IMG/VR virus record: IMGVR_UViG_3300012953_000213
Span: 1 to 24,680 of that record
Source: a virus
Lineage: Duplodnaviria; Caudoviricetes
Length of the DNA: 24,680 nt
Direction: 5' to 3' (one strand)
Shown here: piece by piece, positions 1 through 24,680 of the stretch
How positions within the stretch are numbered: position 1 is the first letter of the stretch
Layout of the letters: the number at the start of each line of letters is the position of its first letter
Notes under the pieces: generated by a model
Database searches by the model: none
Told to the model about the DNA's origin: nothing
What the model saw: only the letters and a program-made list of their open reading frames with translations
Position numbers and translations under genes: made by a program

Positions 1-54
1 ACAAGTAAAGTAACAACATTTACAACAGGAACAGGAAATATACAATTTAATTAG
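1..54 (+). CDS. 3' end of an upstream Gly-rich virion protein paralog (partial)
   Basis: Frame 1 reads TSKVTTFTTGTGNIQFN-TAG, closely matching the C-terminus of the next ORF (EKIAIFTAGTGSVQFN). Confidence 0.75.
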   Translation, partial: TSKVTTFTTGTGNIQFN

Positions 55-56
55 GT

Positions 57-1289
57 ATGTCACAAACTAAAGTAAAATCTGGGTTAATAGATGGGGGCTT
101 AGGTACTGATTGGCAGTCCACTATACAGACTTCCAATTTTACTGCCGCAGCAGGGAAAGGATATTTCGTTGATACAACATCGAATGAAATAACTGTGACT
201 TTTCCTGTAGGTGTTGTAGGTGCTCAAATAATAATACAAGATTATGCCGGTACATTTGCTACTAATAAAGTTATATTTCAAGCAAATGGTACTGAAAAAA
301 TACAAGGGTCAACAGACAGTGTTAAATGCGTTGTTGATAATGCTAGATGCAATATATTTTATCAAGATGCTACCGAGGGATGGACAGCTGATAATTTTTC
401 TCCAAACCCATCAACAACAACAGTAAGTTTTATAGTTGTGGCCGGAGCAGGTGGAGCTTCAAATGGTGGTGGTGGTGCTGGCGGTTATAGAACAGGAACA
501 CTTGTGGCTTCTCCAGCTACAAATTATACAGTTACAATAGGTGCAGGAGGTGCTGGTGCGGCTCAAGGACAAGCTGAAGCCGCTAAAGGCACAGATTCTG
601 TATTTAATACTATTACATCATCAGGTGGTGGTGGTGGTAATAGACAATACGATGGTGCTACTACAAATATGGATGGTGGTTCAGGTGCTGGTGGTGGTGG
701 TTATCCAACTACTAGAAAAGGATCAGGTAATACACCTTCAACTACGCCCTCGCAAGGTAATGATGGTGCCGGTGGTGCTTATGGAGCTAATTATGCAGGT
801 GGAGGTGGTGGAGGTGCTGGTGCTGCAGGCACAGCTGGCGTTGGCACAACACCTGGTAATGGTGGTGTTGGTGCTACAACAACTATTATAACTACATCAG
901 AATCAAGCACATATAGTGTTGGCGAAGTAAGTGGAGGTGCAGTATATTTTGCAGGAGGTGGTGCTGGTGGTTCTAAAAATGATGTTGCTGGATATACACC
1001 GGGAACTGGAGGACTTGGAGGGGGTGGAGATACTCCTGCATCACGGCCAAGTGATGGTGAAGATGGAGCTGCAAATACAGGAGGCGGTGCAAGTGGGGCT
1101 GCATTTTTAGGGTATGCTTCCTCTGCTCAACCAGGCGGATCAGGTGGTTCAGGTGTTGTTATACTTAAATATCCATCGTTAACAATATCAAATCCAGGAG
1201 GAGGATTAACGGGAAATCTTAATATTACATCGGGTTCTGAAAAAATAGCAATATTTACAGCAGGAACCGGAAGTGTACAATTTAATTAA
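57..1289 (+). CDS. Glycine-rich virion/tail-fibre-associated protein
   Basis: 410 aa. N-terminal module (WQSTIQTSNFTAAAGKGYFVDTT..TVTFP..QDYAGTF..EGW) resembles phage fibre-attachment repeats. It is followed by a Gly-rich domain bounded by 'IVVAGAGG' and 'GGSGGSGVVILKYP'. Confidence 0.7.
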   Translation: MSQTKVKSGLIDGGLGTDWQSTIQTSNFTAAAGKGYFVDTTSNEITVTFPVGVVGAQIIIQDYAGTFATNKVIFQANGTEKIQGSTDSVKCVVDNARCNIFYQDATEGWTADNFSPNPSTTTVSFIVVAGAGGASNGGGGAGGYRTGTLVASPATNYTVTIGAGGAGAAQGQAEAAKGTDSVFNTITSSGGGGGNRQYDGATTNMDGGSGAGGGGYPTTRKGSGNTPSTTPSQGNDGAGGAYGANYAGGGGGGAGAAGTAGVGTTPGNGGVGATTTIITTSESSTYSVGEVSGGAVYFAGGGAGGSKNDVAGYTPGTGGLGGGGDTPASRPSDGEDGAANTGGGASGAAFLGYASSAQPGGSGGSGVVILKYPSLTISNPGGGLTGNLNITSGSEKIAIFTAGTGSVQFN

Positions 1290-1291
1290 AA

Positions 1292-1705
1292 ATGGCTAAA
1301 AAACGTTTTAAAGATACAGGTGTTGGAAAATTTTTATTAGAAAAAATTCCTAATGTCGTTGGTGCAATTGCAGGTGATACTCCTGTTGGTTCAGTAATAC
1401 AAGCTATTATAGGTGGCTCTAATATGTCTGAAGAAGATAAAAAAATTGCACTTAAAAAATTAGATATTGAAAGAGCTGAAATAGATGGTACAACAAGACG
1501 CTGGGTGGCGGATGCAACTTCGGGTTCATGGCTTGCGGCAAATGTTCGTCCTTTAACTTTAGTTTTTTTAACAGTAAGCTATGTAGCCGGCTGGTATATG
1601 GGCTATCCTTTAGATTCAATAACTGGTCTTCTTACTATTGTAATTGGAGGTTATTTTGGATCGCGCGGAGTAGAAAAAGTATTTGGAAATAGTAAACATA
1701 AATAA
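1292..1705 (+). CDS. Holin-like membrane protein (3TM/GTA-type holin family-like)
   Basis: Hydrophobic segments LTLVFLTVSYVAGWYM and ITGLLTIVIGGYFG. Motifs 'WLAANVRP' and 'YFGSRGVEK' are typical of this family. Adjacent to the endolysin. Confidence 0.7.
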   Translation: MAKKRFKDTGVGKFLLEKIPNVVGAIAGDTPVGSVIQAIIGGSNMSEEDKKIALKKLDIERAEIDGTTRRWVADATSGSWLAANVRPLTLVFLTVSYVAGWYMGYPLDSITGLLTIVIGGYFGSRGVEKVFGNSKHK

Positions 1706-1708
1706 AAA

Positions 1709-1855
1709 ATGCAAGATCTTAAAATATACGGAATCTCCGTAAGCGGAATAACATTTTCTTTTCTGCCAGATATAAATCCAATGCTACAAACTGTAGTATT
1801 AGTTTTAACTATCGTTTATACTGTTATAGGTATAACACAAAAATTAAAAAAATAA
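1709..1855 (+). CDS. Small membrane protein, 48 aa (possible holin/antiholin); not in ORF track
   Basis: MQDLKIYGISVSGITFSFLPDINPMLQTVVLVLTIVYTVIGITQKLKK. It fills the gap between the holin-like gene and the endolysin, with a TM-like helix and a basic tail. Confidence 0.75.
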   Translation: MQDLKIYGISVSGITFSFLPDINPMLQTVVLVLTIVYTVIGITQKLKK

Positions 1856-1856
1856 A

Positions 1857-2201
1857 ATGAAATATTTTAATGAATCTGAATTTACTAATTTTAAAAAAAT
1901 GGACAAAAAGCTTTTAGCTATGTTAGATCATGTACGTGAGCTTTATGGACATCCTATTAAAATTACATCAAGTTATAGAAGTCCTGAACATCCAATAGAA
2001 GCAGCAAAAAAACAACCAGGGGAGCACGCTTATGGTGCCGCTGTAGATATACTTAGTGATAGTGGTGGAAAAACTTTTAGGTTAGTAAAAGCCGCAATAG
2101 AAGCAGGTTTTACTAGAATAGGTATAAGTAGAAAAAAAGGTTTTATACATTTAGGTATTGGTTATCCAGATGCTCCAGAAAAAACAATATGGACATATTA
2201 A
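1857..2201 (+). CDS. Peptidase M15 family Zn-peptidase, probable endolysin
   Basis: ITSSYRS...EHAYGAAVDI...FIHL provides the R/H/D/H pattern of M15 (Peptidase_M15_3-like) enzymes. Confidence 0.85.
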   Translation: MKYFNESEFTNFKKMDKKLLAMLDHVRELYGHPIKITSSYRSPEHPIEAAKKQPGEHAYGAAVDILSDSGGKTFRLVKAAIEAGFTRIGISRKKGFIHLGIGYPDAPEKTIWTY

Positions 2202-2211
2202 ATTAAATTAA

Positions 2212-2433
2212 ATGGCAAAATTAATAAGAAAAATAAGCATTGGTTCTGATTATAAAAACGAAGCAATGCATTATTCAGTAGGACAAGAAGTTTATGGAGG
2301 ACATACAATTTCTGATATTTTAGAAGAAAATGGATCTTATAAAATATATATTACAAAAAATAAAGAGATATTACCTTGGAAACATTTTAATGCTAACATG
2401 GCTGTATCGGTTGAATACAATTTAGATTACTAA
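2212..2433 (+). CDS. Hypothetical phage protein (73 aa)
   Basis: Tightly packed ORF with normal codon usage. Its stop directly abuts the next start (TAAATG). Confidence 0.75.
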   Translation: MAKLIRKISIGSDYKNEAMHYSVGQEVYGGHTISDILEENGSYKIYITKNKEILPWKHFNANMAVSVEYNLDY

Positions 2434-3021
2434 ATGCAATCTTTATTTAATTATATTATATCTACTAAAAGTCGTTACAATAATAAAGTTAATATTGGTA
2501 ATAAAGAATTAATAATTAATACTGAAGTTACCGAAAGAGATTATATTTTTGTTAATAGAATAGGCACTGTAGTTAATACACCAGCCTCTCTTGATACTAT
2601 AATAAAAAAAAATGATGAAGTAATTGTACATCATAATGTTTTTAGAAGATGGATTGATCAACAAGGAATTGAAAAAAATTCTAGTAGTTTTATAGAAGAA
2701 AATAAATATTTTGTAAATGAAGATCAAATTTTTGCATATAAAAGAAATAATAATTGGGAATGTTTACCTAATTTTTGTTTTGTAAAACCTTTACATGATA
2801 ATAACCAATGGAGCCTTCATTCTGACGAAAATTTAAAAGGAATACTTACGTATAGCAATAATAAGTTAAGTGAGTTAGGGGCATCCATAGGCGATATAGT
2901 GGGCTTTACACCTGATTCTGAGTATGAATTTAATATTGATGGCCAAAAACTTTATAGAATTTTATCAAATCATATAACAATTAATTATGGATCGAAGAAA
3001 AAAAATTATAGCCGCTGCTGA
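2434..3021 (+). CDS. GroES/Cpn10-like co-chaperonin, apparently two tandem domains
   Basis: 195 aa with two GroES-like halves: 'IGTVVNTP..IKKNDEVIV..YFVNEDQIFA' and 'FCFVKP..KGILTYS..IGDIVGF..EFNIDGQKLYRILSNHI'. Confidence 0.6.
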   Translation: MQSLFNYIISTKSRYNNKVNIGNKELIINTEVTERDYIFVNRIGTVVNTPASLDTIIKKNDEVIVHHNVFRRWIDQQGIEKNSSSFIEENKYFVNEDQIFAYKRNNNWECLPNFCFVKPLHDNNQWSLHSDENLKGILTYSNNKLSELGASIGDIVGFTPDSEYEFNIDGQKLYRILSNHITINYGSKKKNYSRC

Positions 3022-3232
3022 AAAAGCATTAATAGAACTTGAAAAAGTTATTAGACAAACTATAGATTTGGTTGAATTAGACCCTGAAAAAGCTAAAACA
3101 GCAGCCCAAGCAAAATGGGTTGCAATTGATGATTCTTTAAAAATTATTGAAAAAATTGAAGAACTTTCAAATGAAACTAAAAGTGATAAAGACAAAAAAA
3201 CTTTTTTAGGTGTTGAAAATCGTATTAAATAA
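2987..3232 (+). CDS. Small helical protein, candidate terminase small subunit
   Basis: 81 aa, charged and helical, translationally coupled to terL (TAATG). The assignment is positional. Confidence 0.45.
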   Translation: MDRRKKIIAAAEKALIELEKVIRQTIDLVELDPEKAKTAAQAKWVAIDDSLKIIEKIEELSNETKSDKDKKTFLGVENRIK

Positions 3233-5463
3233 TGTACAAGCAAACTTTATATAAAATTTATAATGATCATCTTTCTAACAAGAACATTATAAAACAAAAC
3301 AAAAATAAAAAATTTATTTATGGATATAATGAAGAACTTGATTGTGTTATAATAAGTAAAGACGGAACTATAGGTGAAATATATGAAATACAAGGTCTCA
3401 AGGTAGCAATACCTAAAACCCCTAAAAATATTATTGGGGAAGACCAAAAAAAATCAAATCAATATTTTAAAAAACGTTTAAGGCCAAATTCTTTAGATAA
3501 AATTAAAACAATATATGATTTTAAACATTATCCTGAAAAAGCAAAAGAAGATTATTTTGACTACATTAATGATGAGTTTAATTATCGTAGGGATGGGTAT
3601 TGGTTCATGTGCAACGGCTCCCCGTGTTACATTACAGGGTCGCACTACATTTACCTTAATTGGACGAAAATTGATATTGGTTCCCCGGACTTCAGACAAG
3701 CTAATAGAATCTTTTATTACTTCTGGGAAGCGTGTAAAGCAGACAAAAGATGTTATGGAATGTGCTACCTCAAAAATAGACGGTCTGGCTTTAGCTTCAT
3801 GGCATCATCGGAATGCGTTAACCAGGCTACAATTTCAAAAGATGCACGGTTTGGAATATTATCTAAAACAGGGGCTGATGCCAAAAAAATGTTTACCGAC
3901 AAAGTGGTACCTATCAGCATCAACTACCCATTTTTTTTCAAACCTATACAGGATGGAATGGAACGACCTAAGACAGAACTATCTTACAAGGTTCCATCGC
4001 GAAGACTTACAAGAAAGACTATTACGACTGCGGGGGATGAAGAAGGTATACCGACAGGATTGGACACCACAATCGATTGGAAGAATACAGGGGACAACTC
4101 CTATGATGGGGAGAAACTCCAATTACTCGTCCATGACGAATCCGGAAAATGGGAAAGACCGGACAACATCCTCAACAATTGGAGGGTCACAAAAACGTGT
4201 TTACGTCTCGGGTCGAAGATAGTAGGCAAATGTATGATGGGTTCAACTTCTAATGCATTAATTAAAGGAGGTGATAATTTTAAAAAATTATACTATAACT
4301 CAGATGTTACCAATAGAAATCGCAATGGCCAGACTACAAGTGGATTATATGCTTTGTTCATTCCTATGGAATGGGGATTCGAGGGGTTTATCGATAAGTA
4401 TGGGTACCCTGTCTTCGATAGCCCATCGGGAGAGATTGAAGGAATTGATGGTGAACCAATATCTACAGGAGTTATTGGACATTGGGAAAATGAAGTAGAA
4501 GGATTAAAAAAAGATAGTGATGCATTAAATGAATATTACAGACAATTTCCAAGATCTGAAAAACATGCTTTTAGAGATGAAACTTTAAATTCTTTATTCA
4601 ATTTAACTAAGATTTACGAACAAATTGATTTTAATGAAGAAATGACTATGAGCGGCTATGTGGTTCGTGGGAGTTTTTCATGGAAAAATGGAATTAAAGA
4701 TACTGAAGTATTATGGACACCAACAACTAATGGTAGATTTAGAGTTTCTTGGTTACCTCCAAATAATTTAAAAAACAATATTGTTTTAAAAAATAATTTA
4801 AAGTACCCTGGAAATGAAGGCTTAGGCGCTTTTGGATGTGATTCATATGATATATCAGGAACTGTGGGTGGAGGAGGTTCAAACGGCGCATTACACGGGC
4901 TAACTACTTTTTCAATGATTTCTGATGTGCCTAATACAAGATTTTTTTTAGAATATATTGCAAGGCCTCAAACAGCAGAAATATTTTTTGAGGATGTATT
5001 AATGGCATGTGCTTTTTATGGTATGCCTTTATTAGCAGAAAATAATAAACCTAGATTATTATATCATTTTAAAAGAAGAGGTTATAGAGGTTTTTCAATG
5101 AACCGTCCCGATAAATTAATAGGCAATTTATCAAAAACAGAAAAAGAATTAGGAGGAATACCTAATACTTCAGAAGATATTAAACAAGCCCACGCTGCTG
5201 CAATTGAATCTTATATAGAAGAATATGTTGGTAGAATGGAAGAAAACCACGGTGATATGTATTTTCAAAGAACATTAGAAGATTGGGCTAGATTTGATAT
5301 ATCCAGAAGAACATCCCATGATGCCTCTATTAGTAGTGGCTTAGCTATAATGGCATGCAGAAAACATATGTATCGTCCTAGACCTGAAAGAATAATTAAA
5401 AAACTTGATTTTAAATTTTCTAAATATACAAATAAAGGATCAAGAAGTGAGTTAATAAAATAA
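3232..5463 (+). CDS. terL: Terminase large subunit
   Basis: Walker A-like LKNRRSGFS, Walker B LLVHDESGKW and coupling motif MMGSTSN. C-terminal RNase H-like nuclease motifs FGCDSYD, LAENN and HDASISSGLA. Lies upstream of the portal. Confidence 0.92.
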   Translation: MYKQTLYKIYNDHLSNKNIIKQNKNKKFIYGYNEELDCVIISKDGTIGEIYEIQGLKVAIPKTPKNIIGEDQKKSNQYFKKRLRPNSLDKIKTIYDFKHYPEKAKEDYFDYINDEFNYRRDGYWFMCNGSPCYITGSHYIYLNWTKIDIGSPDFRQANRIFYYFWEACKADKRCYGMCYLKNRRSGFSFMASSECVNQATISKDARFGILSKTGADAKKMFTDKVVPISINYPFFFKPIQDGMERPKTELSYKVPSRRLTRKTITTAGDEEGIPTGLDTTIDWKNTGDNSYDGEKLQLLVHDESGKWERPDNILNNWRVTKTCLRLGSKIVGKCMMGSTSNALIKGGDNFKKLYYNSDVTNRNRNGQTTSGLYALFIPMEWGFEGFIDKYGYPVFDSPSGEIEGIDGEPISTGVIGHWENEVEGLKKDSDALNEYYRQFPRSEKHAFRDETLNSLFNLTKIYEQIDFNEEMTMSGYVVRGSFSWKNGIKDTEVLWTPTTNGRFRVSWLPPNNLKNNIVLKNNLKYPGNEGLGAFGCDSYDISGTVGGGGSNGALHGLTTFSMISDVPNTRFFLEYIARPQTAEIFFEDVLMACAFYGMPLLAENNKPRLLYHFKRRGYRGFSMNRPDKLIGNLSKTEKELGGIPNTSEDIKQAHAAAIESYIEEYVGRMEENHGDMYFQRTLEDWARFDISRRTSHDASISSGLAIMACRKHMYRPRPERIIKKLDFKFSKYTNKGSRSELIK
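3515..4222 (+). CDS. Candidate overprinted (+1 frame) lipoprotein nested in terL
   Basis: 235 open codons in a frame normally closed by TTA/ATA/GTA codons. N-terminus KKQKK-IILTTLMMSLIIVGMG-IGSC (Cys32 at 3608-3610) resembles a signal peptidase II signal. Coincides with a GC/rare-codon island. Confidence 0.55.
   Translation: MILNIILKKQKKIILTTLMMSLIIVGMGIGSCATAPRVTLQGRTTFTLIGRKLILVPRTSDKLIESFITSGKRVKQTKDVMECATSKIDGLALASWHHRNALTRLQFQKMHGLEYYLKQGLMPKKCLPTKWYLSASTTHFFSNLYRMEWNDLRQNYLTRFHREDLQERLLRLRGMKKVYRQDWTPQSIGRIQGTTPMMGRNSNYSSMTNPENGKDRTTSSTIGGSQKRVYVSGRR
4271..4498 (+). CDS. Second candidate overprinted (+1 frame) ORF in terL; true start may be ATG 4304 or 4325
   Basis: Same frame as 3515..4222. 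Overlaps a second GC-rich patch (4381-4440 = 29/60 GC vs 4261-4320 = 13/60, hand count). Confidence 0.35.
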   Translation: MIILKNYTITQMLPIEIAMARLQVDYMLCSFLWNGDSRGLSISMGTLSSIAHRERLKELMVNQYLQELLDIGKMK

Positions 5464-5465
5464 AT

Positions 5466-7910
5466 ATGGCAAAAGTAGAAGCTCAAAATTACACGTTTCC
5501 TAACCAAGCAGTATCAGATGCTGTTAAAATAACCAAAGAATATGGTTTATCTGTTGGTAGAGCTATTGAACAAGAATGGTTTAATAAAGACAACAACGGG
5601 GTTGGTAAATTTTTTAACTCTAGGGAAGAGTGTCACAGATTAAGATTATACGCAAGAGGAGAACAATCAATTCGAAAGTATAAAGATGAATTTGCAATTA
5701 ATGGTGATTTATCATATTTAAATTTAGATTGGAAACCTGTGCCAATTATTCCTAAGTTTATAGATATAGTTGTAAACGGTATGCAAGACAGAACCTTTAC
5801 AATAAAAGCTATAGGACAAGATCAGTTGTCAACAGGAAAACGTACAAAATTTGTAAATGATGTACAGCAAGATTTAAATACAGCTCAGTTATTATTAAAT
5901 ATTGAAAAAGAACTGCAAGTATCTGCTAGGAATTTTGCTGTTAATGAATTGCCGGCTAATACAGAAGAGTTAGAACTGTATATGCAATTAAATTATAAGC
6001 AAGGCATAGAATTAGCTGAAGAACAAGCAATTGAAAACATATTTAAAATCAATGATTACGAAGCTACTAAAAGGAGAATTGATTATGATATAGCAACCAT
6101 AGGTATAGGATGTGCTAAACATAGTTTTAATAATACTGATGGGGTAGTTGTTGAATATGTAGATCCTGCTAATTTAGTATGGTCTTATACTGAAGATCCT
6201 AATTTTTCTGATTGCTATTATTTTGGAGAAGTTAAAAACATAAATGTTAATGAGCTTAAAAAAAGATTTCCTAATTTAAGTAATGAAACAATTGAAAAGC
6301 TCACTAAAAAGGGCTCTAATTGGAATATATATAATACATATAATCCACAAAATTATTATGGAAATGATTCCTTGATGCAGAACAATACAGTTACCGTATT
6401 AAATTTTAACTGGAAAACTTGGGAACATGACGTATATAAGATAAAAGAAGTTCCCTCTGGTGGTAAAAAAGCTATTGAAAAAGATGATAGCTTTAATCCT
6501 CCTGAAGAGCAATCAATGCGTTTTGAAAAAGTAAAGCAAACCAGAGAAGTTGTTTATGAGGGAGTATTAATTTTAGGTACTTCAGAATTACTTAAATGGG
6601 AAAAAGCATCTAATATGGTAAGGCCCCATGCTAATATTAATAAAGTAATGATGAATTACATTGCTTCAGCGCCTAGGATGTATAAAGGCAATATTAATTC
6701 ATTGGTGGCTAAAATGACACCTTATGCGGATTTAATTCAATTAACACATTTAAAATTACAACAAGCTATTCAAAGAATGACACCTTCCGGTGTGTATTTA
6801 GATGCTGATGGTTTAGCGGAAATTGATTTAGGAAATGGCAATAATTATAATCCGCAAGAAGCCCTAAATATGTATTTTCAAACGGGTTCTGTTATTGGAA
6901 GATCTTTAACTGTTGAAGGGGATCAAAATTTAGGTAAAGTACCTATTACAGAATTACCAGGCAGCGGTGGCCAACAAATACAAGTTTTAGTAGGTGCATA
7001 TAATCAATACTTACAAATGCTTAGAGATGTAACAGGATTAAATGAAGCTAGAGATGGTTCAGACCCTGATCCTAATGCTTTAGTAGGTGTACAAAAATTA
7101 GCAGCCGCTAATAGTAATGTGGCAACTAGACATATACTTTATAGTAGTTTATTTATTACTACACATTTAGCCGAAGCAATATCTTTAAGGTTTAAAGATG
7201 TTTTAGAATTTCATCCGACTAAACAATCTTTTATTGATTCATTAGGTCAATTTTCTGTAGGTTCTTTAGAAGAAATTAAAAATCTTAATTTACATGATTT
7301 TGGTATTTTTTTAGAACTTGAACCTGATGCAGATGAAAAAGCTATTTTAGAAAGTAATATACAAATGGCATTATCTAATGGTAATATATTTTTAGAAGAT
7401 GCAATTGATGTAAGAGAAGTAAAAAATATAAAATTAGCTAATCAACTATTAAAATTTAGAAGAATAGCTAAGCAACAAGCTGATCAAGCTCAAGCCCAAG
7501 CTGCAAGTGCGGCTCAAGCTAAAGCACAAGGCGAAGCACAAATAGCTATGGAAGCAGCAAAAGCTGATGCAGAACAAATAAAAACAACTTCAAAAATACA
7601 ATTATCCACAGCAGAAAATGAAATGGATATTAAAAAAATGGAGTTAGAAACTAGAGCTAAAAAAGAACTTATGCAATATGAGTTTAATTTAAATGTTCAG
7701 TTAAAAGAATTAGAATTAAAATCTAGAATGGAACTCGCACAAACAAATAATTCTTCCATGTTACAACGGGAAGAAATTAGAGAAGCTGTAAAAGTACCAT
7801 CAGGAAAAATATCAGGCGCACCAAATACAGATGTTCCTGTAAAAGATTTTGAATCTAAAGGTAATGATACTTTAGGTGGCTTTGATATGGGCCGATTTGA
7901 AGCATCATAA
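5466..7910 (+). CDS. Portal protein
   Basis: 814 aa directly after terL. 'LDWKPVPIIPKFIDIVVNG' and 'LRDVTGLNEARDGS' resemble podoviral/crAss-like portals. Long C-terminal coiled-coil (barrel). Confidence 0.85.
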   Translation: MAKVEAQNYTFPNQAVSDAVKITKEYGLSVGRAIEQEWFNKDNNGVGKFFNSREECHRLRLYARGEQSIRKYKDEFAINGDLSYLNLDWKPVPIIPKFIDIVVNGMQDRTFTIKAIGQDQLSTGKRTKFVNDVQQDLNTAQLLLNIEKELQVSARNFAVNELPANTEELELYMQLNYKQGIELAEEQAIENIFKINDYEATKRRIDYDIATIGIGCAKHSFNNTDGVVVEYVDPANLVWSYTEDPNFSDCYYFGEVKNINVNELKKRFPNLSNETIEKLTKKGSNWNIYNTYNPQNYYGNDSLMQNNTVTVLNFNWKTWEHDVYKIKEVPSGGKKAIEKDDSFNPPEEQSMRFEKVKQTREVVYEGVLILGTSELLKWEKASNMVRPHANINKVMMNYIASAPRMYKGNINSLVAKMTPYADLIQLTHLKLQQAIQRMTPSGVYLDADGLAEIDLGNGNNYNPQEALNMYFQTGSVIGRSLTVEGDQNLGKVPITELPGSGGQQIQVLVGAYNQYLQMLRDVTGLNEARDGSDPDPNALVGVQKLAAANSNVATRHILYSSLFITTHLAEAISLRFKDVLEFHPTKQSFIDSLGQFSVGSLEEIKNLNLHDFGIFLELEPDADEKAILESNIQMALSNGNIFLEDAIDVREVKNIKLANQLLKFRRIAKQQADQAQAQAASAAQAKAQGEAQIAMEAAKADAEQIKTTSKIQLSTAENEMDIKKMELETRAKKELMQYEFNLNVQLKELELKSRMELAQTNNSSMLQREEIREAVKVPSGKISGAPNTDVPVKDFESKGNDTLGGFDMGRFEAS

Positions 7911-7940
7911 TGTTAATTAATTATTATATTTTATATTATT

Positions 7941-9251
7941 ATGGAAAACGAAGTACAAGAAAATGTAGAAGTTAAAGCAGTTGAAGAAACACCTTCTGAT
8001 GCTTTACCTCAAAATAAAGAAGCTGCTGTGCTTGAAAAAGCTGTAGAAGCAGGCGATGTAAAGCCAGAATATGGTTTACAAGATGATGGAGTCTATAAAA
8101 TAAATGTAGATAACCCACCACCGCCTAAAAAAGAAATTAAAGAAGAACCCAAAAAAGAAAAAGAAAATGCCGTTCAAAAATCAGAGCCAAAGGAAAGCGT
8201 GTTACGCGATGAACGACCCGAAGTGGGATTGCAAGAAGTGGGATCAGAAGTACGGGACGAATCCAACAAAGAAAATCTTACAGAGGAAAAACAAGCCCCT
8301 ATAGAGAAGGAAAAAACAGATTCACCATTAGAATTAATTATTGAAGAAGATAATAAAGCTGATGTCCCTAAAGAAATTAAAGAAGCACCTGCTGATTTAA
8401 AACCTAAGAAAGAATTACAGGAAGAAAAAATACCAGAACTTCCTGAAGGGGTAAATAAACTTATGAAATTTATAGAAGAAACAGGTGGAACTGTTGAAGA
8501 CTATGCTAAGTTAAATAAAGATTATTCTAAAATGGATAATTTAGTTTTACTTCGTGAATATTATGAGTTTACCAAACCTCATTTAGACAAAGAAGACATT
8601 AATTTTTTAATGGATAAAAACTTTGCCTATGATAAAGAATTAGACGATCCGTCTGATATAAAAGCTAAGCAATTAGCTTTTAAAGAAGAGTTATATAATG
8701 CTCAAAATGCATTAAATGGTGCTAAAGAAAAATATTATACTGATCTTAAGTTAAGAAAAAAGAATGATATTCCTAAAGAGTACCAAGAAGCATTAGTGTA
8801 TTATAATAAAACTCAGCAATTACTCAAAGAAGAAGCTCAAGTAGCGGATAATTTTTTAGAACAAACGAAAAATGTTTTTAACAATGATTTCAAAGGTTTT
8901 GATTTTAAGGTTGGAGAAAGCAAATATCGTGTTAAAATAGATAACACTAAAAAAATCCAAGAGTTTCAATCAGATATTAATAATTTCTTAAATCAATTTG
9001 TAGACGATAAAGGAGTTACTGATGCTAGAAAATACCATAAAGCTTTATACACCGCGCAAAATGCGGATAAAATAGCAAATCATTTTTACGAGCAAGGCCG
9101 TGCCGACGCTATAAAAGAATCTGCTAAAAAAGCTAAAAATATAAATATGGATCCAAGATCAGATGCCTCTTCTGTTGTTACAAAATCTGGTGATACGATA
9201 AGAGTTATATCTGGAGATTCTTCTGATAAATTGCGAATTAAATGGAAATAA
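7941..9251 (+). CDS. Putative capsid scaffolding protein
   Basis: Acidic, Glu/Lys/Pro-rich disordered N-half and helical C-half, located between portal and major capsid. Confidence 0.65.
   Translation: MENEVQENVEVKAVEETPSDALPQNKEAAVLEKAVEAGDVKPEYGLQDDGVYKINVDNPPPPKKEIKEEPKKEKENAVQKSEPKESVLRDERPEVGLQEVGSEVRDESNKENLTEEKQAPIEKEKTDSPLELIIEEDNKADVPKEIKEAPADLKPKKELQEEKIPELPEGVNKLMKFIEETGGTVEDYAKLNKDYSKMDNLVLLREYYEFTKPHLDKEDINFLMDKNFAYDKELDDPSDIKAKQLAFKEELYNAQNALNGAKEKYYTDLKLRKKNDIPKEYQEALVYYNKTQQLLKEEAQVADNFLEQTKNVFNNDFKGFDFKVGESKYRVKIDNTKKIQEFQSDINNFLNQFVDDKGVTDARKYHKALYTAQNADKIANHFYEQGRADAIKESAKKAKNINMDPRSDASSVVTKSGDTIRVISGDSSDKLRIKWK
8167..8304 (+). CDS. Overprinted (+1 frame) 45-aa basic protein nested in the scaffold gene; not in ORF track
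   Basis: MPFKNQSQRKACYAMNDPKWDCKKWDQKYGTNPTKKILQRKNKPL-TAG, with an A-rich leader. Coincides with rare codons in the scaffold frame. Resembles small phage proteins beginning MPFKS..Q. Confidence 0.7.
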   Translation: MPFKNQSQRKACYAMNDPKWDCKKWDQKYGTNPTKKILQRKNKPL

Positions 9252-9277
9252 TAATAATAACTTAAAATCAAAACATT

Positions 9278-10876
9278 ATGGCTTTTACTGGTGGCGTACC
9301 CGCCGCTTTACAACCGACCCAGACTAAAACACTTTATGCTGGGAACTATATTGACTTTACAGCCACAGGCTTTAGTCAATGGACACAACAATTTTTACCC
9401 GACGTATACGAAAAAGAAGTTGAAAGATATGGAAACAGATCAATCGGTTCTTTTCTTCGTATGGTATCTGCGGAGATGCCTTCTACATCAGATCAAATAA
9501 TTTGGACTGAGCAAGGAAGGTTACATACTAGATATGCAAACTGTTTACCTCAAGGAAATGCTGGTGCTATGCCTGCTGCAGGAGCTCAAGCTGCAATTGC
9601 TGCTGCTGGTGCTGCTGGTGGAGTACTTAACTTTAACGTACCTGCTGCAACACAACCTGCAAGCTTAGGTGTAAGTCCTACTACTCAAACATCACAAGTT
9701 AACTTCAGAGTTGGCCAAACTATTATGGTCCAAATTCAAACTAGTGCTACTTCAGCGGTTGGTGATCCAACTAAAGCTGTTATAAAAGGAGTTTGTACTG
9801 CTGTTGGAGTTGGTGGAGGTGCTACTGGTGGTGGACAACAATTTCAAATGCAAGCATATGCTGCTCATGGAGGAGTATTAGCTGCTGAAAGAGTTACTGC
9901 TATTGCATACGGTTCTGAATTTGCTAAAGGTACTGGAAACTTTACTGAAAGCTTAGATCCAGGATATGCTACTTTTACAACTTCTCCTTTAATTTTAAAA
10001 GAAAACTATCAAATCAATGGTTCTGACACTGCTCAGATTGGTTGGATTGAAGTTACTTCTGAAAATGGAGCTGGTGGTTATTTATGGTACATTAAATCAG
10101 AGCATGAAAATAGACTTCGATGGGAAGACTACATGGAAATGGCTATGATTGAAGGTGTTAAAAAAGTAGCCGGTGGTGCTGCTATTCCTCTTGGAACTTA
10201 TGGAGGAAGTTTAGCTGCTCAAAATGCTAGAGGTACTGAAGGTTTCTTTGAAGCTTTAGAATCTCGTGGAAATGTTTATTCAGGATTTGGTGGACAAGCT
10301 GCTGCTCAAGCTGGTGGTGGTGCGTTAACTGATTTTGATAACGTTCTTAAACAATTAGACAAGCAAGGATCAATTGAAGAAAATATGCTATTTTTAAATA
10401 GAGAACTTTCTTTAGAAATTGATGACATACTTGCAATGCAAAATGGTAATTATGCTGGTGCAGCTGGATATGCTCACGGTACATCTTATGGTGTATTCAA
10501 TAACAGCTCTGATATGGCTCTTAATTTAGGATTTACTGGTTACAGAAGAGGTTCTTATGACTTCTACAAAACTGACTGGAAATACTTAAATGATTGGTCA
10601 ACAAGAGGTGGTTTTGGAGGTGTCGAAGGTGTATTAGTACCTGCTGGAACTTCTACTGTTTATGACCAACAATTAGGTCAAAACATTAAAAGACCATTTT
10701 TACATATTCGCTATAGAGCTTCAGAAACAGAGAACAGAAAAAACAAATCTTGGATTACAGGATCTGTTGGAACTGGTGCTCCTACTTCTGATATTGATGA
10801 AATGAAAATCAATTACTTAAGTGAAAGATGTCTTGTTACACAAGCTGCTAATAATTTTGTATTATTTAAAGCTTAA
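9278..10876 (+). CDS. Major capsid protein
   Basis: 532 aa after the scaffold, with high-expression codon bias and followed by a strong terminator. Segments 'QQFLPDVYEKEVERYGNR', 'WTEQGRLH' and 'YLSERCL' fit crAss-like/flavobacterial podophage capsid proteins. Confidence 0.85.
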   Translation: MAFTGGVPAALQPTQTKTLYAGNYIDFTATGFSQWTQQFLPDVYEKEVERYGNRSIGSFLRMVSAEMPSTSDQIIWTEQGRLHTRYANCLPQGNAGAMPAAGAQAAIAAAGAAGGVLNFNVPAATQPASLGVSPTTQTSQVNFRVGQTIMVQIQTSATSAVGDPTKAVIKGVCTAVGVGGGATGGGQQFQMQAYAAHGGVLAAERVTAIAYGSEFAKGTGNFTESLDPGYATFTTSPLILKENYQINGSDTAQIGWIEVTSENGAGGYLWYIKSEHENRLRWEDYMEMAMIEGVKKVAGGAAIPLGTYGGSLAAQNARGTEGFFEALESRGNVYSGFGGQAAAQAGGGALTDFDNVLKQLDKQGSIEENMLFLNRELSLEIDDILAMQNGNYAGAAGYAHGTSYGVFNNSSDMALNLGFTGYRRGSYDFYKTDWKYLNDWSTRGGFGGVEGVLVPAGTSTVYDQQLGQNIKRPFLHIRYRASETENRKNKSWITGSVGTGAPTSDIDEMKINYLSERCLVTQAANNFVLFKA

Positions 10877-10890
10877 TTTTTTTTAACTAT

Positions 10891-10935
10891 AGAATGCGGG
10901 CTCTTCGGGGCCCGTTATTCTTATTTTATATTATT
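10891..10935 (+). terminator. Intrinsic terminator after the capsid gene
   Basis: Stem GCGGGCTC/GGGCCCGT with a C(UUCG)G tetraloop (10896-10915), extended by AGAAT/ATTCT and followed by a T-rich tract. Confidence 0.8.
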
Positions 10936-10940
10936 TTATT

Positions 10941-11720
10941 ATGACAACAAAAGAAAAAGTAAAAAGTAGTGCGGCTATTGTTGATGCTGCATGGGAATAT
11001 AAGGATAGAACTTATATTTTAAAAGGTGAGAATTCACCTGTATCATACACTATACAAGCAAAGCATACGCCAAGAAGACCATTATTATGGTGGGACGAAG
11101 GTTTAAAAGTAAATAGAGAAATAAGATTAGCAACGAATCAAGATTCAATATTTGCTGATCAACAAGATGGTTATGCAACTCTAACACATGTTATGTTTCA
11201 AGATGGTGTTATACAAGTACCTAGAAATGAAGTTAATATGCAAAAACTTTTATCAATATATCATCCACAGGTTGATGAATTATGGGAAGAAGTTAATATT
11301 GCAAAAGAAGCTGCAGATGAAATTGAGATACTTGAGCAAGAAATGGAAGCATTAAATTTAGTTCAACAACTTGACATTGAGCATTTAGAAGCAGTAATGA
11401 GAACAGAATTAGGGAGTTCAGTTTCTACTATGACGTCTAAAGAACTTAAAAGAGATGCTTACAGATTTGCAAAAAATAACCCAAAATTATTTATAGAAAT
11501 ATCTAATGACGAAGATATTAAATTGCGAAATTTAGCTAATAGAGCTGTTGAACAAGGTATTATAATGTTAACAGATGACAATACAGTATTTAAATTTGCT
11601 AATGGTAAAAAAATACTTACTGTTCCATTTGATCAGCATCCATATAGTGCTTTATCTCAATACTTTAAAACTGATGAAGGCGTTGATTTAATGAAATCAT
11701 TAATGAAAAAGCTTGCATAG
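10941..11720 (+). CDS. Hypothetical protein of the head module (259 aa)
   Basis: Long ORF with normal codon usage. No recognisable motif. Confidence 0.75.
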   Translation: MTTKEKVKSSAAIVDAAWEYKDRTYILKGENSPVSYTIQAKHTPRRPLLWWDEGLKVNREIRLATNQDSIFADQQDGYATLTHVMFQDGVIQVPRNEVNMQKLLSIYHPQVDELWEEVNIAKEAADEIEILEQEMEALNLVQQLDIEHLEAVMRTELGSSVSTMTSKELKRDAYRFAKNNPKLFIEISNDEDIKLRNLANRAVEQGIIMLTDDNTVFKFANGKKILTVPFDQHPYSALSQYFKTDEGVDLMKSLMKKLA

Positions 11721-11727
11721 GTTACCG

Positions 11728-11756
11728 GATATGGAGTGAGAAATCAACTCCATATC
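11728..11756 (+). promoter_or_regulatory. Intergenic stem-loop without U-tract
   Basis: GATATGGAGT-GA-GAAA-TC-A-ACTCCATATC: a 10-bp perfect stem plus 2 bp, a one-base bulge and a GNRA loop. Confidence 0.6.
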
Positions 11757-11782
11757 AACAAATTAATAATAAAAAGTAATAA

Positions 11783-12526
11783 ATGGTTAATATAAATAAT
11801 GTATACCAAACGGTTCTTGTTATAGCCAACAAAGATAATAGAGGATATATAACACCTGAAGAATTTAATAGGCTAGCAGACCAATCTCAAAATGAAATAT
11901 TTGAAGCTTATTTTATGAAGCAAGCTAGTTATGAGGGGGGTGTAGAAATTCAAAGTGATTTTTCTGATCCAGAATTAAATGGTTCAGAAAAAATTAATGA
12001 GTTTTATAAAAACAGTTCTTTAACTAAAGCTGGTAATATTTTTACTTATCCAACAGATATAAGATCTTTAGGTGTAGTTAATGTTAATGAGATAGTTGCT
12101 GATAAAGCATCTCATGAGGAAATAAAATATATAAATTTATCTCCTTTAACTTACCCTGTGGCTAAACAACCTGTATATACTTTAAGCTCAACCGGGGTAA
12201 GGGTATATCCTGATACTATTACAACAGGTGTTTCAATAGATTATCTTAAAAATCCTGTTAGACCAAAATGGGGTTATGTTATGCCTACAGCCGCACAAAT
12301 AGCAGCAGGTGTACCAAATGAGCCTATTTATGATCCTACTGTATTTGATCCCGCAGTTGACAGCTATGACACACCAGCTAAGTCATTTAATTTTGAATTA
12401 CATGATTCAGAATTTAACGAATTAGTAGTAACCATATTATCATATGCTGGCGTAGTAATAAAACAACCTGATGTAACACAATTTGCAACTTCAAAAGAAG
12501 TGCAATTTCAACAAACTGAACAATAA
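11783..12526 (+). CDS. Putative head-tail adaptor/ring protein
   Basis: 'NKDNRGYITPEEFNRLA..Q' N-terminal helix and 'IDYLKNPVRPKWGY' resemble crAss-like ring proteins. Position fits. Confidence 0.6.
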   Translation: MVNINNVYQTVLVIANKDNRGYITPEEFNRLADQSQNEIFEAYFMKQASYEGGVEIQSDFSDPELNGSEKINEFYKNSSLTKAGNIFTYPTDIRSLGVVNVNEIVADKASHEEIKYINLSPLTYPVAKQPVYTLSSTGVRVYPDTITTGVSIDYLKNPVRPKWGYVMPTAAQIAAGVPNEPIYDPTVFDPAVDSYDTPAKSFNFELHDSEFNELVVTILSYAGVVIKQPDVTQFATSKEVQFQQTEQ

Positions 12527-13449
12527 TGGCAATATCAAGAAGACCTTTAGACGTAGATAATTATTCCGCTTTAGACGGTGGGACAGGTTTAGCAATACCC
12601 GGATATTATAGAAGGACTAATCTTAATGATATAATTAATAATTTTAAGATTGCATATATAGGTAATGGGAAATTACTTTCAGCAGTGCCAAGATATGAAG
12701 TAGCCTTTTGGGCACAAAGAGCTGTACAAGAATTTAGTTATGATGTATTTCATTCTGAAAAATCTTTAGAAATACAATTAAGCTCTACATTACAAATGTC
12801 ATTGCCATCAGATTATGTTAATTATATAAAATTATGTTACACAGATAATTATGGAGTTCAAAGAACTATTTTGCCTAGCAACGTAACACATGCAAATAAA
12901 GGAGTTGCCCAAGATGAAGAATATAAATATTTATATGATCAGGATGGTAATATAATATATGCGGAAGAATCAGAAACAATACAAAGATTTCAAACAGCTA
13001 ATAACTTAGTAAGCACTCAAGAAACTTTAGATTATTATAATGGATATTATTATGATGCTGATTTTTCTTATTTTGGTAGCAGATATGGATCAACTCCTGA
13101 ATTTCAAAATACTAATGGATCTTTTGTTTTAGATTTAAATGCGGGACAAATTTATTTTAGTTCTGAATTTACACAAGATACCTATGTTACTTTAACATAT
13201 ATTTCAGATGGTCTTGGAGAAAATGGTGATCTTGATAATGTATTAGTTCCTAAATTAGCTGAAGATGCAGTATATGCAAGTATTTTATATAATTTAGCTA
13301 AGCTTAGGGTTTCTGCTGCACCTGCTGCTGCTCTTTATAAGAAAGAAGCATACGCAAAAATGCAAAATGCAAAAATTAGAATTGCAAATATGAAAATAGC
13401 TGAAATGACTAATATATTTAGAAATAAAGCTAAGTGGATTAAACATTAA
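12526..13449 (+). CDS. Putative tail ring/tubular protein
   Basis: 'RAVQEFSYD..LPSDYVNY..LTYISDG..VPKLAEDAVYA' is an adaptor-type pattern. Coupled to the previous gene (TAATG). Confidence 0.6.
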   Translation: MAISRRPLDVDNYSALDGGTGLAIPGYYRRTNLNDIINNFKIAYIGNGKLLSAVPRYEVAFWAQRAVQEFSYDVFHSEKSLEIQLSSTLQMSLPSDYVNYIKLCYTDNYGVQRTILPSNVTHANKGVAQDEEYKYLYDQDGNIIYAEESETIQRFQTANNLVSTQETLDYYNGYYYDADFSYFGSRYGSTPEFQNTNGSFVLDLNAGQIYFSSEFTQDTYVTLTYISDGLGENGDLDNVLVPKLAEDAVYASILYNLAKLRVSAAPAAALYKKEAYAKMQNAKIRIANMKIAEMTNIFRNKAKWIKH

Positions 13450-13458
13450 TAAAATTCT

Positions 13459-16400
13459 ATGCCAGAAATTAAAAGAACATTTAATGGCGGTAAAATGAAC
13501 CGTGATTTAGATGATAGAATACTACCTCCGGGTGACTACCGAGAAGCTTTTAATGTTAATATAGGACAATCAGAAGCTTCAGATGTAGGTTCAATTGAAA
13601 ATTTATTAGGTAATGAATTAGTAGCACAAAACCCTATTACAAATGGCGAATGTATTGGTTATGTTAGTGATAGCAAAACTGAAAAAATATATTTTTTTGT
13701 TACTAATAATTCAATATATAACGAAACAAATACAGGTCAGCATGGGCTTTTTGAATATGATCAAAAAACTAAACAAACTACAACATTAATAATTTCTACT
13801 CAATTAAATTTACATCAAGATTATCCTATTACAGGTATTAACATTGTGGATGATCTTTTATTTTGGACTGATAATAGAAATTATCCTAGAAAAATTAATG
13901 TGGTTACAGCTAGGAATAATACATCGTATTATACAGCAGCTCCAGATATTGATAATTTAATTTCTGTTTGTAAATTTGCTCCTTATGAATCTTTAACTAT
14001 AGTAGAAGCAACTAAAGAATCTACAATTACTTCTACATTTATGCAGGATAAATTAATTAGATTTTCATATAGATGGCAATTTGAAGATAGTGAATATAGT
14101 ACTTTAGCACCTTTTACTCCAGTATGTTTTTCAAGATTAAATGAAACAGATACTATTAATGCTTCTTTAGGAAATTTTGGAGAAATTGAAACTTTTACTA
14201 ATGCAATTAATCAATTAAAATTACAAATTCCAACACCAACTGGATATGGAATTACAAGTGTAGAATTAATTTATAAAGAATCCGGAACTGCAGGAGCTAT
14301 GTATGTGGTCAATGATAAAGAAGTAACTACAGAGCCGTTTGTTAACTTTACATATTCTTCAACAGACCCATTTAGAACTTTACCTCCTGATCAATTAACT
14401 AGAGTTTATGATGCTGTTCCTTTAAAAGCAAAAGCTCAAGACGTAGCAGGCGGAAGATTAGTCTATGGTAATTTTTTACAAAATTTTGATTTACCTCAAA
14501 TTTCTTTTTCGGTTGCAAGAACAGGAGAAACTTCAGCAAGAAACGGTGTTTTAGAAAATCAATCTGTTAAATCAAGAAGAACATATCAGGTAGGAATTGT
14601 ATTAGCTGATAAATTTGGAAGGCAATCGCCTGTAATTTTATCTAGTGCTGGTACAGATACAGTATTTATTGACCCAGGATATGGAAATGCAGCTGCAACT
14701 ACAGCATTTAATGCATTAAGAATAACGTTTACAGATACTACACAAATACCTGATTGGGCATACTCATATAGAGTGGTTGTAAAACAAAGAGAGCAAGAAT
14801 ATTATAATTGGATTTCTACAATCACAGGGGCTAACAACGTTGAACGTTTAGGAGATAGCATAAATAAAGTTCCTAGAGACCAAGATGCTGTTATACCTCC
14901 TAGTACTTCAGCTACAATTTCCCCATGTGATGTGTCTGTATACCCTAAATATTTAAATGGAGGTAATGTATATACTTCACCACAGGCTAATTTAACTAAA
15001 GTTCAATCAATTGCAAATCCTTCGGGAGATGCACTTGTAACAACATTAGATAATTCAGGTGCTTCAGTTACGAGTGGATTGTGTGTATTTGAAACTGAAC
15101 CTGTTAGTTCAGAATTAGATATATTTTATGAAACATCTACAGGCGGGTTAATTTCAGAAATACCAGCTACTGCAATTGATATTGATTTTTTTAATTGTAT
15201 ATTATTAACATTTGATCCAGGAGGAACTGGAAATGATCATATTGAAATAAATAGAATACGCGCTGGTTTTAATGAACCATTTTTTGACGTAGGAGTTAGA
15301 GCTTATGTTGTTCAAGAAAATTTTACTGAAGAAAGAAGAAATAATACATTAATACACTCTAGTGGTTTATTAAATTCTAGAACTGGAATTAATTATATAA
15401 ATCAATTTAATGAAGCTGAAGGTGGATTAACTACATCTCTAGATCCTCAAGACGGATCAATACAAAAATTATTTACAGATGATACTGCTATTTTAATTTT
15501 TCAAGAAGATAAAGTATCTAGATCACCTATTGACAAAGATTTTATTTATTCTGCAGAAGGAGGAGCGGTGCCTGTAACAAGTAATACTCAATTTTTAGGT
15601 ACTATAGCACCAGTGCCTGGACAATTTGGAATAGCTAAAAATCCAAAATCATTTGCAACGTACGGATTTTCTCAATATTTTACTGATACTAATAGAGGAG
15701 TTGTTTTAAGATTAGTAAGAGGACAGATACAAGAAATATCTAGCATTGGACTAGGTGATTTTTTTAGAGATGCATTGCAAGCTTCAACTGATGTGATTGG
15801 GTCTTTTGATGAATACAGTAGACTTTATGAATTAACAATGGTTGGTTTAGGTTTTGATGGTAATCAAGACACAAATGTAGGTACGGCTTCAAGTAATTAT
15901 TTAACTATTTGCTTTGATGATAGATCTAATGGGTGGACTTCATTTAGAGGATTTAAACAAGAAGGAGGTCTTTCATTAAATAATTCATATTATACATTTG
16001 GGTCAGGTAGTCTTTGGCAACATCACAGCCCTAATGTTACAAGAAATAATTTTTATAATACAGGAACACAAGAGTCATATGTTATACCAATTTTTAATGA
16101 TGCTCCTTCGTTAGTTAAACAATTTAATACTTTAGCGTATGAAGGTAATAGCGGGTGGAAATTATCTTATTTAGAAACAGATATTTCTAATATTGGAACA
16201 ATTCCAGTGCCAGCTACAACCTTTGATACTACTTTGCAATTAAGTGGATCGGCGCCCAACTCTATATTTAATGGCGCTAATACTAGTATTAATAAACAGG
16301 GAGAGCAAATTTTTTGGGCTATATTTGTTTCACCATTAAATTCACAGTTTAAATTTTCTAATACTTCTGATGTAACTTTAACTCAAGCAGCAGGTAGTAC

Positions 16401-17448
16401 ATTAACGGTTACTAATCCTTCAGCTATAACAAATGGGCAGTTAGTTTTTCAAGTGTCTCATGTTGTTGGTTCCAGTAACTCTATACAAACATTAAACATA
16501 GGAGGTACTGGTGCTGAATTAGCATTTACAGTAGCTTTATTAACAGTAAACACTATAGATACTATTTCAAATGCAGCAATAACACCTGCTTCTCAAGTAT
16601 TTAATAGTGCTGGTAATAATAATGTACAATTTACAGCATCTGCTTTTTCTAATTACTATGTTGATAATACTAACGTTGTAATTAATACTAGTGGAATGCC
16701 AGCTAGCACAAGTGTAGGCTCACCAACAGCAACTCAAAACGGAGATAATGTTAACTATTCAATTCCAATAGTAGTTCCAACATCAGCAACCGCTGGTATT
16801 ATAACAGTTACAGGTTCAGCAACTTTAAAACCAACATTAACATGGGCTGCAATTGCTGGGCCCGGTGTTTTAAATACTCCAGCGGGAACGGCAATAGGAA
16901 CAGCATATTATATTTCACCTTTTGATAATGCAAATTTGAGACTAGCTACAATTGTGTATACATGTGCAGCTACAGAGGTATTAACTACATCTTCTCAAAC
17001 TGTAGCTTATAATGTGGGTGGTGCAACTATAACTCCGGTATTAAGTAATTTAGATGGAATTTTAACTTTCACTATACAATTACCAAATTTAACCACAAAT
17101 ACAACTGCTACAGCAACACTGGGCACTTATACGCCGGCTACAGCAACGCTGGGCTCTATACCAGCCACACAAAATTTAGTTCAAGCTGGAACAGCAATTA
17201 CTATTGCTAATACATGGAACGTTCAAATTTCTGTAACTCCTTCTGATAACGGTGGTTTTGGTACAAGTTGGATTAAATTTAATGGAAACAATGGAACAGC
17301 TATTGTTGAACCTGGAGCTACTTTTACAATAAGTGCTGATGCTAACAATACAGGGTCAAGTAGAACTGTAGATGCTATAATTGCTTCTACTAATACAAGA
17401 ATAACCCCTGCATTATCAAATCAAACAATAACAATAACACAAGCTTAA
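13459..17448 (+). CDS. Tail muzzle/stabilisation protein (P22 gp10/T7 gp12-like position) with C-terminal Ig-like array ending in a BACON-like domain
   Basis: 1329 aa. N-terminal 'F.GGKMNRDLDDRILP', 'LFWTDNRNYPRKIN' and beta-propeller-like repeats. From about aa 915 it is Thr/Ala/Val-rich beta sequence ending W..W..ANNTGSSRT..TITITQA. Confidence 0.7.
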   Translation: MPEIKRTFNGGKMNRDLDDRILPPGDYREAFNVNIGQSEASDVGSIENLLGNELVAQNPITNGECIGYVSDSKTEKIYFFVTNNSIYNETNTGQHGLFEYDQKTKQTTTLIISTQLNLHQDYPITGINIVDDLLFWTDNRNYPRKINVVTARNNTSYYTAAPDIDNLISVCKFAPYESLTIVEATKESTITSTFMQDKLIRFSYRWQFEDSEYSTLAPFTPVCFSRLNETDTINASLGNFGEIETFTNAINQLKLQIPTPTGYGITSVELIYKESGTAGAMYVVNDKEVTTEPFVNFTYSSTDPFRTLPPDQLTRVYDAVPLKAKAQDVAGGRLVYGNFLQNFDLPQISFSVARTGETSARNGVLENQSVKSRRTYQVGIVLADKFGRQSPVILSSAGTDTVFIDPGYGNAAATTAFNALRITFTDTTQIPDWAYSYRVVVKQREQEYYNWISTITGANNVERLGDSINKVPRDQDAVIPPSTSATISPCDVSVYPKYLNGGNVYTSPQANLTKVQSIANPSGDALVTTLDNSGASVTSGLCVFETEPVSSELDIFYETSTGGLISEIPATAIDIDFFNCILLTFDPGGTGNDHIEINRIRAGFNEPFFDVGVRAYVVQENFTEERRNNTLIHSSGLLNSRTGINYINQFNEAEGGLTTSLDPQDGSIQKLFTDDTAILIFQEDKVSRSPIDKDFIYSAEGGAVPVTSNTQFLGTIAPVPGQFGIAKNPKSFATYGFSQYFTDTNRGVVLRLVRGQIQEISSIGLGDFFRDALQASTDVIGSFDEYSRLYELTMVGLGFDGNQDTNVGTASSNYLTICFDDRSNGWTSFRGFKQEGGLSLNNSYYTFGSGSLWQHHSPNVTRNNFYNTGTQESYVIPIFNDAPSLVKQFNTLAYEGNSGWKLSYLETDISNIGTIPVPATTFDTTLQLSGSAPNSIFNGANTSINKQGEQIFWAIFVSPLNSQFKFSNTSDVTLTQAAGSTLTVTNPSAITNGQLVFQVSHVVGSSNSIQTLNIGGTGAELAFTVALLTVNTIDTISNAAITPASQVFNSAGNNNVQFTASAFSNYYVDNTNVVINTSGMPASTSVGSPTATQNGDNVNYSIPIVVPTSATAGIITVTGSATLKPTLTWAAIAGPGVLNTPAGTAIGTAYYISPFDNANLRLATIVYTCAATEVLTTSSQTVAYNVGGATITPVLSNLDGILTFTIQLPNLTTNTTATATLGTYTPATATLGSIPATQNLVQAGTAITIANTWNVQISVTPSDNGGFGTSWIKFNGNNGTAIVEPGATFTISADANNTGSSRTVDAIIASTNTRITPALSNQTITITQA
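17107..17154 (+). repeat. 18-bp direct repeat (17/18 identical, 30-nt period)
   Basis: GCTACAGCAACACTGGGC (17107-17124) and GCTACAGCAACGCTGGGC (17137-17154), both encoding ATATLG. Confidence 0.8.
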
Positions 17449-17452
17449 TAAT

Positions 17453-17692
17453 ATGAGTACATTAATAGATTTTCCATTTCAAAACAAAGAAGGTAAATAT
17501 TTTGCTCCTGTTGTTTCACAAGAAAACACTTATAAGGTTTCAGGCGGTGTTGTTATCCAAGATTCTACTAAATTAGTGTCAGGAATTAAAGGGGCTTTTG
17601 TAAAAATTAAATTTGTATTGCCCGCAGCAGATGCTACAACTAAAAAAGAATTATTTGCTGTAAATACAGAATCAGTTTATTCATCAAATTAA
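17453..17692 (+). CDS. 79-aa protein, probably the detached C-terminal segment of the muzzle protein
   Basis: Contains 'FQNKEGKYFA', 'SGIKGAFVKI' and 'KELFAVNTE..SS', which resemble the usual C-terminus of this tail protein family (from recollection, not searched). Confidence 0.55.
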   Translation: MSTLIDFPFQNKEGKYFAPVVSQENTYKVSGGVVIQDSTKLVSGIKGAFVKIKFVLPAADATTKKELFAVNTESVYSSN

Positions 17693-17702
17693 ATTAAATT
17701 TT

Positions 17703-18152
17703 ATGTTACAAGTACGAAAATTAATAACATCAGATTGGGAATTTTTGCCAAAATGGTGGGAAGGATATGATCAGGAACCGTGGATTCACACGGAAAGTTT
17801 TAAAGATATAATGCCAGGATCTTTTCAAGTAGGAGAATATGAAGAAAAAAGAGCAGGCTTAGGGGGGTTTATGGTATGTAAAGATAAACACCCAATAGCA
17901 GCAATGTGGTTAAATTTAACTAATTCACATTGTGCATTGCCTACAGCAGCAATATCTGATCCTGATTATAGAGATTCTGATAGAAAAAAAGCAATACAAC
18001 TTTTAGTTAATTTTGTAACTAATTTTGCAAAAGATTTAGGCTTTAAATATTCTTTTGGCTGGGCCCAGGAAGGGTATATGTTAGATTATTATTTAAAAGC
18101 TGGTTATGAAAAATGGGATAAACCTTCATATGAACTCATAAAAAAATTATAA
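17703..18152 (+). CDS. GNAT-fold (acetyltransferase-like) morphogenesis protein
   Basis: 'VRKLITSDWEFL', 'ISDPDYR..AIQLLVNFVTNFAKDLGFK' and 'YYLKAGY' follow GNAT motif A/B spacing. Position is analogous to T7 gp13. Confidence 0.55.
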   Translation: MLQVRKLITSDWEFLPKWWEGYDQEPWIHTESFKDIMPGSFQVGEYEEKRAGLGGFMVCKDKHPIAAMWLNLTNSHCALPTAAISDPDYRDSDRKKAIQLLVNFVTNFAKDLGFKYSFGWAQEGYMLDYYLKAGYEKWDKPSYELIKKL

Positions 18153-19202
18153 ATGGGAGGAAAGAAAAGAAGAAATAGACAAGCAGCCGCAATTGCTATA
18201 GAAAATCAAGGTGATATTTTAGCTAAACAAACTGCAGCACAAGATCAATATGATTCTGATTTAGCTGCACTAAAAGGAATGCAATCTACAGATTTTTACA
18301 AAGATTTAGGCTATCAGGGCTATGCAGATAAAGTACAAGGTGTTCAAGCAACTGAAATGGGTCAATTAGCTACTGGTCAAGTTGCTAATTTAGGACCAGC
18401 ACGAGGTTATGCAGATCAATTAACACAAGCACAAGGTTTTACTACTGATGTGGCTGGATTAGCTAGAGGTCAAGATACAGGTCTTAGTAATGTATTTAAT
18501 AACCTACAGGTTTCAACTGCCGGCGCTGAATTTGCCGCAAACGAAGCAGATCAAGCATTAGCTGCTTCACAAAATTTAATTGCCCAAACTGGTGGTGGCG
18601 GTGCTACAGCTTTAGCTGCTGCCGCTTCAAAATCAAAAGCAGGAATTCAAGCAGATATAGACAGGCAAGTAATAGAAAATGAAAAGTTAAGAGCTCAAGG
18701 CGAACAAGGATTACAAAGAGATTTATTAGCTCAAGGTAATTTAGCATCTCAATTTGATTTAGGACAACAACAATTTAACCAAAGTGCTAGACAGCAAGCT
18801 AATATGTTTAATGCGCAAGCGGCTAATCAGGCTGCTAGATTTGGTGCTGAATCAGCAAATCAATTTGCCTTAGCTGATTTTGGAGCACAGAATAATATGT
18901 CACAATTTAATGCTTCTGCATCTAATGCACAATCATTAGCTGATTTTCAAAACAGAGCTAATGTAAATGCTCAAAATGCTACAGCAACAAATGCAGCTTT
19001 ATCACAAGATGCTAAAAGTACAGCAGCTATGGATTTAGCTAAAGCAGCAGGTGCAACTGATGCTGAAAGAGGGGCTTATAATATACAAGCTAATTTACTT
19101 GATATTTCTACAAATGCTTTAAGTGAGCAAGATGCTGTAGCGGCAGAAAATCAAGCTGTTATAGATTTAGGTAAGATGTCTAAAAGAAATATTTTCGGTT
19201 AA
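18153..19202 (+). CDS. Putative internal virion/ejection protein
   Basis: Ala/Gln/Asn-rich helical protein with recurring QFN/QF..A periodicity and a 'GGGGATALAAAA' segment. Follows the tail genes. Confidence 0.55.
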   Translation: MGGKKRRNRQAAAIAIENQGDILAKQTAAQDQYDSDLAALKGMQSTDFYKDLGYQGYADKVQGVQATEMGQLATGQVANLGPARGYADQLTQAQGFTTDVAGLARGQDTGLSNVFNNLQVSTAGAEFAANEADQALAASQNLIAQTGGGGATALAAAASKSKAGIQADIDRQVIENEKLRAQGEQGLQRDLLAQGNLASQFDLGQQQFNQSARQQANMFNAQAANQAARFGAESANQFALADFGAQNNMSQFNASASNAQSLADFQNRANVNAQNATATNAALSQDAKSTAAMDLAKAAGATDAERGAYNIQANLLDISTNALSEQDAVAAENQAVIDLGKMSKRNIFG

Positions 19203-19219
19203 AATAATAATAATAACAC

Positions 19220-20389
19220 ATGAAAGATTATAATCCTGGATTAGCGGCTCAAAAAAATAATCCTGAACAAAAAATTATCAAAGATGCTAGAAATATTGAA
19301 TTTGATAGACAATTCAAAAAAACCTCTGAACAAAGATTAAATCAAGAATACCCAAATCCAACAGGTATTTTTGATGCTGAAGTACAAGGTGTTGCTAGAG
19401 CTATTGTTGAAAAAGCAAGTGATTTAACTAATAAAAAGAAAAAAGGCGATATTACAAATGCCAAATATGCTGCTCAAATGGCTAATATTCAACAAATGGT
19501 AGGTAATTTAAAACAATTTAAAGCCAACATCAATACTAATATGCGAGCTTATAATGAAGCTTTAAAAAACGGAACATTATCATATGGTATGGATCAAAAT
19601 GATGAAGCTGTGCTTATGGCTTTAAATAAAGGTGAAGTTAATTTGGATTTAGACGATAATAATCGTGTTATGTTAACAGGTAAAGCAAATAATCCTTTAA
19701 CAGGTGAATTTGATGTTAATATATATGACGCGATTAATATTCCTGGACCAGTTACTAAAATTGCACCAATTAATTTATTACTTGATCCTGTAGCTAAATC
19801 ATTAGGATTAGATGCTAATGGCCAACCTCAAATAAAAATTGATGAAACTGGAAGAAAAATATTAGACACAGGCGATATTAGTGAACATAAACAAGATATA
19901 ATAGAATTTTCGCAAGATGCTTTAGAAGAAGTTGGGCCTAGGGGTATCAGATCTTATTTAGGTGATCATATGAATTTATCAAATCAAGAAATTAAAAATT
20001 TGATGGAACATCTTAATTTTAATGATGGTGACCATGAATGGGAAAATGCTGGTCATGCTAAAGTATTCCAAAGCTTAAATGATTATATAAGTAATAAATA
20101 CCAAAGACAAAGAAGACCTCATCCAGACACGTTAGCAGCTCAAGTTTCAAATCAAGCTTCACAAATAGCAGCAAACAAACAAGTACAATTAGCTTCAGAT
20201 GATGTTACACAATCTACTCCCGGGGGAGGTACGTTACAAACAGATGCAGTAGCTATGAATGATCCTTCTAAAGGAATTGAAGATATAGGCATAATGCAAG
20301 CTTTTGTACCAGAGCCAGAAATATCACCTTTAAAGAAAGTTAAAAAAAATAATAAAGCACTTGAATTAATTAAAAAATACTCTGCATGA
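19220..20389 (+). CDS. Putative internal virion/ejection protein
   Basis: 389-aa helical protein between the small and giant ejection-type ORFs. Positional call. Confidence 0.5.
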   Translation: MKDYNPGLAAQKNNPEQKIIKDARNIEFDRQFKKTSEQRLNQEYPNPTGIFDAEVQGVARAIVEKASDLTNKKKKGDITNAKYAAQMANIQQMVGNLKQFKANINTNMRAYNEALKNGTLSYGMDQNDEAVLMALNKGEVNLDLDDNNRVMLTGKANNPLTGEFDVNIYDAINIPGPVTKIAPINLLLDPVAKSLGLDANGQPQIKIDETGRKILDTGDISEHKQDIIEFSQDALEEVGPRGIRSYLGDHMNLSNQEIKNLMEHLNFNDGDHEWENAGHAKVFQSLNDYISNKYQRQRRPHPDTLAAQVSNQASQIAANKQVQLASDDVTQSTPGGGTLQTDAVAMNDPSKGIEDIGIMQAFVPEPEISPLKKVKKNNKALELIKKYSA

Positions 20390-23300
20390 CTTTAGAAACA
20401 ATTGTAAATAATATGATAGCGGCTAACGAGCCAGAGTCAAATATTGCAATGGTTATAAAAGCTTTTAAAAAAGTAAAAGAATTAAAAAATACAAAAAGCC
20501 CATTAAAGCAAATTGATCCAGATCCTGAAGAGGAATTTAAAAAATGGATTCAAAGTTCTCCATCTGTTCCTGACCAATTTGAACAAGATACAAAAAGAGA
20601 AGAATTAAGATTACCTCCTGATAATAGTGTTGAAGCAATACGTCGAAGAAAAAAAGATCCTGTTGCTCCTCAAATAGATCTTGAAGAAGTTACTGTAACA
20701 GCCGGTGAAAGAGAACCGGTAACAGGCGTTTCAAGACAAAGAATGATGGGGCAAGCTCCGCCTTCTCAACAACGAGATCGTGAACAAGTTGAGAAAGAAA
20801 GATTAATTGCTGAAAAAACACTTCAAGACGAAGATTTCTCTGGAATTGAACAGCAATTTTTAGACGGTATTGGTCCTCGTAATTTAACAAGAAAAGAGCT
20901 TGGAACACAATTAATTAATTCTATATATAAAAACCCTATATCAAGAACAATTAATAAACTTTTATTTAATGCTTTAGAGGGTAATATTGATGAAGAAGCA
21001 TTACAAAAAGAAGAAGATCTTAAAAATAAATTACCTGATATTGCAAAAGGTATTGTTGATAATAATACATTTCTTAATAATTTTCCAAATTTAGTATTTG
21101 AAAATAACAAAGATTTAATTCAAAATACAGAAGAAAGAATATATGGAAATTTAATTGATTTTAAGCAAGAAACATATGATTCAATAGCTAATGGATCTGA
21201 TATACAGCAATTAAAACAAAAACTTATTAAACAAAGTGGGATTCCTTATGTTATACAAAATGGCACTTTATATTTAGCACCCAATGTAGATACAAAATCA
21301 CCACAATTTTTAAAAAGACAAAATGACATTGCAAAAAAACTTCAAATTGAAATTTCAAAAAAAGTAAATAATTCTTTAAAAAATAATAATGATTATATTA
21401 ATGCAGTAGCCTCTGCTAATAAAGAAAACTCTGCATTTAGGCAAAGTTTAATTTCTGATGCTGCATCTAAAAGCGCTACATATAATAATATAATAAATAA
21501 AATAAATGACGAGGCACAAAGCGCAGTACAAAAAGAAATTGATTTTAGATTAGATAAAAAATATTCAGGACTTGGCACTTTTGGAGAAGGATTTTATGAA
21601 ACAGCTTTAGCTACCATACCAAAAGCTTATCAAGATTTTAGGGTATTAGCGGCTGGTAGAGGAATTAAAAAAATAAATGAAGAAATAAAAGAACTTAAAG
21701 AAGGTAAATTTTCTACTACCCAAGATGGTAGAATTCAATATGTAAATCCCGGTGGAGGTACACGGATATATAATAATGTTGATGAGGCAATTGCTCAAAA
21801 AGAAAATTTAATAAAGGAGCGCTTAGAAGACACCTCAGAAGCTCTTATTAGAAGTGAACAATACCAAAAAGATATTGCTAATTTTGATCAACCCGAGTTA
21901 TTTGATGAGGATGGATTAACATTGGATGATTTTGGTAAAATTTTAGGTACTCAATCAGTACAAATGCTAGGAGCTATTGCTACATTTGGTGGAAGCACTT
22001 TAATACAAGAAGCGGGCGGAGCATTAGACGAAATTTTATCTCAAAAAGCAGCAGAAAATTTAAACATTAGCATACAAGATTTTAATGCTCTTAGTGGTGA
22101 AGAAAAAAGAGAAGCTTTAATTGAAGAATTAAATAAAGGTGAAGAGTATTTAGATACAGCGTTAAATGTTGGTATAGCAAATGCAGGTTTAGATTTAGTT
22201 GGTAATTTTGTTGCATTAGGAGCCGGTACAAAAGCTATGCCTAAAGGTTTTTTAAAAGCAATATTAAGAGGCCGATATGATACTGCTAGCTCAAAATACT
22301 TAAAGCCTGCAGTTGCAAATTTAGGAAAAGCAACTATTTTTGAATCAGGAACAGAAGTTGGTCAAGAAGCTGTTTCTTTAGCTGGAGTAGCTTCAGCAAC
22401 AGGAGAAGATGTAATAAATAAATTAACGTCCCCTGATGCTGTAAAACAATATTTAGAAGCTGGTGGCCAGGCTGCTATTGCTACAGGCCCTTTTGTTGGA
22501 GCAGGTAAAATAACAACTAGCACATTAAATCTTTTTAGAACAAATCCAGAAGGATTAGTTATACGACAACAAGCCGCTGAAGAAGAATATAATAAAGGGG
22601 TACAAGATGTTAATAATTTAAATTTATCGCCTGAACAAAAACAAATAGAATTAGATAAATTAAATAATAATTTAGAAAAAGAATTTGATAATTTAACCGC
22701 CGCTAATGCTTATATAAAAAATACAAAATTTAAAGACTTAAAAGGAGAAGCAGCAGCCGAAGTATATGATGCTATAGCGCAAGCTGTGCCTGTTCAAAAA
22801 GAATTAATTCAAATTGAAAATCAAATAAATCAAATAAATCAAGCAGAAGGAACTGTTAACCCTGATTTATTAGCTAAACAAAAAGAATTATTAGCAGAAC
22901 AAAAAAGATTAAGTGATATAACCGTTTTAGCAAGAGTAGGACAAGTAACAGGAGAAACAAATAAAGCCCTTATAAAAAAAGTTAATGAGTCAAATGAAGG
23001 TAATTTAAAAGATAAATCTATAAAAGAATACAATACTCGTGAGCAAGCTAGAAAAGATATTATAAAAAATCATGGAGAAGGCAAGCTTTCAGACGGTAAT
23101 GTTATAGGTTTACTAAAAGGAGATCAAAAAACTGGCCTATTTAACAATGCAATAATAATTGGTAATAACGCTTATGTTGTTAAAGAAAATGTTAAAGAAA
23201 ATATTTTAGGGAGCAATAGAGATCTTGCTGCAGGTAACGCGGTAGCTCATGAAGTTGGACATTTTTTAATGGATGGCATTTCATATACTGAACTAGATAA

Positions 23301-24680
23301 ATTAAGAAAATCCACAATAGCTGAGCTTGAAAATAGTACTGATCCTAAAATGAAAAAAGCTTATGAGCAAGTAAAAGATAGGCTTAAGGGATATGCTGGA
23401 ACTGGAAAAGGAAAGGGGGGCAGGACTGCCTTAGCACAGGAATTTTTTACTGCTCTTTCAGACTCAATGGCTGCGATAGAGATTGGTAATATTGCATTAG
23501 AAGATGTTAGCATATTAAGAAAAATAGGTAATTTATTTAGTGGTGCTATTAATACGGTGGCTCCTGATGAGTTAAACATTGGAGATCTTAATAACGGTGC
23601 TAATACTTTAGAGTTTATTAAAAGATATAATAATTTTGATAAAGACACTAAAATTGTTCCTGCTAGCGAAGTTACAGAAATTATTAAAACAGAAAAACCT
23701 ACTCTTGCGTCTAAACCTTTAACTATAGAAGAAATAAACACTCGAGTTAAAGATGTTAAAGCAGGAGAAATGCCTCAGGATCTTGCTACACAAATAGCTT
23801 ATGCTTATGAACCATTAGCACAAAAAATAGCTTCAGAAATATTTAGAAATTATCAAGGTGAAGTTGGTTATACACAAGGAGATTTTGCAATGGACATTGC
23901 TTTTGGTGATCCCAAAGCTATTGGAGGTAAAAATAGTTTGGTAGAAATTGCTAAAGACTATGATCCTAATAATAAAGAAGGAAAATCTTTAGGGGGTTGG
24001 TTAGGCGACATAGGACGACAAAGAGCTAAAAGAATTGCAGAAAAAAGAATTGGTTCTCAAAAAACTACAGGAGCTACTAAAATAGACGCACCTGAAAGCG
24101 TAGAAATAGAAGCTGAAACAACACCTGAAGTAACAATAGAAAAACCAAAAACTACAGTATTAGCTCTTCCTAAATCCATGCAAGAAGCGGGTAAAGAAGC
24201 CGCGCAATTAGCAGCAGCTAAAGCAAAAAGCGATATTCTTAAAAATCCTAAAGCTACTTTAAAACAAAAAACCACTATCCGTGATAAAGCTCTTACTCAA
24301 GTAATGAACAGAGCGGCTGGTAAAGAAATAAAAAGTTTAATTAGAAACTTAGGTGTAGACGCTGCAAATGATTATATATCTAATAATTACAAAGCTGTAG
24401 CGGAAGCTTTTGTTAAAGACAAAAATATTAATAAAATACGTGATGCTAAAACTAAAAAGCTATTACAAGGTTGGAAAGATGGCAATATTACTAAAGATTC
24501 TGTAACAGGATATTTTAATGATCCTAATGTAAAAAGCAATACTAGATCAGATAGAAGAAATAGGGCTTTAACAGATGTTATATCTTCTATAATTATGAAA
24601 GAGTCTGTAAAAGATTTAAAAGCTTCTGACCCTAAACTTGCTGATGAATTTCAAGATGAGACTGGTATTGTATTAGCAAG
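20386..24680 (+). CDS. Giant multidomain internal virion/ejection protein (partial, >1431 aa, runs off the window); not in ORF track
   Basis: ATGA overlap with the previous stop. Frame 1 was translated by hand with no stop to the window end (MTLETIVNNMIAANEPESNIAMVIK...). Contains LEEVTVTA, Gly/Ala hydrophobic helices, HEVGH and a sigma region-2-like segment. Confidence 0.88.
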   Translation, partial: MTLETIVNNMIAANEPESNIAMVIKAFKKVKELKNTKSPLKQIDPDPEEEFKKWIQSSPSVPDQFEQDTKREELRLPPDNSVEAIRRRKKDPVAPQIDLEEVTVTAGEREPVTGVSRQRMMGQAPPSQQRDREQVEKERLIAEKTLQDEDFSGIEQQFLDGIGPRNLTRKELGTQLINSIYKNPISRTINKLLFNALEGNIDEEALQKEEDLKNKLPDIAKGIVDNNTFLNNFPNLVFENNKDLIQNTEERIYGNLIDFKQETYDSIANGSDIQQLKQKLIKQSGIPYVIQNGTLYLAPNVDTKSPQFLKRQNDIAKKLQIEISKKVNNSLKNNNDYINAVASANKENSAFRQSLISDAASKSATYNNIINKINDEAQSAVQKEIDFRLDKKYSGLGTFGEGFYETALATIPKAYQDFRVLAAGRGIKKINEEIKELKEGKFSTTQDGRIQYVNPGGGTRIYNNVDEAIAQKENLIKERLEDTSEALIRSEQYQKDIANFDQPELFDEDGLTLDDFGKILGTQSVQMLGAIATFGGSTLIQEAGGALDEILSQKAAENLNISIQDFNALSGEEKREALIEELNKGEEYLDTALNVGIANAGLDLVGNFVALGAGTKAMPKGFLKAILRGRYDTASSKYLKPAVANLGKATIFESGTEVGQEAVSLAGVASATGEDVINKLTSPDAVKQYLEAGGQAAIATGPFVGAGKITTSTLNLFRTNPEGLVIRQQAAEEEYNKGVQDVNNLNLSPEQKQIELDKLNNNLEKEFDNLTAANAYIKNTKFKDLKGEAAAEVYDAIAQAVPVQKELIQIENQINQINQAEGTVNPDLLAKQKELLAEQKRLSDITVLARVGQVTGETNKALIKKVNESNEGNLKDKSIKEYNTREQARKDIIKNHGEGKLSDGNVIGLLKGDQKTGLFNNAIIIGNNAYVVKENVKENILGSNRDLAAGNAVAHEVGHFLMDGISYTELDKLRKSTIAELENSTDPKMKKAYEQVKDRLKGYAGTGKGKGGRTALAQEFFTALSDSMAAIEIGNIALEDVSILRKIGNLFSGAINTVAPDELNIGDLNNGANTLEFIKRYNNFDKDTKIVPASEVTEIIKTEKPTLASKPLTIEEINTRVKDVKAGEMPQDLATQIAYAYEPLAQKIASEIFRNYQGEVGYTQGDFAMDIAFGDPKAIGGKNSLVEIAKDYDPNNKEGKSLGGWLGDIGRQRAKRIAEKRIGSQKTTGATKIDAPESVEIEAETTPEVTIEKPKTTVLALPKSMQEAGKEAAQLAAAKAKSDILKNPKATLKQKTTIRDKALTQVMNRAAGKEIKSLIRNLGVDAANDYISNNYKAVAEAFVKDKNINKIRDAKTKKLLQGWKDGNITKDSVTGYFNDPNVKSNTRSDRRNRALTDVISSIIMKESVKDLKASDPKLADEFQDETGIVLA

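Follow-up and report, generated by a model that had tools for sequence, protein, structure and literature searches.

In phage T7, the gene for the terminase large subunit (gene 19) contains two hypothetical genes, 19.2 and 19.3, both in its +1 frame (NC_001604 coordinates). Overprinting on terL, as in the locus studied here with its two frames ORF1 and ORF2, therefore has a precedent, although we found no paper on gp19.2 or gp19.3. A second known case is Rz1 of phage lambda, a +1-nested lipoprotein gene whose mature product has an unstructured, Pro-rich part like that of ORF1 (PMC6139136, available part). The available part of the same source makes no mention of terminase, and leaves outer-membrane breakage without spanins as an open question. 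Unimolecular spanins (u-spanins) have been annotated in flavobacterial phages too (PMC8776804, available part). A literature search that covered few subscription papers and no supplements gave no example of a long, exported, terL-nested product whose leader is mobile.

The window, that is, the whole stretch of 24,680 nt analyzed here, carried lysis and head genes (holin, M15 endolysin, GroES-like gene, terL, portal and virion genes). Its TerL was 45% identical to that of the Flavobacterium elemo phages, 41% to Maribacter phage Panino and 35–38% to Cellulophaga phages. Because these nearest cultured relatives are flavobacterial phages, the window phage presumably has a flavobacterial host. A PDB sequence search with the terL alignment gave no matches. 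The features needed first are:

1292..1705, + strand: holin (phrog_3427, E 1.2e-13)
1709..1855, + strand: 48-aa hydrophobic ORF between holin and endolysin, from a family found in 35 clade A loci (clades are given below)
1857..2201, + strand: M15 peptidase endolysin (PF08291, E 1.5e-12; phrog_894)
3232..5463, + strand: terL, terminase large subunit, 743 aa (phrog_6681, E 2.7e-170)
3515..4222, + strand: ORF1, 235 aa, ATG to TAG, in the +1 frame of terL codons 95–330

ORF1 is on the same strand as the holin and endolysin genes, 1.3 kb downstream and outside the lysis cassette. It overlies what we take to be the Walker A-like (3772) and Walker B-like (4126) motifs of terL. The 48-aa ORF had no Pfam match; neither it nor ORF2 had been mentioned in the original prediction, which was made from the letters of the window.

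The open +1 frame and its conservation

A 235-codon open +1 frame inside terL was present as originally described, far above chance. The frame lacked stops for 241 codons. When terL was recoded with the codon usage of the window, the ORF1 frame had a mean of 11.7 stops and a minimum of 4 (5000 runs), and shuffling the synonymous codons of the region itself gave zero stops in 1 of 5000 runs. The longest +1 run in another gene of the window was 116 codons, in the Gly-rich first gene. The GC counts given earlier (27/60, 28/60, 11/60 and 13/60) were reproduced exactly, and so was the use of CTC, ATC and GTC (5, 5 and 2 in the ORF1 region vs none of each in the 3' part of terL). TTA occurred 3 times in the ORF1 region and 22 times in the 3' part. 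TTA, ATA and GTA had been described as codons that normally close this frame quickly; they are not banned in the open stretch, but stand where a C or T follows, so that no stop forms.

For comparison, terL loci were taken from IMG/VR plus six GenBank records, two being dropped for frameshifts. The 391 terL sequences were reduced to 336 distinct ones, and the 304 near-full ones were used: 60 in clade A (including the window), 149 in clade B and 95 others. All 60 clade A members had the +1 frame open past terL codon 224, and 59 had it open to codon 281 or beyond, the first +1 stop being at codon 225 (1 member), 281 (4), 296 (10), 314 (6), 326 (1) or 330–331 (38). In clade B the frame was open to codon 250 or beyond in 105/149, stopped at codons 225–230 in 4 and closed earlier, before codon 200, in 40/149. 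None of the 95 distant terL was open, all being closed by codon 180.

Between codons 128 and 258, 27 clade A sequences thinned to <90% identity had 1 stop against 142.6 expected, compared with 621 against 651 outside the overlap; 54 clade C sequences had 298 against 384. The clade A count is not circular, because the clade was defined by the tree, while the equivalent count for open clade B members is circular. As is typical of an overprinted gene, the alternative frame is held open by selection across diverged homologues. The openness that the original prediction expected of terL homologues was thus seen in the close ones, which had no +1 stops.

The range of ORF1 was narrower than that of terL, and no stand-alone homologue was recognized within the range searched, again as in overprinted genes. 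The family gave no match in Pfam or PHROG, a single weak NCBIfam match (1/50 members) and no usable match in the ESM Atlas. A homologue search (lengths 129–412 aa) returned 19 matches; the 8 examined were +1 terL products or frame chimeras, none of them stand-alone. Gain and loss of ORF1 in clade B required 21 parsimony changes, at least 3 of them forced by strongly supported branches. The grouping of clades A and B had a support of 0.976 on the full protein and was unresolved outside the overlap, so that ORF1 may have arisen once or twice.

Recombination with a GC-richer relative had been named as another possible source of the GC island in terL, and the segment trees spoke against it. Both the ORF segment (0.989) and the 3' segment (0.999) recovered clade A as monophyletic, with an SH-aLRT of 99 on codons 425–743 (10 members). 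Among clade A members, the 39 with an ORF long enough to cover codons 300–329 had a GC3 of 0.64 at these codons, and the 15 with a shorter ORF one of 0.29; the corresponding values in clade B were 0.55 and 0.24. The GC island is the result of the second reading frame, since GC3 follows ORF1 length and the clade A trees agree, and import was rejected on the same grounds.

Near-identical short contigs over ORF1 and ORF2 were found in two seawater RNA libraries, at low depth and with strand and frame not readable. A sigma-70 promoter scan gave 18 sites vs 22.9 expected. Judging from the patterns in the aligned genes, ORF1 is very likely translated from the terL message, and the two further +1 frames in terL are very probably both real overprinted genes.

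Leader and mature part of ORF1

ORF1 is best read as a gene born de novo whose product is exported and, in this genome, probably a lipoprotein. Its parts are:

3515..3607, + strand: leader with basic n-region, uncharged h-region and IGS; start context like that of true gene starts
3608..3610, + strand: Cys32, predicted lipid attachment site, encoded over terL Met126-Cys127
3608..4219, + strand: mature part, 204 aa, net charge +22, hydrophilic, predicted disordered, without transmembrane domain (TMD)

The leader was as claimed originally, with a basic n-region, an h-region at residues 14–31 (mean Kyte-Doolittle 1.95) and IGS-C32. A basic n-region followed by an uncharged h-region is what bacterial lipoproteins of the Sec/SPII pathway carry (processing: PMC11784454, available part). 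The start score was 8.3 in the window against a median of 5.45 for true starts, the 90th percentile of control +1 ATGs being 4.65. In all 69 clade A members tested, the Cys was preceded by an ATG 10 or more codons upstream.

Leader composition was scored against synonymous recodings of terL, because hydrophobic residues are the default in the +1 frame when a gene is AT-rich. Against this baseline the clade A h-region (codons 112–125) had a hydropathy of 2.06 vs 1.13 expected, higher in 32/32 representatives, and 0.28 charged residues vs 1.84. The clade B h-region lies elsewhere (codons 129–141), with a hydropathy of 2.46 vs 1.36 expected (20/20). Clade C had no such shift at the positions of either clade.

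Position 127 of TerL was Cys in 60/60 clade A members, and Asn in 148/149 of clade B and 92/95 of the others. Cys32 is by itself weak evidence, because the change from Asn to Cys in TerL also removes a +1 stop. The residue before it (−1) depends on free codon choice, and was Ser in 87% vs 11% expected (clade A); by count it was Ser in 50/60 members and Leu in 10, and mostly Thr in clade B. Compared with the lipobox [LVI][ASTVI][GAS]C, the IGSC of the window fits at −3, −1 and +1 and departs at −2; deviant lipoboxes are known (PMC6139136, available part). In clade B, Cys142 requires a rare Leu codon, which was used in 98/105 open members vs 13/44 others.

All ten clade A members with Leu at −1 had A/V-x-A and then Gln just after the Cys, and two more carried both forms. 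This resembles the Q-rule of signal peptidase I in Bacteroidetes (PMC5837995, available part), and the ten members appear to have swapped the lipobox for a signal peptidase I site, in one event rather than ten, because they have a single origin on the segment tree. Of the lipobox that was expected to persist in homologues, the Ser is retained in 50/60 clade A members and lacking in 10/60, which have an apparent signal peptidase I site instead. Since the leader register differs by clade and one sub-lineage swaps the lipobox, export seems to be the conserved trait. Export of the ORF1 product by Sec is very likely, and lipidation by Lgt/LspA in this genome is probable.

In the mature part, the fraction of FILMV residues was 0.26 vs 0.45 expected, with enrichment in Pro (0.058 vs 0.013 expected), Ser/Thr and Arg/Gly. 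K+R reached 0.174 vs 0.148 expected, with D+E unchanged, and one clade B member had an ORF1 with net charge 0. The synonymous constraint looked for over the mature part was absent: in 14 close pairs, wobble divergence was 1.16x and 1.03x that of the control, and 1.20 in the leader. The mature part is accordingly selected for composition only, not for sequence. Overall, selection acts against stops and against charge in the h-region, and favours a small residue ahead of the Cys and a hydrophilic mature part.

In the AlphaFold2 model of ORF1 only the leader helix was confident, with a pLDDT under 50 for 201/235 residues and no strands. The model was too poor for a structure search. Disorder is typical of overprinted proteins (PMC8227390, available part). 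Mature length spanned about 83 to 207 aa among members. Cys83 and Cys126, periplasmic if ORF1 is a lipoprotein, were invariant, both being forced by terL Met-Cys and Met-Phe.

A second +1 frame, ORF2

4304..4498, + strand: ORF2, in the +1 frame of terL, 64 aa from ATG 4304, predicted helical hairpin without signal peptide

The start of ORF2 is uncertain. Other possible starts are GTG 4271, ATA 4295 and ATG 4325; in relatives an ATG at codon 355 is favoured, where the window has ATA. A programmed shift from terL into ORF2 may occur at an A-run near 4280. It would account for 14/93 clade B members which have the ORF2 Cys and no ATG, but the A-run also suits the start context of the codon-355 ATG.

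Codons 361–420 of terL were free of +1 stops in the 81/81 first homologues. Stops in ORF2 numbered 0 vs 45 expected in clade A, and 94 vs 92.5 in clade C. Wobble divergence was 0.48 of the control, a stronger constraint than in ORF1, and the Cys at 4355 was kept in 60/60 clade A members vs 6% expected. At one site terL encodes Ser by TCT, AGT or AGC, yet the overlapping +1 residue remains one of Leu, Val and Ala, an indication of a protein and not of a DNA motif. As for other sources of the constraint, we rejected an RNA structure (mean folding z-scores −1.1 to +0.9, no Rfam match) and a repeated DNA motif, which occurred once per genome, in terL, with one looser second match in G004. A single read-through product of ORF1 and ORF2 was also rejected, as TAG, TAG, TGA and TAA intervene, one of them forced by terL Met-Met.

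ORF2 was open in 41/44 clade B members with ORF1 lost or shortened, under weaker constraint. The two frames are independent, because ORF2 survives the loss of ORF1. AlphaFold2 gave a helical hairpin (mean pLDDT 69), for which Foldseek returned nothing at E ≤ 0.001. The product has a neutral charge (7 K/R, 7 D/E) and no TMD, and is likely a separate small helical protein of the cytoplasm. Pfam and PHROG searches with a 75-aa form and PHROG searches with the 64-aa form were without match. Among 38 matches examined there was no clear stand-alone copy; each was a +1 terL product, an unrelated repeat or a chimera of frames of the kind that indel errors produce.

Long +1 runs were also found at matching positions in the genes for RNR beta, RNR alpha, primase-helicase and thyA of clade A genomes, and the scaffold gene of the window has a 45-aa +1 frame. 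As a natural example of how a gene is born by overprinting on a phage enzyme that is itself highly conserved, the terL locus is unusually clean. The steps of this birth can be studied directly, because there are outgroups without the gene, losers, and lineages with a moved or changed leader. An abundant phage group is under-annotated, because gene callers discard such frames and thousands of IMG/VR stretches match the terL patterns.

Possible functions and comparison with known systems

The hidden lipoprotein gene proposed within terL holds up as a real overprinted gene with an exported, probably lipidated product, but its reading as a spanin does not. A classical u-spanin had been set aside already for want of a C-terminal TMD, rightly, the best 19-residue window of ORF1 being 0.59. 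Across the family, the best 19-aa hydropathy in the last 45 aa had medians of −0.49 (clade A) and −0.22 (clade B) and a maximum of 0.76. The beta-rich, Cys-free domain of u-spanins was lacking as well, with no strands (in a low-confidence model) and two further Cys. Disruptins are short cationic amphipathic helices without a signal; ORF1 has 235 aa and a leader, and ORF2 is neutral.

The remark that the window has no visible spanin was correct, as none was found, but it is weak evidence, because 7/7 near-complete closed-frame relatives scanned also had none. Two near-complete clade A genomes likewise had no spanin-like gene. Some closed-frame relatives had stand-alone u-spanin-like genes of 153–161 aa, among them one clade B member that had lost ORF1. 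The family was present in 0/17 open-frame vs 6/20 closed-frame records (including the query's own), in 0/34 further records and in none of 8 additional closed clade B contigs; 1/10 scanned clade B contigs with the frame closed before codon 200 (38–86% complete) had it. That ORF1 replaces a u-spanin was rejected: the association is weak and phylogenetically confounded, and replacement is not established because most closed genomes are without a u-spanin-like gene.

Our preferred reading, with a probability of roughly 0.4, is that ORF1 would be a non-spanin lysis accessory that weakens the outer membrane. It was chosen for the late-region position, the export and the precedents of Rz1 and gp28. 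The +1 frame of the terL message would be translated, and the product exported by Sec and lipidated by Lgt/LspA in this genome. After holin and endolysin have acted, the chain might act as a tether or polycation by binding to LPS or anionic lipids; once bound, this basic, predicted-disordered chain might assist failure of the outer membrane by a non-spanin route. Against this, the positive charge is mostly a default of the +1 frame, and ORF1 was repeatedly lost in clade B, mostly without a detectable replacement spanin. If ORF1 does act in lysis, it would be relevant to the way in which phages of Gram-negative hosts that seem to lack spanins break the outer membrane. A bolder version, doubtful as a whole, is that ORF1 represents a third route of outer-membrane disruption: an exported disordered polymer without TMD, born de novo on the terminase ATPase, its targeting signal having changed position and alternated between a lipoprotein and a cleaved type, in a phage group with an entire layer of accessory genes in the +1 frame of core genes.

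Somewhat unlikely is a role in protecting the infected cell or progeny, whether by excluding superinfecting phages, by masking the receptor, or by jamming, in the periplasm, the DNA or ejection proteins of incoming phages. The lipoprotein leader would suit it, T5 Llp is an outer-membrane lipoprotein with that role, and repeated gain or loss, as seen in clade B, is what host-interaction genes would show. However, Llp, as far as the available source describes it, is produced soon after infection and has a single receptor as its target, while ORF1 sits in a packaging gene and is predicted disordered, with no fold or conserved binding surface.

ORF1 could also act in the periplasm to regulate when lysis occurs, for instance in the manner of an antiholin, on the holin or the 48-aa membrane protein. 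Two small membrane proteins precede the endolysin, and export is apparently conserved where lipidation is not, but a specific partner should constrain the sequence, and no constraint was seen, so we regard it as improbable. Hardly better or worse placed is the idea that translating the +1 frame is what matters (mRNA protection, or tuning of TerL or ORF2 levels) and that the product is harmless filler exported for disposal. A neutral wobble rate in the mature region, a stop varying from terL codon 225 to 331 and selection mainly for solubility would agree with this; against it, an h-region under selection, with its Cys or A-x-A-Q site and in two registers, would be costly for a by-product, and ORF2 persists when ORF1 is lost.

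A classical o-spanin, with its i-spanin elsewhere in the genome and possibly overprinted too, is quite improbable. ORF1 does resemble Rz1 as a +1-nested, Pro/Ser-rich lipoprotein with a periplasmic part predicted to be unstructured (PMC6139136, available part), its two periplasmic Cys are invariant, and other hydrophobic +1 frames occur in relatives. On the other side, no i-spanin candidate (single N-terminal TMD plus coiled coil) was found in the window or shared by the open-frame contigs; ORF2 fails as one, having no TMD and persisting without ORF1. In lambda it is the C-terminus that binds the partner, whereas that of ORF1 varies and can be dispensed with; both Cys are dictated by terL, the lipid anchor is apparently lost in 10/60, and only u-spanins are reported for Bacteroidetes phages (PMC12596118, available part). 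In the form given, the spanin reading is not supported, in view of the missing C-terminal TMD and i-spanin candidate, the unconstrained mature sequence, the lipobox Ser absent from 10/60 members and the repeated losses in clade B. That there is no second gene, the frame being open by import of a GC-richer segment or by chance, has been largely refuted: an AT-rich gene gives a hydrophobic and basic +1 frame by default, and terL Met-Cys forces a +1 Cys, but clade A is monophyletic on both segments, GC3 tracks ORF reach, GC-richer clade C genes are closed and 1/5000 local shuffles is open.

Among known systems, T7 19.2 and 19.3 share the position in terL, but with 85 and 57 aa are far shorter than ORF1 and, judged by eye, have no obvious export leader. 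U-spanins such as T1 gp11 share the N-terminal lipoprotein signal, and the u-spanin-like genes of closed-frame relatives are near ORF1 in length; ORF1 differs by having no C-terminal TMD or predicted beta structure and by its periplasmic Cys, which none of 58 u-spanins has (PMC6139136, available part). T5 Llp is likewise a phage lipoprotein of the envelope, but is described in the available source as small, early and receptor-specific, whereas ORF1 lies in a packaging gene and has no conserved fold. Rz1 offers the precedent for an unstructured product; in contrast to it, as far as the available part of PMC6139136 goes, the host gene of ORF1 is an unrelated ATPase rather than an i-spanin, the mature part has 204 aa, not 40, no partner was found, the C-terminus is variable and the lipobox is not universal. 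The disruptin gp28 of phage phiKT is, like ORF1, cationic and a candidate for non-spanin disruption of the outer membrane (10.1101/515445, available part). It is a 56-aa amphipathic helical peptide without localisation signal, near ORF2 in size although ORF2 is neutral, whereas ORF1 is probably exported, four times longer and predicted disordered.

Nested frames in the scaffold-like gene and in other genes

8167-8304, + strand: very basic 45-aa frame, nested at +1 in the scaffold-like gene (7941-9251)

This 45-aa frame is probably a third nested gene of the window. The longest +1 run carried the same MPF/MPI/MPY-type motif in 12 of the 16 loci from the window's own terL group (clade A), in 25 of the 37 neighbouring clade B loci with an open ORF1 frame, and in none of the 29 loci from the more distant clade C. 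The hosting scaffold region itself is poorly conserved, yet the motif-bearing frame recurs in clades A and B.

9291-9500, + strand: 69-aa ORF with a GTG start, overlapping the beginning of the capsid gene in its +1 frame
L247 (a relative's locus) 9135-16992, - strand: +1 runs in the RNR beta, RNR alpha, primase-helicase and thymidylate synthase genes

At the capsid-start position, relatives G001-G003 had a 91-codon run, with weak support from shuffling (2-16 of 60). The L247 runs, 107-145 codons long and several with hydrophobic segments, had homologues in G002, G005, G012 and G054; among the clade A genomes, themselves not independent of one another, p from own-gene shuffles ranged from 0 to 16 of 2500.

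Small genes around the lysis cassette and terL

1709-1855, + strand: hydrophobic ORF of 48 aa, lying between the holin and endolysin genes
2987-3232, + strand: 81-aa gene directly before terL

The 48-aa ORF, shorter than the cutoff of the ORF list, belongs to a family found in 35 clade A loci and may be a second holin or antiholin. The 81-aa gene was conserved in 155 loci across clades A, B and C and had no family match; its position suggests a possible small terminase subunit.

Stand-alone lipoprotein and u-spanin-like genes in relatives

L255:9037-9249, - strand, and L251:12389-12595, + strand: stand-alone lipoprotein of 68-70 aa
L162:404-865, L164:427-912, L084:1634-2002 and L273:4844-5308: unannotated u-spanin-like genes in closed-frame relatives

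The stand-alone lipoprotein, present in two of five clade A contigs, lay close to a coiled-coil protein with two TM segments and to a string of small ORFs, very rich in Lys/Arg, upstream of GroEL. The four u-spanin-like genes combined a lipoprotein signal with a C-terminal TM; the L162 protein matched phrog_5885, a family of unknown function, and the unannotated u-spanin-like genes of closed-frame relatives included gp091 of the cultured Cellulophaga phage phi46:3.

Follow-up and report, generated by a model that had tools for sequence, protein, structure and literature searches.

The nested gene and its host gene

The window, by which we mean the whole stretch of DNA analysed, is a 24,680-base linear record of a marine phage that CheckV estimates to be 38% complete. 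A PHROG family scan identified genes for a holin, an endolysin, a GroES-like co-chaperonin (2434-3021, phrog_13932, upstream of the terminase genes), terminase, portal and virion proteins, and their order is that of Elemovirus. The features of the locus discussed here are:

5466-7910, + strand, portal protein gene, upstream neighbour (phrog_6547, E 5e-139; PF16510)
7941-9251, + strand, host gene, 436 aa, with an acidic, variable N-terminal region (residues 1-165) and a conserved helical C-terminal domain
8147-8166, + strand, leader of the nested gene, A-rich and nearly unstructured, with A at -3, -6, -12 and -13
8167-8304, + strand, nested gene, 45 aa, ATG start, in the +1 frame of host ORF 7941-9251
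8305-8454, + strand, rest of the linker, site of a second nested +1 gene in relatives
9278-10876, + strand, likely major capsid protein gene, downstream neighbour (phrog_13704 'virion structural protein', E 1e-86)

The host protein is acidic and helical, and its gene lies between the portal and capsid genes. We call it scaffold-like by this gene position, just as the likely major capsid protein is labelled from position and size. PHROG, Pfam and further sequence searches found no homology to known scaffolds, the Atlas leads to known scaffolds reached only 0.79-0.80, and fold searches with the C-terminal domain were uninformative (best E 1.1, best Z 4.9). Its Elemovirus homolog carries the annotation 'structural protein'. 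An AT-rich TAT-repeat motif is found directly 5' of the scaffold-like gene (7923-7940) and of ORF 10941 (10918-10940), and relatives have similar sequences ahead of their scaffold-like gene. It is possibly a late promoter or a translation signal; since the pattern was derived from the same two sites, its chance estimate is biased.

The whole nested ORF is enclosed by the host ORF in a different frame. An earlier note on this DNA had proposed a hidden gene here behind an A-rich leader, and the leader, coordinates, ATG, length and translation were all confirmed. Its GC counts (28/60 at 8161-8220 and 15/60 at 8521-8580) were reproduced exactly, and the codons it described as rare elsewhere in the host frame do occur in the overlap: CGC, CGG and TCC once each there and never in the rest of the gene, CGA, CCC and AGC once in either part, and GTG three times against two. 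Host-frame GC3 is 0.35 within the overlap and 0.16 elsewhere in the host gene. The peptide is small and strongly basic, with a computed mass of 5.5 kDa, net charge of +9 and pI of 10.0 (12 Lys/Arg to 3 Asp/Glu). It has predicted helices at residues 6-14 and 22-29, cysteines at positions 12 and 22, and a basic tail; a hydrophobic segment was not seen, and no predicted tryptic fragment is longer than 9 residues.

The length of the ORF is weak evidence for a gene, because, when the host protein was recoded at random with synonymous codons 2000 times, 41% of the versions had an ATG-started +1 ORF of at least 45 codons somewhere. Such an ORF appears at the exact nested site in 1.4% of the recodings, and the +1 stop density of the surrounding N-terminal regions (0.086 per codon) gives a chance of about 2% for 44 open codons. 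As the ORF by itself says so little, the case for a gene is carried by conservation and selection.

Conservation, selection and probable initiation in the +1 frame

For this analysis, loci were chosen by the host protein and not by the peptide, taking the best 80 of 87. In 71 of them, including two near copies of the window (L001, L004), the same place is occupied by a full +1 ORF of 34-61 aa with a Met-Pro-Phe/Tyr start; one further locus is cut, starting inside the ORF at a contig end, and eight, all 46-49% identical in the C-terminal domain, lack a profile match to the peptide. Distinct sequences among the full loci number 61 for the host protein and 40 for the peptide. All 71 keep the ATG and the Pro codon that follows, and no homolog in the 80 loci lacks the ATG or is interrupted by a stop. 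The two features on whose presence in relatives the earlier note had staked its proposal, the +1 ATG and the open frame, are kept in 71 of the 79 relatives whose N-terminal region is covered. The nested peptide is dispensable at the scaffold-like site, as eight relatives and the Elemovirus scaffold-like gene have no copy.

In the core of the overlap, pN/pS was 0.35 in the +1 frame versus 0.84 in the host frame for the window's subtype (9 distinct sequences) and 0.31 versus 0.94 for a second subtype (22 sequences), with 14 sequences of other subtypes left out. Elsewhere, host-frame pN/pS was 0.33-0.43 upstream and in the C-terminal domain and 0.67-0.82 in the downstream linker. Host third-position differences amounted to 0.14-0.15 inside the overlap versus 0.32-0.43 outside, which is the suppressed synonymous variation that the earlier note had suggested looking for. 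Because all-pairs values are not independent, we added 17 disjoint same-type pairs, hand-chosen with the guidance of a tree. Their core contained 53 changes silent only in the +1 frame and 31 silent only in the host frame, compared to 169 and 587 in their C-terminal domains (Fisher p 8e-14). Copies of the peptide gene in giant virion genes, described below, gave 0.23 in the +1 frame versus 1.09 in the host frame (4 sequences). These comparisons indicate purifying selection on the +1 frame and relaxed selection on the host frame.

The ease with which long +1 ORFs arise in the recodings would suit a reading without any gene, in which a host-frame motif is conserved and Glu/Lys codon use happens to leave a +1 ORF open. 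Yet the host frame has a pN/pS near 1 where the +1 frame is near 0.3, and among 49 distinct non-nested copies of the peptide gene the host-equivalent frame has stops in 46 and is open over 30 codons in only three. This reading appears largely refuted by these comparisons and is scarcely plausible. Conservation of the +1 frame, selection on it and the standalone homologs described below all support the earlier note's proposal of a real peptide gene, and we predict with near certainty that the nested ORF is one.

A study of Flavobacterium initiation (PMC6847099) reports that starts there use no Shine-Dalgarno sequence and that weak structure and A at -3, -6, -12 and -13 promote them. The leader 8147-8166 is likely an initiation region of this Bacteroidota type. 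Across 31 nested leaders, A is present at the four positions in 87-97%, versus 26-53% in 676 other +1 ATG leaders, and the mean folding energies are -0.9 and -4.3 kcal/mol, respectively. On a matrix trained on true gene starts, nested leaders score -5.6 on average versus +8.0 for those starts. The A-rich leaders, like the Lys-rich tails, come partly for free, because host Glu/Lys codons supply them. Two seawater metatranscriptome runs yielded RNA contigs that span 8028-8295 and 8181-8382, each with 2 differences; since such contigs are blind to strand and frame and may stem from DNA carry-over, we did not count them as evidence.

Alternatively, the +1 frame could be reached by a programmed frameshift, producing a fusion of the acidic N-terminus with the basic peptide. 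The stretch 5' of the ATG is A-rich and rich in runs, and the +1 frame is open for at least 4 codons upstream in 44 of 45 sequences, as such a fusion would need. Against this, all 71 full copies keep the ATG and the following Pro codon, an upstream +1 stop lies no more than 4 codons away in 13 of the 45 sequences (in one, a single codon away), and the standalone copies start at the same Met. We consider a frameshift fusion unlikely, with only a slim chance of being correct, and translation of the nested peptide from its own start codon, as predicted from the leaders and the conserved ATG, very probable.

A family of standalone, fused and nested members

A search with the single peptide returned 2 homologs; a profile built from 35 peptides matched 1,114 clusters and, in a further search, 2,403 representatives of a large unnamed viral family. 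The motif that the earlier note ascribed to standalone small phage proteins belongs to a real family. Of the aligned nested peptides, 11 of 35 match phrog_1375 (function unknown; best E 9e-5), while the window peptide has no PHROG match at E up to 0.1. Two further candidates were rejected: PF22458 scored 15 bits against a cut-off of 27 for the window peptide, and DUF3008 (PF11450), an Atlas lead at 0.85 with the family on 15% of members, was matched by none of the 35 members at E 0.1.

Standalone copies, the second thing on which the earlier note had made its proposal depend, are present in all five phage records opened (023Pt_psg01, C75C1, FlowerPower, S-CBS2, P-RSP2), each with stops in the would-be host frame and with the same Met start as the nested copies. 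They are unannotated in three of these records, as is the Elemovirus copy described below; annotation overlooks this family even where it stands alone. The hosts of the phages that carry it include Flavobacterium, cyanobacteria and Streptomyces. In three of the five annotated phages the standalone copy lies among head genes, and in 9 of 12 standalone loci scanned it precedes GroES and an unknown gene, precedes the portal gene or follows a head-assembly gene, although six of these nine share one gene order and may represent one lineage. As for other placements, FlowerPower gp48 adjoins a holin gene, one copy follows an exonuclease gene and two more sit beside unlabelled genes.

Two pattern scans of IMG/VR, one for the subtype with the cysteine pair and one for the second subtype, provided 120 listed loci each. 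Among the matches listed, at least 111 of the Cys subtype are nested in the +1 frame, at least 7 head longer ORFs and at least 2 are free; the 111 nested ones lie in the scaffold-like gene (91), in ORFs of at least 900 codons (11) or in unassigned ORFs (9). For the second subtype, at least 76 of the matches listed are nested in +1, one doubtfully in +2, 28 are free and 15 head longer ORFs. For these narrow patterns we estimate about 610 and 1,500 stretches in IMG/VR, respectively, and the copies sampled were mostly nested. Among 185,579 prokaryote genomes there were 26 pattern matches (9 nested, 15 free, of which a few very short ones are probably chance, and 2 fused), every one of them in an uncultured or metagenome-assembled genome record; we read them as viral contigs or prophages.

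The fused members carry the family motif at their N-terminus. Among the matches listed, it starts at residue 1 in 42 of 43 representatives of at least 110 aa, and it heads a longer ORF in at least 22 of the 240 pattern matches listed, some beside terminase or virion-protein genes. The long proteins that it caps are otherwise unrelated (P0123, P0129, P0134, P0156 and others; L211, L248, L264), often continue with a short Gly-Gly-Arg-Ile-type motif and mostly belong to no Pfam or PHROG family. Only two of 57 long carriers scanned match Pfam, both DUF6321, and none belongs to a virion-cargo family; in a Pfam scan of long carriers and their neighbours, 3 of 61 proteins match, none informatively. 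Several motif-headed ORFs (L093, L106, L109, L139, L151, L286) lie on contigs of 100-380 kb, and one such long-contig ORF is directly 3' of the gene for the terminase large subunit. One database protein, P0005, starts as the nested peptide and continues as scaffold-like sequence; its gene was probably called across a frameshift in the assembly.

In relatives, another +1 gene, about 40 aa long, is also nested in the linker; this second one matches DUF7230/phrog_6310 weakly (DUF7230 is matched by 5 of 9 members, best E 1e-4). It occurs in four of the eight loci without the first peptide and in some with it (L003:3398-3517, L033, L034-L036, L043-L045, L067, L069, L070, L076; L329-L448), and looks degenerate in L002. 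At least 118 of 120 matches listed for its pattern are nested, 116 of them in the scaffold-like gene and 26 alongside the first family. The window has no second nested gene: its linker 8305-8454 contains several +1 stops and no profile match. Loci L079 and L080 have a different 40-aa Lys-rich +1 ORF in the host N-terminal region, matched by neither profile, which may be a by-product of codon use.

Nested genes are usually viewed as fixed pairs born by overprinting. A de novo overprint should have no homologs outside the overlap, but this family has standalone and fused members in unrelated phages. The earlier note's term 'overprinted', if taken to mean de novo origin, is therefore probably wrong, and the gene is probably an older one embedded as a cassette open in both frames. 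The standalone copies in phages with unrelated hosts suggest that a pre-existing gene may have been embedded, on one or a few occasions. The coding arrangement suits such a cassette, as Glu codons read as Lys one base on, giving an acidic linker in the host frame and a basic peptide in +1.

The cassette also appears to have moved. In 6 of 12 giant-gene copies the DNA is 90-92% identical to a scaffold-hosted copy, against 35-55% similarity over the 60 bases upstream; two of the six seem to come from a single virus, and the double constraint could raise DNA identity. Loci L005 and L029 share 96% identity in the upstream part and the C-terminal domain but 66% in the core, where their peptide types differ. 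In a C-domain tree of 56 rows, three peptide types each need at least 3-4 changes forced by well-supported branches. The simplest reading of these type changes would be cassette recombination between relatives. An independent and widespread family seems to have been embedded, exchanged and relocated with both frames open, in abundant aquatic phages. More generally, it is possible, though we hold this as a conjecture with odds somewhat against it, that acidic disordered linkers of virion genes in aquatic Bacteroidota phages act as landing pads for mobile, doubly open micro-gene cassettes, with at least two peptide families swapped as alleles and hopping between scaffold-like and giant virion genes, and that the family's N-terminal motif is a general DNA-anchoring or packaging module across many unrelated viruses.

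Function and comparison with known systems

The model of the peptide, of modest quality (pLDDT 70, pTM 0.38), shows two short helices and a loose basic tail. Fold searches with it gave no PDB match, a best viral match at E 3.4 and a best Z of 2.1 in the wide search, and the peptide profile matched solved structures at E 2.1 at best. Net charge ranges from +8 to +21 in all nested peptides. The two cysteines behave as a pair: 18 of 39 distinct host-picked peptides have both, 21 have neither and none has one, and among 479 peptides from all sources the only one scored as single shows a second Cys in a variant context, although both counts are inflated by pattern-selected and related sequences. 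This suggests that Cys12 and Cys22 form a disulfide or share a core contact.

From these observations we would propose the following account. On the late message of the head genes, ribosomes probably use the ATG of a conserved small gene that is read in the +1 frame of one of them; they would start at the A-rich leader and need no Shine-Dalgarno sequence. The gene would be older than its site, an in-frame DNA cassette that the host frame reads as a tolerated acidic linker, and recombination would swap cassettes among relatives as well as between the scaffold-like and the giant virion genes. In the window's subtype, Cys12 and Cys22 may staple the two helices. The target would be nucleic acid, the basic two-helix peptide likely binding DNA inside or at the assembling head. 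A family whose hosts span Flavobacterium, cyanobacteria and Streptomyces favours such a universal target. However, alleles that turn over are seen more often in host-conflict genes than in peptides that neutralise DNA, and some standalone copies, such as that of FlowerPower, lie outside head modules. A DNA-binding role in filling the head or within the virion is hence our tentative best guess, somewhat short of an even chance, and the account as a whole falls just short of one.

The turnover of types could instead reflect a peptide that acts late on the host cell, for instance on ribosomes, the nucleoid or a defence system, the head operon serving only for strong late expression. Types differ between host genes with 91-96% identical flanks and 61-66% identical cores, the repeated tree changes of three types fit this, one standalone copy sits beside a holin gene, and the second nested peptide matches DUF7230, its tail presumably resembling the ribosome-rescue factor ArfA. 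Yet the phages that carry the family infect very different hosts, virion modules hold most of the copies that could be placed, the motif caps long proteins next to virion genes, and invariably paired cysteines would better fit an oxidising, extracellular stage. We regard such a host-directed role as rather unlikely. The fused members point to another alternative, in which the N-terminal motif of 30 residues serves as a tag for packaging: by binding a viral protein (capsid interior, portal or scaffold) it would carry cargo into the head, and the small forms would be the minimal version of that cargo. Its position at residue 1 of nearly all long representatives and the proximity of some to terminase or virion-protein genes agree with this; a common protein partner is hard to square with unrelated phage lineages, and the long carriers scanned include no virion-cargo family. 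We consider this doubtful but, like the host-directed role, a live alternative, and retain DNA binding in the head as the preferred reading.

Searches of the main text of openly accessible papers found no description of the nested gene. The papers listed with the peptide's MPFKS start were unrelated, the one on a phage having only an unrelated C-terminal match. No Elemovirus proteomics was found, and the main text of PMC7077304 does not mention these phages. The locus has the testable features of an out-of-frame nested gene and not that of a de novo overprint, and it joins an unnamed family via its relatives. The phrog_1375 proteins, FlowerPower gp48 from a Streptomyces phage and URG13095.1 of 023Pt_psg01, records reached by tblastn, have the N-terminal motif and basic tail in common with it; they are encoded by standalone genes, and the window's Cys-pair subtype itself is without a profile match.

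Among the closest known systems is Elemovirus, of which 68 records match the peptide family; our details are from one, that of Flavobacterium phage elemoF (NC_055853). It has the same head gene order, and the C-terminal domain of its host-gene homolog is 37% identical. The same peptide subtype (53% identity) is present, unannotated and also in a +1 frame. It differs in lying inside a 3,694-aa giant structural gene (at L081:3501), the scaffold-like gene being without a copy. The giant gene has a further basic +1 ORF of 40 aa at L081:2487, which may be another nested gene. The cultured pair of Elemovirus and Flavobacterium sp. BAL314 carries the gene, which opens the function of this large unnamed family to direct experiment.

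Small basic peptides of phage heads are well known: phiX174 J is a DNA-binding capsid peptide, and T4 internal proteins carry an N-terminal capsid-targeting sequence. Our peptide resembles them in being small, strongly basic and encoded among head genes, and its N-terminal motif also caps longer proteins; the comparison concerns only how they may work, since there is no match in sequence or fold. In arrangement, it resembles phiX174 E, a membrane lysis protein nested in D, the external scaffold, and lambda Rz1, a lipoprotein nested in the gene of its partner Rz. All are whole small +1 genes with their own start, and in E/D the host is also a scaffolding gene. Unlike E and Rz1, the window peptide has no hydrophobic segment, and its family is also found standalone, in two unrelated host genes and as exchangeable types.

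Follow-up and report, generated by a model that had tools for sequence, protein, structure and literature searches.

The giant putative ejection protein encoded at the end of the virion block of an uncultured marine podophage contains a segment that, judged from its predicted model, is very probably a real, far-diverged sigma-2 domain. We see an even chance that an early sigma injected with the DNA and cut from this giant, followed by a stand-alone phage sigma, steers host RNA polymerase (RNAP) to the phage early genes.

The window, a stretch of 24,680 nt from the IMG/VR record IMGVR_UViG_3300012953_000213, covers the virion block of this phage with its terminase, portal, capsid, and crassvirus-type muzzle genes. 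The source record is 38% complete and its early arm lies outside the window, so that the promoters of the phage itself had to be deduced from relatives. The muzzle gene (13459..17448, plus strand; crAss_MUZ, E 5e-10, crAss_MUZ_C, and phrog_14478) is followed by genes of 79, 149, 349, and 389 aa and then by an ORF that starts at 20386 and runs off the end. The 349 and 389 aa genes (18153..20389, plus strand) are placed in the ejection/cargo slot by position only and found no match in Pfam or PHROG searches. The last ORF (20386..24680, plus strand) encodes the first 1431 of ~2493 aa of the giant, and its location, last in the virion block and behind the muzzle and the two mid-sized genes, agrees with the earlier note on this DNA. 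In the relatives L001 and L002, the giant gene is followed by a ribonucleotide reductase gene on the opposite strand. Based on gene position only, the giant is likely packaged in the virion. G+C-rich hairpins at 10877-10940, after the capsid gene, and at 11721-11782, after the next gene, are conserved in position among relatives and are likely terminators or processing sites.

A Shine-Dalgarno motif was found in 0 of the 19 window genes. Its absence is described as typical of Bacteroidota, whose main sigma recognizes TTTG/TAHHTTTG (PMC6847099). The terminase is 62% identical to that of an uncultured spring phage and 45% identical to those of Flavobacterium elemo phages, and 86 of the 87 terminase-matching records are named phages of Flavobacterium, Cellulophaga, Tenacibaculum, or Maribacter. 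Because the window genes lack Shine-Dalgarno motifs and the terminase is nearest to those of Flavobacterium/Cellulophaga phages, the host would be a member of the Bacteroidota. Three metagenome-assembled genome (MAG) contigs carrying the giant were dropped as host evidence since they are short and probably misbinned. A MAG labelled Woesearchaeota (L088/G003) has a contig with the giant plus two sigma genes, which we take to be of the T4-like gp55 type; this suggests that phage contigs were binned into the MAG.

The half of the giant missing from the window was supplied by the database protein P0005 (2493 aa), which shows 3 differences over the first 1431 residues. When the 152-aa segment was used as a phmmer query against 1.84 billion representatives, 24 matches were obtained, 21 of which carry the same segment, nearly all within proteins of 1400-2800 aa; the other three are unrelated or a 60-aa fragment. 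Scanning viral contigs with the whole giant confirmed 221 relatives, 80 of which were kept. Among 142 long ORFs, with muzzles, other large proteins, and fragments in the set, an iterated HMM detected the sigma-like segment in 101; it missed ~13 full-length family members, three of which show the sigma-like string by eye. The giant was found in none of 50,697 cultured phage records. The cultured relatives by terminase, Flavobacterium phage elemoA and MW202828, encode giants of 3694 and 3859 aa, respectively, which gave no BLAST match to P0005 and at best E 0.014 with the sigma-2 HMM; these phages carry another giant and stand outside the system. The middle region of the giant is highly variable among relatives, unlike the neighbouring sigma-like domain. 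In many giants, this middle module carries a WEHA(V/M)P motif (aa ~1600 of P0005, beyond the window), presumably reminiscent of HNH-type nucleases, and other giants have a zeta-toxin/AAA_33 kinase (P0020) or a second zincin there.

The sigma-like peptide quoted in the earlier note was found in the giant, with I1137 at 23794-23796, W1205 at 23998-24000, and KIDAP from 24079. The domain starts ~27 residues before the region assigned to it there (aa ~1137-1220), at residue 1110. The AlphaFold2 model, structure ranking, and family profile together delimit a helical domain resembling sigma70 regions 1.2 and 2 at aa 1110-1222 (23713..24051, plus strand). AlphaFold2, run on aa 1110-1425 with a 35-sequence alignment, predicted two helical domains (pLDDT mostly 65-89) with a disordered linker between them, and the pLDDT of the sigma-like domain is 73-88 over 110 residues. 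When this predicted model was compared with 48,161 PDB representatives, ranks 1-13 were all structures of sigma regions 1.2/2, in support of the proposed sigma-2 fold. The best match was RpoS (5h6x; Z 9.1, rmsd 2.8 Å, 93 of 96 residues aligned), although a Z of ~9 in helical bundles can reflect a common arrangement; the nearest structures also include SigB (8x6g), SigE (8b3z), sigma32 (8hkc), and FliA (9wsf). Foldseek against PDB and BFVD gave nothing at E < 0.001, with sigma factors among the weak rows.

Profile searches pointed in the same direction as the structure ranking at low significance. A 56-sequence family profile searched against 177,635 PDB sequences ranked FliA first (E 0.0012, two entries) and SigE next (E 0.019). 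The hhalign comparison with 29 sigma factors was weak, with a probability of 51-58% and E of about 1e-4 as against 0.18 for the reversed profile. Among 40 windows along the giant, only that of sigma-2 fell below E 0.02 (2.5e-4; next best 0.028). The Pfam check that the earlier note proposed failed: Sigma70_r2 did not match the window segment, and over 56 cut segments it produced five sub-threshold matches (E 0.011-0.094) and none at the curated cut-off. Likewise, searches of Pfam, PHROG, and PDB (phmmer) with the segment or whole giants retrieved no sigma. In the Atlas, 30 feature matches to ~145-aa viral proteins serve as a lead only; four of them fall in a set in which 54% of one cluster's members carry Sigma70_r2.

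The sigma-2 domain and the segment have in common the pattern Y-x-P-L-V..I..., D/E-L, Y/F-D-P, an aromatic residue, and R. Across 71 non-redundant rows, Y/F1192 is kept in 100%, P1194 in 80%, an aromatic residue at 1205 in 100%, R1213 in 99%, and D1234 in 86%. Thus, of the YDP/W positions expected to be conserved, Y/F-x-P held while W1205 did not, the aromatic residue being Y in 58%, F in 25%, and W in 17% of the rows. W1205 aligns with the Y of FxxYAxWW, outside the WW pair of region 2.3, which is absent, with D1208 and I1209 at those columns; the position equivalent to Q437 is variable. The domain has near-invariant positions and is retained in most family members across deep clades. It resembles the sigma70 domain sigma-2 (regions 1.2 and 2.1-2.4; PF04542) in predicted helix arrangement over ~93 residues. 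In contrast to sigma70, it is embedded in a protein of 2493 aa, has 12-16% identity and no WW pair, is accompanied by no recognisable region 3 or 4, and stays below the Pfam threshold. The domain is sigma-like by predicted function, yet outside the sigma70 family by the Pfam cut-off and with no region 4 found.

The sigma-like domain is followed by a flexible linker containing IDAP (24061..24144, plus strand), with pLDDT <50 at model residues 117-144 and the D1234 conserved in 86% of rows. By its motif, this linker presumably resembles sigma region 3.2 and is a candidate sigma-finger-like segment. The downstream helical domain (24148..24645, plus strand; pLDDT 65-89) bears a T-K-E-x-x-YF ... 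TRSDR(K/R) motif, is conserved within the window's clade, and presents the conserved TRSDR(K/R) on a helix-loop-helix, which makes it a candidate reader of an upstream element. Region 4 was not matched in this domain by fold in the two-domain model, by sigma profile, or in the Atlas; nor did the domain have a clear fold match or a usable Atlas match of any other kind.

Upstream of the sigma-like domain, the giant carries an HEVGH zincin motif of the MPTase type (23248..23262, plus strand) with a conserved Glu, E1019, downstream. H955, E956, H959, and E1019 are invariant in 12 aligned giants, and in 61 of 73 relatives an HExxH lies no more than 320 aa ahead of the sigma-like domain. An LASKP motif, a candidate self-cleavage site, marks the border just before the sigma-like domain (23704..23718, plus strand). 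The motif recurs in P0005, where LAS(K/R)P at aa 1107 precedes sigma-2, at 1430 follows the helical domain, and at 1697 precedes the conserved C-terminal part; only the start of the second LASKP (24673..24680, plus strand; aa 1430 onward in P0005) is included at the window end. AS[KR] precedes sigma-2 in 15/73 proteins (background 3%; 36/73 vs 14% with a relaxed pattern), follows the helical domain in 18/33 (background 2%), and precedes the conserved C-terminal part in 22/68 (background 2-3%). In the nine proteins in which both borders were scored, the piece between ASK borders measures 311-348 aa. The ASK motifs flanking this domain pair of ~320 aa, together with the upstream zincin, suggest release by self-cleavage, and the sigma-2 plus helical piece is likely cut out by the giant's own zincin. 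Autoproteolytic release of domains after injection has been proposed for polyvalent proteins (PMC5512222). P0005 has a second HExxH at 2431 with a weak match to the phrog_87 metalloprotease; this metalloprotease-like domain at the extreme C-terminus (aa 2380-2493) resembles ~100-aa stand-alone genes, as seen in the late arm of G006 (L135:10806-11102).

The RNAP catalytic motif, which the earlier note did not see in the truncated gene, is also missing from the complete one, as DxDGD is absent from the full-length giant and the motif of two-barrel RNAPs, D-x-D-G/I-D, occurs in 0 of 101 giants. P0005 contains just two DxDxD strings, DDDED and DYDDD, both close to the C-terminus. Without the catalytic motif, the giant is no virion polymerase of the crAss type and looks like an alternative to a virion RNAP. 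In a close relative, the C-terminal 700 aa were modelled as all-helical with a mean pLDDT of 59 and no significant match; generic helical hairpins only were listed, with no ejection-protein or polymerase folds, which counts against neither. An R-x3-K near aa 2157, which we took to resemble motif B of single-subunit RNAPs, was rejected, being displaced by one residue and situated in a model that is helical throughout. Neither a Pfam match to RNAP nor any other RNA or DNA polymerase was found among the 55 ORFs of a relative whose record is complete with terminal repeats.

The relatives have in addition a stand-alone sigma70-type gene of ~250 aa, which is located between small early genes and replication genes (examples are L121-L125 and L321-L349, e.g. 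L136:5200-5940). It was detected in 29 of 50 records and in all 15 of those at least 90% complete. The product contains regions 2 and 4 and lacks the WW pair; its best match in cultured phage records is about 27% identical, and no close homolog was found there.

The early arms of relatives contain repeated promoter-like sites on one strand, mostly 20-40 nt before start codons. Class B, TT(A/G)CAAA-n4-ACGW-N9-GATAATA, is present in 28/50 records, 17 of which have 4-11 copies on one strand as compared with at most 3 per record in the reversed control. Class A, ACGTTAC-N17-GATAAT, is present in 7/50 records (one possibly by chance), all with the window-type helical domain, and the closest relative with a partial early arm has one degenerate class-A site. 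The 17-bp spacer of class A is of textbook length and would fit a region-4 sigma such as the stand-alone one; region 4 was not found in the giant, which counts against the giant as the reader. When 16 early arms were delimited by the phage motif itself, 95 phage-motif sites were counted vs 0.44 expected, while the host element TAHHTTTG remained at chance level (27 vs 27.7 expected on the early strand, and 60 on the opposite strand). One early-motif copy lies directly before the stand-alone sigma gene of G005. Among the cultured relatives, the examined 49.7 kb of elemoA contain 0 copies of motifs A and B, and a single B match turned up in MW202828.

Of 67 distinct loci, 46 have a second class of site, YGTRAT-N1-2-ATA, ahead of the ejection operon, and the class also stands before the first replication gene in 13 of 29; antisense copies numbered 0 at both places. 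The stand-alone sigma would thereby have its own target. Of 14 window-type loci, 0 carry this class ahead of the ejection operon, and the intergenic DNA of the window has no copy. Judging from their sequence and placement, the early and second-class motifs probably represent promoters.

Which factor would read the early sites was approached through sequence divergence and tree comparison. In 16 class-B phages sharing GATAAT, the embedded domains are 10-87% identical (median 26), and region 2 of the stand-alone sigma is 54-100% identical (median 70). A reader of a fixed −10 box is expected to be more conserved, and the divergence of the embedded domain thus counts against the giant as the early reader. 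Classes A and B track the stand-alone sigma tree as well as the tree of the giant's C-terminal part, and not the sigma-2 tree, in a four-tree test of 9 records (11 GGATAAT records were left out; two trees were repeated with 20 records). Since the classes follow both trees, their co-variation fails to point to the giant in particular. The −13 base, just before GATAAT, places G051 with the giant's sigma-2 tree, against the stand-alone sigma tree; this favours the giant but is one event, seen on quickly built trees whose branches are long.

These observations can be arranged into the following scheme. The giant would be packaged in the virion and injected with the DNA, and the ~320-residue piece would be cut out at the ASK motifs by the zincin domain. 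The released piece would bind the host RNAP core and bring it to early GATAAT promoters, including the site before the stand-alone sigma gene; its sigma-2 domain would grip the β′ clamp helices and open the −10 box, and the IDAP linker and helical domain would stand in for sigma regions 3.2 and 4. The early arm would make the stand-alone sigma, which would turn to the second motif class for replication and virion genes. The sequence, conservation, gene order, motifs, and stand-alone sigma gene are seen directly and the fold is predicted; from these we infer packaging, cleavage, core binding, and the assignment of factors to promoters. The earlier note had left two options for an injected sigma-like module, and redirection of host RNAP gains partial support from the promoter-like motifs and the borders of the ~320-aa module; blocking of host RNAP may still apply. 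A wider formulation is more tentative, with slightly less than an even chance: in widespread marine and freshwater Bacteroidota podophages, a self-processing polyprotein would free a new kind of sigma at entry, composed of sigma-2 and a non-sigma DNA-reading domain, which would serve early promoters without host sigma or phage polymerase and leave the later genes to the stand-alone sigma.

It is rather unlikely that the injected sigma-2 only grips core RNAP, either as a decoy displacing the host sigma or as a tether at the entry channel that pulls the DNA in, with the early sites read by the stand-alone sigma in a self-amplifying manner or by a host ECF sigma. Such a role would fit the conservation of structural positions (Y/F-x-P, the aromatic residue, and R1213) alongside variable −10-reading positions, the agreement of classes A and B with the stand-alone sigma tree, and the failure to find region 4 in the giant by fold or profile. 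However, the early arms have no more host-type promoters to start the cascade than expected by chance, the class-B clade has a second motif class for its stand-alone sigma, and a sigma-sized two-domain piece between boundary motifs exceeds the needs of a decoy. The domain might also have no contact with RNAP, being a captured relic or serving a structural or other binding role in an ejection protein. Its extreme divergence, with even sub-threshold Sigma70_r2 in only 5/56 segments, and the tendency of polyvalent phage proteins to gather many domains (PMC5512222) speak for such a role, but the retention of the domain by most of the family, even between deep clades, and its near-invariant positions next to a highly variable middle region make it improbable.

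The assignment of the two factors could also be reversed, with a newly made sigma-2-only module acting like gp55 at middle/late sites, which have the single box YGTAATAATA, and the multi-box early sites left to the stand-alone sigma. The presence of region 4 in the stand-alone sigma, the single box of the second motif class, and the appearance among the fold matches of 7d7d_F (rank 24, Z 6.2, 93 aligned), which we take to be a chain of a gp55-containing complex, are in line with this arrangement. We nevertheless regard it as quite improbable. The giant's own operon lies behind a YGTAATAATA-type site in 46/67 loci, the first production of the stand-alone sigma is left without explanation, and the first second-class site comes directly after the stand-alone sigma gene, the order expected if the stand-alone sigma reads those sites.

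The preferred scheme, an injected sigma followed by a stand-alone one, can be compared with known phage systems. T4 gp55 is reduced to about one sigma domain. As proposed here, gp55 and the SPO1 middle/late sigmas (PMC13401047) re-aim the host core RNAP at phage promoters; these are small, stand-alone proteins made after early transcription by the host sigma, whereas here the domain sits in a cargo-gene slot and an extra stand-alone sigma exists. In PhiCrAss001, whose cargo proteins and virion RNAP fall in gp45-gp50, the particle contains two cargo proteins of middle size and three large ones that are associated with RNAP, and delivery of early transcription machinery with the DNA has been proposed (PMC10172136). 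The gene order is alike, with a muzzle gene, two mid-sized genes, and then very large genes. Unlike PhiCrAss001, our phage has one giant without a polymerase motif and with an all-helical model of the C-terminal part, and would borrow the host enzyme. Polyvalent MPTase proteins, described by Iyer et al., 2017 (PMC5512222), are also large multi-domain phage proteins with HExxH...E as in the giant. T4 Alt is a packaged modifier of host RNAP (PMC5512222) and modifies the enzyme chemically, whereas the piece of the giant would replace the specificity subunit.

The word sigma is absent from the main text of PMC5512222, and no report of a virion-borne sigma domain was found in the literature, of which mainly titles and abstracts were covered, incompletely. 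A survey of single-domain phage sigmas used Pfam trusted cut-offs (bioRxiv 10.64898/2026.10.08.757525), below which the giant's sigma-2 falls. Early transcription has been described to proceed by host holoenzyme, by injected phage polymerase (N4 and crassviruses), or by injected modifiers (T4 Alt); an injected sigma, if true, would be a further and much cheaper route. It would explain GATAAT-type phage promoters in hosts whose main sigma reads TAHHTTTG, and a working sigma/promoter pair would be of use for orthogonal transcription in Bacteroidota. The idea can be tested directly on three defined parts, namely the ~320-aa piece, the stand-alone sigma, and the two promoter classes.

Further features were noted in the genomes of relatives. 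The complete record G006 (G004-G008 correspond to L126-L145) encodes a primase-helicase, ERF, thymidylate synthase, ribonucleotide reductase, and GroEL/GroES, and no recognised DNA polymerase. G008 (L142-L145), 99% complete, lacks both early motifs and appears to contain two virion modules with hardly any early arm; it is probably a chimeric assembly. A further repeat, TGCTATACAC, occurs in the G006 early arm (L136:17-44, 1114-1127, 2501-2528, and 4117-4144) and also immediately precedes class-A sites in G004 and in G010. At the junction of the early and late arms, 40-90 nt before the first late gene, many relatives have an inverted-repeat-like element, GTGACA/GCGACA ... TGTC(G/A)CA (e.g. L350, L361, and L138 near 9200-9370), which is possibly an origin or packaging site.
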